In this document: piece by piece, positions 1 through 64,000 of the stretch
How the letters are laid out: the number at the start of each line of letters is the position of its first letter
Numbering within the stretch: the first letter of the stretch is position 1
Source of the DNA: Candidatus Eiseniibacteriota bacterium
Lineage (GTDB): Bacteria; Eisenbacteria; RBG-16-71-46
Direction: 5' to 3'
Assembly (NCBI GenBank): GCA_041483195.1
Contig: JBGPFC010000017.1
Coordinates: 1-64,000, forward strand
DNA: 64,000 nucleotides
Notes under the pieces: generated by a model
Database searches by the model: none
Seen by the model: the letters and a program-made list of their open reading frames with translations, nothing else
What the model was told of the DNA's origin: nothing
Position numbers and translations under genes: made by a program

Positions 1-1166
<1,166 letters not shown>

Positions 1167-1194
1167 TCCAGCCGATCGCTGAAGCAACGAGTGA

Positions 1195-1228
1195 CGGGCC
1201 GGGGCGCAAGCCCCGGCCCGATTTCGTT
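1195..1228 (+). terminator. Intrinsic terminator after groEL
   Basis: 11-bp stem CGGGCCGGGGC/GCCCCGGCCCG with GCAA loop, followed by ATTTCGTT. Confidence 0.75.
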
Positions 1229-1292
1229 GGGGCGAGCGCGGTCCGAAGCCCGCGCCCGCCTCGTTCGCGGGCATGCGGCGATCGTGCCCCGC

Positions 1293-2052
1293 TCACTCCG
1301 TCACGCGCTCCGCGAGCCCGCGCTGAATCGCCTCGTCCGCGATGCGCCGGATCGCGATTCGCAAGTCCTCGCCCAGCCGCCGCTGCTCGCGTCCGAGCGC
1401 TCCCTGGCGGCTTCCCAGCTCGCGCTGGCGCTCGCCGAGCGGCTGCTGCTGGCGCCCCAGCTCGCGCTGCCGACGTCCGAGCTCCTGTAGCTCGTCCCGA
1501 ATCGATGCGCGCTCGCGCCGCAGGCCAGCTTCGTCGCCGTCGCCACGTGCCGCGCGCAGCTCGATATCGACGAGACGCCGCGCGAGCCCGCCCTGGCGCG
1601 CGCCCAGCTCGCCCTGCATGCGGCCGAGGCGGCTCTGCTCGCGGCCAAGGCGTCCCTGTTCGCGGCCGAGCTCGCCCTGCTCCCTGCCCTTCTCGCGCAC
1701 GGGCTGGAATGCGGCGTACGCCCGCTCGATCAGCCGCGCGTCGCGCACCACGTACTCTTCGTCGCCGTCGTGGAACCAGAGCAGGGGTCGCTGAGATTCA
1801 TGGAGCAGCCGCGTGACGCGTTCCTGCTGTTCGCTGTCGTACCTTGCCGGAGATCGCGTTGTCCCCGGGCTCGAGCAGGGCATAGGCGAACCCGCCGCGA
1901 TCGTCAGTGGAGTATCCGTAAGCGACCCCCGATCCCGCGTGAACCGCGGTCGCGGGATGCGCGGCCGCGGGGGTGAGCGGTCCGGCGCTGGCGGCGGCCA
2001 GCAGCGCGAGCGCGGCGGCGGCGATGACGCGTGGCGATTTCGAGATGGGCAT
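1293..2052 (-). pseudogene. Secreted heptad-repeat coiled-coil protein, interrupted by a 1-nt frameshift near 1842
   Basis: Signal peptide MPISKSPRVIAAAALALLAAASA starts at 2052 in one frame; LLWFHDGDEEYVVRD and QGELGRE-type repeats continue in another; span is 760 nt = 3n+1. Confidence 0.65.
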
Positions 2053-2295
2053 GACCGGCCCCCGTTCGAACAGTCGAGCGATTCGCGCCGGGCCGCCCGC
2101 GGGCGGCCCGACCAACCCTGAGACGGGGCGAACGGTCGAAACGTTGTCCCGTTGCGCCGGGATCGCCGCCTGTCTACGGTTCTGCCGCGCCCGTGACCCC
2201 GAACTGGCGGCTGGCCGCTGGGCGCGGCTACGGTTCGCCCGTCTTGCCCGGCCATCATGTACCCGATTCGCCATTCACGCGTGAAGGAGACTGTG

Positions 2296-5052
2296 ATGAA
2301 GAAGACGTTGCGGGTCGCCGTGGCCCTGACTGCCCTGCTGCTGCTGGGCGTGATCGGGGCCGCAGTCGCGTTCGCTGACGACGATGTCGTCTCCAAGGAC
2401 AAGAAGGATCAGCCGAAGGCCGGCGCGAAGCCCGGCGAAGCGGGCGCAGCCGGCGCGAAGCCAGAGGGCAAGCCAGGGGACGACAAACCGTTCGACGACG
2501 TCGTGAAGGACATGGAGGTGACGAAGGGCATCTTCACCTTCTACCGCAAGGCGGACGAGAACAAGATTCTCCTCGAGATCACGCCCGACCAGCTCGACAG
2601 GGAATTCCTGTTCGCCGCCACCCTCGATCAGGCGCTGGGCGAGCGCGGCGTGTACGGCGCGCAGGTGCTGGGCGATTTCCCGTTCGTCCTCCACCAGGTC
2701 GGCAAGAGCATCCAGCTGATCCAGAAGAACACCGCGTTCTACGCGCCGCCCGGCTCGCCCGCCGCGCGCGCGGTGGCGCGGTCTTTTCCGAACTCGGTGC
2801 TGGGCGCGGCCAAGCTCCAGTCCAAGCCGCATCCCGACCGCAAGAGCCTCCTGATCGATCCCGCCGACCTGTTCGTGAAGGACCTGCCGGGATTCGCGGC
2901 CGGGCTGTCGCGCACCTATCAGCCGACCAGCTACACCTTCGACAAGGAGAAGAGCGCGATCCGTGGCTACAAGGACTTCCCAGAGAACACGCTGATCGAG
3001 ATCGCGTTGCTCTACGGCACCGACAACGCGCGCACCGCCTCGGTCACCATGCCCGACGCGCGCAGCATTCCGCTGGTGGTGAAGTACGACATCTCGGTGC
3101 TCAAGACCACCGGCTACAAGCCGCGCCTCGCCGACGACCGCGTTGGGCACTTCATCAACGTGATGCAGGACTTCACCTCCGACAAGCCGTCCACGCCCTA
3201 TCTGCGGTACATCAACCGCTGGAATCTCGAGAAGCAGGATCCGAGCGCCGCGCTCTCGCCGCCGAAGTAGCCGATCGTGTACTGGCTCGAGAACACGATC
3301 CCGCTCGAGTACCGCGACGCGGTGCGCGAGGGGGCGCTGCTGTGGAACAAGGCGTTCGAGAAGGTCGGATTCAAGGACGCGGTCGTCGTGAAGCAGCAGC
3401 CAGACGACGCCGACTGGGATCCCGCCGACACGCGCTACAGCACCATCCGCTGGTTCCAGGGCGTCGACGCGACGTTCGCGATCGGGCCGTCGCGCACCAA
3501 CCCCTACACCGGGCAGATCTACGACGCCGACATCAGCATCGCCGACGGCATCGTCCGCAGCGCGCGGCGTCTGGGCGAGGAAGTCATCGCGCCCACCACG
3601 CAGTCGCTCGACGAGCCGGCGCCGTGGCTCGCGACGGCATGGAGCCGCCCGGAGCGAGCGCAGTGCAGCTACGGCGACGGCCTCGCGCAGCAGGCGGCGC
3701 TCGCCAGCGCGGTCCTCGAGGCGCGCGGTGCGCTCTCGCCAGAGGTGGAAGCGAAGCTCATGCATCAGTACATCGTCGAGCTGGTCTGCCACGAGGTCGG
3801 GCACACGCTCGGGCTGCGGCACAACTTCCGCGGCAGCTCGATCCTCAAGGTCGGCGAGCTGAACGACGTCGCGAAGACCGCGAGCATCGGCCAGTCGGGC
3901 TCCGTGATGGACTACAACCCGGTGATCGTTGCGCTCAAGGGCCAGACTCAGGGCGACTTCGTGCCGACCACGATCGGTCCCTACGACTACTGGGCGATCG
4001 AGTACGCCTATACGCCGATCGTCGGCGACGAGAAGCCAGAGCTGGACAAGATCGCGGCCCGCGCCGGCACCGACCCGATGCTCCCGTACTCGACGGACGA
4101 GGACGCGGTCGGCACCTACTCGCCGGTCTCGATCGATCCACTCGCGAACCAGTACGATCAGACCGACGATCCGCTCACCTACTTCCGCACCCGCGTGGCG
4201 CTGATCAACGAGCTGTGGGCGAACATGGACACCAAGCTCGCGAAGCCGGGCGACGGCTACCAGGTGTACCGCCGCGCTCTTTCGCGCGGCATGAACGACG
4301 AGTTCCGCTCGCTGGTGACGTCCTCGAAGATGATCGGCGGCATCTACCACCACCGCGACCACGTCGGCGACCCGGGCGGGCGGCTCCCGTACCAGCCGGT
4401 CCCGGCCGCGAAGCAGCGCGAGGCGCTCGACTTCCTCGCGACCAACGCGTTCGGGCAGAAGGCGTTCGTGATCCCGGCCAGCGTGCAGAACAAGCTGGCG
4501 ATCGAGCGCAATCCCGGGCTCGACCCCGGCTACTTCGGCGTGACGCGCATCGACTACCCGTGGCACGACGCGGTGCTCGCGGTGCAGCGCGCGGTGCTCG
4601 CGCGGCTCTACAACCCGATCACGCTCTCACGCGTGCAGGACAACGAGCTGCGCTTCGCGGCGGCGGAGAAGCCGTTCAAGATGGCCGACCTGTTCGGCGG
4701 GCTGAACACGGCGATCTGGTCGGAGCTCGACGCCGGGGCGTCCGAGGTCACGAGCGTGCGGCGCAATCTCCAGCGCGAGCAGCTGAAGCAGCTGATCCGG
4801 CTCGCGCTGCGCGAGGCGCCGCCCGCCGCGCCCTCCGCCGGCGGGTTCGGCCCGCCCGCCCCGCCGCCGCCGATGGCGCCAGAGGACGCGACCACGCTCG
4901 CGCGAGCGAGCCTGGTGCGCATCCAGGGCAAGCTCCGCGCGGCGCTCGCCGGCAAGGCGGTGACCGATGCCACCACGCGCGCCCACTTCGCGGAGACCGA
5001 CGCGCGCATTTCCGCGGTGCTCGCCGCGCAGGTGCAGCGCAATCTCGACTGA
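2296..5052 (+). pseudogene. Secreted zinc metalloprotease (DUF5117/DUF4953-like metzincin) with in-frame TAG at 3268-3270
   Basis: RBS AAGGAG and signal peptide; PRLADDRVGHF; LSPPK*PIVYWLENTIP; HEVGHTLGLRHNF and SVMDY Met-turn; both ORF halves are in the same frame. Confidence 0.85.
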
Positions 5053-5226
5053 GGTGATTCGCGGGGCGGCCCGGTGGGGCCGAGGCGCCTGATTCCCGGG
5101 GCCGCGCGCTTGCGCGGCCCCGGGCGTTTCGGGCAAACTCACTCCCCGCTTCCGGCCCGGGTGGACGGCCTTGCGCCATGGGCCAGAGGCGCCGCCCTCG
5201 CTTTCGCCCATTCGAAGGAGTCGCCA

Positions 5227-5784
5227 TTGATCGCCGCCACCCAGCTCAAAGTCGGCATGGTCATCATGCACAACGGCAAGCCGCATCGCGTGACGAACGT
5301 GCTCCACGTCACGCCCGGCAACTGGCGCGGGATGGTGCAGACCCGCCTCGTCAACATCGAGAGCGGCAGCCAGGCCGAGCACCGGTTCCGCTCCGAGGAC
5401 AAGGTGGACAAGGCCAACCTCGAGACCCACAACCTGCAGTACAGCTACCGCGGGGCCGACGAGTTCCACTTCATGAACACCGAGAACTACGAGATGGTGG
5501 CGCTCCACAGCGACGTGCTGGGCAACACGGTGGGCTACATCACGGAGGGCATGGTGCTCGAGGCGCTCTACTACGAGGGGCGCGTGGTGGGTCTCGAGGT
5601 GCCGATGTTCGTCGAGCTCGAGGTGACGGAGACCACGCCCAACATCAAGGGCGCGGCGGTGCAGAACACATCGAAGCCCGCCATCCTCGAGACCGGCCTC
5701 GAGATCAAGGTGCCGCCGTACATCGAGCAGGGCGACCGCGTGAAGATCGACACCCGCACCGGGGAATTCGTCGAGCGCGCCTGA
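5227..5784 (+). CDS. efp: Elongation factor P (TPGNWRG loop variant)
   Basis: RBS GAAGGAG with TTG start; KPAILETGLEIKVPPYIEQGDRVKIDTRTGEFVERA C-terminal signature. Confidence 0.97.
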   Translation: MIAATQLKVGMVIMHNGKPHRVTNVLHVTPGNWRGMVQTRLVNIESGSQAEHRFRSEDKVDKANLETHNLQYSYRGADEFHFMNTENYEMVALHSDVLGNTVGYITEGMVLEALYYEGRVVGLEVPMFVELEVTETTPNIKGAAVQNTSKPAILETGLEIKVPPYIEQGDRVKIDTRTGEFVERA

Positions 5785-5835
5785 ACGCCGGGCGCACGGG
5801 CGAATCGGCGCTCCGCCTCACCTCGCGCGCCACCC

Positions 5836-7746
5836 TCACATCCATTCTCCCGGCGGCGGCCGCGGCGCAGCCTCCCGCTTCCGGAACACCCACAGCCTGA
5901 ACCCCGCACCCGGCAGCTCCGATTCGGAGTCGAGCCGGACTCGCGGATCTTCGCAGAGGCGGAGGGCCGATACGCTGTCGGCCCAGACCTCGCTCCGATA
6001 GGCGGGCGTCATGGCCGCGCCGCCCGCCTCCGGCAGCGCCACCAGGATCAGGTCGCTGCGATCGATCGTGGCCTCGATCCGCGCGAGGATTCGCGGCTCG
6101 CCCGCCCCGGCCTCGAGCCACGGCGCACGCTTCGGAATCGCATCGAGCCGAAGCCCCGGCCTGATCTCGCGCGCCCGCCACGAGAGCAGCCCCGGACTCA
6201 GCGCGTACGAATAGCCGAGCAGCGTCACGCGATCGCCGCCTTTTCCCGCGCGGTCGAGCACCCGGTCCACCACCCCGAGCATGGCGTATGGCGCGCGGTA
6301 CGCCAGGCGCGCCGCCTCGACTCGCGCGACCGACGGCGCGCGAATCGCGGCCAGCGTCGCGATCAGGGCAGCTGCCCACGCCGCCTCACGCGCCGCGGAA
6401 GGCAGGCGCGCGAGCGCGGCGTCCAGCGCGTCGACGGCGGCCCGGCCCGCGTTGAGCCACACCAGCAGCGCGGTGGTGAAGAAGAAGCGCGGATCGTGAT
6501 AGCGATGCAGGGTGGTGGCGATCAGCCCCGCGAGCAGCGCGAGGTACGCGAGCCGGGCCGCGGGCCGCGAACGCGGGGGCGGCACGACCGACAGCGCCAG
6601 CACCGCCCAGCCGAGCGCGGGCGATGGCGAGTAGTCCATGGCGAATGCGCGCGGATAATAGGCCAGGCCCGCCAGCGACCACGGCTCCGGCCCGCTCGCG
6701 CGGTTCACGACGAAGCCCGCGAGCGCCTTCACGCGGTTGGGATACGGAATCGCGAGCCACGCCAGCAGCGGCGCCGCGATGGTGAGGAGCCACACGCGAT
6801 GGCGCTCCTCGATCGCGCTCCAGCGCCTGCGCCAGCGCGCGGGATCGCGCGCGATCGAGGCCGCGAGCCACGCGATGAGGACCAGCAGCAGCGCGTACGC
6901 CGGATTTCCTGCCGAGCGAACCGAGACCCGGCGCCCGCCGAGCGCAAACTCGAACCCGCCGGTCACGAGGATCGCGAGCAGCGCGACGGCCCAGAGCGCG
7001 ACGCCGAGCGGCATGGGCCGAAGCCACCCGCCCGCCCGCAGCCACGACGCGAAGCGCGCGCGCCCGGCCGTGCGCGCGCGCGGCTCGATCAGCAGCCACT
7101 CGTGCGCCGCCAGCGGAGCCAGCCACATCAGCCCGTAGTTGTACTTGAGCAGGAACAGCGCTGCGGTGCTCGCGCCCGCCGCGATCAGAGCGCCGCGGCT
7201 CGCCGGCCGGCCCGCGCAGCGCGCGTGCAGCGCGAGGTTGAGCGCGAGCAGGAACGCGCCCGCCGTCTCGATCATCCCGAGCGTGGCGAACAGATGGTAG
7301 AGCGGGGCGACCAGCAGCAGCGTGGCGGCGATCGCTCCCGCCCACGCTCCGCGCACCGGATGGAGCGCGAGGCCCGCCCCGAAGGCCAGCAGGGCGGCCG
7401 AGAGGAAGAGCGCGACGCTCATGCGCGCCGGCGTGTCGAAGCCGTTCCCGAGCACCAGGAACCACGGCGCCAGCATGAGCCCGTGCACGAACGGCCACAC
7501 CACCTGGCGATTGAGGACGGACAGCCACTCGATGAGGCGCGCGTGGCGCATCGCGTCCGCGAGCTCAAGTCCGGTGAAACCCTGCGCGGCCTCGTCCCAG
7601 AGCGGGAGGCCGCGGCCCGCGCGGACGACCTCGATGAGCCGCGGGCAGACGGCGAGCGCGGCGATCAGCGCGATGGTGGCCGCGACGACCCACGTGACTG
7701 CCGCGGCGTATCGGGGCACGCCGGCCACGCGCGCGTCGTTCGTCAC
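5836..7746 (-). CDS. ArnT/PMT-like (GT-C) membrane glycosyltransferase
   Basis: N-terminal TM followed by WDE motif; many TM helices; LLKYNYG; periplasmic C-terminal domain. Confidence 0.7.
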   Translation of the reverse strand: MTNDARVAGVPRYAAAVTWVVAATIALIAALAVCPRLIEVVRAGRGLPLWDEAAQGFTGLELADAMRHARLIEWLSVLNRQVVWPFVHGLMLAPWFLVLGNGFDTPARMSVALFLSAALLAFGAGLALHPVRGAWAGAIAATLLLVAPLYHLFATLGMIETAGAFLLALNLALHARCAGRPASRGALIAAGASTAALFLLKYNYGLMWLAPLAAHEWLLIEPRARTAGRARFASWLRAGGWLRPMPLGVALWAVALLAILVTGGFEFALGGRRVSVRSAGNPAYALLLVLIAWLAASIARDPARWRRRWSAIEERHRVWLLTIAAPLLAWLAIPYPNRVKALAGFVVNRASGPEPWSLAGLAYYPRAFAMDYSPSPALGWAVLALSVVPPPRSRPAARLAYLALLAGLIATTLHRYHDPRFFFTTALLVWLNAGRAAVDALDAALARLPSAAREAAWAAALIATLAAIRAPSVARVEAARLAYRAPYAMLGVVDRVLDRAGKGGDRVTLLGYSYALSPGLLSWRAREIRPGLRLDAIPKRAPWLEAGAGEPRILARIEATIDRSDLILVALPEAGGAAMTPAYRSEVWADSVSALRLCEDPRVRLDSESELPGAGFRLWVFRKREAAPRPPPGEWM

Positions 7747-7768
7747 GGCGCGTTCGGCGAGCGGGAGA

Positions 7769-8950
7769 TCATCCCTTCAGCAGGTTGAAGATCTCCTGAT
7801 TGGACTTGCACCGGTTCAGGAGCTCGAGGAGCTTCGTCATCGCGTCCTGGTTCTGAAGGCCCGCCAGCCCGCGACGCAGCAGATGGAGCCGGGGCACGAT
7901 CTCGGGCGGATAGAGCTTCTCCTCCTTGCGCGTGCCGCTCTTCGCGATGTCGATCGCCGGGTAGATGCGCCGCTCCGCGAGCTCGCGCGACAGCACCAGC
8001 TCCATGTTCCCGGTGCCCTTGAACTCCTCGAAGATCACCTGGTCCATCCGCGAGCCGGTGTCCACCAGCGCGGTGCCCACGATGGTGAGCGATCCGCCGC
8101 CTTCGATCTTGCGCGCCGCTCCGAAGATCTGCCTCGGCGCCTGCATCGCCTGCGAGTCGAGCCCGCCCGACATGGTGCGGCCGCTGCCCTCCGAGCCGGC
8201 GTTGTACGCGCGCGCGAGGCGCGTGATCGAGTCGAGCAGCAGCACGACGTCCTTCCCCTGGAGCACCTGGCCGGCCACCACTTCCATCGCGTGCTCTGCG
8301 GTCTCGATGTGTTCGTCGATGCTCATGTCGCTCGAGGCGGCGATCACCTGCGCCGGGGTGTTGCGGCGGAAATCGGTGACCTCCTCCGGCCGCTCGTCAA
8401 CCAGCAGCGCGTAGATGCCGACCTCCGGGTGATTGAACGCGATCGACGCCGCGATGATCTGGAGGATGCGGGTCTTCCCGGCCTTGGGCGGCGACACGAT
8501 GAGGCAGCGCTGGCCGCGGCCGATCGGGGTGACGATGTCGATCGCGCGCCCGGTGATGCGATCGCCGTATGGCGGCTCGCCCTTGCCGGGCGGCAACTCG
8601 AGGATCAGGCGTTCGGTGGGGTCGAGCGCGACGCCGATCTGCTGCATGTCGCGGAGCACCTCGAGGCCGCGGCGCGGCTCGCCGCCGTTTCCACGCCCCG
8701 GGCCGCGTCCGCGTCGCCCGCGCCGCTGCTGCTGGATGCGCGGTCCGCCGCCCTCCCGGCCCTGCGAGTTGTTGTTCCCGTACGGTTGCGGCGCGCTGTT
8801 GTTGAGGGGACGGCCGGGTCCGCGGGGACGGCGGCGGCGGCGGCGGGCGCCGCCTTGCGGTGGAGGGGCGGAAATGCCCGCTTCGGGATTCGGGGGTCCG
8901 CCCGGCTGGTCCGGTCTAGGGCCGCGAGGACGGCGACGACGTGGTCGCAT
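7769..8950 (-). CDS. rho: Transcription termination factor Rho, atypical N-terminus
   Basis: PIGRGQR, PPKAGKT, DERPEEV, LDSITRLARAYN, IFEEFKGTGNMEL, SGTRKEE. Confidence 0.95.
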   Translation of the reverse strand: MRPRRRRPRGPRPDQPGGPPNPEAGISAPPPQGGARRRRRRPRGPGRPLNNSAPQPYGNNNSQGREGGGPRIQQQRRGRRGRGPGRGNGGEPRRGLEVLRDMQQIGVALDPTERLILELPPGKGEPPYGDRITGRAIDIVTPIGRGQRCLIVSPPKAGKTRILQIIAASIAFNHPEVGIYALLVDERPEEVTDFRRNTPAQVIAASSDMSIDEHIETAEHAMEVVAGQVLQGKDVVLLLDSITRLARAYNAGSEGSGRTMSGGLDSQAMQAPRQIFGAARKIEGGGSLTIVGTALVDTGSRMDQVIFEEFKGTGNMELVLSRELAERRIYPAIDIAKSGTRKEEKLYPPEIVPRLHLLRRGLAGLQNQDAMTKLLELLNRCKSNQEIFNLLKG

Positions 8951-9275
8951 GAGGATTCCTTCAGTGTGGTCCGCCGCCCGCGCGCTTCGGATCGTCGTGA
9001 TCCGACGCGTGCGTCGGGCGGGACTCGGTTGAGCCAGAACAGACGCGATGCATGGAGTTGCCCGATCTCAGGGATGCCGCACGTTCGGGCGCACCAGGCA
9101 CCACATTGCATCCTTCCCGGTCATCGAGTGCTGCGCGCCGTGCCGACCGCAAGCTCGCCTCGCAGGGCAGCGAACGTGGGCGCGACGATGGGGCGGGAGG
9201 CCACCTGCGGGAGCGGCTGCCTGGCGCGACATCGGCGCCCGGCGCGTTAATCCTCCTGCGCTCAGGTGTGCGGCG

Positions 9276-9304
9276 ACAGTATCCCGCGCACCCCCGCTTG
9301 TCCA
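9276..9304 (-). promoter_or_regulatory. Putative sigma70 promoter for rho (about 320-nt leader)
   Basis: TGGACA-N17-TACTGT on minus strand. Confidence 0.45.
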
Positions 9305-9366
9305 GCGCGGGTTTTGCCCGGCGCGCCCCGCCCGCTTCGTGCGGCCCGCTGCACCCCGCCGCTCGT

Positions 9367-9918
9367 TCAGCGCGGTTTGCCGCTCCATTCCGTCTCGGGC
9401 ACTCCCGCGCGAAAATTGCACCACCTCGCGATGACGAACAACAGGTCGGCGAGGCGATTGAGGTAACGCACCACCCGCGGATCGACGGTCTCGCTCGCCG
9501 CCAGGGCGACCACGCGGCGCTCGGCGCGGCGGCACACGGTGCGCGCGCGATGGAGCTCGGCCGCCAGCGGCGTGCCGCCCGGCAGGATGAAATGCTTGAG
9601 CGGCGGCAGCTCGGCATCGAGCCGGTCGATCCACGCCTCGAGCGCGCGCACGTCGTCGTCGGAGACGCGCGCCAGCGACTGCAGCTGCGCCGCTTCCGCG
9701 GTCGCGAGCTCGGCCCCGAGATTGAAGAGCCGCGCCTGGATCGCGGGCAGCTCGCCGGCGAGCCATCCTTCGCGATCGAGCGCGAGCGCCGCGCCGAGCG
9801 CGGCGTTGAGCTCGTCCACCTCGCCGTACGCTTCCACGCGAGGCGCGCTCTTCGGCACGCGCCCCGGGCCGATGAGCCCGGTGTTGCCGTCGTCGCCTGA
9901 GCGCGTGTAGATCTTCAC
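9367..9918 (-). CDS. pduO: ATP:cob(I)alamin adenosyltransferase, PduO type
   Basis: KIYTRSGDDG, YGEVDELN, FILPGG, ARTVCRRAERR, YLNRLADLLF; GTG start. Confidence 0.95.
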   Translation of the reverse strand: MKIYTRSGDDGNTGLIGPGRVPKSAPRVEAYGEVDELNAALGAALALDREGWLAGELPAIQARLFNLGAELATAEAAQLQSLARVSDDDVRALEAWIDRLDAELPPLKHFILPGGTPLAAELHRARTVCRRAERRVVALAASETVDPRVVRYLNRLADLLFVIARWCNFRAGVPETEWSGKPR

Positions 9919-10068
9919 GCGCGGCAGTCTATGGGCGCGCGCGGCGGGGCACAAGCAAACGCCGGAGGATCGCACGCGCGGGCGGCGCATCGGCCCGCTT
10001 GCCTCCCGGCCCCCGGTGCGGCATCATGTTTGGCCCTTCCCGCATCCTGGAGGCAACGCCCGAACCCG

Positions 10069-12783
10069 ATGTCCATCCGCGATCAGCTTCCCCCGGTGCT
10101 GCGTGGCGAGGTCGCTGCCGATCTCTCGGCCGACTCACGCGCACACCTCGAAGCGCTCGCGCACGAAGCGCAGATGGAACGCCAGCTGCCGCTGATGCGC
10201 GACGAATGCGCCGGACGCCTGAAGCAGCCGGGCGCCTCGAACGCCGTGGAGTATCTGCTGGCCGCCGCCTGCGCGCTGCACGGCGAGATGGAGCGCGCCC
10301 ACCAGACGTTGCTCGCGGTCGGCGAGAAGCTCGCGGCAGCTTCGCAGTGGGAGCCGCTCGCCGCGGTTGCCGAGCGCGCGCTCGCGCTCGAGACCAGCGC
10401 CGCCGCCGTGCACCTGCTGGTGCGCGCGCACGAGGGGCTGCGCGAGGAGCCGGCCCGCATCGAGGCGCTGCGCCGCGCGTGGTCGCTGCTCCCCGACGAT
10501 CTCGAGCTCGGGCTGCTGCTCACCGTCCGGCTCGGCGAGGCGGGGGAGGGCGACGAGCGCCGCATGCTGCTGGCCGAGCTGCTGCCGCGCTTCGCAGCGG
10601 AGCCGCCGTACGCGGGTCTCGAAGAGGCGGCGCTGGAGTTCGCGGAGCACCGCGACGCTGACGGACTCGCGAAGCTGATCGCGACGCTGCCCGCGCTCGC
10701 GGAGCAGGGCGCGTTCCAGGAATGCCGCCAGCTGCTCGAGATCGCGTTCCCGACGGTCGCGAAGGCGAAAGCCGCGGGGCCTTTGCACGACGCGCTCCGC
10801 GCGGTGGCGACCCGCGCGATCGAAACGAACGGTCCGACCGCGGGCGATCCGTTCCGCGCGGCGGTGGTGGAATCGCTGCGGCAGGGCCCGGCCCACTCGC
10901 TCCCCGACGGCGCGGCGGTGATCAAGGCGGCCGGGGCCGACGACAAGCACAAGCCGCTGATCGGAGCGCTCGAGCGCTTCGACTCGATCGCGGCGCTTCC
11001 CCCGCGGCGCGCGGTCATGCACGACTCGTTCGGCGCGGGCCGCATCGTCGCCAACGACGCCGCCGAGGTGCTCATCGACTTCGCCCAGCGCAAGGGCCAC
11101 CGCATGCCGTACGCCGCCGCCCGCCGCACGCTCACGCCGATCGAGGAGGACGACCTCCGCCTGCTGCGCGCCACGCAGCCCGATGCGCTCAAGCGTCTGC
11201 GCGAAGAGGACCCGGGAGCGGTGATCGCGCGCGCGCTCAAGGCGGTGGGCGGGAGCGGCGACGCGCAGAAGCTCAAGGTATTCCTGGTGGGCTCCGATCT
11301 GGTCGCGGCTTCCGACTGGACTCCGTTCTGGCGCAAGGCGCGCGCGGCCGCCGAGAAGAACCCTCGCATCGACGCATCGCGTGCCTTCGAGCAGCACTAC
11401 CGGCTGAAGCCGGAAGGCGGCAAGCCGGAGACCGGCGACACGCCGCTGCCCGCGCTCGAGCCGCGCAAGTCCGTGAAGACGAATCTCGGGACGATGCGCA
11501 AGTTTCTCTCCCAGCACCCCGATCTCGAATCCGCGCTCGCGCAGCGCTTCGGCCGCTACCTCGCGAACGCCATGCGCGACGAGGACGCCGATCGCGCCGA
11601 CCGCGCGCGCGCGGGGCTCTACATCGCGCGCTGGTATCCGGAGCGCGCCGACGAGTGGGCGGACGTGCTGCGGACGCTGTGGGAGGCGGGGCTCGCGATC
11701 GGCGACCTCAGCGGCGAGGAGGAGCAGCTCGCGCTGCTCGAGGTCTCGCACGCGGCCGGCGTCGAGGCCGACGCCATTCTGTCTGCGCTCGATTCGCGCT
11801 TCGCGGCGGTGCGCGACGCGGCCACGCGATTCCGAACGCGCCTCGACGACGCGGGACGGGCGGCGATGCGCCACACGCTGCTGCTGCACGCCGCGCGCTA
11901 CCCGGGGGCCGCGCTGCGCCTGGTCGAGGAGGATCTGTCGCGCGCGCCGCCGGCCGCCGACGCCTGGCTGGTGCTGAGCGCGGCGCTCGCGCTGATCGAG
12001 GATCGTCCCAAGGCGTCGGTCGCCGACAAGGTGCTCGGCTGGCTCGAGGCGGGCGGCGCGTTCGACCGCATGCTGGGCGGATCCCCGGCGCCGGACGAGA
12101 CCCGGCTCCGCATTCGAGTGTTGTTGCGCCAGTGGCGATCGAGCGATCGGTTCCTGTTCCCGGCCCTCGAAGCGGTCGAGCGGCTCGGCCTGGCCGAGGA
12201 GGCGGACGCGCTGCGGGCGTCGCGCCAGCAGCGCGCCGAGAAGCTGTTCGAAAACGTGGGACAGCTGGCCGAGGAGGCGAAGCTCTCGGTCATGACCCGC
12301 GCGACGTGGGAGCGGCTGAGCCGCGAGCTCGAGCGGCTCGAGCGCGAGCTGCGCACCACGATCCCCGCGGCCATCCAGAAGGCGCGCGAGCTCGGCGACC
12401 TGCGCGAGAACGCCGAATACCACTCGGCCAAGCTCAAGCAGGCGACGGTGAGCAAGCTGGTGCGCTCGCTCCAGCTGCGCCTCGCGCGCGCGCGCTTCGT
12501 TGACGACGCCGCGTTCAAGGACGGCGTCGCGGGACTCGGCACCGAGATCACCCTCGAGGGCGACGAAGAGGTCGCCACCTACTGGATCCTGGGCGAAGGC
12601 GAGCACCATCACGGCGATCACGTGGTGTCGTTCCAGGCGCCGGTGGGGCGCGCCCTGATGGGGCGCGCGATCGGCGACGAGGTCCAGCTCGGCGAGGGCG
12701 AGCTGCGCCGCAGCTATCGCATCGTCTCGATCGAGCGCCGTCTCCCGCCCGCCGAGCAGGCGCCGGAACAAACGCGCACGTAG
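10069..12783 (+). CDS. greA: GreA/GreB-family elongation factor with ~740-aa N-terminal extension
   Basis: C-terminal ARELGDLRENAEYHSAK and VSFQAPVGRALMG; upstream GGAGG. Confidence 0.85.
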   Translation: MSIRDQLPPVLRGEVAADLSADSRAHLEALAHEAQMERQLPLMRDECAGRLKQPGASNAVEYLLAAACALHGEMERAHQTLLAVGEKLAAASQWEPLAAVAERALALETSAAAVHLLVRAHEGLREEPARIEALRRAWSLLPDDLELGLLLTVRLGEAGEGDERRMLLAELLPRFAAEPPYAGLEEAALEFAEHRDADGLAKLIATLPALAEQGAFQECRQLLEIAFPTVAKAKAAGPLHDALRAVATRAIETNGPTAGDPFRAAVVESLRQGPAHSLPDGAAVIKAAGADDKHKPLIGALERFDSIAALPPRRAVMHDSFGAGRIVANDAAEVLIDFAQRKGHRMPYAAARRTLTPIEEDDLRLLRATQPDALKRLREEDPGAVIARALKAVGGSGDAQKLKVFLVGSDLVAASDWTPFWRKARAAAEKNPRIDASRAFEQHYRLKPEGGKPETGDTPLPALEPRKSVKTNLGTMRKFLSQHPDLESALAQRFGRYLANAMRDEDADRADRARAGLYIARWYPERADEWADVLRTLWEAGLAIGDLSGEEEQLALLEVSHAAGVEADAILSALDSRFAAVRDAATRFRTRLDDAGRAAMRHTLLLHAARYPGAALRLVEEDLSRAPPAADAWLVLSAALALIEDRPKASVADKVLGWLEAGGAFDRMLGGSPAPDETRLRIRVLLRQWRSSDRFLFPALEAVERLGLAEEADALRASRQQRAEKLFENVGQLAEEAKLSVMTRATWERLSRELERLERELRTTIPAAIQKARELGDLRENAEYHSAKLKQATVSKLVRSLQLRLARARFVDDAAFKDGVAGLGTEITLEGDEEVATYWILGEGEHHHGDHVVSFQAPVGRALMGRAIGDEVQLGEGELRRSYRIVSIERRLPPAEQAPEQTRT

Positions 12784-12961
12784 CGTTCGTTCGCAAAGTC
12801 AAGTCTCCATTCGGCCCATCGCGCGCGCATCGCGCGCGCATCGCGCCGTCGCGAAAACTTTCATTGGCGCGAGCCGAGCGACACGCTAAGGTAGCGCCCT
12901 CGACTTCGCAGTTCTCCCGTCGGGTGGGGCGCACCGCCCGGCGGCGCAACAACACAAAATT

Positions 12962-13142
12962 TCGCGAGGCGCGCGGAAACCCCGCGCGTCCGCTGCGCTG
13001 CTCTTGTGGGCGGCGAAGACATTGAAGTTTGGCCGCAATCGTATCGGTGACCTTCGTGTCACCCGCTGCGTTGGGTTGGAAAGGGAATTCCCGCCGCCCA
13101 CTTGTTTCATTGGTGCGCGCCGCGAGGTCCTGCGCCTCGCGA
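12962..13142 (-). ncRNA. ssrS: Putative 6S RNA
   Basis: 181-nt rod: terminal arms 12962-12972/13132-13142, inner stem 13006-13015/13092-13101, apical hairpin 13046-13063, A/C-rich bubbles; G-U pairs work only on minus strand. Confidence 0.6.
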
Positions 13143-13164
13143 CCCGCGACCGCCGAGGTCCATC

Positions 13165-13851
13165 ATGTCGCTCGGAGCGCGCACGCACGGCCTCACGCTG
13201 AACGTCGACGACTCGCTGCGCGGCGCGCTGGCGCTCGGGGTGCTCGAGGCGGAAGACGTGAGCCTCGAACCGCTCTCTCCCGAATTCGAGGCGGAGCTCG
13301 AGCGCGTGATCGCGCGCCTGGTCGGCCGCTTCGCGGGCAAGCCGGCCACCGACGTGCCGGGCGTCGCGGAGACCCGGGCGCTGTTCCATCGTCTCGATCT
13401 CGATCCCACCCGCACCCGGCCGAGCAGCGAGGCACTGCTGCGCCGGGTCCTGCAGGGCAAGGGCCTGCCGCGGGTCAATCCCGCGGTCGATGTCTGCAAC
13501 CTCTGCTCGCTCGAGCTCCAGATACCGCTCGGGCTCTACGATCGCGACGAGGTGAAGGGCGATCTCTCGCTGCGCGTCGGGCGCGCGGGCGAGGGCTACA
13601 CCGGGATCCGCAAGCAGCGCGTGAACCTCGCCGGCCGGCTCCTGATCGCCGACGAGGGCGGCCCGTTCGGCGCGCCCACCGCGGATTCGGCTCACACGGC
13701 CGTGAAGTCTCGGACGCGCAATCTCATGGTCGTCGCGTTCTGCCCCGTCGAGCGCGCCGGGCAGGATCTCTCGGTGGCACTCGAGCGGATCTCGGACATG
13801 CTCGCGCGTTTCTGCTCGGGGCGCGTGCTCGCGGTGCGCGTCACGCAGTAA
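13165..13851 (+). CDS. B3/4 domain protein (PheRS-beta-like editing domain)
   Basis: DPTRTRPSSEALLRRV, VNPAVDVCNLCSL, PLGLYD, DEGGPFG. Confidence 0.9.
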   Translation: MSLGARTHGLTLNVDDSLRGALALGVLEAEDVSLEPLSPEFEAELERVIARLVGRFAGKPATDVPGVAETRALFHRLDLDPTRTRPSSEALLRRVLQGKGLPRVNPAVDVCNLCSLELQIPLGLYDRDEVKGDLSLRVGRAGEGYTGIRKQRVNLAGRLLIADEGGPFGAPTADSAHTAVKSRTRNLMVVAFCPVERAGQDLSVALERISDMLARFCSGRVLAVRVTQ

Positions 13852-14056
13852 CCGCGCCCCGGCGAGTCGTTTCGTACACCGCCGCAACCTCAAAGCCACG
13901 CGGGGCTTCGCGCGCCGCGGGCCCGGAATGGGCGGCCCGCGCGCACCAAATCCTTGACCGTGCTCTCCGCGCCCGCCTAGATTCTACGCTCTCACCGTTC
14001 CCCGACGCAGCGTTTCGGCCCCGGGATCCCGGTGGCCGCACGAGGAGGTCTCGAAT

Positions 14057-14596
14057 ATGAATCGGCGATTCATGATCGCGCTGATCGCGCTGGCGCTGGT
14101 GCCCGCCGCGGCGAGCGCTCGCGGGGTCGGGCTCGGCGTGTTCGGCGGCGCGAGCATCCCCATCCTTCAGGACAACGCGACCCAGGGCACCCAGTTCGGC
14201 GCGCGCGTCCCGGTCAACATCGTGCCGCTGCTCACGGTCGAGCCGTTCTACGCGAAGTCCAAGCTCGGCGACAAGACCGACACCTTCGCGGGGCTGAGCT
14301 ACACCCGCGACGGCGGCGAGGTCACATCGTTCGGGGCGAACGTGATGCTGAACCTCGGCGGGCCGGTCTCGTTCTATCCGTTCGCGGGGCTCACCTCGAG
14401 CAAGCTTGAGGTCACCGGCTCCGAGGACGTGAAGAAGACCGGCTACGACTTCGGCCTCGGTTTCGGCATCGCCATCGTGCCCAAGCTGCGCCTCGACGTG
14501 CGCGGCGAGCTCAACGCCGTCGTCACGGACCAGACCTCGCGCAAGTACGGCAACATCACCGGCGGAGTGTCGTACGCCCTGTTCAGCATGCCCTAG
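14057..14596 (+). CDS. Small outer-membrane beta-barrel protein
   Basis: RBS GAGGAGG; signal peptide; alternating beta strands; C-terminal GGVSYALF. Confidence 0.8.
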   Translation: MNRRFMIALIALALVPAAASARGVGLGVFGGASIPILQDNATQGTQFGARVPVNIVPLLTVEPFYAKSKLGDKTDTFAGLSYTRDGGEVTSFGANVMLNLGGPVSFYPFAGLTSSKLEVTGSEDVKKTGYDFGLGFGIAIVPKLRLDVRGELNAVVTDQTSRKYGNITGGVSYALFSMP

Positions 14597-14608
14597 GAGG
14601 CTCGCGTC

Positions 14609-15160
14609 ATGAAAAATCTTCGACTGATTCTACCGAGCCTCGCGCTGGCCGCGCTCACATCGACGGGGTGCTGGCTGGTCTCGGGGCAGTTCATCGTGCC
14701 GGTGGAGCTCACCAGTCCCCTGACCGTCGCCAGCGCCACCACGATCGCCGCGGCTCAGGTCGATCTCAACACGAACGGCGACTACAAGGACCACAAGGCG
14801 GATCTCAAGGGTCTCGCGGATCTCGCCCTGCTCGGCATCTTCACGAACACGGGCGCGGGCGCGCTCGACGTCATCGTGTACATGACCCCCGCGACGACCA
14901 CGTACACCACGGCCGCGCAGCTGACCGCAGACGGCACCAAGATCAAGGTGTGGGGCCCGTTCACGCTCGGCGTCGGCGCCAGCAAGAAGATCGGCTGGGA
15001 CGAGTCGGCGGCGCTGTTCGGCGCGGCCGGCAAGGCGGCCGTCCTGAGCGAGGTCAAGGGCGACGGAATCTTCACGCTCTACGCCGTGGGCGCGTCGGCG
15101 CCGTACGCATTCAAGCTCGAGAAGGGCGTCGCGGTCGTCGTCATCGACGCCGGAAAATAA
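14609..15160 (+). CDS. Hypothetical lipoprotein
   Basis: RBS AGGAGG; lipobox-like LTSTGC; beta-rich. Confidence 0.75.
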   Translation: MKNLRLILPSLALAALTSTGCWLVSGQFIVPVELTSPLTVASATTIAAAQVDLNTNGDYKDHKADLKGLADLALLGIFTNTGAGALDVIVYMTPATTTYTTAAQLTADGTKIKVWGPFTLGVGASKKIGWDESAALFGAAGKAAVLSEVKGDGIFTLYAVGASAPYAFKLEKGVAVVVIDAGK

Positions 15161-15238
15161 CAACCATCCCGGCCAGCGCGGGCCGCATGCGTCGCCGACG
15201 CCATGCCGGCCCGCGCGGGTCCGCGCCGCGCGGAGCCG

Positions 15239-17017
15239 CTAGCCCGCCCAGCGATTCGTGATGGGAAGCCGGCGATCCTTGCCGAACGCGCGCGGCGAGA
15301 TCTTGATCCCGGGCGGGCTCTGGCGGCGCTTGTACTCGGCCCGGTCCACCATCTCGATCACGCGCCGCACGATCGCGGCGTCGAAGCCCATCTCCGAGAT
15401 CTCGCGCGCGGAGCGATCCTCCTCGACGTAGAGCCGCAGGATCGGATCGAGCACCTCGTAGGGCGGCAGCGTGTCCTGGTCGGTCTGGTCCGCCTTGAGC
15501 TCCGCGCTGGGCGGCCGCGTGAGTGTGCGCTCGGGGATCGCCGCCGCTCCGCGCTCGTTCCGGTAGCGCGCGAGCTGATAGATCATGGTCTTGTACACGT
15601 CCTTCAGCACCGCGAATCCGCCGGCGGTGTCGCCATACAGCGTGCAGTAGCCCACCGACACCTCGCTCTTGTTGCCGGTGGTGAGCACCAGCCACCCGAA
15701 CTTGTTGGAGAGCGCCATCAGGTCGTTGCCCCGGATGCGCGCCTGGAGGTTCTCCTCCGTGATGTCGGGCGCGCGTTCCGCGAACGACGGCGCGAGCGTC
15801 CCGACGTAGGCTTCGTAGACGCTGGCGATCGGGATCGTCTCGAAGCGGATGCCGAGCGCGAGCGCGAGCGCCTCCGCGTCCTCGCGCGAAGCGGCGGCGG
15901 TGAACTCCGACGGCATGCTCACGCCCACGACGTGCTCCGGCCCCAGCGCGTCCGCCGCGATGCAGGCGCAGAGCGCGGAGTCGATCCCGCCCGACAGCCC
16001 GAGCACCGCGGTGTCGAAGCCGTTCTTCTCGACGTAATCCCGCGTGCCCAGCACCAGCGCGTCGTAGATCTCGGCCACCAGCGTCCGCTCTGCGACCGCG
16101 GGGCGCTTCGCGATCGCGGGCCGGAGCGCCACCGCGGTCGCGACCCCGCCGTTGCCTCCGCCCAGCGTGTGCGCGAGGTCGCCGCCCACCGCCGGCAGCT
16201 CGATGCGCGCGGTGGGATCGCCGCTGTCCATCACGCGGCCCTTGCGCAGGCGCGGGTCGTGGAGGCGCGCGTTGAACACCTCGTCGAGATCCACGTCCGC
16301 CATCACGAGGTCGTCGCTGAACATGTCGCCCTCGGCCAGCACCCGCCCCTGCTCGTCGATGATCAGGCTGCCGCCGTCGTAGATGATCTCGTCCTGGCCG
16401 CCGACGAGATTCACGTAGCACACCACCGCCAGATTGTCGGCGGCGCGCGTGCACAGCATGCGCTTGCGCGCCTGCGCCTTGCCCGCGTGGTAGGGCGAGG
16501 CCGAGAGATTGATGACCACCTCGGCGCCGCCGCGGATCACCTGCTCTTCGACCGGGCCGCCCGGGTACCAGATGTCCTCGCAGATGTTGAGCCCGATCAC
16601 GGTGCGGCCGCGCGCGAACACCGGGTTCTTGGTGGCAGACATGAAGTAGCGATTCTCGTCGAACACGCCGTAGTTCGGGAGGTAGCGCTTGCGATACGTC
16701 CCCATCCACTCGCCGTCGTGGAGCACCGCCGCCGCGTTGAATAGGTCGATGTCCCGCTCCACCGTCCCCACCATCACCGTCATGCCGCGCGTGTGCGGCA
16801 GGAGGTCGCGGGTGCGCTCGATCGCCCGGTCGATGAACGAGGGCTTGAGCAGGAGGTCCTCTGGCGGATAGCCGGTGATCACCATTTCGGGGAGCGCGAG
16901 CACGTCGACGCCCTGCTCGCGGGCGTTCTCGATCGCCGCGACGATCCGGCCGAAGTTGCCGTCGAGATCGCCGACGGTGGGGTTGATCTGGGCGAGGCCG
17001 AGTCTCAACTGTCGCAT
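15239..17017 (-). CDS. nadE: Glutamine-dependent NAD+ synthetase
   Basis: Nitrilase domain (PEM, KRYLPNYGVFDE, ICEDIW) plus LSGGIDS, ENLQARIRG, TTGNKSE, EYKRRQ. Confidence 0.97.
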   Translation of the reverse strand: MRQLRLGLAQINPTVGDLDGNFGRIVAAIENAREQGVDVLALPEMVITGYPPEDLLLKPSFIDRAIERTRDLLPHTRGMTVMVGTVERDIDLFNAAAVLHDGEWMGTYRKRYLPNYGVFDENRYFMSATKNPVFARGRTVIGLNICEDIWYPGGPVEEQVIRGGAEVVINLSASPYHAGKAQARKRMLCTRAADNLAVVCYVNLVGGQDEIIYDGGSLIIDEQGRVLAEGDMFSDDLVMADVDLDEVFNARLHDPRLRKGRVMDSGDPTARIELPAVGGDLAHTLGGGNGGVATAVALRPAIAKRPAVAERTLVAEIYDALVLGTRDYVEKNGFDTAVLGLSGGIDSALCACIAADALGPEHVVGVSMPSEFTAAASREDAEALALALGIRFETIPIASVYEAYVGTLAPSFAERAPDITEENLQARIRGNDLMALSNKFGWLVLTTGNKSEVSVGYCTLYGDTAGGFAVLKDVYKTMIYQLARYRNERGAAAIPERTLTRPPSAELKADQTDQDTLPPYEVLDPILRLYVEEDRSAREISEMGFDAAIVRRVIEMVDRAEYKRRQSPPGIKISPRAFGKDRRLPITNRWAG

Positions 17018-17026
17018 GGGGCGGCG

Positions 17027-17055
17027 ATTGTCGTGCTTCGGTCGGGATGGCGCAA
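17027..17055 (-). promoter_or_regulatory. Putative sigma70 promoter for a near-leaderless nadE transcript
   Basis: TTGCGC-N17-GACAAT ending 9 nt before the ATG; no RBS visible. Confidence 0.4.
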
Positions 17056-17079
17056 GGCAGCGGGGGAGAAGCTCGTTCC

Positions 17080-17109
17080 AAACGAAAACGCCCGGCCAAA
17101 AGCCGGGCG
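17080..17109 (-). terminator. Intrinsic terminator upstream of nadE
   Basis: CGCCCGGC/GCCGGGCG stem followed by TTTTCGTTT on minus strand. Confidence 0.8.
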
Positions 17110-17348
17110 GTCCCGTTCTGTGCGGGCGTGAGCGCCCGCAACTTCAAGAGGGAAGGCTGGAGTTCGGCGCTTGTTGCCTGATCACGCCTTCCGACCCTTC
17201 GGGCGGCAGGGGCCTCGCAGGACCCATTTCTTTACTGCATGCCGTCAGGGCTCTTGAATGCATTCGAGGTCCGACTCTGGAGCCGGACGCCGGAGACCAG
17301 GACTCGCAAGTCCCGGGCCGCAGGGGTCTCGGCCCCCCGAACGCACGC
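17080..17348 (-). ncRNA. Unassigned structured RNA (~270 nt) or nadE leader
   Basis: Multiple nested stems with minus-strand G-U pairs; flanked by promoter-like and terminator elements; no credible CDS. Confidence 0.5.
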
Positions 17349-17353
17349 AAGTG

Positions 17354-17383
17354 ATTGTGGCAGTGTGGGGGTGGCTGGGACAA
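17354..17383 (-). promoter_or_regulatory. Putative extended -10 sigma70 promoter for the structured RNA
   Basis: TTGTCC-N18-CACAAT with TGn extension. Confidence 0.45.
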
Positions 17384-17468
17384 GGGCTATTTTGACCGGC
17401 CCGCCGATGCGGCAGACGCCCGGGGAATGGGCAAGTTGCCACACGGAGGCGGCCAAAAGCAGGGCGTC

Positions 17469-17502
17469 GGCCGAGGCGCGGCGGAGGGTCCGCGCCTCGG
17501 CC
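17469..17502 (-). terminator. Hairpin after MFS gene
   Basis: 13-bp perfect stem GGCCGAGGCGCGG/CCGCGCCTCGGCC 17 nt past the stop; weak U-tract. Confidence 0.5.
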
Positions 17503-17519
17503 CGTGTGACCCGGAGGGG

Positions 17520-18965
17520 CTATCCCGGGTGTCCCTTTGGCCGCCCGCCCCGCAACCCCGCGAGCACGGCCGCCAACGCCCCCACCGAGGCCAGCGCGAG
17601 GAACGCGTCGCGGGTCGCGAGCGCGAACGCGACCCGTCCCGCGGCCCCGATGTGGCCGATCGCGAGCGCGCCGCCTCCGTGCGCCCCGTAACGCGACGCC
17701 ACGATCGCGGCGGTCGCGGCGGCGCCTCCCGAAATCCCGAGATTGCGCATGGTCGCCTGGATTCCCGACGCCAACCCCAGCGACTCGTGCGGCGCCGCGC
17801 TCAACAGCGCCGTGGTGTTGGGCACTGTGAAGATCCCGAGCCCGACGCCGATCAGCGCCATGCCGCCGAGGATGTGACCGGGATGCGGGCTCACTCCCAC
17901 CCCCGAGAGCAGGACGAACCCCGCGGCCGTGAGCGCGAGCCCGGCGACGCTCGGAACACGCGGGCCCGCCAGGTCCGCCCATCGCCCGGCGAGCGGGGCG
18001 AGCAGCAGCGCCGCGAGCGGCATCACCGCGAGCCACTGGCCGCTCTTCTCGGCGCCGAACCCCAGCACCTCTTCGAAGTAGAGCGGCAGGTGGAATCCCA
18101 CCGCGATCGAGAGCGACTGGCCGAGCAGCGCGAGCAGCGCGGAGAGGCCGAGCGGGCCGCGCAACAGGGCGAGCGGAAGCATGGGCTCGCGCGCGCGGCG
18201 CTCGTTGAGCGCGAACAGCGCGAGCATCAGCAGCGCGCCGGCGAACAACGGCCCCACCAGCCGCGGCGACCATGCGCGCTCGGGGCCGAGCGATAGCGCG
18301 AGCATCAGCAGCACGAGACCGCCGAACCAGAGCGCGGTCCCCGGCACGTCGATGCGCGCGTCGGGCCGGGCGCCGCGCTCGGCCGGCACCCGAGAGCGGA
18401 GCTGCCACTGTGCGAGCAGGCCGAGCGGCAGGTTGATCACGAAGATCCAGCGCCACGAGAGGTGACCCACGATCAGCCCGCCCAGCGGCGGGCCGAGCGC
18501 GAGCCCCACGCCCACCATCGCGCCGAAGCCGCCGAGCGCGCGGCCGCGCTCCTCCGGCGGGAAATTCGAGACCAGCAGCGCCGCGCTGTTCGCGGTCATC
18601 AGCGCCGCGCCGATCCCCTGCAGCGCGCGCGCCGCGATCAGCCACGGCGCGGAGACCGCCGCCGCACAGGCCCCCGATGCGAGCGTGAAGATCGCGAGCC
18701 CGGTCCCGTACACGAGGCGGCGCCCGACCATGTCGGCGAGTCGGCCGGCGGCGAGCAACAGGCCGGTGATGGTCACGACGTACGCGAGCACCACCCACTC
18801 GATGGTGGTGAGCGGCGCGTGAAAGGTGCGCGCGAGGGTGGGGAGCGCGATGTTGACGACGCTGATGTCGAGCGTCGCCATCAGCGTGCCGAGCGCGAGC
18901 GCCGGAAACACGCGCCAGCGCGGGAACTCCGCGCCTGGCGCGGGCGCTGGCGTCGAACCGGTCAC
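17520..18965 (-). CDS. DHA2-family (EmrB/QacA-like) MFS transporter
   Basis: LDISVVNIALPT, GRLADMVGRR, ARALQGIG, LGPPLGG, WRWIFVINLP. Confidence 0.93.
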   Translation of the reverse strand: MTGSTPAPAPGAEFPRWRVFPALALGTLMATLDISVVNIALPTLARTFHAPLTTIEWVVLAYVVTITGLLLAAGRLADMVGRRLVYGTGLAIFTLASGACAAAVSAPWLIAARALQGIGAALMTANSAALLVSNFPPEERGRALGGFGAMVGVGLALGPPLGGLIVGHLSWRWIFVINLPLGLLAQWQLRSRVPAERGARPDARIDVPGTALWFGGLVLLMLALSLGPERAWSPRLVGPLFAGALLMLALFALNERRAREPMLPLALLRGPLGLSALLALLGQSLSIAVGFHLPLYFEEVLGFGAEKSGQWLAVMPLAALLLAPLAGRWADLAGPRVPSVAGLALTAAGFVLLSGVGVSPHPGHILGGMALIGVGLGIFTVPNTTALLSAAPHESLGLASGIQATMRNLGISGGAAATAAIVASRYGAHGGGALAIGHIGAAGRVAFALATRDAFLALASVGALAAVLAGLRGGRPKGHPG

Positions 18966-18990
18966 GTCGGGCTTGCGTTCGGCGCGCGGC

Positions 18991-20289
18991 TCAACCCTGC
19001 CGGACCCAGCGCATGATCTCCGGAAGGGTGGGCGTCTTGCCGTACATGAGAAGCCCGATCCGGAACACGCGCGCGGTGGCCAGCAGGACCAGCAGCGCGG
19101 TGCCGGCGAGCAGCCCGATGGAAAGCGCGATCTGCCACGGGGGCACCGCGGCGTTGGGCGCGCTCATGCGCAGCATCATCGCCACCGGCGCCATCGGCGG
19201 GAACATCGAGAGCCCGACCGCGAGGTTCGAGCTCGGGCGGCCGATGATGGACGTCATCATGTAGAAGGGGATGAAGTTCATGAACGTGAACATGAACGCG
19301 AACTGCTGCGCCTCGCGCATGTTGTTCGTCATCGCCCCGATCCCGGTCATGAGCCCGCCGTAGAATAGGTAGCCGAGCAGGAAGTAGATCACGGCGAGCG
19401 CGATCATCGCGGGCGGAACCTGCACCTGCGCGAGCGCCAGCGCCGGGCCGGCCATCGTGGATCCCATCGCGATCCAGGAGCCGACGATGGTGAGCCCCGC
19501 GGCGCCGAGCCCGAGCAGCTTGCCGGTGAGCAGCTCCTCGGAGCTCACCGTGCACAGCATGGATTCGAGGATGCGCGATTCCTTCTCCTCGGCCACCCCC
19601 TGCAGCAGGTACTGGCCGCCGATCACGATCGAGAGACCCATCAGCATCCCGAAGGCGAACGGCAGCAGGAAGTCGAACAGCTCGCGCCGGTCGTCGTGCA
19701 GCTCGAAGACGCCCTGCGGGTTGAGCGTGTAGAGATCCATGCCGTGCGCCGGGCTCACGACCCGCGCGATGCGCAGCGAATCGGCCTCGCCGTGGAGGAG
19801 GCTTCGCACGATCCATCCCGACACCGTGCGCTCGTCCGACGATGAAAAGATGTTCGTCGATGCCGCGTAGCGCCGCAGCTTGCCCGTGGCGAGGTAGTCG
19901 GCCGGAATCACCAGCAGCTGGTTGATCGTGCTGTCGCGCAGCGCGTGCTCGCCGCCTGCCTGGTCTCCGAAGAACCGCACCTCGGTGCGGAACGACGTGG
20001 TCTTCGGCGCCGCCGTACGCGGACCCATCAGGTTGACGTCCGACGAAACGACGCCCTTGATCTCACGCGAACCGTCTGCGAACGAGCCCGATGAGTCCAC
20101 GACGCCCAGCACCCGGAAGTTCTTCATCTGCTCGAGGCGCTCGCTGATCTGGGGCTTGATCATGATGAACATCAGGAACGCGTAGAGCGCGGGGGTGCCG
20201 ATGATCGTGAAGAGAAACGCCTTTCTCCGGATCGTGGTCAGATACTCGCGCCGCGCGATGGTAAAGGCCCGGGCCGGGGTGAAGCTCAT
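18991..20289 (-). CDS. ABC-2 transporter permease (NatB-like)
   Basis: IARREY, VAEEKESRILESML, GKLLG; ATG overlaps ATPase stop. Confidence 0.9.
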   Translation of the reverse strand: MSFTPARAFTIARREYLTTIRRKAFLFTIIGTPALYAFLMFIMIKPQISERLEQMKNFRVLGVVDSSGSFADGSREIKGVVSSDVNLMGPRTAAPKTTSFRTEVRFFGDQAGGEHALRDSTINQLLVIPADYLATGKLRRYAASTNIFSSSDERTVSGWIVRSLLHGEADSLRIARVVSPAHGMDLYTLNPQGVFELHDDRRELFDFLLPFAFGMLMGLSIVIGGQYLLQGVAEEKESRILESMLCTVSSEELLTGKLLGLGAAGLTIVGSWIAMGSTMAGPALALAQVQVPPAMIALAVIYFLLGYLFYGGLMTGIGAMTNNMREAQQFAFMFTFMNFIPFYMMTSIIGRPSSNLAVGLSMFPPMAPVAMMLRMSAPNAAVPPWQIALSIGLLAGTALLVLLATARVFRIGLLMYGKTPTLPEIMRWVRQG

Positions 20290-21239
20290 CGCGCACCTCC
20301 CGCCACCAGCGCCTCGTCCACGGTGGGCGGACCGCTCTGCCCGTGATCGAGGCCCAGCCCCTCGCGCACCACCTTCACGAAGATGTCCTCGAGCGGAAGC
20401 GTGGCGTGCGAGAACTGCTCGATGGCGACGTCCGCCGCGAGCAGCGCCTGCAGCACCGCGCGGGGCGCGACCCCGGGTTCGAGCGTGAGCTTGTGGTCGC
20501 CGTTGAACGCCTCGATGCTGTGGACTCCGGCCACGCGCGCCGGCATGGTGTTCGACCGCACCAGCAGCGCGTCGTCGGAGTACTGGCGGCGGATGTCGCG
20601 CACTGTCCCGTACAGCACCATGTGGCCGCGGTTGATCATCAGCGCGCGGTCGCACTGCTCTTCGACCTTGTTCATCTGGTGGGTCGAGAGCAGGACGGTG
20701 GCGCCCGCCGCCCGGCGCTCGCGCAGGATTTCCTCGAGCAGATCCACGTTGAGCGGATCGAGGCCGCTGAACGGCTCGTCCAGGATCATGAGGCGCGGGC
20801 TGCCGATCAGCGCGGTGCAGAGCTGCACCTTCTGCTGCATGCCCTTCGACAGCGCCTGCACCTGCTTCGCGCTCCAGTCCTTGAGACCCACGCGATCCAG
20901 CAGCGCCATCCCTTCGTCGTGCGCCGCGCGACCGCTCATCCCCTTCAGCGTTCCGAAGTAGGCGAGCGCCTCGATCACGCGCACGCGGCGATAGAGCCCG
21001 CGCTCCTCCGGGAGGTAGCTGATCTCGTTGCGGCGCAGGCCGCCGATCGGGCGTCCGTCGAGCATGATGGTGCCGGAGTCGGGCCGCAGGATGTCGGTGA
21101 TCATCCGGATCAGCGTGGTCTTGCCCGCTCCGTTGGGCCCGAGCAGCGCGAAGATCTCGCCGGGATGAACGTCGAACGAGACGCGGTGGACCACCGCGCG
21201 CTGGTCGTAGGTCTTGACGACGTCACGGACTTCGAGCAT
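20286..21239 (-). CDS. ABC transporter ATP-binding protein
   Basis: GPNGAGKT, LSKGMQQK, ILDEPFSGLDP, STH. Confidence 0.95.
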   Translation of the reverse strand: MLEVRDVVKTYDQRAVVHRVSFDVHPGEIFALLGPNGAGKTTLIRMITDILRPDSGTIMLDGRPIGGLRRNEISYLPEERGLYRRVRVIEALAYFGTLKGMSGRAAHDEGMALLDRVGLKDWSAKQVQALSKGMQQKVQLCTALIGSPRLMILDEPFSGLDPLNVDLLEEILRERRAAGATVLLSTHQMNKVEEQCDRALMINRGHMVLYGTVRDIRRQYSDDALLVRSNTMPARVAGVHSIEAFNGDHKLTLEPGVAPRAVLQALLAADVAIEQFSHATLPLEDIFVKVVREGLGLDHGQSGPPTVDEALVAGGAR

Positions 21240-21602
21240 GAACCCCTCCCGGATGGCCGGCGCGTCGCGTCGCTTCGGGGCGAGCCGAGTACGGAGCGTG
21301 CGAGCGCGCAGACACTAGGAGAATCGCCGCATCGTCTCAAGGCTTCGTCGGCCGATGGCGACCAGCGCGGACCGGGCGCCGACCGGCGCGGGCCGGACGG
21401 GGCGCCGCCCGCGGACCCCCTGGCCTCCGGCTCGGCGCGCCCACCGCGGCCGCGACGATCCGCGAAGAATCCCGTCAACCGAACCCCCCGCGAGGCCGAT
21501 AGATAGTCCTAGAATTACCGTGCGCTCCGCCGTACCGATCGCCCGGATCCGGGCGCCATCAAGGACCCGCGATCGTCACCTCAGCCCAGGAAGAACGCGT
21601 TC

Positions 21603-22889
21603 ATGGCCTCGAATCGAGATTCCGGTCTGCCGCGTGCCGTCCGCGCGGCTTCGGCGTTCGTGTCGCTGCTCGCGATGTTCGCCGCCGCCGGCTGCGGCAC
21701 CAAGAAGCTGCTCGCCCCGATCGTGCTGCCCCCGCTGTCGCGCGTCGTCATCTCCGTTGGGAGCGACACCACCGTGGTCGCCGACACCGTCAAGTCGAAC
21801 GGCTCGATCCAGTTCTCGGCCACCGCGTTCGACACCGGCGGCGCGCCGGTGGCGGCCGCCGCGGCGTCCTGGATCAGCACCAACACCGCGGTCTTCACGG
21901 TGGATGGCGGCGGCCGGGTCCTCGGCAAATCCGAAGGCACGGCGCTGCTCATCGCGCACGCGTCCGACAAGACCGACAGCGTCGCGATCCTGGTGCTGCC
22001 CGCGACCGGCGGGTGGCTGATGCAGGTCAGCAACTCGGCCCGCCAGCTCAACGGCGTGTTCTTCGACGCCGATGGCCGTCACGGATGGGTCGTCGGCGGC
22101 GGCGGAGAGATCCTCGCCACGACCGACGCGGGTGCGACGTGGGCGCGTCAGATCAGCAACACGATCTTCAACCTGAACGCCGTGTGGTTCACCGACGCCG
22201 ACAGCGGATGGGCCGTCGGCAACGGGGGAACCGCGCTGCACACCACCGACGGCGGCAACACCTGGCGCCTGATCCCGACCGGAGCCGGCGAAAATCTGAT
22301 GGGCGTCACCTTCGCGTTCGCGGACACCGGGTGGATCGTCGGCAGCTCGGGGGCGATCTTGCGCACCAACAACTGGGGCGCGACGTGGTCGAAGCAGAAT
22401 CCCACGAGCTTCGCGCTGCGCGGCGTCTCGTTCGCCGGCACGCGCCGAGGCTGGGCGGTTGGCGACAACGGCACCATTCTCGGCACCGTGGATCGCGGAT
22501 TGAGCTGGACCCTCGAGTCCCCGGTCACCGCTCAATCGCTCCGTGCCGTGAAGCGGCGCTCGGAATTCGTCGCGCTCGCCGCGGGACTGCAGGGCGTGAC
22601 GCCGCGCACCAGCGACGTGGCGAACCTGCCGGTCTGGTCGCTTCAGAACAGCGGCGCGACGAATCAGCTCGGAGGCGTGGCCTGCCCCGGCGACTCGCTG
22701 TGCTTCGCGGTGGGGTTCGACGGCAGCGGCCTGGTGCTGCGGACCGACGATGCCGGCGCGACCTGGCAATCGCAGGCGGTCCCCGCCACGAATCCGCTGA
22801 ACGCCGTGTTCTTCGTGGACGCGCTCCGCGGCTGGGCGGTGGGAGACAACGGCCGCATCGTTCACACCGGGAGCGGCGGGAAGCCCTGA
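21603..22889 (+). CDS. Lipoprotein with Ig-like domain and YCF48/BNR beta-propeller
   Basis: Lipobox AAGC; repeated GWxVGxxGxIxxTxDGGxTW units. Confidence 0.85.
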   Translation: MASNRDSGLPRAVRAASAFVSLLAMFAAAGCGTKKLLAPIVLPPLSRVVISVGSDTTVVADTVKSNGSIQFSATAFDTGGAPVAAAAASWISTNTAVFTVDGGGRVLGKSEGTALLIAHASDKTDSVAILVLPATGGWLMQVSNSARQLNGVFFDADGRHGWVVGGGGEILATTDAGATWARQISNTIFNLNAVWFTDADSGWAVGNGGTALHTTDGGNTWRLIPTGAGENLMGVTFAFADTGWIVGSSGAILRTNNWGATWSKQNPTSFALRGVSFAGTRRGWAVGDNGTILGTVDRGLSWTLESPVTAQSLRAVKRRSEFVALAAGLQGVTPRTSDVANLPVWSLQNSGATNQLGGVACPGDSLCFAVGFDGSGLVLRTDDAGATWQSQAVPATNPLNAVFFVDALRGWAVGDNGRIVHTGSGGKP

Positions 22890-22963
22890 CCGGCCTTCCA
22901 CCCGTGCTAGACTGCGGCGCGCCTCGCGAGCGGCGCGCCGCAGTCATGTCCCCGGGAGGCCCG

Positions 22964-23467
22964 ATGTCGAAGCGGCTCGTCGTGGTGGACGCCTACAACC
23001 TCATTCTGCGCACGCCCGCGCTCAAGCCGGGCGAGGGACGCACGCTGCGCGAGTCGCGCGAGAAGCTGCTCAATCTGCTGGCGTGGAGCATGGGGCGGGA
23101 TGCGGACTTCATCGTCGTCTTCGACGGGGCGGCCGTCCGGGGGCACGACCAGCGGCACGGCGAGGTCGAGGAGCGCTACTCCGTGCCCCCCGACAAGGCC
23201 GACGATCTCATCCGGAAGATCGTCGAAGAGCGCATCGACCGGGTGGAACACCTCACGGTGGTGACGTCCGATCTCGAGGTGGCGCGCCACGCCCGCGGGA
23301 TGGGGGCCGACATCGCGCTCGCGGATCTGTTCCTCGCCAGCGTGCTGGGGCCGGCATCCAGCGGCGAGCCCGAGAAGCCGTCCACCCTCACGAAGAAAGA
23401 TCTCGAGGCGTGGGTGGAATTGTTCCGCGCCCGCCGCGGCGCCGACGCTCCCGAAGACGAAGCCTGA
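22964..23467 (+). CDS. NYN/YacP-like PIN-domain protein
   Basis: VVVDAYNL, VVFDG, ADDLI, VVTSD; RBS GGAGG. Confidence 0.85.
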   Translation: MSKRLVVVDAYNLILRTPALKPGEGRTLRESREKLLNLLAWSMGRDADFIVVFDGAAVRGHDQRHGEVEERYSVPPDKADDLIRKIVEERIDRVEHLTVVTSDLEVARHARGMGADIALADLFLASVLGPASSGEPEKPSTLTKKDLEAWVELFRARRGADAPEDEA

Positions 23468-23542
23468 CCGGGCGCGACGCGAAGGGCGGCCCGCCCGCAG
23501 GCAAGCCGCCCCTTCGCTTCGGGACTCTCGTCCCCTGGATTC

Positions 23543-24502
23543 CTAGGGAATGAAGTTGGCCAGCATGGTCGGCCGCACGACGAACGGCAGGATCCAGGCC
23601 TGCGAGTCGTACGGGAGCGTGTCGTCGAACAGCGTGCCGTGCGAGAACGCGTTCACGCCGAGATGGTTCACGCCCCTCCAGAACGGCGAGCGCCAGACGC
23701 CGGTGTAGGTGTTGTCGCCGTTGTTGTGGAACATCGCGCGCAGCCCGCGCGACATCAGCACCACGACATCGTCGTTGCGCCCCGTCGTCACCGTGAGCCG
23801 AACGCTGTCGCCGGCGTCGAACGCCATGAACTGACGCAACCGGAAGAACGCGAGCGGATCGGTGACGGTGGTCTCGCGATCGGCCGTCGCGATCTTGAGG
23901 CTCAGGATCTTCGTGGTGGCGCTCCGCGACGTGACCTCGACGCCGGACGACGCCGCGATCCGCCAGCGGCGGTTGCGGTCGTCGTTGTCGCCGTCACCGC
24001 GCACGCGCTTCAGGAGCACGCGGCGCACCCAGTGGTCGGCGAGCGGCTTGCGCACGATCAGCAGGCGCATGCTGTCGCTCGCGGCGACTTCGGGCCGGGG
24101 GCCGGTCGCGATGTTGAACGTGCCCTTCAGGAGCTTGTGGAAGGTGACGATCGCGGTCGTCGGCCGGCCGGTCGTGTCGGTGTCCGCGAACGCGAACTCG
24201 AAGCTGCGGTCGACGCTCGTGATGTTCCGCCAGTACATGAGCGGTCGGATCGCCGCGAACCCGCCGGGGCCGGACGGGAGCGTGCCCTGGTCCGGGCTCT
24301 CGAACACGCCGTCTTCGATCAGCTCGGGCGCCGCGGCCATTGCGGATGAGGCCTCGGCCTGATCGTTGGCGGGAGTGCCTGACGAGCCGCCGCTCGAAGA
24401 GGCGCCCACCGGCGAAAGCGGAGTGCTGGTTTTCTTGCCGCAGCCGCTCGACAACCCGGCCACGATGAAGAGCGCGATGGCGAAGCGGAACGTTGCCTTC
24501 AT
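23543..24502 (-). CDS. Hypothetical lipoprotein
   Basis: RBS GAGGAGG; lipobox LSSGC; Ser/Gly linker then beta-rich domain. Confidence 0.75.
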   Translation of the reverse strand: MKATFRFAIALFIVAGLSSGCGKKTSTPLSPVGASSSGGSSGTPANDQAEASSAMAAAPELIEDGVFESPDQGTLPSGPGGFAAIRPLMYWRNITSVDRSFEFAFADTDTTGRPTTAIVTFHKLLKGTFNIATGPRPEVAASDSMRLLIVRKPLADHWVRRVLLKRVRGDGDNDDRNRRWRIAASSGVEVTSRSATTKILSLKIATADRETTVTDPLAFFRLRQFMAFDAGDSVRLTVTTGRNDDVVVLMSRGLRAMFHNNGDNTYTGVWRSPFWRGVNHLGVNAFSHGTLFDDTLPYDSQAWILPFVVRPTMLANFIP

Positions 24503-24589
24503 GTGATTCCGTCCTCCTCTGGACCGCCGGATCGAGAACCGGCCGGGAACATCAGGGCAAGGAATGCGATGGGGACGGGGCAGCGCACT

Positions 24590-24604
24590 GCACTCCCCAT
24601 GCCA
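24590..24604 (-). promoter_or_regulatory. Putative sigma54 -24/-12 promoter
   Basis: TGGCAT-GGGGA-GTGC(A), correct spacing and orientation for the 24502 gene. Confidence 0.5.
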
Positions 24605-24830
24605 CGCGCGGCCGCGCGCCAAGCCGTTGCCGCGCAACGCGGGCGCGTCGAAACCGGGCCGGAGCGTGTACCCATGCGGCCACCGCCGTGAACGCGGTCG
24701 GCCCGAACGGGGACACCACGCGAACGGGGCGGAAGCCCGAAGGACTCCGCCCCGTCGCGATTCCACACGGCGCCGGCGCCATGCGACACCGCGCGGATGG
24801 GCGCGGCGCGCCGGCGGATTCCGGCGAAGC

Positions 24831-25604
24831 TCACTTCATGACGATCACGTCGTTGGTGTTGAACACCAGCTCGGTGCCTTCCTTGATGACGACCTGATAG
24901 CCCTTGCTCTTCGCGACGGCGCCGGTTCCGGCCGCCGCCCCGATCAGGCCTCCGATCAGCGCGCCCTTGTTGCTCCCGCCCACCGCCTTGCCGATGAGCG
25001 CGCCGGCCGCCGCGCTGCCCGCGATCGCGCCGAGGTTCCGCGCGCGCGTCGAGCCCGCGATGATGCTGTCGGCGGTCGCGTGAACCGCGTGGCTGGTTCC
25101 CCCGACGTCGATGGAGCGCACGCCCAGCACGAGGAAGGCGCGCGAGCCTTTCTCCGCGCCCTCCGAGGCGAGCACCACACCCGAGACCGTGCTGCCCGCC
25201 GGAATCGGCGCGGCCATTCCGATCACGACCGGAGCCGACACCGTTCCGGTCCACGCATCGCCCGGCTTCGCGGTCTCGGAGGAGATCTGCGCGTTCACCG
25301 TGATCTTGATTCCCGTTCCCGCCGGCATCGCGACGCCGGGATTCGAGGGGGCGGTCGCCTGCGGCGCCGGCTTCGACTTCGGCTTCGAAGCCGGGGCGGC
25401 CGCTGGCGCGGGCGGAGCCTGCGCTTGCGGCTTGGGTTCCTGATACTGCGACTGCGGGGTGATGTCGCCCTGCGGGGTCTCGACCGGGTTCGCGGAGAGC
25501 AGGCTGTCGCTGCTGGTCGCCGCGGCCTGTTCGGACTTCTTGGCGCAACCTGCAAGCGTCACCACCATCAGCGTGATGCCCAGCATCCATGCCATTCGAC
25601 GCAT
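24831..25604 (-). CDS. Lipoprotein with Pro/Ala linker and glycine zipper
   Basis: RBS GAGGAGG; LAGC; GSAAAGALIG...GALIGGLIGAAAG. Confidence 0.8.
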   Translation of the reverse strand: MRRMAWMLGITLMVVTLAGCAKKSEQAAATSSDSLLSANPVETPQGDITPQSQYQEPKPQAQAPPAPAAAPASKPKSKPAPQATAPSNPGVAMPAGTGIKITVNAQISSETAKPGDAWTGTVSAPVVIGMAAPIPAGSTVSGVVLASEGAEKGSRAFLVLGVRSIDVGGTSHAVHATADSIIAGSTRARNLGAIAGSAAAGALIGKAVGGSNKGALIGGLIGAAAGTGAVAKSKGYQVVIKEGTELVFNTNDVIVMK

Positions 25605-25898
25605 AAGAGTGATCCTCCTCGTGATTCCGGCGTTGGCGCCGGCCTGGCGGCCTGGTTCGCCGCGTCGTCATCGTCGAAGCCCGTCTCAAGTCTCGTGGAG
25701 CGCGCGCGGGAGCGGTGCGCGTCCGGTCACCCGGCCCCGGCCACCGCGACGGGGTATCGGTAGCGAGGCCCGCGCAGGCTAACACGTTTTCGCGCCGGCG
25801 ATGCGTCCGGATCGGACGGCTTGGGCGAATCGCGGGCATCCGTTACGCTCGCGCGCGCAATCGGCCTCACGCGCGTACGACTCCTCCGGAGGTGGCGC

Positions 25899-27416
25899 AT
25901 GGATGTGGTGCTTCGTCGCGGCAACGTCACCGCCCGGCGCGCGGGTGCGCTCGCGCTCGGGATTCTCGAAGGCGAGCGCGAATTGAGCGGCGCCTCGGCG
26001 GCCGTGGACCGCGCCACGCGCGGGGCGATCCGCGCGATCCGCAAGCGCGGCGATTTCACGGGACGCTTCCTCGATGTGGCCGTGCTCTACCCGCCGGGCC
26101 TCAAGGCGGCGCGACTCATCCTGGTCGGCCTCGGGCCGCGCGCGGAGCTCACGGCGCACCGCGTGCGGCAGGCCGCGGGCCGCGCCGCTCGGCGCGCGCG
26201 GGAGCTGGGCGCCCGATCGCTGACCACCGTCGTGCACGGCGCGGGGCGCGGGGGGCTCGACCCCGAGCGCGCGGCGCAGGCGGTGGCCGAGGGCTCGGTC
26301 CTTGGGCACTACCGCTTCACAGCGTACCGCAGCGAGGCCGCGGCCGCTCCACTCGGGAGCGTCGAGATCTTCGAGCAGGATCCGGCGCTCGCGAAACGGC
26401 TCGCACCCGCCGTGGAGCGCGGCGCGCGCATCGCGGAAGGCGCGTGCCTCGCGCGCGATCTCGCGAACACGCCCGGACAGGACCTCACTCCCGAAGGACT
26501 CGCCGACCGGGCGCGCGAGATCGGCCGCCAGTGCGGCGCCCGCGTCGAGGTGCTGGGCGTGCCGCAGCTCGAGCGGTTGGGCATGGGCGCGCTGCTCGGG
26601 GTCGGCCGCGGCAGCATCCATCCGCCGCGCTTCATCGTGCTCGAGCGCGCTCCGCGCGCCGTGCGCGGCGCGAAGCCGCCGACCATCGTGCTGATCGGCA
26701 AGGGCGTGACGTTCGACACCGGCGGCATCTCGCTCAAGCCGCGCGAGAACATGCAGAAGATGAAGTACGACATGTCGGGGGCCGCGGCGGTGCTCGGCAC
26801 GTTCGCCGCGCTTCCCACGATCGATCCTCGCGCGCGCGTGATCGGACTCATCCCCTCCGCCGAGAACATGCCGGGCGGCCGCGCGCTCAAGCCCGGCGAC
26901 GTGGTGCGCGCGCTGAACGGCGTCACCATCGAGGTGACGAACACCGACGCGGAGGGCCGCCTGCTGCTCGCGGACGCGCTGAGTTACGCGCAGCGCCTCG
27001 AGGCTGACGTCGTGGTGGATCTCGCGACGCTGACCGGCGCGATCTCGATCGCGCTGGGCCATCTCGCGGCGGGGCTGTTCACAGACGACGACGCGCTGGC
27101 GGCCGAGCTGACGGCCGCGGGGGAGGCCACCGGGGAGCGGCTGTGGCGCATGCCGGTGTGGGACGAGTACGCCGAAGAGATGAAGGGCGACACCGCCGAT
27201 CTCGTGAACTCTTCGGTGCGCGAAGGCGGCGCGATCCTGGGCGCCGTGTTCCTCAAGCGCTTCGCGCGCGGGCTCAAATGGGCGCATCTCGACATCGCGA
27301 GCACGGCGTGGACGGTGGCGGACCGCCCGCACGAGCCGAAGGGTCCGACCGGATTCGGCGTGCGATTGCTGCTGGAGTGGATCAATTCCCGCGCGGGGGC
27401 TTCGCGGCCGGCTTGA
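25899..27416 (+). CDS. pepA: Leucyl aminopeptidase (M17)
   Basis: GKGVTFDTGG, MKYDMSG, NTDAEGRL, ATLTGA, WAHLDIA. Confidence 0.96.
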   Translation: MDVVLRRGNVTARRAGALALGILEGERELSGASAAVDRATRGAIRAIRKRGDFTGRFLDVAVLYPPGLKAARLILVGLGPRAELTAHRVRQAAGRAARRARELGARSLTTVVHGAGRGGLDPERAAQAVAEGSVLGHYRFTAYRSEAAAAPLGSVEIFEQDPALAKRLAPAVERGARIAEGACLARDLANTPGQDLTPEGLADRAREIGRQCGARVEVLGVPQLERLGMGALLGVGRGSIHPPRFIVLERAPRAVRGAKPPTIVLIGKGVTFDTGGISLKPRENMQKMKYDMSGAAAVLGTFAALPTIDPRARVIGLIPSAENMPGGRALKPGDVVRALNGVTIEVTNTDAEGRLLLADALSYAQRLEADVVVDLATLTGAISIALGHLAAGLFTDDDALAAELTAAGEATGERLWRMPVWDEYAEEMKGDTADLVNSSVREGGAILGAVFLKRFARGLKWAHLDIASTAWTVADRPHEPKGPTGFGVRLLLEWINSRAGASRPA

Positions 27417-28140
27417 CCGGCGGCGCGTCGCGCTCGACGCGCAATTCGTTCGCCGGCTGCGCGAGCCGCAGCATGTGCCCATCGGGTCCGATCCACGCGA
27501 GATATTCGGTCCGCGCGTCCGCGAAGCGGAGCTTGCGGGTGACGACCGGCTTCGCGCCCCAGCGGAGGGTCTCCTTCCCGAGGTCGGTGGCGGTGATCTC
27601 CATGACGCTGTCGCGGTCGCCCAGCACCACCACCTGCAGCGGGCGGCTGTCGAAGACGCGGTCGTACAGGTTCCGGCACATGATGTCGAACAGCACGAAC
27701 ACCTGCGAATCCACGACGAACATGCGCCCGGGCGGGCGCACCAGCCGGTCGCCCTCGCCGTGGCCGCCGCCTTCGCGATACGAGGTGAACGCCGTGTCGT
27801 TGACCCAGAGCCCGCGCACGAGCTCGCGGCCGCCGATCTTGAGACGGGACTGGTAGAACTTGAGGTCGTAGTCGAGAGGCCTCACGACCACCGCGACCTG
27901 CTTGTCGATGGGCAGGTCGCCGTCGGGGCCCTGCAGGGTCTGAGCCACGTGCGAGATGATCATCAGGCTGTCGCCGTGATTCTCGAACGAGAAGGTCTCG
28001 GTGCCGAGCGCGCGATCGCCCTGGTAGACGCGGTAGCCGCCGCTGTCGATGACGCCGCCGGGCGGAGCGGGGGCCGCGCCCACCAGCCCGACCAGCAGCG
28101 CGAGCGGCCACATGAGACGGGACAGCATTCGGAGATTCAT
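27382..28140 (-). CDS. Secreted hypothetical beta-rich protein
   Basis: Signal peptide; GC3-biased codons. Confidence 0.7.
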   Translation of the reverse strand: MNLRMLSRLMWPLALLVGLVGAAPAPPGGVIDSGGYRVYQGDRALGTETFSFENHGDSLMIISHVAQTLQGPDGDLPIDKQVAVVVRPLDYDLKFYQSRLKIGGRELVRGLWVNDTAFTSYREGGGHGEGDRLVRPPGRMFVVDSQVFVLFDIMCRNLYDRVFDSRPLQVVVLGDRDSVMEITATDLGKETLRWGAKPVVTRKLRFADARTEYLAWIGPDGHMLRLAQPANELRVERDAPPVKPAAKPPRGN

Positions 28141-28173
28141 GTGGGAAACGGTAGCACAGCGAGGGAGGCGTCC

Positions 28174-28617
28174 ATGTCAGGCACTTTGCAATGGTGGGGC
28201 CCGCCGCTGGCGCTGGTCCTGATGGCGGGCTGCGCCAGCCCGCGACCGGGCGGCGCCGTGGCGGAGACCCCGGGGGCGGGCGCAGAGGCCGTTCCGGGGG
28301 CGAGGGTGGGGCATCTGCGGGCCGCGGAGGTGAGAGGCTTCCTCGGCGCGCATCCCGACGCGCTGGTGCTCGACGTCCGGAACCCGGATGAATGGAACGA
28401 CGACCTGGGTCACATCGACGGCGCGCGCCAGATCCCGCTCCCCGAGCTCGACCACCGCCTCGTGGAGATCGAGGCATGGAAGGACCGGCCCGTGGTCGCG
28501 GTGTGCCGGGTCGGAGCCCGCAGCGCCCGCGCGGCCGACGCGCTCGCGGCCGCGGGATTCCGGCAGGTGTTCAATCTCGATGGCGGGATGGCGGCCTACC
28601 GCCGCGCGGGGAACTAG
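28174..28617 (+). CDS. Rhodanese-like lipoprotein
   Basis: MAGC lipobox; LDVRNPDEW, GHIDGA, CRVGARS, NLDGGM. Confidence 0.9.
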   Translation: MSGTLQWWGPPLALVLMAGCASPRPGGAVAETPGAGAEAVPGARVGHLRAAEVRGFLGAHPDALVLDVRNPDEWNDDLGHIDGARQIPLPELDHRLVEIEAWKDRPVVAVCRVGARSARAADALAAAGFRQVFNLDGGMAAYRRAGN

Positions 28618-28660
28618 CCGGGCGACGCGGCCGGCCGCGCGCGCCGGAGCGCGAGCCGCA

Positions 28661-30040
28661 TCAGCCCGTGCGCGCCGGCTCGAGACGCGCGACGCACTCG
28701 ATGTGCGGCGTGTGCGGGAAGAGATCGAACGGCGTGACCTCGTCGAGGGCGTAGCCCCCGGCCGCGAAATCCTTGAGATCGCGCGCGAGCGTCCCCGGAT
28801 TGCACGACACGTATACCACGCGCCGCGGATGCAGCTCGGTGACGCGCGCCACCACGCGCGGGTGAAGCCCGGAGCGTGGCGGATCCACCACCACCACCTG
28901 CGGCCGGGGCGCGTCCGGACGCTCGCCTCGCGCCCACTCGCGGAGCACGGCGCGCGCCTCGCCCTCGACGAAGCGCGCGTTCGCGATGCCGTTGCGCGCG
29001 GCGTTGCGTCGCGCGAGCGCGATCGCGTCCGGGACGCTCTCGACGCCGATCGCCTCGCGCGCGGCGCGCGCGAACAGCAGCGTGAGCGTTCCGGTGCCGC
29101 AGTACAGGTCGAGCAGGGTCTCGCCCTCCGTGATTCCCGCGGCCTCGAGCGCCGCGCGGTAGAGCGCCTCGGCCTGGCGGCTGTTGGTCTGCAGGAACGC
29201 GTTCGCCGAAACCTCGAAGTCGAGATCGAGCAGGCGCTCGCGGATCACGCCGTCGCCGATCAGCGCGCGCTCCCGCTCGCCGAACGCGACGTTGGCGCGC
29301 GAGTCGTTGATGAGCAGCGTCACGGTCTTCACCGCCTTCGAGAGCGCGGCCACCGCGCGCGCCCATTCCTCGAGCCCCGCCATCTCGCCGGCCGCGGCCA
29401 CCAGGTGCACGGCGCACTCGTCGGTGAGCGGCAGATGGCGCACCGTGAGAAAGCGCACGTCGCCATGGTGCTGGCGCGGGTGGTACGCGCGCCACGCGCG
29501 ATCGCGCGCGAAGCGCTGCGTGAGGCGCACGATCTCGACCGTGAGCGCGCTGGGCAGCAGGCAGTCCTCGAGCTCGAACACGCTGTCGAACGCGCCGCGA
29601 TCGTGGAGCCCGAGCCGCGCGACCCCCCCGGCATCCGGCGCGAAGCTGAACTCCATCTTGTTGCGATAGCGAAACACCTCGGGCGCGCCGACGATGGCGC
29701 GCACCCGGGGCTCGGCGATGCCGCCGAGATGCACGAGCGTTTCGCGCACCTGCCGCTCCTTCGCCTCGAGCTGCCGCGCGTAATCCAGCTCCTGAAACCG
29801 GCAGCCGCCGCAGCGCGCGACGTGCGGGCAGCGCGGCTCGATGCGATCGGGAGCGGCGCGCTCGATCCGCTCGAGGCGAGCCTCCGCGAAGCTGCGCTTG
29901 ACCCTCGTGATCCGGGCCTCGATGCGGTCGCCAGGCAGACCGCGGTCCACGAAGACCACGCGGCCGTCCTGCCGGGCGATCGCCTTGCCACCGAGCGCGA
30001 GGTCCTGAATGTCGAGGATTGACAGCTCGTTGACGCGCAT
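28661..30040 (-). CDS. rlmD: 23S rRNA (uracil-5)-methyltransferase RlmD
   Basis: TRAM domain; CGGC Fe-S motif; AFLQTN; LDLYCGTG; VDPPRSG; YVSCNP; FPHTPHIE. Confidence 0.95.
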   Translation of the reverse strand: MRVNELSILDIQDLALGGKAIARQDGRVVFVDRGLPGDRIEARITRVKRSFAEARLERIERAAPDRIEPRCPHVARCGGCRFQELDYARQLEAKERQVRETLVHLGGIAEPRVRAIVGAPEVFRYRNKMEFSFAPDAGGVARLGLHDRGAFDSVFELEDCLLPSALTVEIVRLTQRFARDRAWRAYHPRQHHGDVRFLTVRHLPLTDECAVHLVAAAGEMAGLEEWARAVAALSKAVKTVTLLINDSRANVAFGERERALIGDGVIRERLLDLDFEVSANAFLQTNSRQAEALYRAALEAAGITEGETLLDLYCGTGTLTLLFARAAREAIGVESVPDAIALARRNAARNGIANARFVEGEARAVLREWARGERPDAPRPQVVVVDPPRSGLHPRVVARVTELHPRRVVYVSCNPGTLARDLKDFAAGGYALDEVTPFDLFPHTPHIECVARLEPARTG

Positions 30041-30164
30041 GGCGGGACCGGGGAGGGCGGGTGGGCAACTTCCGGGAACCGGCAACCGTCCAATGCTGTT
30101 GTAACTGGAGGCGCCGGGGGTCTCACGACTCCCGGCCGACCACGCTAGCACAGGGAGAACCTCA

Positions 30165-31184
30165 ATGCGCAGGCAGTCAGGATTCTGGGTGGCCGCAGTG
30201 AGCGCGCTCGCGCTCGGATCGCTCGTCGTCTCGGCGACCCGCTCATCCGCAGATGACGATTCACCGGCGTGGCTCGGGGTGTACTCGCAGACGCTCACCC
30301 CCGAGTTGCGCGAAGGCCTGGGATACAACGGCGACGGAGCGATCGTGACGAGCGTCGTGCCCGACAGCCCCGCCGATCGCGCGGGATTGAAGCAGGGCGA
30401 CGTCATCGTCGGCTTCAACTCCACCACGATCGCTTCATCCAGCGGTCTCGCTCGCGCGGTGAGCGCGGAGGCGGCAGGAAAATCGGTATCGCTGCGCATC
30501 GTTCGCGACAAGACGCGACGCACGCTCACCGCGACGCTCGCGGCGCGGCCCGAGGACGATGAAACGCCCGAATGGAACGAGGCGCCCGAGACGCCGGAGC
30601 CTCCCGACGCACCCGCCGCGCCCGCGGCGCCGCGCGCGCCGCGGATCCGGGAGTTCACTTTCAAGAACGGCGACGGGAATTTCTCGTTCGAGGGTCTCGG
30701 GAGAGGGCTCGGCATGCTGGGCATGGGCCGCGGCCGGCTGGGCGTCCGCGTCGAGAGCCTGAATCCCGATCTGGGCGGCTACTTCGGCGTGAAGGACGGC
30801 AAGGGCGTGCTCGTGATCGAGGTGCTCAAGGACACGCCCGCCGAACGCGCCGGGCTGAAGTCGGGCGACGTCATCACGCGCGTCGGTGACAAGGCGGTCT
30901 ACGACGCCGACGATCTCGTGAGCGCCCTGCGCGACGCAGACAAGCAGGCCACGCTCACCGTGATGCACAAGGGCGCATCGCGCACCGTCACGACCGAGCT
31001 GGCCGAGGCGCCTCACGTGATGCGGATCGATCGCTCGGGACCGCTCGGCATGCGCGACGGCGAGCTGCGGTGGCATTCCACGGACGGCGCGGGCGATCAG
31101 GGCGACGTACGGCGGCAGCTCGATGATTTGCGCCGCGAGTTGCGCGAGCTGCGCGATCAGATCAAGGAGATGAACCACAACTGA
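30165..31184 (+). CDS. Secreted tandem-PDZ protein
   Basis: Signal peptide; two LGV...PA.RAGLK.GDVI PDZ domains; C-terminal coiled coil; no protease domain. Confidence 0.88.
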   Translation: MRRQSGFWVAAVSALALGSLVVSATRSSADDDSPAWLGVYSQTLTPELREGLGYNGDGAIVTSVVPDSPADRAGLKQGDVIVGFNSTTIASSSGLARAVSAEAAGKSVSLRIVRDKTRRTLTATLAARPEDDETPEWNEAPETPEPPDAPAAPAAPRAPRIREFTFKNGDGNFSFEGLGRGLGMLGMGRGRLGVRVESLNPDLGGYFGVKDGKGVLVIEVLKDTPAERAGLKSGDVITRVGDKAVYDADDLVSALRDADKQATLTVMHKGASRTVTTELAEAPHVMRIDRSGPLGMRDGELRWHSTDGAGDQGDVRRQLDDLRRELRELRDQIKEMNHN

Positions 31185-31439
31185 GCGAGGCAGGCAGGCT
31201 CGCCGCCGCCTCGGGGGGGCGCCGTCCAACTCGATCCGCAATATCAGGCTTCTGCAAGGGGCGATGCGGCGGACGGGAAGGAGCAGCGCGGCGCTCCCTC
31301 CAGCGGCGGCGAGCGGGAGGCCCGGCCGGGCGACGACGGCCGGGCTCTCCTTTTGCCATCCGCGGCGCGATGAGCCGCCGCGGATCGCTCCGGTCCGGGC
31401 TTGCGCGCATCCCGAGCGCAGCTTAGCCTCACGGGCCCG

Positions 31440-31946
31440 ATGCCCGCGCCCCGTCCCGTTCGCTTCTGCCCGCGCTGCGCGACGCGCCTCGTCAGGCGCG
31501 ACGATCACGGCAGCCCGCGCCCATCCTGCCCCGGCTGCGGATTCATCTACTATCGCAATCCCGCCCCCGCGGCGGGCGTGATTCTCGCGCCGGATCGCAA
31601 CGTGCTGCTGGTGAAGCGGCGTTATGCGCCGCGTCCCGGCGCCTGGTGCCTGCCCGCCGGCTTCATCGAGTACGGCGAGACCCCGGAGCGCTGCGCGCGG
31701 CGCGAGCTGTTCGAGGAAACCGGGATCCGCGTGCGGCTCACGGGATTGTTCGGCGTGTACGCCGGTCTCGACGATCCGCGCGTGCGCTCCGTGCTCATTC
31801 TCTACACCGCGGATCGCGCGAACGGAACGCTCGTGCCCGGCGACGACGCGACGGCGGCGCGCTATTTTTCGCTGGACCGGCTGCCGAAGCGGATCGCCTT
31901 CGAATCGCACCGCAGAGCGCTCGCGCGATTCTCCGCGAACGGCTGA
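31440..31946 (+). CDS. Zinc-ribbon NUDIX hydrolase
   Basis: CPRC...CPGC; GFIEYGETPERCARRELFEETG Nudix box. Confidence 0.92.
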   Translation: MPAPRPVRFCPRCATRLVRRDDHGSPRPSCPGCGFIYYRNPAPAAGVILAPDRNVLLVKRRYAPRPGAWCLPAGFIEYGETPERCARRELFEETGIRVRLTGLFGVYAGLDDPRVRSVLILYTADRANGTLVPGDDATAARYFSLDRLPKRIAFESHRRALARFSANG

Positions 31947-32062
31947 CCGGGCGTACCGCGCATCACCCGCTTCTGGCCCGGTCCTTGCGGTTCTACCGCC
32001 GCACCCCTCACCATAGCGGCACCCCGCGCCCGGTTCGGCGCATCGCCTGGAGTCTCAAAACC

Positions 32063-33397
32063 GTGCAGCGCTACTGGTTTGCCACGCTGATCGTGCTGCT
32101 GCTCGCGCCATCGGGAAGCGCGCGCGCGCAGATGGTCAGTGCACGGCGCACTGCCATGGGTGGCGTGATTCTGACCGGGGGTGGCAGTGGGTTCAGCGGA
32201 CGCAATGTCGCGTATCGCGCCGTGCCCGCCGCGCCCGCGACCGAGCGCACGTTCTCGCTGCCGATCGGGCTCATTCCGTTCCTGGCCGATCTGCCCACCT
32301 TCGATTCCAATGATCCGGACTTCAACGTCTTCGAGCTCACGAACCTCCTCTACAATCCCCCCTGGAACCTCCCGCTGGTCCAGCCGAAGACGCCATCGAG
32401 CGACATCACGGTCGCGGTGAGCAAGAACAGCCTCTCCGCGGACCTCGGCGACATCGCCGCCATCTTCCCGAAGGACCACAGCCGGATCGCTGCCGTCGCC
32501 GAGGCGCCCGCGGTCACGTTCGGAGCGAAGCGGATCTTCTTCGGGCTCGCGCCGCTCGTCGAATACGACAACGATCTGCACCTCAACGACGCGCTGCACG
32601 CGGCCCTGGCCGAGGGCGCGGCGTTCACGCCGCGCACCGAGTACGCGCTGTTCGACAAGGCGCACGGCCAGGTCGCGGCGGGCGCGCAGCTCGGCTGGGC
32701 CGCCCCGGTCATGGAGCGGGGCGACCCGCGCGGCGACGGCGCGGGGCTCTATGCCGGCGTGCGATTCAAGCTGCTCCGCGGCCTCGCGTACGGCGACGCC
32801 GACAACGTCGCGGTCTTCACCACCACCGACACGCTGTTCGGGACCGATCCGGTCGACGTGAGCTATACGGGACGCATGCGCAGCGCCGGGCCGTCGGACG
32901 GGGGCATCGGCGAAGGGTTCGACCTCGGTCTGGTGTGGCTCGCGGGGGGACTCGAGCTGGGCGTTGGCGTCGAGAACGTCGCGACCCGCATCCACTGGCG
33001 CGTGCGGGAGACCCTCGCGTACAGCGACAGCGCGACGGGCGAATACGTCGACAGCACGCTGAGCAAGGGCACGGCCTTCACGAGCCGGGTGCCGACCACC
33101 GTCACCGTGAGCGCGGAAGAGCGCATCGGCCGCGTGCTGGTCGCGGCCGACGTCCTGAGCGGCCTCCATCAGGTCCAGGCGCACCTCGGCGCCGAGCTGT
33201 GGGCCGGCCGGGTCGCGTGGCGGGCGGGGCTCTCGAACGACGCGAACCGCGAGATCCAGTACGCGGGCGGCATCGGGCTGCGCATGGGAGGCGTGGGGCT
33301 CGATCTCGCGGTCGCCTCGCAGAGCCGGAATCTCTCGCGCGAGCGCGGGATCGATCTCGGAGCGGGGCTCACGTTCTACCGAGGGGAAAATCCATGA
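32063..33397 (+). CDS. Putative outer-membrane beta-barrel protein
   Basis: Signal peptide; ARRTAMGG; amphipathic strands; C-terminal GAGLTFY; start approximate (GTG after GGAG). Confidence 0.65.
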   Translation: MQRYWFATLIVLLLAPSGSARAQMVSARRTAMGGVILTGGGSGFSGRNVAYRAVPAAPATERTFSLPIGLIPFLADLPTFDSNDPDFNVFELTNLLYNPPWNLPLVQPKTPSSDITVAVSKNSLSADLGDIAAIFPKDHSRIAAVAEAPAVTFGAKRIFFGLAPLVEYDNDLHLNDALHAALAEGAAFTPRTEYALFDKAHGQVAAGAQLGWAAPVMERGDPRGDGAGLYAGVRFKLLRGLAYGDADNVAVFTTTDTLFGTDPVDVSYTGRMRSAGPSDGGIGEGFDLGLVWLAGGLELGVGVENVATRIHWRVRETLAYSDSATGEYVDSTLSKGTAFTSRVPTTVTVSAEERIGRVLVAADVLSGLHQVQAHLGAELWAGRVAWRAGLSNDANREIQYAGGIGLRMGGVGLDLAVASQSRNLSRERGIDLGAGLTFYRGENP

Positions 33398-33951
33398 ACC
33401 TCCGGCGCCTCGTCCTATGCTGCGGCCTGGCCGCGATGCTGGCCGGCTGCGGCAATCACCGGCTCGTGCTGCGCGTGGACGTGCTCAGCTTCCTGAGCCC
33501 GGCCCAGGCCGGCCAGACGTTCGGGCCGTTGCCGCCGTCGCCCTTCCCCGTGACCTCGGTCCTGGTGAACGACCTCGATGTGAATCTGCTCGAAGGCCTG
33601 AGCGGCGCCGCCGTCGTCCAGAGCGTGACGATCACGACGCGCGCGACCTTCACCGACCTGACCGGATCGGGCGCGGACACGCTGCGCGTCTACCTGAGCG
33701 ACGAGAACACGGATCCGCTCACCACGCCGGCCGCGCTGGTGCTGCCCGTGACGCTGTCCCCCGGGGTCAGCGACACCGTGACCGCGACGCTCGGCGACGA
33801 TCCCCGTGTCGCCGACCTGTTCACGAAGAAGCGCATGCGGATGAGCATCACGACCACGCTGCGCCCGCCCGCGAGCGGGCCCGCCCTGACGGGAAGCCGG
33901 CGGTTGCTCGCGCTCGACGCCGTGGCGATCGCGCGGCGCAAGGACTTCTAG
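33394..33951 (+). CDS. Hypothetical lipoprotein
   Basis: LAGC lipobox; ATGA overlap with upstream gene. Confidence 0.75.
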   Translation: MNLRRLVLCCGLAAMLAGCGNHRLVLRVDVLSFLSPAQAGQTFGPLPPSPFPVTSVLVNDLDVNLLEGLSGAAVVQSVTITTRATFTDLTGSGADTLRVYLSDENTDPLTTPAALVLPVTLSPGVSDTVTATLGDDPRVADLFTKKRMRMSITTTLRPPASGPALTGSRRLLALDAVAIARRKDF

Positions 33952-34063
33952 CCGATCGCGCGGCCCACGCGAGACGCGCCGCCGGATCGCTCCAGCGGCG
34001 CGTTTCGCGTGGCGGCGGCTTCCCGTGTGGGGTCGATGCCTGGATGCGGCGCCCGGGTCCGCC

Positions 34064-35428
34064 TCAGGCCCACGCCTCGGTGCGGCGCGCGCGGTCCTGA
34101 TCGGCGAGCGAGATCGCGAGCAGCGATCCCGCGAGCAGCGCGCGATCCAGGTCGTAGTCCTCGAACGGCATCCCGCTGCGCTTGTTGCTCAGGTTCATCA
34201 CGCCGCACAGCCGGTTGTTGTGGATCAGCGGGACGCAGATGAACGAGTCCGAGTTGTAGGCGTCCTGCCCGGTGTGGTGGACGCCGTTCGCGTCGTCCTT
34301 GACCCGCACGAACAGGGGCTTGCGGTTGTGGGCCACCCAGCCGGCGATGCCCTGGCCGATGCGGACCCTCACCTGCGAGGCCACGGACGGCTCGATGCCG
34401 CGCTGCGCGGCGATGTGGAGCGACTCGCGTGCGTCGTCGAGCAGCATCAGGCTGCAGCGCTCGACGCCGAAGTGGTCGCAGAACCAAGAGACCAGCGTGC
34501 GCGTGAACTCCTCGCGGTCGTGTTCCTGTGACAGCACCTGGCAGACCTCCTTCATGAAGCCCACGGTCTGCTGGAGCGCCTGGAGGCGTTCCTCGGCCGC
34601 GCCGAGACGGGAGTAGGCCTCGTTGAGGTGCTGGGTCGCTGCGGTCGACTGCTCCTCGAGCGCGAACAGCTGGGACTTCACCCGCTCGACCTCGTGCTTG
34701 TACTGCGTCGAATTCTTGTCGAGCAACTCGATCTCGCCCGCCAGCGCCTGCAGCCGGTCGGACTTGGTTCGATTCTCGTTCTCGAGCTGCGCGGCGTGCG
34801 CGCCGAGCCGGCGGATGTGCTCCTGAAATTCCGCGGCCGCCGCGCCCGGCTTCGCGACCGGGGCCCGGCCCGGCGCGCTCTGCGCGCCGCGGTAGAGGTG
34901 CTGCGAGAGCGCGAGCGCCGCGATCGCCTTGAGCGGGATGAGCTCGCCGATCGCCTTGCTGCCGATCGCGTTCTTCTTGTCGCTCGCGATGATCAGCATC
35001 GCGAGCATGTCCTCCTGGTCGGCGAGTGGAACGCAGACGCAGGAGGTCCAGTTCAGGAGCGCACAGAGCGGGCGCAGCGCCTGGGCCTCGACCGCGGGCA
35101 CGTCGTATGAGGGCGAGGACTGCAGCAGCTGGGACAGCAGCGAGCGGCGGTCGGCGTGATTGAAAAATGCACTGGGGTGGAAGAACTTTCGCACGAGGCG
35201 GGCCGGGAGGGAGTCCACCGGCACCCGGACGTCCTTGCGGGACAACCGGCGGCCCTCACGCGAGTAAACGTTGACCAGCGCGTCCTGGCTGACCTCGTAG
35301 AAGGCCAGCGACGCGCGCCAATCCGACCGCACTGCTTGAAGATACCCGAGGAACTCGAACACGACCGCCTCGGTATCCCGTGAGGCGGCAAGGCGCTCGG
35401 AGATGTCACGCAGATCGAATTTCGACAC
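34064..35428 (-). CDS. GAF / coiled-coil / GAF protein
   Basis: C-terminal GQGIAGWVA...SFICVPLI...GVMNLSNK; central coiled coil; RBS GGAGG with GTG. Confidence 0.85.
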   Translation of the reverse strand: MSKFDLRDISERLAASRDTEAVVFEFLGYLQAVRSDWRASLAFYEVSQDALVNVYSREGRRLSRKDVRVPVDSLPARLVRKFFHPSAFFNHADRRSLLSQLLQSSPSYDVPAVEAQALRPLCALLNWTSCVCVPLADQEDMLAMLIIASDKKNAIGSKAIGELIPLKAIAALALSQHLYRGAQSAPGRAPVAKPGAAAAEFQEHIRRLGAHAAQLENENRTKSDRLQALAGEIELLDKNSTQYKHEVERVKSQLFALEEQSTAATQHLNEAYSRLGAAEERLQALQQTVGFMKEVCQVLSQEHDREEFTRTLVSWFCDHFGVERCSLMLLDDARESLHIAAQRGIEPSVASQVRVRIGQGIAGWVAHNRKPLFVRVKDDANGVHHTGQDAYNSDSFICVPLIHNNRLCGVMNLSNKRSGMPFEDYDLDRALLAGSLLAISLADQDRARRTEAWA

Positions 35429-35476
35429 GGTCGCAGCCTCCCTGGAGGAAGTCGGAAGCGAGGTCCACGGTTCAAG

Positions 35477-35491
35477 GCAAGGCGTGTGCCG
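35477..35491 (-). promoter_or_regulatory. Putative sigma54 -24/-12 promoter
   Basis: CGGCAC-ACGCC-TTGC, 48 nt upstream of the GAF gene. Confidence 0.65.
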
Positions 35492-35573
35492 CGCGAGCCC
35501 GGCCGTGCCGAATGCACGAGTCGCGTGCTAGAGTCCGATCTCGCGAACATCGCTTCCACCGCGGGAGAGCGCC

Positions 35574-36794
35574 ATGCCGAAGCTGATTGCCGACCGTCCG
35601 ATCCTCAGCATGAGTTCCGAGCTCGGCCAGGTGATGGCCGCCGCGCGCGCGCGCGAGCAGGCGGGGGAGCGAGTGCTACACCTCGAGCGCGGCGAGCCCG
35701 ACTTCGACACCCCGCCGCACATCGTGGAAGCGCTCGCGGCGGCGGCGCGCGCCGGCGAGACGCACTATCCCGACCCGCGCGGCTCGATGCCGCTCCGCGA
35801 GGCGCTGGTCGAAAAGCTCGCGCGCGAGAACGGCATCCGGTGCGAGCCCGACGACATCGTCATGACGCTGGGCGGGACGCTTGGGTTGTGCCTCGCGTTC
35901 CCGGGCCTGCGCGGCGCCGGCGACGAGCTGCTGGTGCTCTCCCCGCACTGGATGGCGATTCCCAAGCTGGTGGGGTTCGCGGAAGGCGCGCGCTATCGGA
36001 CGCTGCCCGCGTACCTCGAGTTGCTGGAGGGAACGCTGAGCCCGGCCGCACTCGCGGACCGCGTGCGTGCCGCGCTGGGACCCAGGACCCGCGGGATCTA
36101 TCTCAACTCGCCGAACAATCCGACCGGCGCGCTGCTCGATGGTCCGACGCTCGAAGCGCTCGCGTCGGTCGCGATCGAGCGCGATCTGTGGGTGGTGAGC
36201 GACGAGGCTTACGAGCACCTGCTGTTCGACGGCGCGCGCCACGCGAGCATCGCGTCGCTGCCCGGCATGGCGGAGCGCACGCTCAGCGTGTACACGTTCT
36301 CGAAGTCGTATGCGATGACCGGCTGGCGCGTGGGGTACGTCGTCTCGCCCCGGGCGCTGCGTCCGGTCATGGGCCCGCTGCTTTCGTTCTACACCACCCA
36401 CGGCGTGTTTCCGGCGGTGCAGAGCGCGGCGCGCGCGGCGGTCGTCGGACCGCAGGACGCCGTCGAGACCATGCGCCGCGCCTATCAGGAACGCCGCGAT
36501 CTGCTGATCGAGGGGCTTCGCGACCAGAGCGCGGTGCGCATCCCGTCGCCCCGCGGCGCGTTCTACGTGTTCGCCGATGTCTCCGCGGCCCGCGCGGGGC
36601 GCGACATCTGGGATCTGGTACGCGAGTGGATCGCGCTCGGGGTCGCGGTACTGCCCGGCACGGCGTTCGGCCCGGAATGCGGCGACTGGGTGCGGCTCTC
36701 GCTCGCGACGCGGCGCGAAGACATCGTCGAAGCCGCGCGGCGGCTGCGCGAGCACGTGACCGTCACCGCCGGCCCGCGCGCCGCCGGTCGCTGA
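35574..36794 (+). CDS. PLP-dependent aminotransferase class I/II
   Basis: GEPDF, NSPNNPTG, SDEAY, FSKSYAMTGWRVG. Confidence 0.95.
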   Translation: MPKLIADRPILSMSSELGQVMAAARAREQAGERVLHLERGEPDFDTPPHIVEALAAAARAGETHYPDPRGSMPLREALVEKLARENGIRCEPDDIVMTLGGTLGLCLAFPGLRGAGDELLVLSPHWMAIPKLVGFAEGARYRTLPAYLELLEGTLSPAALADRVRAALGPRTRGIYLNSPNNPTGALLDGPTLEALASVAIERDLWVVSDEAYEHLLFDGARHASIASLPGMAERTLSVYTFSKSYAMTGWRVGYVVSPRALRPVMGPLLSFYTTHGVFPAVQSAARAAVVGPQDAVETMRRAYQERRDLLIEGLRDQSAVRIPSPRGAFYVFADVSAARAGRDIWDLVREWIALGVAVLPGTAFGPECGDWVRLSLATRREDIVEAARRLREHVTVTAGPRAAGR

Positions 36795-36806
36795 GCGGGC
36801 GCGGCG

Positions 36807-37184
36807 ATGGGCTACTGCCCGGAATGCGGCGCGTCGTACCCGCCGGCGGTGGCCGCCTGTCCGCGCTGCCGCGTCGTGTTGAGCGCGGACCCGCCGCGCG
36901 GCACGGGCGAGCCGGCGATCGTCCATCGCGTGCCCGACGCGGCGGCCGGAGCCCTGCTCTCCGGCGTGCTCGAGCATCAAGGCATCCACGTGGTGCTGCG
37001 CAGCGCGATGCTGCCCGGCTACGGAGCGGTGCGCCGCGACTGGTCCACGACGGCGTGGGGCGAGATCCTGGTGCCGAGCACGGAGGCCGACGAGGCGCGC
37101 GCGATCATCGCGGACTACCTGGGCGCGCTCGAACGGGGCGGCCAGGTGCGTGACGAAGACGTCGAGGGCGCGGAGCCGGGCTGA
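36807..37184 (+). CDS. Zinc-ribbon plus DUF2007-like small protein
   Basis: CPEC...CPRC; GVLEHQGI...ILVP...ARAII. Confidence 0.75.
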   Translation: MGYCPECGASYPPAVAACPRCRVVLSADPPRGTGEPAIVHRVPDAAAGALLSGVLEHQGIHVVLRSAMLPGYGAVRRDWSTTAWGEILVPSTEADEARAIIADYLGALERGGQVRDEDVEGAEPG

Positions 37185-37219
37185 GGCGAGTCCGCGCGCG
37201 GCGCGGCGTCAGCTCCGCT

Positions 37220-39016
37220 TCACTTCGGCCGCTGCGCCCGCGCCGATCGCATGGTCTGCTGCGCGGGAGCGTCGGCCTCGGCCGTCTCGTCTTCCTCGAC
37301 CTCGATGACGAAGCCGCCCGCCGTCCGCTGCGGCAGGATCACGCGATGGAGCGCGATCGCGAACACGTCGTCCATGGTCTCGACCGGGATCATCTCGAGC
37401 GACTGCCGCACGTCCTCTGGAACGTCGTCGAGATCCTTGAGGTTCGCCGCCGGGAACAGCATCGCACGGAATCCCGCGCGATACGCCGCGAGCGCCTTCT
37501 CGCGCATCCCGCCCACGATCAGCACACGGCCACGCAGGCTGACCTCGCCGGTCATCGCGACGTCGTGACGGATCGGGCGATCGCTCAGCACCGATGCGAT
37601 CACGAGACCCACGGTGATGCCCGCCGATGGGCCGTCCTTGGGCACGCCCGCCGCCGGGAAATGGATGTGAATGTCGTAGTTCGCGAACGTGTCGGCGTCG
37701 ATCTCGAGCATCTCGGCGCGCGAGCGAACGTACGAGTGCGCGGCCTGCACCGATTCCTTCATGACCTCGCCAAGCTGGCCGGTGGTCGTGACGCGTCCGG
37801 CGCCCGGCATCTTGAGCGCCTCGACCACCAGCACCTCCCCGCCGGCCGCCGTCCACGCCAGCCCCGCCGCCACCCCGACCTCGTCGTTCTTGCCCACCAT
37901 CTCGGGCGTGAACACGCGGTGACCCAGGTAGCGCTCGAGCCTCGCGGGGGTCACCCGATGCCGGCGCCCGTCCCCGGTCGCGCGCGCGCGCGCCACCTTG
38001 CGGCACACCGTCGCGATCTGGCGCGACAGGCTGCGCACGCCGGCCTCGAGCGTGTAGTGCCTCACCATGGCGCGCAACGCGTCCTCGGGCAGCGTCACGT
38101 CGCGCTGCGAGAGGCCGTGATCGTGGAGCAGGCGCGGGATGAGGAAGCGCCTCGCGATCTCCAGCTTTTCGTCCTCGCTGTAGCCCGGCACCTCGATGAC
38201 CTCGAGGCGTTCGAGCAGCGCGTCGGGCACCATGTCGACCGAGTTCGCGCACAACAGGAGCACCGCGTGCGAGAGGTCGAACGGGAGCCCGACGTAGTGG
38301 TCGACGAAGTGCGCGTTGCTGTCGGGATCGAGCAGCTCGAGCAGCACCTCGATCACGCCGAGCCCGCCCTCGCCCACGAGGCGATCGACGCCGTCGATCA
38401 TGAGCACCGGATTGCGAACGCCGGCCTCGCGCACCGCGCGCACGATCTTGCCGGGCTGCGCGCCGGGGAGCGTGCGCTCCACGCCTTTGAGATCGCTGGC
38501 GTCGCTGGTGCCCGACACGCTGATGCGGACGAACGGACGCTGCAGCGCCCGCGCCACGGTGGCGCCCAGCGACGACTTGCCGGTGCCGGGCGGACCGATC
38601 AGGCAGAGCGCGGGGCCGGGCAGGTCCGGCTTGAGCCGCCGCACGGCCAGGTACTCGACGACCCGCTCCTTCGCCTTGTCGAGGGCGAGATGGTCGCGCT
38701 CCAGCACCTTCTCGACCTGCTTGAGGTCCGCGTCCTCGGGGGCGCCGCGCTCCCAGGGCAGGGACCAGAGCCATTGCAGGTACGCGCGGATGTGCCCGGA
38801 CTCCGGCGTGCCGGTGGGCAGGCGACGCAACCGGTCCATCTCACGCTGCGCCTGGCGCGTGACATCGACCGGCAGCCGGCTGGGCGGCAGCGATGCAGGC
38901 ATGGAGTCCGCGGCGCCGTTGGTGCCGTTCAGCGGCTCGGTCACGGCGCTCCCCGCGCGCAGGCTCCGCTCTGACTTTCGGGTTCGAAGCGATCGCGTCC
39001 GCAGTGAGCGAGGCAT
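37220..39016 (-). CDS. lon: Lon-family (S16) protease lacking N-domain, degenerate ATPase
   Basis: GPPGTGKS, EAGVR, GLAWT, TGQLGEVMKES, PKDGPSAG, AMTGE, GGMREK; RBS GGAGA. Confidence 0.9.
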   Translation of the reverse strand: MPRSLRTRSLRTRKSERSLRAGSAVTEPLNGTNGAADSMPASLPPSRLPVDVTRQAQREMDRLRRLPTGTPESGHIRAYLQWLWSLPWERGAPEDADLKQVEKVLERDHLALDKAKERVVEYLAVRRLKPDLPGPALCLIGPPGTGKSSLGATVARALQRPFVRISVSGTSDASDLKGVERTLPGAQPGKIVRAVREAGVRNPVLMIDGVDRLVGEGGLGVIEVLLELLDPDSNAHFVDHYVGLPFDLSHAVLLLCANSVDMVPDALLERLEVIEVPGYSEDEKLEIARRFLIPRLLHDHGLSQRDVTLPEDALRAMVRHYTLEAGVRSLSRQIATVCRKVARARATGDGRRHRVTPARLERYLGHRVFTPEMVGKNDEVGVAAGLAWTAAGGEVLVVEALKMPGAGRVTTTGQLGEVMKESVQAAHSYVRSRAEMLEIDADTFANYDIHIHFPAAGVPKDGPSAGITVGLVIASVLSDRPIRHDVAMTGEVSLRGRVLIVGGMREKALAAYRAGFRAMLFPAANLKDLDDVPEDVRQSLEMIPVETMDDVFAIALHRVILPQRTAGGFVIEVEEDETAEADAPAQQTMRSARAQRPK

Positions 39017-39111
39017 GTGATTCTCCAACCGTTCGGGTGAGTTCGAGCGCATCGTTCGGAGGGGAACCAGTGGCCGGAGGGAGCCCGGCCACGCCTACAC
39101 CATTGCGATAA

Positions 39112-39126
39112 GCAAAATCGCGGCCG
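39112..39126 (-). promoter_or_regulatory. Putative sigma54 -24/-12 promoter for the lon paralog
   Basis: CGGCCG-CGATT-TTGC(T). Confidence 0.5.
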
Positions 39127-39261
39127 GGTCCTGGGGATTTTTCCGCGCACGCCCTCCGCTCGACCCACCGCCTTGTCGCGCAGCGGATTGCGCGACCGAC
39201 CCGGGGCCGCGCGTGGCGCGAGCTCTCGGGCCCGGGTGTGGCGACGTGGGTGACGGTCCCT

Positions 39262-39291
39262 TGACGGCGGGGCGTTTTTTTCCCGCCGTCA
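39262..39291. terminator. Inverted repeat, probable terminator of the TPR gene
   Basis: TGACGGCGGG/CCCGCCGTCA 10-bp stem. Confidence 0.4.
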
Positions 39292-39315
39292 CGTGCGAGG
39301 CGGAACGATTGCGAA

Positions 39316-39336
39316 CGCCGTGCAAATTGCACGGCG
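39316..39336. promoter_or_regulatory. Perfect 21-bp palindrome, candidate operator/enhancer
   Basis: CGCCGTGCAA-A-TTGCACGGCG. Confidence 0.4.
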
Positions 39337-39370
39337 CAGGGCAGCGCGCCCGCGCGCCGCGCCCGCTTCG

Positions 39371-41476
39371 CTAGTGCTCGAAGTGGAACGGCCTGCCGGC
39401 GCGATAGCGCGCGAGCTGCTGCCCGAATCGCGCGGCTTCCTCCGCGCGGCCGTCGGCCTTCGCGATCCGAATCGCGCGTTCGCAGGTCGTGACCGCCTCC
39501 GGGAAGCGCCCCGCCTCGGCGTAAGCTGCTGCGAGCGTGCTGAAGATCACCGCCACCGGCTCGGGACTCCTGTCGCGCGCGCGCTCGGCCATGCGGACCG
39601 CGACGGCGGCGTCGCGATGCATCGCTTCCGCGTGCGTCGCGCGAATCCACGCCACGTTGTTGAGCGCATCGAGGTCGTCGGGGTTCGAATTCAAGATCTC
39701 GCCGTACTCGACGATCGCGTGTTCGACGCGGCCGCTGCGGGTGAGCGTGACCGCCAGCGCCCGGTGAGCCTCCGCGTCTCCGGTCATGAGCGCCACCGCG
39801 TGCCGCAGCAGGCGCTCGGATTCGGCGAGCTCGCCGCGCGCCCCGATGGCCGCTCCGAGATTGAGCACCGACGAATAGAAATCGGGGTCGAGCCGGAGCG
39901 CTTCGCGGTACTCGCGGATCGCATCGTCCATGCGGCTCTCGTGCGCGTATGCGAATCCCAGATTGTGGTGCGCCTGCGCCGTGGGTGCGAGCCGGATGGC
40001 CTCGCGAAGCTGCTCGATCGCCTCGTCGTAGCGGCCCAGCGCGCCGAGCACCCCGCCGAGGGTGTTGTGGACCTCCGCGAAATCGGGGGCGATGCGCAGC
40101 GCGGACTCGTAGTGAGGAACAGCGAGTTCCAATCGGCCCTCGCGGACGAGATCATCCCCCAGGTACTGGTGCGCGATGGGGTTCAAGGGGGTCACCGCGA
40201 GTGCGTGCGCGAACAGCGTGCGCGTATCCTTCCACACCGCAACCTGCCGCGCGGTCGTCGCGGCGAGCGCGGCCAGCACGACGATCGAGGCGCTCGCCGC
40301 CGCGATCCGGCCGGCACGCGAGCGCGCGACCAGATCGCCCACGCCCCACACCGCGGCGATGAGCAGGCCGATGGTGGGAAGGTAGGTGTAGCGATCCGCG
40401 TAAGCCTGCCCCCCCACCTGGATCAGCCCGATCACCGGAAGCGCCATCCCCAGGTACCAGAACCAACCCACCGCGAGATACGGGCGCGACTTTCGCCATC
40501 TCAGTGCCGCCCAGGTGACGAGCGCAAGTCCAAGCGCCGACGCGATGGCGCCGCCGAAATCGGCCGTCCGCGCGTTGGGGTAGAACACCGACAGATCGAC
40601 CGGCCAGATCGATTTTCCGACGTACCGCCAGTACGAGATCAGCGCGTTGCAGATGCGCCGCTCGATCGACATGTATCCGGTCGATGCGACCGCGCCCGAA
40701 TTGCGCTGGACGATGAAGGTCACGACCGAAGCGGCCACGGCGAGCGCGATCATCGGCCATTTCTCGGCGAGCAACCCCGCGAGCGGGCGGATCCTGGCGC
40801 GCCCACCGGAGGGCCGGCCCGGCGCACGGCTGTCGCCTGACAACCGCCCCAGTGGCCAGACGTCGAGCAGCACGAGCACGAACGGCAGCGTCACCAGCAT
40901 GGGCTTCGACATGAGGCCGAGCGCGAAGGCCGCGATCAGCAGCGCGTAGCGGCCGGCGCCCGGCCGCTCCACCCAGCGCCGGTAGGCTTCGATCGCGAGC
41001 AGGAAGAAGAGCGCGCTGGCCACATCCTTCCGCTCCGAGATCCACGCCACGGACTCGACGCGCAGCGGATGTATCGAGAAAAAGGCTGAGACCATCACGC
41101 TGCGCCACCACGCCCCCGTCAACCGGAACAGGACACCGACGAGCAGCAGCGCGTTCAGCACATGAAACACGAGGCTCATGGCGTGGTGGCCCGCCGGATT
41201 CAACCCGAACAACTGCACGTCGAGCATGTGCAGGATGGAGGTGAGCGGGTGCCAGTTGCCACTGTGGGGCTCGTGCAGGAACCAGCGCACGCCATCGAGA
41301 GTCAGACCCCGGATGACGTGCGGGTTCTCGTAGACGTAGCGGGGATCGTCGAACTGCACCCAGTCGTTCTGCACCACGCCGGCAAACGCGGCCACGATCG
41401 CCGCGCCGAGCAGCGCGAGCAGCAGCGGCCTCGAGGCGCGACGCCGAAGCGGGCCCGCTGAAGTCTCACCACTCAC
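39371..41476 (-). CDS. TMTC-like membrane glycosyltransferase with TPR repeats
   Basis: FDD motif, NWHPLT, HPLRVESVAWISERKD, ADRYTYLP; C-terminal TPRs. Confidence 0.85.
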   Translation of the reverse strand: MSGETSAGPLRRRASRPLLLALLGAAIVAAFAGVVQNDWVQFDDPRYVYENPHVIRGLTLDGVRWFLHEPHSGNWHPLTSILHMLDVQLFGLNPAGHHAMSLVFHVLNALLLVGVLFRLTGAWWRSVMVSAFFSIHPLRVESVAWISERKDVASALFFLLAIEAYRRWVERPGAGRYALLIAAFALGLMSKPMLVTLPFVLVLLDVWPLGRLSGDSRAPGRPSGGRARIRPLAGLLAEKWPMIALAVAASVVTFIVQRNSGAVASTGYMSIERRICNALISYWRYVGKSIWPVDLSVFYPNARTADFGGAIASALGLALVTWAALRWRKSRPYLAVGWFWYLGMALPVIGLIQVGGQAYADRYTYLPTIGLLIAAVWGVGDLVARSRAGRIAAASASIVVLAALAATTARQVAVWKDTRTLFAHALAVTPLNPIAHQYLGDDLVREGRLELAVPHYESALRIAPDFAEVHNTLGGVLGALGRYDEAIEQLREAIRLAPTAQAHHNLGFAYAHESRMDDAIREYREALRLDPDFYSSVLNLGAAIGARGELAESERLLRHAVALMTGDAEAHRALAVTLTRSGRVEHAIVEYGEILNSNPDDLDALNNVAWIRATHAEAMHRDAAVAVRMAERARDRSPEPVAVIFSTLAAAYAEAGRFPEAVTTCERAIRIAKADGRAEEAARFGQQLARYRAGRPFHFEH

Positions 41477-41508
41477 CGTCTTGCTCGACGTGCTCCGCTC
41501 CTAACGAA

Positions 41509-41537
41509 GCGGCCACCCTCGACTCGAGGGTGGCCGC
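41509..41537 (-). terminator. Intrinsic terminator after lamin-tail gene
   Basis: GCGGCCACCCTC/GAGGGTGGCCGC stem then TTCGTT. Confidence 0.65.
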
Positions 41538-41570
41538 CGTGATGCCGTGTTGGGCACGGCAATGTTCGAA

Positions 41571-42269
41571 CTAGCGGTACAGCACCTTCAGTGTTCCCCA
41601 CGTCGTCGAATGCGCCGGGGTCGCGAGACAGGCCGTGCTCGCGGGACTCGCCGAGTTGCGGAACGGCGTAGAGGCGGTGGCCGCCACGGAGAAGTCCGTG
41701 CTGTTGTTGTCCGTGTCCGTGATGCCGGCACCATTGCGAACGAGGCTCTGCGCGTTGGTCAGCACCGACGCCGGGGCGGTCTCGAAACAGTTGGCCGTGG
41801 GGCCGTAGCCAACGATGTCGATGAAAACCGGCGGGTTGCTGCACAGGTTGTTCAGGTTGGTGTTGTTGACCAGCGCGATCTTGCCCGTCGTCGCCGACAT
41901 GCTGATGTTAAGGGTGGTGTAGTCTGGCACCACAGGCTGCGGCGCACCGTTCGTGCCGAGCGCGCCGAGCTCGATGAGCATGTAGTGGCATGGGCCGATG
42001 GAGGCGCCGGCCGGGAAGACGAACATGTTGCCCGCCACACTGCCGAAGCTGGTACCGGTCGCCGAGCCATACGCGAGCGCCCAGCCGAACAGGCTCACGG
42101 CCGAGCCGCTATCGTTGAACAATTCGACGTAGTCCTTGTTGTAGGTGCCGGTGCTGCCGCCGCCGCCGCCGTACACCTGGCTGATGCGGACAGCGCTCGA
42201 CGCGAACGCCGCTGACGCCATCGCGAGACAGAGCGCGGTGGCAAGAAGACTGGTAGCGACCTTTTTCAT
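41571..42269 (-). CDS. Secreted lamin-tail-domain protein with TWGxxKxLYR tail
   Basis: Signal peptide; VRISQVYGGGG...DYVELFN; DTDNNSTDF; ends STTWGTLKVLYR. Confidence 0.85.
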   Translation of the reverse strand: MKKVATSLLATALCLAMASAAFASSAVRISQVYGGGGGSTGTYNKDYVELFNDSGSAVSLFGWALAYGSATGTSFGSVAGNMFVFPAGASIGPCHYMLIELGALGTNGAPQPVVPDYTTLNISMSATTGKIALVNNTNLNNLCSNPPVFIDIVGYGPTANCFETAPASVLTNAQSLVRNGAGITDTDNNSTDFSVAATASTPFRNSASPASTACLATPAHSTTWGTLKVLYR

Positions 42270-42609
42270 CGGGGTCCCCTCTCGGTTGTGGAAACTGTGG
42301 TGCGTGGATTGCCGAGCGTCGCGCGCGATCACTTCGCGCTGGCTTGTCTCCGCAAGACCCCGATGCGGCCCTTCCCCGGAATCGTCCCGGCGCGCCTCAC
42401 GGGGGCGCCGGCTGAAGGGGTGGGGGGGGACCGGATGCGCGACGAACTTGCCTTGGCACCTTCAAAGCCACAATGACGATAGCGAGTTTCGGGCTCGGTC
42501 GGCAAGCGAAAACGCGGGAGGGATGGGGAGATCGCGGCCGCGCGCGCTCAGCCCGAACTCCGGAACCCGTGGGCGGGCACCGGGTTGAATACCCGGGGCG
42601 ATCTTTCGT

Positions 42610-43431
42610 TCAGTGGCTTGAAACTCCACGCGAGACTTCTGACCCGGCCGGAGCCCCCGGCCCCCGCCCGCGGCGTCGCGCGCGGAGGAAAGTGAGCCCC
42701 ACGTTCGCGAGGAGAAAGAGGGCGAAGCCCCTCCTGAGCACGTCGCCCGGCGCCTTCTGCACCAGCGCCGAAGCCCCGGCCGCGCCCGCGGCCGCACCCA
42801 GCGCCAGCCATCCGACGATGCGCCTCAGCATGTTTCCGTGCCGCGCGTGCTCGATCGCACCCACCGGCGCGGTCACCAGGATGACGGCGAGCGATGTGCC
42901 CTGGGCGATCTGTTGTGGCATGCCGAGCAGGAGCGTGAAGGCAGGCACCGCGATGATGCCGCCGCCCACGCCCATGTAGCCCGCGAGCACGCCGACCGCG
43001 ACGCCGAGCGCCAGGTCCAACGCGACGGCGGCGAGCCCGTGGGGAAGCGCGACGAGCGGAGCGGTGGGGAGCTTGAGCATCAGGCGCACCGCCACCAGCA
43101 GCAGGAATATCGCGAACCCGAGCGTGAGATTGCGCGAGGACGTGCGGGTGGCGAGGCGCGCGCCGAGGCGCGCCGCGAAGACGCTCGATGCCCCGACGAT
43201 GATCGCGGTCAGCCAGTCGACGTTCGAGTGCGATCCGTAAATGACGAGCGATGCCAGCGCGGTGGCGCCCACCACCGCGAGCGAGGTGCCGTGCGCCTCG
43301 TGCTGGGTCGCATGGAACCAGGCGGTCAGCATCGGGACCAGCAGGATTCCCCCGCCCACGCCGAACAGGCCACCGGCGATTCCCGCGACCAGCCCGGCAG
43401 TCAGCGCGCGCGCGCGATCGCCGGCGGTCAT
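42610..43431 (-). CDS. TauE/SafE (TSUP) family transporter
   Basis: Two GxxGVGGG...GTSL repeats. Confidence 0.9.
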   Translation of the reverse strand: MTAGDRARALTAGLVAGIAGGLFGVGGGILLVPMLTAWFHATQHEAHGTSLAVVGATALASLVIYGSHSNVDWLTAIIVGASSVFAARLGARLATRTSSRNLTLGFAIFLLLVAVRLMLKLPTAPLVALPHGLAAVALDLALGVAVGVLAGYMGVGGGIIAVPAFTLLLGMPQQIAQGTSLAVILVTAPVGAIEHARHGNMLRRIVGWLALGAAAGAAGASALVQKAPGDVLRRGFALFLLANVGLTFLRARRRGRGPGAPAGSEVSRGVSSH

Positions 43432-43438
43432 CGCGCCG

Positions 43439-44353
43439 TCAGGGCTGGGGCGTCGCGATGCTGGCCGCGAGCGTGCGCTGGACGAGACGCGTCACGTCCG
43501 CGAAACGAGTCGCGTTGGTCGGGGCCCCGAGCACGACCGCGATCATGTCGCGGCCTTCGGTGTGCACCCAGGTGGCCAGACAGTAGCCGGCCTCGCTGAT
43601 GAAGCCGGTCTTGCCGCCCATGATCTCGTAACGGCCGTACAGCATGCGATTCGTGTTCGCGATCTGATGCGGCCGCGTCGCGCTGCGAAACGCGTAGGAC
43701 CGCGTGGTGCTGATCGGCTGGATCACCGGGTTGTTCGCGGCCACGCGGAGCAGGCGTGCCACGTCGGCGGCGGTCGAGACGTTGCGTTCGTCGAGACCCG
43801 TGAACTCGACGTAGCGGGTATGCGTGAGCCCGAGCTCGAGCGCCTTCTGATTCATGCGCGCCAGGTAATTCTCGGGCGAGAGCCCCGATTCTCGGGCGAG
43901 CACCCGGGTGGCCACGTTGTCGGAACACATGAGGCTCATGTGCAGCAGGTCGCCGAGCGCGACCCGCTCGCGATTGCGCAGCTGGGAGTGGCCCGCCCCG
44001 TAGAGCTCCGTGCGCGTGACCTCGGCCATCCGATCGAGCTCGGGGCTCTGCTCGAGGAACACGAGCGCGGTCATGAGCTTCGTGAGGCTCGCGATCGGCA
44101 CCGAGAGGCCCGAGTTCTTTTCGTACAGAACTTCGTCGGTCGCGGGGTCGAGCACGATCGCGTTGCGGGCGTAGCATCCGCCGGGAGGTGCGCGCCGCGC
44201 CCGCCGGCCCAGGTGACGGCGGTGTCCCGCCTGGCCAACCGAAGCCGTGTAGGTCTGAGTCGTCGAGACGGAAGCGGCGGCCGTCATGGCCGGGCACGCG
44301 ATCAGGGCCAACAACAGCGCGGCCCCGACGCGTCGTACGGGGTGAAGCGACAT
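43439..44353 (-). CDS. pbpG: D-alanyl-D-alanine endo/carboxypeptidase (S11, PBP7-like)
   Basis: ASLTK (SxxK), SDN, KTGFISEAGYC. Confidence 0.85.
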   Translation of the reverse strand: MSLHPVRRVGAALLLALIACPAMTAAASVSTTQTYTASVGQAGHRRHLGRRARRAPPGGCYARNAIVLDPATDEVLYEKNSGLSVPIASLTKLMTALVFLEQSPELDRMAEVTRTELYGAGHSQLRNRERVALGDLLHMSLMCSDNVATRVLARESGLSPENYLARMNQKALELGLTHTRYVEFTGLDERNVSTAADVARLLRVAANNPVIQPISTTRSYAFRSATRPHQIANTNRMLYGRYEIMGGKTGFISEAGYCLATWVHTEGRDMIAVVLGAPTNATRFADVTRLVQRTLAASIATPQP

Positions 44354-44496
44354 GATCCCTCCAGAGCGCCCTCGTCGCGAGGGCTCGGGGCCGGTACCCT
44401 CCATGGTATCGGTATCTGCGAGGAAATCACTTTAGCGGCGTCTGCCGCGAGCCGTCAACGAAAACCCTGCCCACCCGCGGCTGGGTGGGATGCCCC

Positions 44497-44883
44497 TCAG
44501 TGGATCAGGGTGGAACGCAGGTGCGGATAGACGGGCTGGCGGACCGCGCCGCGCTGCCAGTCCCCGAGGCGGCAGAAGCCATCGACGCTCAGGTCCTCGA
44601 CTTCTTCGGAGAACGCGTCGAGCCTTCCCTCGTGCAACGCCACCACCATGGTCTCGCCGCGAGCACGATTGAGGATCCTCACGATCTCGGGATTGAGGCA
44701 GGGCCCATACACCAGGTCGACGAGCACGAGGCCCGGCAGCGAGCGCAGCAGGCGCAATGCCTCGCGAGGTCTTGCAGCGATCCGCACGCTGGTCCCGCGA
44801 CCGCGGAGCGCGTTCATGTGTGCGGCATGCAGGCTGGGTGCTGCGCTGAGCAGCAGAACTTCACATGATCGAGGGGGGTTCAT
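44497..44883 (-). CDS. Degenerate receiver-like protein
   Basis: EVLLL...EALRLL...LVLVDL...VVAL...DGF pattern; ATGA overlap with upstream gene. Confidence 0.55.
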   Translation of the reverse strand: MNPPRSCEVLLLSAAPSLHAAHMNALRGRGTSVRIAARPREALRLLRSLPGLVLVDLVYGPCLNPEIVRILNRARGETMVVALHEGRLDAFSEEVEDLSVDGFCRLGDWQRGAVRQPVYPHLRSTLIH

Positions 44884-45428
44884 GAGAGAGATCCTCGTGG
44901 GCTGGGATCCAGGCCGAGGTCGACCCGGATCTTGTCCAGGCTGTCGTACAGGGATGGAAGGAATCGCCCCGCCGAAACCTCCGTGTCGAGGTCGAGGTTG
45001 CTTCCCACCGCGAGCCGACCCGCCCATGCCGAAGCCTCGTCGGCATCCCCAGCTGGGGCGAGCCGTCTCAGAAAACGGAGCAGCAGGCGCTGTGAATCCA
45101 GCGACAGCCGCTCCACGAAATCGATCAGCAACGTGCCGCCGTCCGTCGCACGCAGCAGGCTCCGGCCGGGCTCGGGGTCCGCGTTCGACAGCCAGCCCCG
45201 GAGCCCGGCCTGCACCGAAGCTTCGTCATGATCCGCGCGTACCGCGACGAACGCTCCGTAGCGCACCGGGCTCTCGCGATGGAATGCGATCGCGACCTCG
45301 GCCCGCTCGGAAGGCGTTCCCCGCAGCAACAGCAGGTGAATGAGGCTATGCCGGTGCATGCGGATGAGCTCGGCGGCCCGCGGCGCCGCCCTTCCGGGGA
45401 ACAGATTCTGTTCGAGTGCGCGAGGCAT
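44880..45428 (-). CDS. Stand-alone degenerate sigma54-interaction AAA+ fragment
   Basis: AFVAV, ATDGGTLLIDFVERLSLDSQRLLLRFL, GRFLPSLYDSL resemble bEBP C-regions; no GKE, no GAFTGA, no HTH. Confidence 0.75.
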   Translation of the reverse strand: MPRALEQNLFPGRAAPRAAELIRMHRHSLIHLLLLRGTPSERAEVAIAFHRESPVRYGAFVAVRADHDEASVQAGLRGWLSNADPEPGRSLLRATDGGTLLIDFVERLSLDSQRLLLRFLRRLAPAGDADEASAWAGRLAVGSNLDLDTEVSAGRFLPSLYDSLDKIRVDLGLDPSPRGSLS

Positions 45429-45434
45429 CGCCCG

Positions 45435-45746
45435 TCAGATCTTCGGTCGCCGCGCAGTCGCGGTGCTGACCGGGGTCGTGGCCCGGATCACGCGCGCCGC
45501 GGACTGACGGGGAGCGAAGCGGGCGCGCAGGTAGTCGCGGATCAGCGCGGCCTGGTATTCGAGCAGGGCGGTCGGCGCGAGCGTCGGGGTTGCCGCACCC
45601 TCCGAAGCGCCGCTCATGAGGGCGCTCGTGCCTCCGGTCGGGACGACGCCCGATCCCTGAGCGCTGGCGGGTCCGGCGAGAAGGCTGAGAGCGCAGGAAA
45701 GAATCGCGGCCAGGGCGATCGCAGCCAGCAAACGGGCGGCACGCAT
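45435..45746 (-). CDS. Small secreted hypothetical protein
   Basis: RBS AAGGAGG; signal peptide ending ASA. Confidence 0.65.
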   Translation of the reverse strand: MRAARLLAAIALAAILSCALSLLAGPASAQGSGVVPTGGTSALMSGASEGAATPTLAPTALLEYQAALIRDYLRARFAPRQSAARVIRATTPVSTATARRPKI

Positions 45747-45800
45747 GAAACGCCTCCTTCGAAACAGTGGTGAAACGCGGGGGGACCGCGACGCCACTTG

Positions 45801-45815
45801 GCGAGGACCGTGCCA
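45801..45815 (-). promoter_or_regulatory. Putative sigma54 -24/-12 promoter
   Basis: TGGCAC-GGTCC-TCGC, 54 nt upstream of 45746. Confidence 0.6.
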
Positions 45816-45873
45816 GCTGCCGTCCATCGATGATCCGTGCTCGCATCGTGCTTCCCGACAGAGACTTAGTGCG

Positions 45874-46004
45874 CTTCCGATCGGAAGAAGTAGCACGTCG
45901 TCGCATGGAGTCAAATTCGCCGAAACCAGCGAAATGACGACATCGCCATTTATATAATCTGTTGTCTGTATTTTAGTTCAAGTTAATTTCAGCGATTTCG
46001 GCGA
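45874..46004. promoter_or_regulatory. Candidate enhancer region
   Basis: Palindrome CTTCCGATCGGAAG (45874-45887); inverted TCGCCGAAA-N5-GAAAT arms (45917-45935, 45986-46004) around an AT-rich tract. Confidence 0.45.
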
Positions 46005-49000
46005 GTCCGCCGTTTATGGCGAGTCGAATCGAGGGTGTACTTGCGGATGCGGTAACGAAGAGACTGCTCCGTGAGCCCCAGATGGCGGGCGGCGAGGCTC
46101 TGGTTGCCCGATGCGAGTTCGAGCGCTTCCGCGATCGCGCGGCGCTCGAGCTTCTCGACCAGCTCCTTGAGGGTGCCGCCGCGCGGGATCTGGTCCGGGC
46201 GTTCTTCGAGGTCGCGCGGCGGAGGCGTGGGATGCAGCGCATCGCCGGGCGTCATGGCCAGCACGCGCTCGATGTAGTTCTGCAGCTCGCGCACGTTCCC
46301 CGGCCAATCGCTCTGCATCAGAGCCGGGACGAATTCCCGGGTGAGCCGCGGCACGGGACGTTCCTGCTGGCCGGCGTAGATCCGAACGAAATGCGCCGCG
46401 AGCGCCGGGATGTCCGCCTTGCGCTCGCGGAGCGGAGGCACCTCGATCGGGATGACGTTCAGGCGGTAGAAGAGATCCTCGCGAAACGTGCCCCGCTCCA
46501 CCGACTGGCGCAGGTCGCGATTCGACGCCGCGATGATGCGCACGTCCACCGGGATGGGTTTTCCTCCACCCACCGGGGTGATCTCGCGATTGGCGATCGC
46601 CGAGAGCAGGGCGACCTGCTGCTTGAGCGGCATCTCGCCGACTTCGTCCAGGAAGAGCGTGCCCCCGTCCGCCTGGACGAATCGCCCGTCGCGCCCGCCC
46701 ACCTCGGTCGCGATGCGCGACAGGATTCCGAACAACTCGCTCTCGAGCAGCGTCTCGGGAATCGCCCCGCAGTTGACCGCGACGAACGGCTTGAGCCGCC
46801 GCTTGCCGCTGTGGTGCAGGACGCGGGCGATGAGCTCCTTGCCCGTGCCGTTCTCGCCGGTGAGCAGCACCGTGGCATTGACCCGCGCGGCGCGATCGAC
46901 CACGGCGAGCACGCGTTGCATGGCGGAGCTCGTCCCGATCAGATTTTCCGCACGGAAGCGCGAGCTCACCTCGCGGCGCAACGAGAGGTTTTCTCCGACC
47001 AGCTGCTCGTTCACGCGCAGCACTTCCTGGTGGCCGCGGCTGTTCTCGATGGCGACGGCCATGAGCTGGGCGAAGCCTTCGAGCAGGGCGCGGTCCGCGT
47101 CGCTGAAGACGTCGGGGCGGCGCGAGTCGTCGAGATAGACCGCCCCCACCACGCGTCCGCCGAGGTAGAGGGGGACGCAGAGGATGGACCGGAGACGCAT
47201 GTCCATCACGCTCTCCGAGCGGGCCTGCGGATCGGTCGGCGCGTCGGCGATCAGCAGGCTGCCCCCGCTCTCGGCCACGCGCTGCACGACCCTCCGGCTG
47301 TACCCGACCGCCGCGTTTCGGGTCTTCGCGTCCACCGCGCCGAAATCGGCCACCGGGGTGAGCTGCCCGGTCTCGGGGTCGGCCAGCAACAGCACGCCAC
47401 GCTCGGCGTCGAGCTGTTCGACGGCGAGCCTCATCGCGCGCCGCGTGAGCTCCCCGAAGTCGGACATCGAATTGAGCAGCCGGCTCACCGCCTCGATCAG
47501 GTCGCGCTCGCGTCCCGCCGACGGGACGCCCGCGGCGCCCCGGCGGAGCCATTCCACGGTGAGCGCGAGGGTGGCGGCTCGACCGCGCGAATCGCCGAGC
47601 CGCTCGAACGCGCCGGCCGCCACATCGAGCCAGCGCCCGACCGCGATGGTCGCCTCGCGGTCGGCCGCGAGCGCGAGCCGCGAGAAATCGAGCGCGGCGT
47701 GCGCGCGATCGGCCGGCGCGGGAAGGGCACCCAGCCGATCGAGCACGGCCCTGGCGCCCTCTTCGTTCTCCGAATTCCGCGCTCGCGCGAGCGCGAGCTC
47801 GGACCGCAGCTGGTCCACGGTCGCTGCGGCATATGGTGCGTCGTGTCCGGCGAGCCAGGATCGCGACTCCTCGACCCGCGCCTTCGCGAGGTCGATCGCG
47901 CCGGCGCGGAGCGCGGCACGGCCCGCGAGGGCCAGCAGGACCGTGCGTCCCACCGATCCGGAGGGCCGCGGGCTCGCGAGCGCGCCGTCCCAGAGTTCGC
48001 CAGCTTCCTTCCAGCGGCCGGCGGCGATCAGCGATCGGCCCAGCTCGATACGGCACCAATCGATCTCGTCGGGCCTCGACAGCTTCATGCCCAGCGCGAG
48101 CGCGCGCTGCGCGATGCGGGCCGCTCGCGAATAGCGGCCCGCGATCCGATGCGCCTGGGCCAGCGAGCGCATGGCGAACGGCGTCTGCTGCGGCAGGTAG
48201 ACCCGGCACATGCGCACCGCGGCCCGCGCCTGCGCGAGCGCGCCGGCTCGATCGCCCGTGAGCCCGTCGGCCTGCGCGAGATTCGCGATCGCGATCGCGG
48301 CGCCGTGCGGGCGTCCGTCCTCCAGCGCGAGCCGCGCCGCTTCCGCGACGGAGCGGCGCGCGTCCGGCCAGCGGCCGGCCTCGATCAGGATGACCGACCA
48401 GTTGAGCAGCAGCTCCTCGAGCGGCAGCCGCAACCCGTGCGCGCGCGCGCGCGCGATGGCATCGAGATAGAGACGCTCGGCCTCGGCGGCGCCCTGACGG
48501 GATTGCGCGATGACCGCGCACAATCCCGTGGCCCGCAGCTCTCCCGGGAGATCGCCCGCGCGCGCGAACGCCTCAACGGCCCGAGCGGCCGTCGCCGCAG
48601 CTTCCTCGGCGAGGGTATCTTCCGCACGCCCGCTGATCATCGCGCCGGCGAGCGTCTGCGCCGCGACCCCGATCGCCAGCTCGTCGGTCGCGGACTCGCC
48701 GAGGGCCAGCGCATTCCGCGCCAGCTCGAGCGCGCCGGGCCGGTCGCCATCGAACAAGAGCCGCGCGGCCTCGTTGCTGAGAATGCGCGAGCGCGAAGCT
48801 TCGGGGAGGGACGCCGCGAGCGCCGTGGCGGCGACCCGCGCGGCGTCCGCGAGCTTCCCCGCGCGCAGGCATGCGGTCGACAGCTGCACCCAGCGCGCGG
48901 GGCGGTGATCGGGCGCGGCATCCAGCGACAGGGCGCGCTCGATGTGCGGAATCGCCGAACCGTAGCGGCCGCGCGCCGCCCACTCGCGCGCGGCCCGCTC

Positions 49001-51100
49001 GTGCCACGTCGCGGCCGCGGCGTGTCCCTGCGATTCCGCGAGGGCCGCGGCGTCGGCGGCCAGCCGCGCGTCGGGCCGCGCCGCAAACGCCGCCGCCGCC
49101 GCTTCGAGCGCCGCGGCCGCATCGCCCGCGGCGCGCAGGTGAACGAAGCGCTCCTCATGCGAGAGCGGGCCGCTCTCGACCACGGCGCGGTGGAGCGCGC
49201 GCCGCGCATCGGCATCGAGCCGCTCGAGCAACGCGGGCCCGAGCGCGGGCGGCGTGAGCGCGACGTCGCCGTTCTCCTCGCGGCGCGCGAGGCCGGCGGT
49301 CACCAGCGTGGCGGCGGCGTCATCGCCGGCCGCCGGCGCGATCGCGCGCATGCGCTCTGCGGAGGCCGGATGGCCGAACGCCGCGATCGCATGCGCCGCC
49401 TCCCGCGCCGGAGTGGGCAGCGCCAGGAGGCGTTCGAGCACCGCGGCCTCGAAGCCTAAGGCCTTGGGCAGGGCATCGAGCCGCTCCGCAACCAGCAGGA
49501 GCCCGGCATCGCTGTCGCGCAGCGCGCCCCGCGCGGCGGCGGTGCGCAGCCGCTCGATGGCGAGCCCGGGGTGGCCGCCACTCTCGCGACGGAGGAACGC
49601 GAGCAGCGCATCCGGCGCCGGCTCGCCGAGCCGCGCGGCGACGAGGCGGGCCAGACCCTCGTCGTCGAGCGGGCCCAGCGTCATCGTCTCCGCGTAGCCC
49701 GCCTCGAGCAGCATGCGCACGTCGTCGGGAGGCACGGGGGATTCCGCGCGGCGCGCCCACACCCACAACATGCGCGCGGCATCCGGATGCACGATCAGGC
49801 GCCTGGCGAACGCGCGGGAGAGCGAGTCGAGGTGCCGCGTGTCGTCGAGCAGCATCAGCGGCGCGCCGCGCCGTGCCGCCGCGGCGCGACTCCAGCGGGC
49901 CGCGGCGTCGACCAGCGCGGAGAGCTCGTGTTCATCCAGCCCGACCGGATCCCCCGCGAGCGCCGCGCGGGTGCGTGGCGCCAGCTCGATCGCGAGGCTC
50001 GGATCGGCGCCGGCCTCTGCGGCGAGGCGGCGTGCGATGCGCAGCGCGACGTCGCCCCGGCGCTCGGCTCCGGCGCACGACAGCGAAACGACGCTGACCC
50101 CGGAGAGCGCGGCGCGCCCCGCGAGCTCCGAGAGCAGCGCGGACTTGCCGACGCCCGCCTCGCCGGTGAGCCAGACGAGGTGGGAGCGCGACGTGAGCGA
50201 TCCGCGGCGCGCCTCGATCCTCGCGAATTCCCGCTCGCGCCCCGCGACCACCAACGCTTCCATGCGCGCTTCGAGCGGCCGCCGGGCCGCGGGGTGGATT
50301 CTCTCGAGCTCGCGCCGCACCTCGCGCGCATCGACCGGTCGTTCGGCGGGCGAGGGCGCGAGCAGCCGCAGCACCAGGCGTGCGAGCGCGGGCGGAGCAC
50401 CGGATTCCTCGAGCGGACGGGTGGACGGCGGCCCCGCCTGCTGACGCCTCAGGATCGCCGATGGCCGATCGCCTTCGAAGGGCGGGGAGCCCGCGATCAA
50501 AGCATAGAGCGTCGCGCCCAGACCGTAGAGGTCCGACGCCGCGCCGGGCGCCTCGCCGCGGATCACCTCGGGCGCGGCGAATCCCGGCGTCCCGCGATGT
50601 CCGGCGCCGCGGGCGTCCCGCAGCCCCGCGAGCCCGAAATCGAGCAGGCGCACGGCGGCCGGAAGCGCGCCGGCGGCCGCCGCGTGCACCACCAGCAGGT
50701 TCGAAGGCTTGAGATCCCCGTGCACGACGCCCGCCGCGTGCAGCGCCTCGAGACCGGACGCGACCTCGGCCGCGACGAAGCAGAGCGCGGCCCAGTCGCC
50801 GCGGGTGAGCGCCCGATCGGGCGGCACGCCCGGCACGAACTCCATCGTGTAGTAGGGCGAGCCGTCGAAGTCGAATCCGAGCTCGTGCACAGCGATGATC
50901 GTCGGATGCCGCACGCGGGTGAGCGCCTCGAACTCGTGGCGCATGAGCTCGGGCGTCGCGAGCGGGGTCCGCCGTCCCAGCCGCTTGAGCGCGCACTCCG
51001 CGCCGGTCGTCTGATCGAGCGCGAGGAACACCTCGCCCATGCCACCGCGTCCCAGCGGCTTGAGGAGGAGGTAACGGCCGGCGACGCGCTCCCGCATCAT
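45989..51100 (-). CDS. Ser/Thr kinase - P-loop ATPase - TPR - GAF - sigma54 activator - Fis HTH fusion
   Basis: GRGGMG, HGDLKPSN, DFG, APE; GEAGVGKS; SILCVPL; GENGTGKE, FLDEVGEM, FREDLFYRLNV, WPGNVREL; GNQSLAARHLG; ATGA overlap with DUF885 stop. Confidence 0.92.
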   Translation of the reverse strand: MMRERVAGRYLLLKPLGRGGMGEVFLALDQTTGAECALKRLGRRTPLATPELMRHEFEALTRVRHPTIIAVHELGFDFDGSPYYTMEFVPGVPPDRALTRGDWAALCFVAAEVASGLEALHAAGVVHGDLKPSNLLVVHAAAAGALPAAVRLLDFGLAGLRDARGAGHRGTPGFAAPEVIRGEAPGAASDLYGLGATLYALIAGSPPFEGDRPSAILRRQQAGPPSTRPLEESGAPPALARLVLRLLAPSPAERPVDAREVRRELERIHPAARRPLEARMEALVVAGREREFARIEARRGSLTSRSHLVWLTGEAGVGKSALLSELAGRAALSGVSVVSLSCAGAERRGDVALRIARRLAAEAGADPSLAIELAPRTRAALAGDPVGLDEHELSALVDAAARWSRAAAARRGAPLMLLDDTRHLDSLSRAFARRLIVHPDAARMLWVWARRAESPVPPDDVRMLLEAGYAETMTLGPLDDEGLARLVAARLGEPAPDALLAFLRRESGGHPGLAIERLRTAAARGALRDSDAGLLLVAERLDALPKALGFEAAVLERLLALPTPAREAAHAIAAFGHPASAERMRAIAPAAGDDAAATLVTAGLARREENGDVALTPPALGPALLERLDADARRALHRAVVESGPLSHEERFVHLRAAGDAAAALEAAAAAFAARPDARLAADAAALAESQGHAAAATWHERAAREWAARGRYGSAIPHIERALSLDAAPDHRPARWVQLSTACLRAGKLADAARVAATALAASLPEASRSRILSNEAARLLFDGDRPGALELARNALALGESATDELAIGVAAQTLAGAMISGRAEDTLAEEAAATAARAVEAFARAGDLPGELRATGLCAVIAQSRQGAAEAERLYLDAIARARAHGLRLPLEELLLNWSVILIEAGRWPDARRSVAEAARLALEDGRPHGAAIAIANLAQADGLTGDRAGALAQARAAVRMCRVYLPQQTPFAMRSLAQAHRIAGRYSRAARIAQRALALGMKLSRPDEIDWCRIELGRSLIAAGRWKEAGELWDGALASPRPSGSVGRTVLLALAGRAALRAGAIDLAKARVEESRSWLAGHDAPYAAATVDQLRSELALARARNSENEEGARAVLDRLGALPAPADRAHAALDFSRLALAADREATIAVGRWLDVAAGAFERLGDSRGRAATLALTVEWLRRGAAGVPSAGRERDLIEAVSRLLNSMSDFGELTRRAMRLAVEQLDAERGVLLLADPETGQLTPVADFGAVDAKTRNAAVGYSRRVVQRVAESGGSLLIADAPTDPQARSESVMDMRLRSILCVPLYLGGRVVGAVYLDDSRRPDVFSDADRALLEGFAQLMAVAIENSRGHQEVLRVNEQLVGENLSLRREVSSRFRAENLIGTSSAMQRVLAVVDRAARVNATVLLTGENGTGKELIARVLHHSGKRRLKPFVAVNCGAIPETLLESELFGILSRIATEVGGRDGRFVQADGGTLFLDEVGEMPLKQQVALLSAIANREITPVGGGKPIPVDVRIIAASNRDLRQSVERGTFREDLFYRLNVIPIEVPPLRERKADIPALAAHFVRIYAGQQERPVPRLTREFVPALMQSDWPGNVRELQNYIERVLAMTPGDALHPTPPPRDLEERPDQIPRGGTLKELVEKLERRAIAEALELASGNQSLAARHLGLTEQSLRYRIRKYTLDSTRHKRRTRRNR

Positions 51101-52857
51101 TTCGCTCCCGCTCGCGATCCGTTCCTGCGGACCAGCTGCCGGAGCACGCCCTCGCGGGCCAGCGGAAGCGGCACGCCTCCCTGTCGCAGCAGCGCGTCGT
51201 GAAACGCGCGCAGATCGAACCGATCCCCCAGCGCGCGGCGCGCCTCCTCGCGCAGCGCGAGGATCCGCCACTTGCCGAGCGTGTACACCAGGTAGGTCGG
51301 ATCGAGCGCGCCGCGCCGCGCCTCGCGGGCCGCGTTCACCGGGGCGAGATAGCAGCGTTCTTCGAACAGCCGCTCCGCCTGTTCCAGGGTCATGCCCTGC
51401 GTGTGCAGCGAGATGCCGACGATCAGTCGCCCGATGCGGCTCAGGGCGAGCGCGAGCTGGGCCAGCTCGATGCGGGGATCGCCGCGGCCGAAGCCCTCCT
51501 CCACCATCATCTGCTCGCAGTAGTGGGCCCAGCCTTCGGAGTTGCTCGCGCAGCGCAATGCCTGCCGCACGCGCGAGGGCACCCGCTGCAGTTCGAGGAA
51601 TTGGGCGTAGTGACCGGGCAGCGCCTCGTGCACGGTCACGAGCGCGGCCGCGCTGCGATTGAAGAACGCGAGGTGGTCGCGCCGCTGCCGCTCGGTCCAT
51701 TGCGGTTCCGGTGGGGTGACGTTGAACCAGGCGCGGGTCGCGCGTCGCTCCCACACGCCCGGGGCATCCATCGACGCGAATGAGAGGCTCCGCTGAAACG
51801 GCGGGGTCTCGCGCACCACCAGGTCTTCGCGCGCCGGCAGGGTGAGCACACGGTGGGCGCCGAGGAACGCGCGAATGCTGTCGAGCCCGGCCGCGACGAA
51901 CGGCACCAACCCCGAGTCGGACGGCGCGTCGACCTCGAGCGATTCGAGCGCGGCGGCCACGCCCAGGCCGGGCGCGATGCGATCGGCGACCCGCTCCATC
52001 TGCGCGCGCGTCGTGTCGAGCGCCGCCATGCCCTGCGCGAGCAGGGACTCGACCGGCGCCGTCTCCATCTCGTCGGCCGCGAGTTTGCGCTGATAGAGGT
52101 CGCGGCCCAGCGCGAAGCCGCCGGTCGCGTGGGGGAGGACGTCCTCGCGCAGCTGCTGCACGAATCGTTCGACCGCGAGCACCGCCGCCGAATCCGCCTC
52201 GGCGAGATCGGCCTGCACGCGCGGTTCGCGGCAGCCGCCGCTCAGCGCGGGGATCCCGCGGCGGTAGTAGTCGAGCACCCCCTGGAATTGGGCGATCGCG
52301 ACCTCGACGTAGAGCCGCGGCGGATCGCGAAGGTTCACGCGCGCCGCGCGAAGCACCTCCGGCACCAGGCGCAGGCGACGGGTCGCGAGCAACGCGCGTT
52401 CGCACGGCGGCGCGATGTCGCGCTCGAGCAGGGACTGGATCGAGCCCGCCACCAGGTCGAGGTACGCGTTCGGATTGCGCTCGAACGACCGGACTTCCGC
52501 GAGCTCGATCCGCTCGCGTTCGATGCGGGCGGAGAGCAGGTCGTACTCCTGAGCGCGCTCGAACGAGAGCGCATCGCGCGGGATCGCGTCCAGCGAGGCG
52601 CGCATGCCGGCCAGCCAGTCGAGATCGGACGCGACCGAGGCCGCGGTGATCGGCTCCAGCCGGCCGTCCCAGGCGTGGATCCCGAGCCGGGTCGCGAGCT
52701 GCGGACGGCGTGCGAGCCAGCCGTCGAGAAACGCGTCCGCGACCCGCAGCAGGCGCGCGTCAGAAGACTGGGCCACGGCGGCGCCCGCGAGCCAGAGCCC
52801 GAGAAACGCGGCGATCAGCAGACGGCGCAGAACGACTTTCATCATGTCCTGGCTCAC
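51097..52857 (-). CDS. DUF885-family secreted protein
   Basis: HEALPGHYAQ, EGWAHYCE, YTLGK, FDLRAFHD. Confidence 0.9.
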   Translation of the reverse strand: MSQDMMKVVLRRLLIAAFLGLWLAGAAVAQSSDARLLRVADAFLDGWLARRPQLATRLGIHAWDGRLEPITAASVASDLDWLAGMRASLDAIPRDALSFERAQEYDLLSARIERERIELAEVRSFERNPNAYLDLVAGSIQSLLERDIAPPCERALLATRRLRLVPEVLRAARVNLRDPPRLYVEVAIAQFQGVLDYYRRGIPALSGGCREPRVQADLAEADSAAVLAVERFVQQLREDVLPHATGGFALGRDLYQRKLAADEMETAPVESLLAQGMAALDTTRAQMERVADRIAPGLGVAAALESLEVDAPSDSGLVPFVAAGLDSIRAFLGAHRVLTLPAREDLVVRETPPFQRSLSFASMDAPGVWERRATRAWFNVTPPEPQWTERQRRDHLAFFNRSAAALVTVHEALPGHYAQFLELQRVPSRVRQALRCASNSEGWAHYCEQMMVEEGFGRGDPRIELAQLALALSRIGRLIVGISLHTQGMTLEQAERLFEERCYLAPVNAAREARRGALDPTYLVYTLGKWRILALREEARRALGDRFDLRAFHDALLRQGGVPLPLAREGVLRQLVRRNGSRAGAK

Positions 52858-52885
52858 GCGCGCGCGACCCCGCGTCGCGCGCGTA

Positions 52886-53614
52886 TCAGGGACGCGGGAC
52901 GACGTCGTGCACCAGCACCATCGGGTCCCCGATCTTGAGCGGCGAGGAGGAGAGGTATGCCTGTGCGTACTTCGCGCCGATCTGCCAGCCCCAGTAGCTG
53001 GCGAACGACGCGAACACCTCGCGCACCGGCGGCAGGTGCGCGGGTCGCGGCTTCTCGGGGTTGTAGAACTGACTCTGGTGGCAGTCGAGCGCCGCCATCC
53101 ACTCGTCGAAGACCTCGCTGATGTCGACCAGAAAGGTGGGCTGTGTTCCGGGCGGAAGGAAGTAGTAGAAGATGGCCTTCGCCTGATGCACCTCGCCCGG
53201 AATCGGGGCCTTGCGCAGGTGCGCCAGATTGTAGGCGTTCGAGACGATCTGACCGGTCTTGTAGTGATCGTTGTGGCCGAGCCCGCGCCCGATCGGCAGG
53301 TTGTAGTATGGCGCGAGCACGATCTGCGCGCGGTGCTTGCGGATCATCGCCGCGGCCTTGCAGCGGTTCTCGAACGTGTCCTCCACCCGGCAATCGCCGA
53401 GGTCGAGGTTCTCGCGAACGTCGAGCCCGAGAATGGTCCCCGCCTTCCGGCTTTCCTCGGCGCGGATCTCGGGCGTTCCCCAGCCCATGTCGCCGGTCGT
53501 CATGTCGACGATTCCGGTGCTGTGACCGAGATTCTTCATCTTGCGAAGCAGGCCGCCGGCGCCGATCTCGGCATCGTCGGGGTGGGGACCGAACGCGAGA
53601 AAATCGACCGCCAT
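52886..53614 (-). CDS. PIG-L family N-deacetylase (BshB1-like)
   Basis: PHPDDAEIG, HNDH, VDIS, CHQSQF. Confidence 0.85.
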   Translation of the reverse strand: MAVDFLAFGPHPDDAEIGAGGLLRKMKNLGHSTGIVDMTTGDMGWGTPEIRAEESRKAGTILGLDVRENLDLGDCRVEDTFENRCKAAAMIRKHRAQIVLAPYYNLPIGRGLGHNDHYKTGQIVSNAYNLAHLRKAPIPGEVHQAKAIFYYFLPPGTQPTFLVDISEVFDEWMAALDCHQSQFYNPEKPRPAHLPPVREVFASFASYWGWQIGAKYAQAYLSSSPLKIGDPMVLVHDVVPRP

Positions 53615-53817
53615 GGACGGGCTCTCCAGAAGTCGCACGAGGGGTGGGAACGATGCGCGCGGCGCAAGCGCGCGGGTCATCATAGCCAGCGTTCCCGGGC
53701 GAGACAACCGTACGGGGCCGGGCGCGCGGCGGGCGGCGGACCTGCGGGACGCGTGCGCGCCTTTGGAGTATGCTGCGCCCGGATGACCGCACCGCGCGCG
53801 CTCCCTCCGGAGGCCTC

Positions 53818-54318
53818 GTGCTGTACTTCGCCTATGGATCGAATCTCGATCCTCAACAGATGCGTGCCCGCTGTCCGGGCGAGAAGCTCGTGGGCCTCGC
53901 CGCGCTGCGGGACCATCGCCTCGCGTTTCCGCTCTATTCGAACCGCTGGGGCGGCTGCGTCTCCAGCGTCCAGCCCGCGCACGCCGACACCGTGTGGGGC
54001 GTCCTCTACGAGCTGACCGAGAGCGATCTCCGCGCGCTCGACGAGTACGAGGGATTTCGCGCTCCCGGCGATCAGCACAACGTGTACGACCGCGAGCAGA
54101 TCACGGTCGAGCTGGTGCGGCCCGACGATGGATCCATCCCGCGGCGCGTGCGCGCGGCCGCGTACGTCGCCCGGCCCTCCAATCCCTCGCCGCCCTCGCG
54201 CCGCTACCTCGACGCCATCCTGGCCGGCGCGCGCCACCACCGGCTTCCCGAGGAGTACGTCGCGAAGCTGAGCGCGATCGCGGCGGTGCCGGAGATCGAG
54301 ACGTCCGGACCCGCATGA
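53818..54318 (+). CDS. Gamma-glutamylcyclotransferase family protein
   Basis: YFAYGSNL, VWGVLYEL, LDEYEG, PSRRYL. Confidence 0.9.
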   Translation: MLYFAYGSNLDPQQMRARCPGEKLVGLAALRDHRLAFPLYSNRWGGCVSSVQPAHADTVWGVLYELTESDLRALDEYEGFRAPGDQHNVYDREQITVELVRPDDGSIPRRVRAAAYVARPSNPSPPSRRYLDAILAGARHHRLPEEYVAKLSAIAAVPEIETSGPA

Positions 54319-55538
54319 GCGGCGCGGCCGAAGCGCGTCCCGGGGTTCGAACCGGGATCACGCGCGCGCGCGGCTTCACGGCCGCGGCGGTCGCCGCCGG
54401 CATCAAACCCGACCGCCTCGATCTCGCCGTGGTCGCCGCCGATCGGGTCTGCGCGGCCGCCGGCGTGTTCACCACGAATCGCGTCCAGGCGGCGCCGGTG
54501 CGGGTCTCCCGCGCTCACCTCGCGCAGGGCCGCGCGCGCGCGATCGTCGCGAACGCCGGCTGCGCCAACGCAGCGACCGGAGCGCGCGGGCTCGAGGATG
54601 CGCGGCGCATGGCGGCGTGCGCGGCGAACGCGCTCGGCTGTCCGCCGTCCGAGATCGTCGTCGCTTCCACCGGCGTGATCGGCGTGCACCTGCCGATCGA
54701 CCGCGTGACCGCCGGCATCGCGCGCGCGATGGCCGAACGGAGCGAGGCGGGCGGGGCCGACGCCGCGCGCGCGATCCTCACCACCGACACGCGGCCCAAG
54801 GAGACGGCCGTCGAATTCGCGATCGCGGGAGGCCCGGCCGTGGTGGGCGCGATGGCCAAGGGCGCGGGGATGATCGCGCCCCACATGGCGACCATGCTCG
54901 CGTTCTTCACCACCGACGCGGCGATCGAGGCCGCCCCGCTGCGCGCCGCGCTGGCCGAGGCGGTCGGCGAGAGCTTCAACCGCATTACCGTGGACGGCGA
55001 CACCTCGACCAACGACATGGCCGTGATCCTGGCGAGCGGCGCCGCGAGCGCCGCGCCGATCCGCGGGCCGGGGCGCGACTACGACGCCTTTCGGGCGGCG
55101 CTCGCCGAGGCCTCGCGGCGCATCGCCGAGATGCTGGTGCGCGACGGCGAAGGCGTGACCCGCATCGCCGAGGTGCGGGTCGAAGGCGCGCGCGAAGCGG
55201 GGGATGCCGACCGCATCGCGCGCGCCGTCGCCGAGTCGCTGCTGGTCAAGACCGCCCTCCACGGCGGCGATCCGAACTGGGGGCGCGTGCTCGCGGCGGT
55301 CGGCCGCTCCGGCGTCGCGGTGGACGTGGACCGCGTCGACATCTTTCTCGGCGAGGTGTGGGTGTGCGAGGGCGGATGCGCGCGCGAGTACGACGAGGCC
55401 CGCGCCCACCGGGCGCTGACCGTCGACGACCCGGTTCGCATCCTCGTGCGCATGCGCGAGGGAAAAGCGGCCGGCTGGATGTGGACGGCCGACCTCAGCA
55501 AGGCCTACGTCGACATCAACGCCAGCTATCGCAGCTGA
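54315..55538 (+). CDS. argJ: Glutamate N-acetyltransferase / ornithine acetyltransferase
   Basis: STGVIG, AKGAGMIAPHMATML, DGDTSTND, DGEG, DPNWGR. Confidence 0.96.
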   Translation: MSGAAEARPGVRTGITRARGFTAAAVAAGIKPDRLDLAVVAADRVCAAAGVFTTNRVQAAPVRVSRAHLAQGRARAIVANAGCANAATGARGLEDARRMAACAANALGCPPSEIVVASTGVIGVHLPIDRVTAGIARAMAERSEAGGADAARAILTTDTRPKETAVEFAIAGGPAVVGAMAKGAGMIAPHMATMLAFFTTDAAIEAAPLRAALAEAVGESFNRITVDGDTSTNDMAVILASGAASAAPIRGPGRDYDAFRAALAEASRRIAEMLVRDGEGVTRIAEVRVEGAREAGDADRIARAVAESLLVKTALHGGDPNWGRVLAAVGRSGVAVDVDRVDIFLGEVWVCEGGCAREYDEARAHRALTVDDPVRILVRMREGKAAGWMWTADLSKAYVDINASYRS

Positions 55539-55554
55539 GCCCCGGCGCGACGCG

Positions 55555-56760
55555 TCACGCCGCGCCCGGCCCGGCGCCGAGCTTCGCGATCCGCCGCTCG
55601 ATCACCCGCCGCAGCGCGCGCCACGCCGCGGCGATCTCGCGGCGATTGGCGCGGCAGTACGCGAGCGCCACCCGCGGATCGCTCGCCGCGAGCCGCGTCA
55701 TCCCGCGGAATCCCGGTCCGGCCAATCCCCGGCGCGCGGCCCCGCGTCCCGTCTCCTCGATCGCGCACGCGATCAGATACGGGAGGTGGCTGGTGCGGCC
55801 GAGCGCGCGGTCGTGCGCGGCGGGGCCGACGCGCAGCGGGCGCGCGCCCAGATCGCGAACCAGGGCCGCGATCACGCCCGGCACCGCGCCGCGCACCGGC
55901 ATCAGCGCGAACGCCGCGTCCTCGAACAGATCGGCGCGCGCGGCATCGAAGCCGCGGCCCTCGCCGCCGGCGATCGGATGTCCGCCCACCGCGCGCACCC
56001 CGGCCGCCGCGGCCCGCTCCAGTGCGCGGGTGAGCGTCGCGCGCGCGCTCCCGGTGTCCAGCAGCGCAGCGCCGCGCGGAAGATGGCGCGCGGCGCGCGT
56101 GATGAGCGCGGGCAGCGCGTCCACCGGCGTCGCGATCACGGCGAGCGCGGCCGAGGCGCAGGCCGCCGCGAGCGACGGCGCGACCTCGTCGATCGCGCCG
56201 GCCTCGAGCGCCCGCGCGAGCACCGCGCGGTCCCGATCCCACCCGATCCGGCGCCACCCGCCCCGCCGCGCGAGCGCGAGCCCGATCGATCCGCCGATCT
56301 GGCCGAGCCCGATCAGCGCGACGCGCTTCGAGTGCTTCAGCGCGCCCGCCGCGCCGCGAGTGCGACCGCGTGGCGCGGGAGCGAGGTCGGGCCGCAGCGC
56401 GGCCGCGGCGTCGAGATAGACCGGCCGGAGCCGCGCCCCCGCCCGTACGCCGCTCACCGTGAGCAGCACGCGCACCACGCGGGGCATCGCGCCCGGGACG
56501 CCCATCTCGCGCGCGCCCAGCAGCGGCACGTCGGTCCAGCCCAGCCGCCGCGCGGCGTGCGCCGGAAAGTCGGCGTCGAGATCGGGTGTCGCCGTGAACA
56601 CGGCGCTCACGATCCGCGATGGCGCGATGCGATTCGCGTCGAGCAGCGCCAGCAGCAGGCGCGCCGTCGCGGCGTGGATCTCCTCCGCCCGGTTCGAAGC
56701 CACCTGCACCGCGCCGCGCACGGCCGCGATGCCGCTTCCGGCGCCAGGGGTACGAGGCAT
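55555..56760 (-). CDS. AroH-type chorismate mutase fused to prephenate dehydrogenase
   Basis: AVRGA, FTATPDLDADFPA, ALRPDL followed by GLGQIGGS, GGHPIAG, HD...SHLP, MTRLA. Confidence 0.88.
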   Translation of the reverse strand: MPRTPGAGSGIAAVRGAVQVASNRAEEIHAATARLLLALLDANRIAPSRIVSAVFTATPDLDADFPAHAARRLGWTDVPLLGAREMGVPGAMPRVVRVLLTVSGVRAGARLRPVYLDAAAALRPDLAPAPRGRTRGAAGALKHSKRVALIGLGQIGGSIGLALARRGGWRRIGWDRDRAVLARALEAGAIDEVAPSLAAACASAALAVIATPVDALPALITRAARHLPRGAALLDTGSARATLTRALERAAAAGVRAVGGHPIAGGEGRGFDAARADLFEDAAFALMPVRGAVPGVIAALVRDLGARPLRVGPAAHDRALGRTSHLPYLIACAIEETGRGAARRGLAGPGFRGMTRLAASDPRVALAYCRANRREIAAAWRALRRVIERRIAKLGAGPGAA

Positions 56761-56845
56761 GAGCCCTCCGTTGGTCGCGGCGGGGGTCGCGAGACCGGCC
56801 CCGCGCGCGATTTCCAGGGCGGCGCGCGACGCGCGCGCCGCACGA

Positions 56846-58462
56846 TCAGGCGCCGGGCGTGACGAGCGCGGCCGGGACGCTCGCGTCGTACAGCCGCTCG
56901 AAATATTCGCGCACCATGCGCTGCGCCGAGAACCGCGTCTCGCCCATCTGCACGCTCGCCGCCATCATGCGCTGCCAGCGCGCGCGGTCGCGCCACGCCG
57001 GCAGCACCTCGCGCTCGAGCGCATCGTAGAGCGCGCGCAGGTCGCGCTCGTCGTTTCCGGGCGTGCCGTCTGCGATCGCCCATCCGTTCACGCCGTGCTC
57101 GCAGCCCTCCGGCCACCAGCCGTCGAGGATGCTCAGGTTGAGCACGCCGTTCATCGCCGCCTTCATGCCCGAGGTGCCGCAGGCCTCGAGCGGCAGGATG
57201 GGATTGTTGAGCCACAGATCGCAACCGCGCACCATGGTGCGGGCCACGGCCATGTCGTAGTCCTCGAGGAACGCGACGCGCCCCGGATGCTCGCGCTGGG
57301 CGCGCGCGAGGCGCGCGATGATCGCCTTCCCGTGCTTGTCGTCGGGGTGCGACTTGCCGGAGAACACGATGTTCACGCCCTCGGTCTCGAGCAGCCGCGT
57401 GAGGCGCTCCTCGTCGCGCAGGATCAGGTCGCCGCGCTTGTAGGCGGCGGCGCGGCGCGCGAAGCCGATCCACAGCGCGTCAGGATCGAGCGAGACCCCG
57501 CTCGCACGCTCCACCCCGAGGCGCAGCGACGTGCGCTCCTTCTGGTGCGCCGCCCAGAGCTGCTCGGGATCGCCGTTCGCCGAGCGGATCGCGACGGACT
57601 GCCAGGTCCCGCGGTGCACCCCGTTGGTGATCGACGTGATCGGCGCGGCGTCCGTGACGTGCCCCCACATCGCGCGCGCGGTGCGCCCGTGCATCTCCGA
57701 GACCGCGTTCGCGGCGCGTGCGAGCCGCAGCCCGGCTGCCGTCATGCTGAATGGATCGCCTCCCAGCGCGCGCATCTCGGCCCCGGAGAGCTCGAGGCAC
57801 GCGCCCATGCGCCTCAAGTCCTTGATCGAGTGCTCCTCGTTGCCCGCCTTGACCGGCGTGTGGGTGGTGAACACGATGCGCTGCCGCGTCTGGGCCCACG
57901 CCTCCTCGAACGCCACGCCGGTCTCCATGCGTTCCGCGATCATCTCGACCCCGGCGAACACCGCGTGACCCTCGTTGAAATGGTAGGTCGAGATCGGAAT
58001 GCCGAGCCAGTTCAGCGCGCGCAGGCCGCCGATGCCGAGCAGCATCTCCTGCGCGATCCGCACGTCGCTCCCCGCCTCGTAGAGACGGTGCGTGATCCAC
58101 CGGTCCTCGCCGCGCACCGGCTCGATCAGGTAGAGCGGCACGTGGCCGTAGCGATCGGTGACCCACACCATGCACGGGACCTCACGGCCCCGGACCCGCA
58201 CCCGCACCCGCACGCGCGTGTCGCGGAGGAAGCTCGAGTCGTAGCCGGGGAATTCCTCGAACGGTTCGCCGTCTTCGCCGATGCGCTGCACGCAGTAGCC
58301 GCGATCCCAGCGCAGCCCGACCGCCACCAGCGGCAGATCGAGGTCGCGCGCCGACTTGATGAAGTCGCCGGCCAGGATCCCGAGCCCCCCGGAGTAGATG
58401 GGGAACGAGTCGTCGAGGCCAAATTCCATGCAGAGGAAGGCGACGTGCGGGGTGCGCGACAT
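56846..58462 (-). CDS. glgP: Alpha-glucan phosphorylase, compact form
   Basis: YSGGLGILAGD, HFNEGH, FTTHTP, ITNGVH, EACGTSGMKAAMNG. Confidence 0.93.
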   Translation of the reverse strand: MSRTPHVAFLCMEFGLDDSFPIYSGGLGILAGDFIKSARDLDLPLVAVGLRWDRGYCVQRIGEDGEPFEEFPGYDSSFLRDTRVRVRVRVRGREVPCMVWVTDRYGHVPLYLIEPVRGEDRWITHRLYEAGSDVRIAQEMLLGIGGLRALNWLGIPISTYHFNEGHAVFAGVEMIAERMETGVAFEEAWAQTRQRIVFTTHTPVKAGNEEHSIKDLRRMGACLELSGAEMRALGGDPFSMTAAGLRLARAANAVSEMHGRTARAMWGHVTDAAPITSITNGVHRGTWQSVAIRSANGDPEQLWAAHQKERTSLRLGVERASGVSLDPDALWIGFARRAAAYKRGDLILRDEERLTRLLETEGVNIVFSGKSHPDDKHGKAIIARLARAQREHPGRVAFLEDYDMAVARTMVRGCDLWLNNPILPLEACGTSGMKAAMNGVLNLSILDGWWPEGCEHGVNGWAIADGTPGNDERDLRALYDALEREVLPAWRDRARWQRMMAASVQMGETRFSAQRMVREYFERLYDASVPAALVTPGA

Positions 58463-58649
58463 GCGTGCTCCGAAAGGGAATCGTGAGTGCGTGGTCTCGT
58501 GCCGATGCGCAGGGCCGGGGATCATACGAACCCGGGCTCCGGCTGTCACGCGCGGCCGGGCCCTGAGTGCGAGAGCGGTATCGGCAGGCAGGCGCTTCGA
58601 ACGCACGACTCCGGGTGCGTCTTCGCGGCGCGGCGCGCGCGTTTCGGGC

Positions 58650-59000
58650 TTACGCCTTCCACCACATCTGCGCGGCGACCAGCACCAGGAACACGGCGAA
58701 CACGCGTTGCAGCACGCGCGGCCGCAGGTCCAGCCCGATGCGGGCGCCCAGCCACGCGCCGAGCAGCAATCCCAGCGCGATCAGCATCGCGCCGCGGATC
58801 TCGACGGAGCCCTGGCGGTAGTACTGCCACGCGCCGAGCGCCCCGACCGGGAGCAGCAGCGCGGCGAGCGAGGTCCCGGTCGCGCTCTGGGGCTTCAGTC
58901 CCGCGATCATGATGAGCGCGGGCACGATCACCACGCCGCCGCCGATTCCAAAGAGCCCGGCCAGGACTCCGGCGCACAGGCCGATCGTGAGATAGATCAC
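58650..59000 (-). CDS. Half-size TauE/SafE (TSUP) protein
   Basis: Single GLFGIGGG...ATGTSL repeat, four TMs. Confidence 0.85.
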   Translation of the reverse strand: MIYLTIGLCAGVLAGLFGIGGGVVIVPALIMIAGLKPQSATGTSLAALLLPVGALGAWQYYRQGSVEIRGAMLIALGLLLGAWLGARIGLDLRPRVLQRVFAVFLVLVAAQMWWKA

Positions 59001-59048
59001 GGAACGTCCTCCGATCCCCGACCGCGACGCGGCCGGCGCGCACGCACG

Positions 59049-60386
59049 CTACGTCGCCGCGGTGTGCGCCTGGTCGGCCGCAGAGCCTTCCATCACCCAC
59101 CGCACGCCCTTCGAGCAGGGGCAGGTGCCCCCGACCCGTTTGAGCTTGGGCATCTTCATGATAGCGTCCTTCACGCTCAGCGCACCGGACGCCACGCCGC
59201 GCAACGCCTCCGCGTAGTTCCGCATGTCGCGGCTCGCGACGTAGCCTTCGTTGAGGTTGTGCGCCAGGTGCCGCAGGTATTCCTCGGCGTCGGTGTACGC
59301 CTCGCCGTCCACGCCCACCATGCTGAACGCGGACTCGCCCTTGCGGCGGAAGAAGCGAGGATCCGGCACGCGCAGCAGGTCTTCGTGCCGCACCCCGCGG
59401 TGGGTCCCGCGGGTCTGCTCGAGCGCCTCGAGCGCGGCCTCGGCCTTGTCCGGGGCGTCTTCCGGGAAGCGCGCGCGGATGAATCGCGCGTTGATGTCGC
59501 GGATCATCTTGCGCACTTCCTCGATGTAGCGATCCTGCGCCTCGCGGTTCTTCATGTCCTTGAAGCCGAAGCGCACGTTGGTGTCACCGCCGCGCTCGTC
59601 GCCGAACATCTCGAGGGCGCGCGGGAACCACTTGTTCACGGCGTGCTGGATCGCGGTCATCGTGATGAACGGGTCGCCCTGCGCCGCCTTCTGCGCCCAG
59701 CGCCGGAGCGGGATCACGCCCGCCGCGAGATGGAACGCCTCCTCACGCAACATGGGCGGCATGCTGTCGGCCATCGGCTTGTACGCGCACACCTTCTGCA
59801 TCGTGAGCTGGTACTTGCCGACGCGGTCCACCAGCGCCGCGAACGCGATGTTGTCGATGAAGGAGTCGTAATCGAGGTTGAACGCGTCGAGGACGTGATT
59901 GCCCGTCTGCATCGACAGGATCTCCTCGACCATCTGCTCGCCCGTCACGCCGCCCGAGACGTGAGTCCAGTCGCTCGACAGCAGCAGGTGGAGCATCTGG
60001 TAGCCGTGGCGCAGCTCCTCCGCCATCACGCGCAGCACCCAGTAGCGGTCCTGGTCGTCGGTCGCGCGCTCGAGCGTGCCCGCGTGCTGCTGGATCGAGC
60101 CGAACTCGGTGGACGCCTGCGCGCGGATGATCGCGAGCAGATGCTGCGCCTCTTCCTGGGTGAGCTCGTCGGGCTTCATGCGCTTCTTCTCGCCCGCGTG
60201 GTCGCCGATCTGGATCAGGTCGCTGGTGCCGAGCTCCAACTTCGCGCACAGACAGAACTCCTCGTCCTTCGGGAAGTACCTCTGCCAGTGCTCGAGGAGC
60301 GAGCCGTAGTCCTTGAAGTTGTGCCGGCGCCAGTGTTCGACGGCGTCGTGGTATTTCTTGTCCAGCGAGATGTTCTCGACTTTCAT
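59049..60386 (-). CDS. BoxB/PaaA-family diiron aryl-CoA epoxidase-like subunit
   Basis: QASTE, EELRHG and EEAFH ExxH motifs, DRVGKYQL, NKWFPRALEMFG. Confidence 0.8.
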   Translation of the reverse strand: MKVENISLDKKYHDAVEHWRRHNFKDYGSLLEHWQRYFPKDEEFCLCAKLELGTSDLIQIGDHAGEKKRMKPDELTQEEAQHLLAIIRAQASTEFGSIQQHAGTLERATDDQDRYWVLRVMAEELRHGYQMLHLLLSSDWTHVSGGVTGEQMVEEILSMQTGNHVLDAFNLDYDSFIDNIAFAALVDRVGKYQLTMQKVCAYKPMADSMPPMLREEAFHLAAGVIPLRRWAQKAAQGDPFITMTAIQHAVNKWFPRALEMFGDERGGDTNVRFGFKDMKNREAQDRYIEEVRKMIRDINARFIRARFPEDAPDKAEAALEALEQTRGTHRGVRHEDLLRVPDPRFFRRKGESAFSMVGVDGEAYTDAEEYLRHLAHNLNEGYVASRDMRNYAEALRGVASGALSVKDAIMKMPKLKRVGGTCPCSKGVRWVMEGSAADQAHTAAT

Positions 60387-60396
60387 CGGCTGCTCC

Positions 60397-60858
60397 TCAA
60401 GAACCAGGCGCGAGAGCGATTTCCAATGCCTGCAGCGGCGAAGGCGTGAACCCCAGCGCGTTCAGGAACCCGGAGATCGCGGGATCGCGGCGATCCACCA
60501 GCGTGCGCACCGAGGTCGCGCCCGCCGCGCGGAAGTGGGCGCAGATCGCATCGAACATCTGCTTGCCCAGATCGCGCCCGCGGTGGTCGGGGTCGATGCC
60601 GAAGCGCTCGATCCAGCCGCTCGGCTCCTCGATCCCGAACTCCCCGGCCCGCACGTCGCCGAGCAGGAACCCCACCACCTTGCCGCCGATCTCCGCGACC
60701 TGCGATGCCCCGGGATCGCGGCGCAGGTAGTACCCGACGCGCTGCTCCCAGACGTCCGGCCGGTACACGCCCGTGATGCGCTCGTCGATGCGTACGATGC
60801 TTCCAATATCGAGCTCGTCGAGCGGCCGGATGCGGGCCGTGGACTGCACTTCGGGCAT
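60397..60858 (-). CDS. GNAT N-acetyltransferase
   Basis: VVGFLLG, FGIDPDHRGRDLG, FLNALGF. Confidence 0.88.
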   Translation of the reverse strand: MPEVQSTARIRPLDELDIGSIVRIDERITGVYRPDVWEQRVGYYLRRDPGASQVAEIGGKVVGFLLGDVRAGEFGIEEPSGWIERFGIDPDHRGRDLGKQMFDAICAHFRAAGATSVRTLVDRRDPAISGFLNALGFTPSPLQALEIALAPGS

Positions 60859-61208
60859 GAAAGGCTCCGATCGGAGGTGGGCTGCGACACGGAATCGGCG
60901 GGAGATTAACAGGTTTACCGCGAAAACTGCACGTCGAGGCGCCCGCGACGGCGTGGTTTGGTGACACAAAACCACGAAAACGCCCGGGAATTCCAAGCTC
61001 GACGCGGGTTTTGCCTTGCGTGCGGGTGGCCGAACGTTCACCATTGTCAGGTCAATTTCAAGTGACGGAACCCCCCGCTTCGATATGAGTGCGCGCGCTC
61101 GCGTGTCACCGCGAGGACATCGACGCCCCTCATACGCCGCGCCCGTCGGCCTGACCCTGGAACGATTTCTCCTGGCATCGCAACCGTCATGACCGGAGGC
61201 ACCTTCAT

Positions 61209-62144
61209 ATGACCGCACGATACTCCGCGCTTCTACTTGCCGGGGCTCTGCTCGCGGCGGGCGTGCAGGGCACCGCGATCGCGCAGTCGGCGCTCGACTC
61301 GCCCGCGATCACACCCGTCAGCTCGGGCACCGCCAAGGCCACGCTGACCATCACCGCCGGACCCAGCGGCGCGCCGTACGGGTTCACCATCTTCTGGATG
61401 ACCCAGGCCGACTTCGACGCGAACGGCAGCCAGTGGTGGTCGTATGGCAACGCCGTTCAGGGCGAAGCCAACTACTGGGGAACCCCGACGCTCAATACCT
61501 GGGACGGCACGCTCACCAGCTTCGTGCTGGGTCCGAACGAGTCGGCGACCGTCGAGATCGGCGACCTGTTCGACGAGACCGGCGTCACGACCAACAACGC
61601 GAACGAGCTGGACTACGCGGGGGACTACGTCTTCTGCGCTTTCGCGAACGGGCCGAGCCCGCCGGAAAACAGCGAGTACTCGAAGAATCACAAGCCGCCG
61701 CCCCCGCCGCCCCGTCAGTGCAAGTTCACGCAGGGCTACTGGAAGAACCACCCGGGCGCATGGCCGGTGCTGCCGGATTGCGGCGGCGGATTCCTGAAGC
61801 TCGGCACGGTCTGTTACACCAAGGCCCAGTTGCTGTTGATCTTCAATCATCCGGCCGGCGGCAACGGCCTCGTCTCGCTCGCGCACCAGCTGATCGCGGC
61901 GAAGCTGAACATCCTGAACGGCGCCGACGGCTCGCTCGTGGCCGCGACCATCGCCGCCGCCGACCTCCAGATCGGCGGGCTCGTCGTTCCGCCGATCGGG
62001 GGTGGCTACCTTTCGCCATCGAGCACGTCGCACAAGACCGACATTCTCGACGACTTCAACCAGGGCAAGCTCGGCTCGAATCAGTGCAACCCGACGGCGG
62101 CGCGGGTGAGCACCTGGGGCACGATCAAGGCCCTCTACCGCTAG
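61209..62144 (+). CDS. Secreted hypothetical protein with TWGxxKxLYR tail
   Basis: RBS GGAGG; signal peptide; TQGYWKNH...QLIAAKLN domain; ends STWGTIKALYR. Confidence 0.85.
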   Translation: MTARYSALLLAGALLAAGVQGTAIAQSALDSPAITPVSSGTAKATLTITAGPSGAPYGFTIFWMTQADFDANGSQWWSYGNAVQGEANYWGTPTLNTWDGTLTSFVLGPNESATVEIGDLFDETGVTTNNANELDYAGDYVFCAFANGPSPPENSEYSKNHKPPPPPPRQCKFTQGYWKNHPGAWPVLPDCGGGFLKLGTVCYTKAQLLLIFNHPAGGNGLVSLAHQLIAAKLNILNGADGSLVAATIAAADLQIGGLVVPPIGGGYLSPSSTSHKTDILDDFNQGKLGSNQCNPTAARVSTWGTIKALYR

Positions 62145-62173
62145 TCGCAACCGCCCCTCGCGGCGGCCAGCCA

Positions 62174-62206
62174 GAAGGGCGGGGACGCGGAGCGTCCCCG
62201 CCCTTC
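62174..62206. terminator. Hairpin between convergent genes
   Basis: 15-bp stem GAAGGGCGGGGACGC/GCGTCCCCGCCCTTC. Confidence 0.7.
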
Positions 62207-62234
62207 GTATGTGGCGGCGTTGGTGTCCGGCGCG

Positions 62235-63644
62235 CTACGCCGGCGCCACGCTCGCGGCGACCACCGCGCGGCTCTCGCCCGGCGCGAGCCGCCGCACCAC
62301 CTCGATGCGCTCGTGATCGGGCGAGTGCCACCACCAGCGCCAGCGCGCGGGAATGCCGCGCGCGTCGGTCTGGTGCCACTGGATGCGCTCGACGTCGCCG
62401 CTCAGCTCGTCCGCGAAGTCGTCGTCCACCGCCTCGGCGGCGCCCCATCCCGATCCGGGCTCGACGGTGACCCGCCGGCTCACGCGAGCCGCCGCATGAT
62501 GCCGCTCGAGCTGGCGTGCGAGCCAGCCCACCATGCGCGGCCTCAGGTCGGCGATCACGTTGAAGCAGTCGTGTGCGCCGCGCGGGTAGAACACCAGCTC
62601 GCGCTCGCAACGCGCGTCCTCGAAGATGTGGTAGGCCTCGCTGCCGGGCGTGATGAGATCGTGTCCCCCGCCCGAGATTATGAGCGGACATCGAAGCGCG
62701 GGCAGCACGTGGGCGAGCGTGATCCGGTCGATCGCGGCGCCCATCTCGCGCTCGCTGGTGTCGTACAGGGCGGCCAGCTCGCGCCGCATGCTGACGAGGG
62801 TCACGTTCCAGTAGATGTCGGCGGAGTAGGGCGGGCTCACCGCCGCCACCGCGCGCACGCGGGGATCATGCGAGGCCATGCGGATCGCGAGGTAACCGCC
62901 GAGGCTCATGCCGAAGAAGGCGACCGCCTCCGGATCGAGCTCGGGACGGGTCTCGATCTGGTTCAGGATCGCGACCCCCACCGGGCGCGGCTCCGCGACC
63001 ATCGACAACCGGTGGAACGTCTCGCCCAGCCCCGGCCCGTCGAAGTAGATGGTCGCGATCCCGCGCTCGAGCAGCGCGTCCGACCACCAGTGGAGTTCCT
63101 CCTTGACCGCGTTGGTGCCGTTGAACATCACGACCACCGGCACCGGGCCGCCGCCCGGCGGCACGCGCAGGTATCCCTTCATCGCGCGCCGGCGATAGAT
63201 CACCTCGAACGGCACGGCCGGCGGATCGAACAGCGGCGCCGCCAGCGCGTAAGCACGCGTGCATGAGTCGTGCAGCGTGCGCTTGCGGTTCTTGTCCATG
63301 AAGATCACGTACTGCGAGAAATTGTAAGCGGCCGAGGCCGCGAGGAAGCGCCGGGCGGCGTCGGCGGGCCTGCCGAGCGCGAGCGCGTCGCGTGCCGCCT
63401 GCTCGTGCGCGCGGCCCAGGCTCTCCCATTCGTCCACCCACGATGTGAGCCCGGTGATGCGGCCGAGCACGTGCTCGAGGTCTTCGGACGATACCCCCGC
63501 GTTCGTGAACTGGAGCTTGGCCCACGGCGGCATCTGCTGCGCGAAGCCGAGCTTGAGGCTCATGCTCACGAAGCCCGGACGGAGGAGCTGGCTGCGCAGC
63601 ATGTGCGGCACCAGGAACTCGAGCCGTCCGCCTTTGAGCGTCAT
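62235..63644 (-). CDS. Alpha/beta hydrolase (FrsA/DUF1100-like)
   Basis: KEE, FDGPGLGE, GMSLGG nucleophile elbow, D and GAH triad residues. Confidence 0.88.
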   Translation of the reverse strand: MTLKGGRLEFLVPHMLRSQLLRPGFVSMSLKLGFAQQMPPWAKLQFTNAGVSSEDLEHVLGRITGLTSWVDEWESLGRAHEQAARDALALGRPADAARRFLAASAAYNFSQYVIFMDKNRKRTLHDSCTRAYALAAPLFDPPAVPFEVIYRRRAMKGYLRVPPGGGPVPVVVMFNGTNAVKEELHWWSDALLERGIATIYFDGPGLGETFHRLSMVAEPRPVGVAILNQIETRPELDPEAVAFFGMSLGGYLAIRMASHDPRVRAVAAVSPPYSADIYWNVTLVSMRRELAALYDTSEREMGAAIDRITLAHVLPALRCPLIISGGGHDLITPGSEAYHIFEDARCERELVFYPRGAHDCFNVIADLRPRMVGWLARQLERHHAAARVSRRVTVEPGSGWGAAEAVDDDFADELSGDVERIQWHQTDARGIPARWRWWWHSPDHERIEVVRRLAPGESRAVVAASVAPA

Positions 63645-63767
63645 CGCGTGCCCCTCGCCGAGGGCGATCTGTGACCGATACCGCAGGATGGGTCGGGGCG
63701 GCACGTCAGTGGGCGCCGCCCCGCGGGTAGCCGCGAGCGCATGCGCGCTCGCCACCTCCGTTGGAGT

Positions 63768-63782
63768 GCATCGCATGTGCCA
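63768..63782 (-). promoter_or_regulatory. Putative sigma54 -24/-12 promoter
   Basis: TGGCAC-ATGCG-ATGC(A) upstream of the hydrolase. Confidence 0.55.
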
Positions 63783-64000
63783 CCGATGCGAAATGCTTTC
63801 GCGCGCGGCCGGGGCGGGCCCGGATCGCCGGTTGGTCGCGGCCACCATGGCGATTCCCGAATCCGCGATGCGCCCCCGCCGTGCAGCGTGAGGTGCGGAA
63901 TCGTGCGAGATCCCCGGAGTGTGGGTGATCGCGCCCCGTCTGTGGGCGAGCGCCCACAGCCCGGCCGCCGCGACTGCTGGCGCTCGGGCCGCGGCGCCCG

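Follow-up and report, generated by a model that had tools for sequence, protein, structure and literature searches.

The locus described here lies in a stretch of 64,000 nucleotides, which we call the window. All of its features are on the (-) strand: a giant regulatory gene, three palindromes, a sigma-54-type promoter, and three small genes, with a neighboring gene beyond them.

45989..51100, (-) strand: giant regulator, 1703 aa, with Pfam and NCBIfam domains
46007..46022, (-) strand: palindrome 1, TCGCCATAAACGGCGG, within the giant's final codons; proposed UAS
45989..46004, (-) strand: palindrome 2, TCGCCGAAATCGCTGA, spanning the giant's stop codon; proposed enhancer
45917..45932, (-) strand: palindrome 3, TCGCTGGTTTCGGCGA; proposed enhancer, its distance upstream from the -24 GG being about 111 bp
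45801..45815, (-) strand: -24/-12 sigma-54-type promoter TGGCAC-N5-TCGC, TGGCACGGTCCTCGC; predicted start near 45789
45435..45746, (-) strand: 103-aa predicted exported protein, preceded by GAAGGAGG
44880..45428, (-) strand: 182-aa stand-alone EBP AAA+ alpha/beta subdomain (Pfam, profile, AlphaFold, Foldseek)
44497..44883, (-) strand: 128-aa pseudo-receiver, its start overlapping the stop of the 182-aa gene by 4 nt
43439..44404, (-) strand: Peptidase_S11 D-Ala-D-Ala carboxypeptidase-like neighbor, with its own sigma-70-like promoter match at 44458-44429

The coordinates that the sequence-only reading had given for genes, repeats, and promoter are correct; its wording, which puts the end of the giant gene at 45989 and a promoter after it at 45801-45815, holds when read along the (-) strand but not otherwise. 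The Peptidase_S11 gene is probably a separate unit: It adjoins the locus in 12 of the 20 loci of our first set and in L034, and in 0/13 loci of the four-family set.

The core of the locus (giant, palindromes, promoter, exported protein, and 182-aa protein) recurs in 32 loci, not counting three further loci in which it could not be assessed. In the first set the giant lies directly upstream of a 182-aa homolog in 17 of 20 loci, the remaining three being cut by contig ends, and the same holds for L034 and for all 13 true family loci, which come from four families of the class. The proposed grouping of four genes with enhancer-like repeats and a -24/-12 element is thus borne out by synteny in related genomes, with the core tied to giants throughout the 32 loci and no locus contradicting it; the small ORFs, too, are conserved and intact across these genomes. 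Since its core is found again throughout an entire uncultured bacterial lineage, the layout is a genuine and undescribed regulatory module, the working of which we infer.

Besides an AAA_lid_14 domain, Pfam assigns the following domains to the giant.

Residues 12-255: Pkinase (Hanks-type Ser/Thr kinase)
Residues 285-447: AAA_16 (STAND NTPase)
Residues about 897-1007: TPR
Residues 1214-1352: GAF
Residues 1387-1553: Sigma54_activat, 207 bits
Residues 1648-1688: HTH_8 (Fis-type HTH)

The Ser/Thr kinase looks active, its G-loop and its AxK, HGDLKPxN, DFG, and APE motifs all being retained in 16 orthologs, and the protein would be a cytoplasmic sensor-regulator. The best NCBIfam model is NifA (337 bits, under the cut-off of 528.85), and the best PDB sequence match is likewise a NifA structure. 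Within the AAA+ domain, Walker A, the Walker B DE, the FRED arginine, and the lid are conserved among orthologs. The GAFTGA site in the giant's L1 loop reads SRIATEV (core RIATE), and most orthologs have NVAT[G/D] there; the loop is thus one residue shorter than usual and without the GAFTGA phenylalanine. One ortholog (L020) retains GAFTNA with the same operon downstream. By pattern search, G[AGS]FT[GD]A is kept in 10/10 other EBPs of the same genome, which has at least 10. In PspF, according to the part of PMC3467059 drawn on here, the Phe and Thr of GAFTGA touch region I of sigma-54, and no open complexes form when a bulky residue replaces any one of the six. Because its loop lacks the phenylalanine, the giant may not activate sigma-54 in the usual way, and the claim that the activator induces the operon appears less certain than the sequence-only reading had assumed.

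The repeats described as enhancer-like are real. Each is a 16-bp palindrome that follows the pattern TCGCC-N6-GGCGA; of the three, two overlap the giant's 3' end with centers 18 bp apart, and the third, which matches TCGC-N8-GCGA exactly, lies about 70 bp downstream. They recur at fixed places in related loci. Tandem palindromes are found again at the giant's 3' end in orthologous loci, and in 16 of the 30 other loci listed a palindrome of this type comes 40-73 nt after the stop codon of the giant. The copies covary within each locus, their half-sites shifting in concert (TCGTAG in L023, TCACCG in L025, TGCGCA in L032), and among the recognition helices listed, those of L025 and L023 are the most deviant. 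In a genome-wide scan, a pair of sites with at most two mismatches within 150 bp occurs only at the locus.

The -24/-12 promoter is present at the site proposed for it. As a single occurrence, the sole TGGCACG-N4-TYGC match within the window, TGGCACGGTCCTCGC, is not significant (0.23 expected; at least one match in 21 of 100 shuffles); it is its conservation in place that is significant. When the 75-nt interval expected to contain it was scored in 24 orthologous loci outside the training set, 16 reached 9 bits or more; six control intervals each gave 0-1 of 24 (500 shuffles: mean 0.16, maximum 2). In 22 of the 24 the best match of the whole segment falls at the expected place. A GG-N10-GC element occupies the same position in 18 of 18 loci compared. 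The -12 element is TCGC or TGGC rather than TTGC; genome-wide, TGGCA[CT]-N5-TCGC occurs about as often as expected (25 times against about 23), and the TTGC version is enriched (13 against about 3). A single rpoN gene is present in the genome, and its region I is normal. The giant, then two to three palindromes, a predicted -24/-12 promoter about 110 bp further on, and the operon form a fixed series.

The unusual loop invites another reading of this series, in which the giant binds the palindromes independently of sigma-54 and some other EBP fires the promoter; the giant may then repress transcription, form a roadblock at the 3' end of its own gene, or activate in the sigma-70-type manner of TyrR, VpsR, and Caulobacter NtrC. 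Conservation of the noncanonical loop in the family, the known role of the GAFTGA Phe and Thr, and the canonical-motif EBPs elsewhere in the genome all favor it, and the cited part of PMC6158489 describes VpsR as EBP-like, without the motif, and working without sigma-54; the portions drawn on for PexR and Caulobacter NtrC likewise describe proteins in which the motif is absent and sigma-54 is not needed. However, promoter, palindromes, and giant gene stay together in 32 loci from four families, and Walker A and B, the arginine finger, and the lid, all needless for a mere DNA binder, are strictly conserved. The L020 ortholog combines GAFTNA with the same layout, and the compared loci show no further conserved site, between palindromes and promoter, that another activator might use. 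We consider a nonactivating giant improbable. The operon is very probably sigma-54 dependent, and the giant is likely to be its activator.

The first product of the operon, the 103-aa protein, has a hydrophobic, signal-like N terminus with a predicted cleavage site ASA|Q, followed by PTGG and a basic C terminus, and matches no family in Pfam or NCBIfam. An automatic rule finds a suitable ORF in 30 of 31 loci, and 26 of the 27 loci in families f1 and f3 carry AxA|Q. The sequence-only reading called it a secreted peptide signal; the conserved feature is the signal-like N terminus with AxA|Q, and a signaling role is only a guess.

The 182-aa protein matches Sigma54_activat with 35.5 bits (cut-off 20.2) over profile positions 20-167 of 168. 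Its AlphaFold model (pLDDT 87.4) has its best Foldseek matches in FleQ, DmpR, PspF, and NtrC1, and the profile of its family finds EBP AAA+ structures at E = 3e-20. It lacks the Walker A lysine, the Walker B glutamate, the GAFTGA loop, and the arginine finger, and has neither a lid nor a DNA-binding domain. "Catalytically dead" was therefore an apt description, the catalytic residues being absent across the aligned family: Glu follows the Walker B Asp in one of 21 sequences, and the finger Arg is present in one of 21. Identity to the giant's AAA+ domain is 24-31%, no closer than to other EBPs, which are also the best matches in its own genome. The family is carried by 63 of 206 genomes of the phylum, which is probably Candidatus Eisenbacteria, and all but two of the 63 have just one match (61 genomes); a library of 1.84 billion proteins yields 122 representatives at E ≤ 1e-30, and homologs are 170-200 aa long.

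Missing catalytic residues in both small proteins, and a dN three to four times that of the giant's AAA+ domain over the same pairs, are what functionless, decaying remnants of an NtrC-type gene might show, and PADLOC kinase and RtcR models that match single domains might instead suggest an anti-phage defense island (kinase plus STAND). Yet the 182-aa ORFs are intact and of constant length in 63 genomes, with an internal stop in only two of 65 matches, motif columns are conserved in both small-protein families, and the small genes have the codon-position GC pattern of coding sequence (dN/dS is uninformative on selection here because dS is saturated). The PADLOC matches are at domain level only, the small genes match no defense-system protein, and synteny is stable across the class, unlike that of defense islands. 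We regard both explanations as highly improbable.

The 128-aa protein has no Pfam match at E ≤ 1. In its model (pLDDT 82.5) the fold is of the (beta-alpha)5 type but the last helix is missing, and receivers, including NtrC1 and FrzS (2i6f, 2gkg, 2nt3), are among its best Foldseek matches; the inactive-state structure of NtrC1 (1ny5) is among the best matches of both this protein and the 182-aa protein. The Asp at the phospho-acceptor position is retained, and the acidic pair, the Thr/Ser, and the Lys are gone. Motif columns of the family include a conserved C-terminal His at the end of most members. The pseudo-receiver is not universal: It was found in 14 loci, and the third position is held elsewhere by a soluble histidine kinase (five loci), a full NtrC-type EBP (three: L029, L030, and L120), a PAS-receiver (one), or a Crp-like protein (one), or has no recognizable partner (about 10 loci, the 182-aa gene still being retained). 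The stop/start overlap with the 182-aa gene occurs in 10 of the 12 relatives that have a pseudo-receiver as well as in the window, and is seen for histidine kinase partners too. The "split NtrC-like pair" proposed earlier fails as a general description: The order is AAA+ then receiver, and the pseudo-receiver is confined to those 14 loci; on sequence comparison, the invariant pair is the exported protein and the 182-aa protein.

These findings are best explained, we think, by a dedicated sigma-54 circuit, to which we give an even chance, in which the adjacent giant drives an operon encoding a noncatalytic AAA+ partner that tunes assembly of the activator ring. The giant's own HTH dimers would bind the palindromes, and its AAA+ ring would open the sigma-54 promoter complex. 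The 182-aa protein would neither bind nor hydrolyze ATP, would not contact sigma-54, and would have no arginine finger to donate, and it would retain the core fold that makes AAA+ subunit interfaces. In our favored reading it would dock on protomers of the giant, or of the NtrC-type partner where one is encoded alongside, and by tuning ring assembly exert feedback on the circuit that produces it. The translationally coupled third gene would link this partner to additional signals, and the exported protein would be the extracytoplasmic output. That the 182-aa protein modulates the activator, in either direction, we would place slightly below even; the cap or poison of the hexamer that the sequence-only reading envisaged is something we infer with more doubt, an inhibitory cap being possible but rather unlikely.

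The sign of the effect could also be positive, the 182-aa protein being a truncated paralog that co-assembles with the activator that induces it, and it may alter or strengthen output, e.g., by making the giant's rings more stable or by directing the giant to additional promoters. There is precedent in FleQ, which, in the cited part of PMC7277832, drives the FleT operon and then, in complex with FleT, activates the next gene class, and among the cytoplasmic products the 182-aa protein is the invariant one, with, as a rule, a single match per carrier genome. But it is stripped of every catalytic and sigma-54-contacting element and of the lid, so that its entry into a ring would remove at least two working ATP sites, and a second palindrome cluster was not found elsewhere in the genome, a weak test. 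A positive partner seems to us improbable.

Receiver domains are known to keep EBP AAA+ domains switched off, and the match of inactive NtrC1 to both folds, together with the nearly constant presence of a translationally coupled gene of two-component type after the 182-aa gene, would also suit a protein that acts with this variable partner and not with the giant, as a scaffold or a decoy within some two-component pathway for which the giant is only the switch; in the three loci with an NtrC-type EBP, its ring could be the target. We think this unlikely, the 182-aa gene being retained where no partner is recognizable and the partners being too varied for a single interface.

Among known systems, the GAF-AAA+-HTH activators of the NifA/NorR type share the architecture of the giant's C-terminal 500 residues; the giant differs in its additional N-terminal 1200 residues (kinase, STAND, TPR) and its noncanonical L1 loop. 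TyrR is an EBP-family protein without GAFTGA. VpsR, Caulobacter NtrC, and PexR, in the parts of their descriptions drawn on, also have a sigma-54-type AAA+ domain from which the sigma-54-contacting motif is gone, as in the giant; all four, however, work at sigma-70-type promoters, whereas the locus has a conserved -24/-12 element at enhancer distance from the presumed binding sites.

PspF and PspA form a negative feedback in trans, with PspA bound to the PspF AAA+ domain. In this phage-shock system of E. coli, the inhibitor of the activator's AAA+ domain is encoded in an operon that the sigma-54 activator itself switches on (PMC3791423, in part). PspA is a coiled-coil membrane-stress protein, however, whereas the 182-aa protein is an AAA+ paralog, and PspF, unlike the giant, has no sensory domains and a canonical GAFTGA; feedback at our locus is a proposal. 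In the Fla1 system of Rhodobacter/Cereibacter sphaeroides, the master EBP FleQ activates an operon for a second EBP, FleT, with which it then forms a hetero-complex (PMC7277832, in part). That account presents FleT as an activator, in contrast to the 182-aa protein with its lost catalytic and sigma-54-contacting elements and lid, which is moreover accompanied by an exported protein and by a two-component partner that varies between loci. HrpR and HrpS of Pseudomonas syringae are co-evolved paralogous EBPs that form an obligate hetero-hexamer, with HrpV as an inhibitor encoded in the regulon (PMC3105312, in part); both have full, active AAA+ domains, unlike the 182-aa protein, and HrpV is unrelated to AAA+ proteins. 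Finally, the 128-aa protein resembles the pseudo-receiver FrzS of Myxococcus in having a receiver fold without the full phosphorylation pocket, but it stands alone, lacks the last helix, retains the acceptor-position Asp, and in most family members carries the C-terminal His.

Searched with the 182-aa protein, 41 related genomes gave clear orthologues, at 35-51% identity and in open frames of about 180-200 aa. We chose 20 orthologous places from this search and mapped all parts of the locus there by tblastn. The gene for the giant protein (1703 aa, with kinase, STAND, TPR, GAF, sigma-54 AAA+, and HTH parts) lies directly upstream of the 182-aa gene and on the same strand in 17 of them; the other three (L022, L028, and L029) end at a contig edge. 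A scan of genome contigs with the AAA+ part of the giant found mostly generic enhancer-binding proteins (EBPs), and one of its 80 loci, on the public contig L034, belongs to the family and has the same gene order. Fifteen further places were considered, of which two (L124 and L125) proved to be ordinary EBPs with borderline matches and were dropped as family loci. At all 13 others, from families f1, f17, and f5, the GAF-AAA+-HTH end of the giant lies 600-800 nt upstream, with the kinase also within the fetched stretch in 10. Counting the window, 32 loci are in favor of the linkage, three are not judgeable, and none is against it; the giant and the 182-aa gene, which the sequence-only reading had placed in one circuit, are in conserved synteny.

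Genes of the locus in the window
51100..45989, minus strand: giant protein, 1703 aa
45746..45435, minus strand: 103-aa protein, putatively exported, preceded by GAAGGAGG
45428..44880, minus strand: 182-aa protein, beginning 6 nt past the 103-aa stop
44883..44497, minus strand: 128-aa pseudo-receiver, its ATG overlapping the 182-aa stop (ATGA)

Across the phylum, a profile search found the 182-aa family in 63 of 206 genomes (E<=1e-27): 52 of 88 in f1, five of 10 in f3, four of five in f17, the single genome of f5, and none in all other families. There is one match only in 61 of the 63 carriers. The phylum and 41-genome tallies include the unpublished genome G026 (f3, with a match; without it f3 stands at 4/9), and no claim beyond those tallies rests on it. 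In a library of 1.84 billion representatives, a full HMMER search gave 122 members of the 182-aa family at E<=1e-30, nearly all 110-240 aa long, where a word-based homologue search had given just three close members. Long proteins among the HMMER matches were rejected as fusions of the family, being tandem or multi-domain EBPs. At least 120 clusters of about 1690-1700 aa are close to the giant, and for these the source annotation is generic only ("sigma 54-interacting transcriptional regulator," "Nif-specific regulatory protein"). Among the 11 giant clusters with an NCBI organism name, seven are Candidatus Eisenbacteria or Eiseniibacteriota; the lineage of the cassette is probably Candidatus Eisenbacteria. 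These comparisons of sequence make a solid case for a conserved lineage-specific cassette and, on an equal footing, for its invariant parts: the giant, a set of palindromes, a -24/-12 element, a small protein that is probably exported, and an AAA+ subdomain that is dead and has no lid.

The giant sits in a long in-frame ORF from 52405, and the family-matching protein runs from the ATG at 51100 (MMRERVAGRYLLLKPLGRGGMGEV...) to 45989. Its top NCBIfam models are NifA, NorR, and NtrC, all far under their equivalog cut-offs.

Domains of the giant protein by Pfam, and its L1 loop
Residues 12-255: Pkinase (PF00069), 120 bits
Residues 285-447: AAA_16
Residues about 897-1007: TPR
Residues 1214-1352: GAF
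Residues 1387-1553: Sigma54_activat (PF00158), 207 bits
Residues about 1450-1470 (window 46700-46760, minus strand): L1 loop, in the same place in L013-L034
AAA_lid_14, 73.7 bits
Residues 1648-1688: HTH_8

The motor motifs GENGTGKE, GGTLFLDE, and FREDLFYRL are kept across an alignment of 18 giant orthologues. In these residues the giant agrees with an EBP, its sigma-54 AAA+ domain having Walker A, the Walker B DE, the arginine finger, and the lid. The Gly-rich loop, AxK, HxD-KxxN, DFG, and APE are all found in 16 orthologues, and by these motifs the N-terminus is a Hanks-type Ser/Thr kinase of the non-RD type (HGD). At L019:2308-3386 (minus strand), the AAA+ region is matched as two overlapping pieces in different frames, which is a frameshift or assembly error in a fragmented genome.

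Apart from the L1 loop, the motor is strictly conserved among orthologues. Where the usual EBP has ELFGHEKGAFTGA in this loop, the window has ELFGILSRIATEV and the orthologues ELFGILPNVATG/DV. The sigma-54-contacting GAFTGA motif is thus missing: It reads RIATE in the window and NVAT[G/D] in most orthologues, Ala standing where Phe is expected. When the loop is aligned by profile to NifA and ZraR, N-V-A-T-(G/D) falls under G-A-F-T-G and the last Ala is deleted, leaving the loop one residue shorter. The Phe-less loop is conserved across family f1; the L020 orthologue (54% identical) is the sole one to keep GAFTNA, and L032 has GAASNV. A pattern search of the window's own genome found 11 EBP motors, of which all but the giant, 10 in number, carry G[AGS]FT[GD]A; besides the giant, very long EBP-containing frames of that genome (C75, 1593 aa; C22, 1093 aa) have canonical GAFTGA loops. 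The single sigma-54 of the genome has an ordinary region I. For PspF, a published study reports that the Phe and Thr of GAFTGA interact with sigma-54 region I and that a bulky probe at any of the six positions abolished open-complex formation (PMC3467059).

The -24/-12 element TGGCACGGTCCTCGC lies at 45815-45801 (minus strand), exactly where the sequence-only reading had put it (45801-45815). It is the sole match to TGGCACG-N4-TYGC in the 64-kb window, which is not significant alone, since 0.23 matches are expected by chance and 21 of 100 shuffles contain at least one. A strict pattern places the element equally far from the end of the giant in eight of 18 loci, and with a weight matrix built from those eight, [TC]GGCA[CTG]-N5-T[CG]GC is the best match at the expected place in the remaining 10. 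We tested conservation in 650-nt segments of 24 loci outside the training of the matrix. Within the expected 75 nt, 16 of the 24 have a match of at least 9 bits, compared with zero or one of 24 in each of six control windows and a mean of 0.16 (maximum, two) over 500 shuffles; the best match of the whole segment falls in the expected place in 22. Distant families have TGGCACG-N4-TTGT or GGCAT-N5-TTGC. A sigma-54 promoter would have GG and GC 10 bp apart in a context like TGGCAC-N5-TTGC, and a transcript beginning about 12 nt past the GC; of these, the candidate has the sequence element, which is conserved, and its -12 half reads TCGC or TGGC, not TTGC. Genome-wide, TTGC is enriched in the -24/-12 context, and TCGC is not.

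Upstream of the promoter, every locus has palindromes of 16-18 bp, of the type TTCGC-N8-GCGAA. In the typical layout, a tandem pair covers the final codons and the stop of the giant gene, and a single copy follows 40-73 nt past the stop.

Palindromes (candidate enhancer sites) in the window
46022-46007, minus strand: center about 201 bp from the GG of the promoter
46004-45989, minus strand: center about 183 bp from the GG
45932-45917, minus strand: center about 111 bp from the GG

In the window, at 45989-46030 (minus strand), two palindromes fall in the last codons of the giant, and the constraint on a DNA site overlaps protein coding. Many orthologues have repeated R-x-N-R-R peptides in the C-terminal tail of the giant, which we attribute to this overlap of the palindromes with the coding end. 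An AT-rich stretch of about 44 nt (AATTAACTTGAACTAAAATACAGACAACAGATTATATAAATGG) lies between palindromes 2 and 3 (45945-45988, minus strand) in a genome of 70% GC, and orthologues are likewise AT-rich there; the stretch perhaps forms a bend or a site of the IHF type.

Within one locus, all copies of the palindrome have an identical half-site, and half-sites vary between loci: TCGCC in most, TCGTAG in L023, TCACCG in L025, TCGTCA in L016, and TGCGCA in L032. The recognition helix of the giant's HTH domain reads (T/S)EQ(S/T)xRY(R/K)x(R/K)KY in most loci and is most deviant in L025 (SDTGIRSRMKKH) and L023 (PEPTIRYRMRKH). Half-site and recognition helix thus appear to covary, which is suggestive, with few lineages behind it. 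The short pattern TCGC-N8-GCGA is meaningless alone, since with one mismatch it has 203 matches in the 64-kb window, against 190 expected. A genome scan for further palindrome clusters gave 307 matches at <=3 mismatches, mostly in coding sequence, from which no regulon is definable.

The HTH domain, the palindromes at enhancer distance from the -24/-12 element, and an rpoN gene in the genome together make up what looks like an EBP layout. From the position of the sites, the co-variation, the intact motor, and a GAFTNA orthologue with the same layout, we infer that the giant would bind the palindromes and activate the promoter. The Phe-less L1 loop and the unenriched TCGC of the -12 half weaken this reading.

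The 182-aa protein matches Sigma54_activat (PF00158) at 35.5 bits (cut-off, 20.2) over profile positions 20-167 of 168, that is, over the alpha/beta subdomain only; since it ends there, it has neither lid nor HTH. The profile built from 21 orthologues finds EBP AAA+ domains of solved structure at E values of 3e-20 to 1e-13 (ZraR, E 3.3e-20; FleQ, NifA, DmpR, NtrX, VpsR, PspF, LuxO, and NtrC1), and the AlphaFold model of the protein (pLDDT 87.4) matches the same structures, FleQ best (E 3.2e-10, TM 0.71). Profile and predicted model agree that the protein has the sequence and fold of an EBP AAA+ alpha/beta subdomain. In the alignment of 21 sequences, the family has GG-x4-R where the Walker A GxxGxGK is expected. 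The Glu after the Walker B Asp is found in one sequence and the finger Arg of FRxDL in one; the GAFTGA region is shortened and unconserved. Of the parts of a full EBP, the protein lacks the ATP-binding and hydrolysis residues, GAFTGA, the arginine finger, the lid, and a DNA-binding domain.

The 103-aa protein has no family match in Pfam or NCBIfam, and the best ESM Atlas score, 0.85, gives no lead. Visual inspection and a simple pattern point to a signal-like N-terminus that ends in ASA|Q and would suit a Sec-type signal peptide (basic n-region, hydrophobic core, AxA cleavage site). In 30 of 31 loci, an ATG-initiated ORF with a hydrophobic N-terminus and a length of 55 aa or more starts 40-110 nt past the promoter; the exported-protein ORF of L118 has a TTG start. 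The signal-like part of the f1 and f3 proteins ends AxA|Q in 26 of 27 loci, often with [PST][ST]GG next after it, and their C-terminus is basic. The exported protein of f17 and f5 differs: Its middle is Pro-rich, and a second hydrophobic stretch forms its extreme end; in L114-L118 we see a signal-like N-terminus, a [DS]EPxP Pro-rich region, and a hydrophobic C-terminus (...GSTVVL). Between the exported-protein and 182-aa genes, L016 has two extra genes, one for a 271-aa protein whose N-terminus is signal-like and one for a 96-aa membrane-like protein; L017 has a 316-aa ORF there. In L117, the gene next after the operon is O-antigen-ligase-like (Wzy_C).

The 128-aa protein has no Pfam match at E<=1, PF00072 included. 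A profile of 13 sequences matches the receiver 2msw over its whole length (E 0.0015), and in the AlphaFold model (pLDDT 82.5) five strands and four helices follow one another as in a receiver, with a disordered tail. Among the Foldseek matches listed for this model, ranks 1 and 2 are unrelated (a USP11 complex chain and a Dsk2 construct), and those from rank 3 onward are almost wholly receivers (E about 5e-5 to 3e-4, TM 0.5-0.6), including NtrC1 in its inactive state, FrzS, RssB, Spo0F, and MtrA. Profile and model thus assign the protein a CheY-like (beta-alpha)5 fold. We assigned the positions of the phosphorylation pocket by visual comparison of alignment and model. Of the pocket residues, the Asp in the acceptor place after strand 3 alone is retained (D56, the same in all 13 sequences). 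S-A takes the place of the acidic pair after strand 1, ALH closes strand 4 where Thr/Ser would follow, and the end of strand 5, DGFC, has no Lys, which leaves the pocket short of that of a receiver. A C-terminal His (window 44497-44502, minus strand) is present in 11 of 13 orthologues, in a tail that is otherwise unconserved and disordered.

The third gene is also the variable one. The window, L034, and 12 of the 20 loci mapped by tblastn have the pseudo-receiver; all 13 further family loci lack it. The sequence-only reading had taken the 182-aa and 128-aa proteins for a split, catalytically dead NtrC-like pair; this fits the 14 pseudo-receiver loci and only those, other genes standing in the third place elsewhere, mostly with overlapping stop and start. 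About 10 loci have no recognizable third gene.

Genes found in the place of the pseudo-receiver
L025, L119, L121, L122, and L126: soluble PAS/HisKA/HATPase kinases
L029:618-2075, minus strand: NtrC-type receiver-AAA+-HTH gene, canonical, after the 182-aa homologue
L030:8428-9810, plus strand: NtrC-type gene with degenerate receiver and Walker B, after the 182-aa homologue
L120:1077-2417, minus strand: NtrC-type gene with weak receiver match, after the 182-aa homologue
L127: PAS-receiver protein
L031: Crp-like protein
L118: weak receiver, then a true one

The three NtrC-type genes hint at a decay series towards the 128-aa pseudo-receiver. By hhalign, the pseudo-receiver profile gave probabilities of 0.5% and 9.7% against the NtrC-type proteins of L029 and L030, and no descent was confirmed. 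As a rival reading, the 182-aa protein may act on this variable two-component partner rather than on the giant.

Both the 182-aa gene (GC at the three codon positions, 0.75/0.51/0.77) and the 128-aa gene (0.72/0.48/0.78) have the pattern of coding sequence in a 70% GC genome, with GC3 somewhat under the 0.87-0.89 of their neighbors. Their dN/dS ratios are uninformative: The small genes give 0.28-0.69, and the clearly functional AAA+ domain of the giant gives 0.13-0.74 in the same pairs, dS staying at 0.5-0.7 throughout. In a search for strain variants, contigs from four DNA runs matched the locus only in short identical pieces, apart from three differences in one low-depth contig, and are silent on selection. 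Upstream, the stop of a DUF885 gene (51097..52857, minus strand) overlaps the ATG of the giant (ATGA, window 51097-51100), and the two may therefore be cotranscribed; this gene adjoins the giant in six or seven close relatives only. Downstream, a Peptidase_S11 gene follows the operon only at loci of the pseudo-receiver type and two others, and it has its own sigma-70-like promoter match (one found, 0.2 expected). No terminator was found by scan after the 128-aa gene, where the hairpin is no better than in shuffles (z -0.43), and Rfam gave nothing over 44300-46100. In PADLOC, PD-T4-6 and mad6 matched the kinase domain and RtcR models the AAA+-HTH part, these being the only matches; none fell on the 103-aa or 128-aa protein. 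We rejected an anti-phage defence system, since these are matches to single domains and the gene set fits no described system.

In an AAA+ ring, each nucleotide site is shared: One protomer provides its alpha/beta subdomain and lid, and its neighbor adds an alpha/beta subdomain and the arginine finger. The 182-aa protein, an alpha/beta core without lid, finger, or nucleotide site, could dock on a protomer of the activator, where it would neither fire that nucleotide site nor recruit the next subunit. By analogy with such rings, a cap or brake would therefore be the simplest mechanism, and a brake would act as feedback, since the protein would be made by the activator itself. A rival reading gives it a positive role like that of FleT, for which there is a published precedent (PMC7277832). 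In the boldest reading, one lid-less and finger-less protomer might enter or cap the ring of the giant and set its ATPase output, giving an auto-tuned sigma-54 switch. The giant itself would be the first EBP to open sigma-54 promoters with an L1 loop that lacks the "essential" phenylalanine, and the exported protein could close a cell-cell or envelope feedback loop. Taken as a whole, this scheme, in which a new class of pseudo-AAA+ subunit joins or caps and so auto-tunes the giant's ring, the Phe-less loop opens the promoter, and the exported protein closes the feedback, strikes us as rather improbable.

With four proteins and 300 bp of DNA, the cassette offers a compact natural test system for control by a dead paralogous subunit. 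The Phe-less L1 loop beside a conserved -24/-12 promoter is a natural experiment on how far the GAFTGA contact is required, and one polypeptide joins eukaryote-type kinase signaling, STAND switches, and sigma-54. The cassette is also a marker of an uncultured phylum, probably Candidatus Eisenbacteria, and gives first clues to signaling there. Even if the small proteins are ordinary accessories, a new stand-alone 182-aa protein family, with its 122 representatives, has been defined.

Sigma-54 activators are a textbook AAA+ machine, and kinase-EBP fusions are reportedly noted in myxobacterial genome papers. We know of no described case in which such an activator is controlled by a dead paralogous subunit that its own target operon encodes. 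In the open-access texts searched, we found neither this kind of control nor a kinase/STAND/GAF/EBP giant whose target operon encodes a dead AAA+ subdomain; those texts do show heteromeric EBPs, EBPs without GAFTGA, and regulon-encoded inhibitors. We therefore file the locus with the sigma-54 circuits that have activator-modulating partners, and the 182-aa protein as a new stand-alone protein family.
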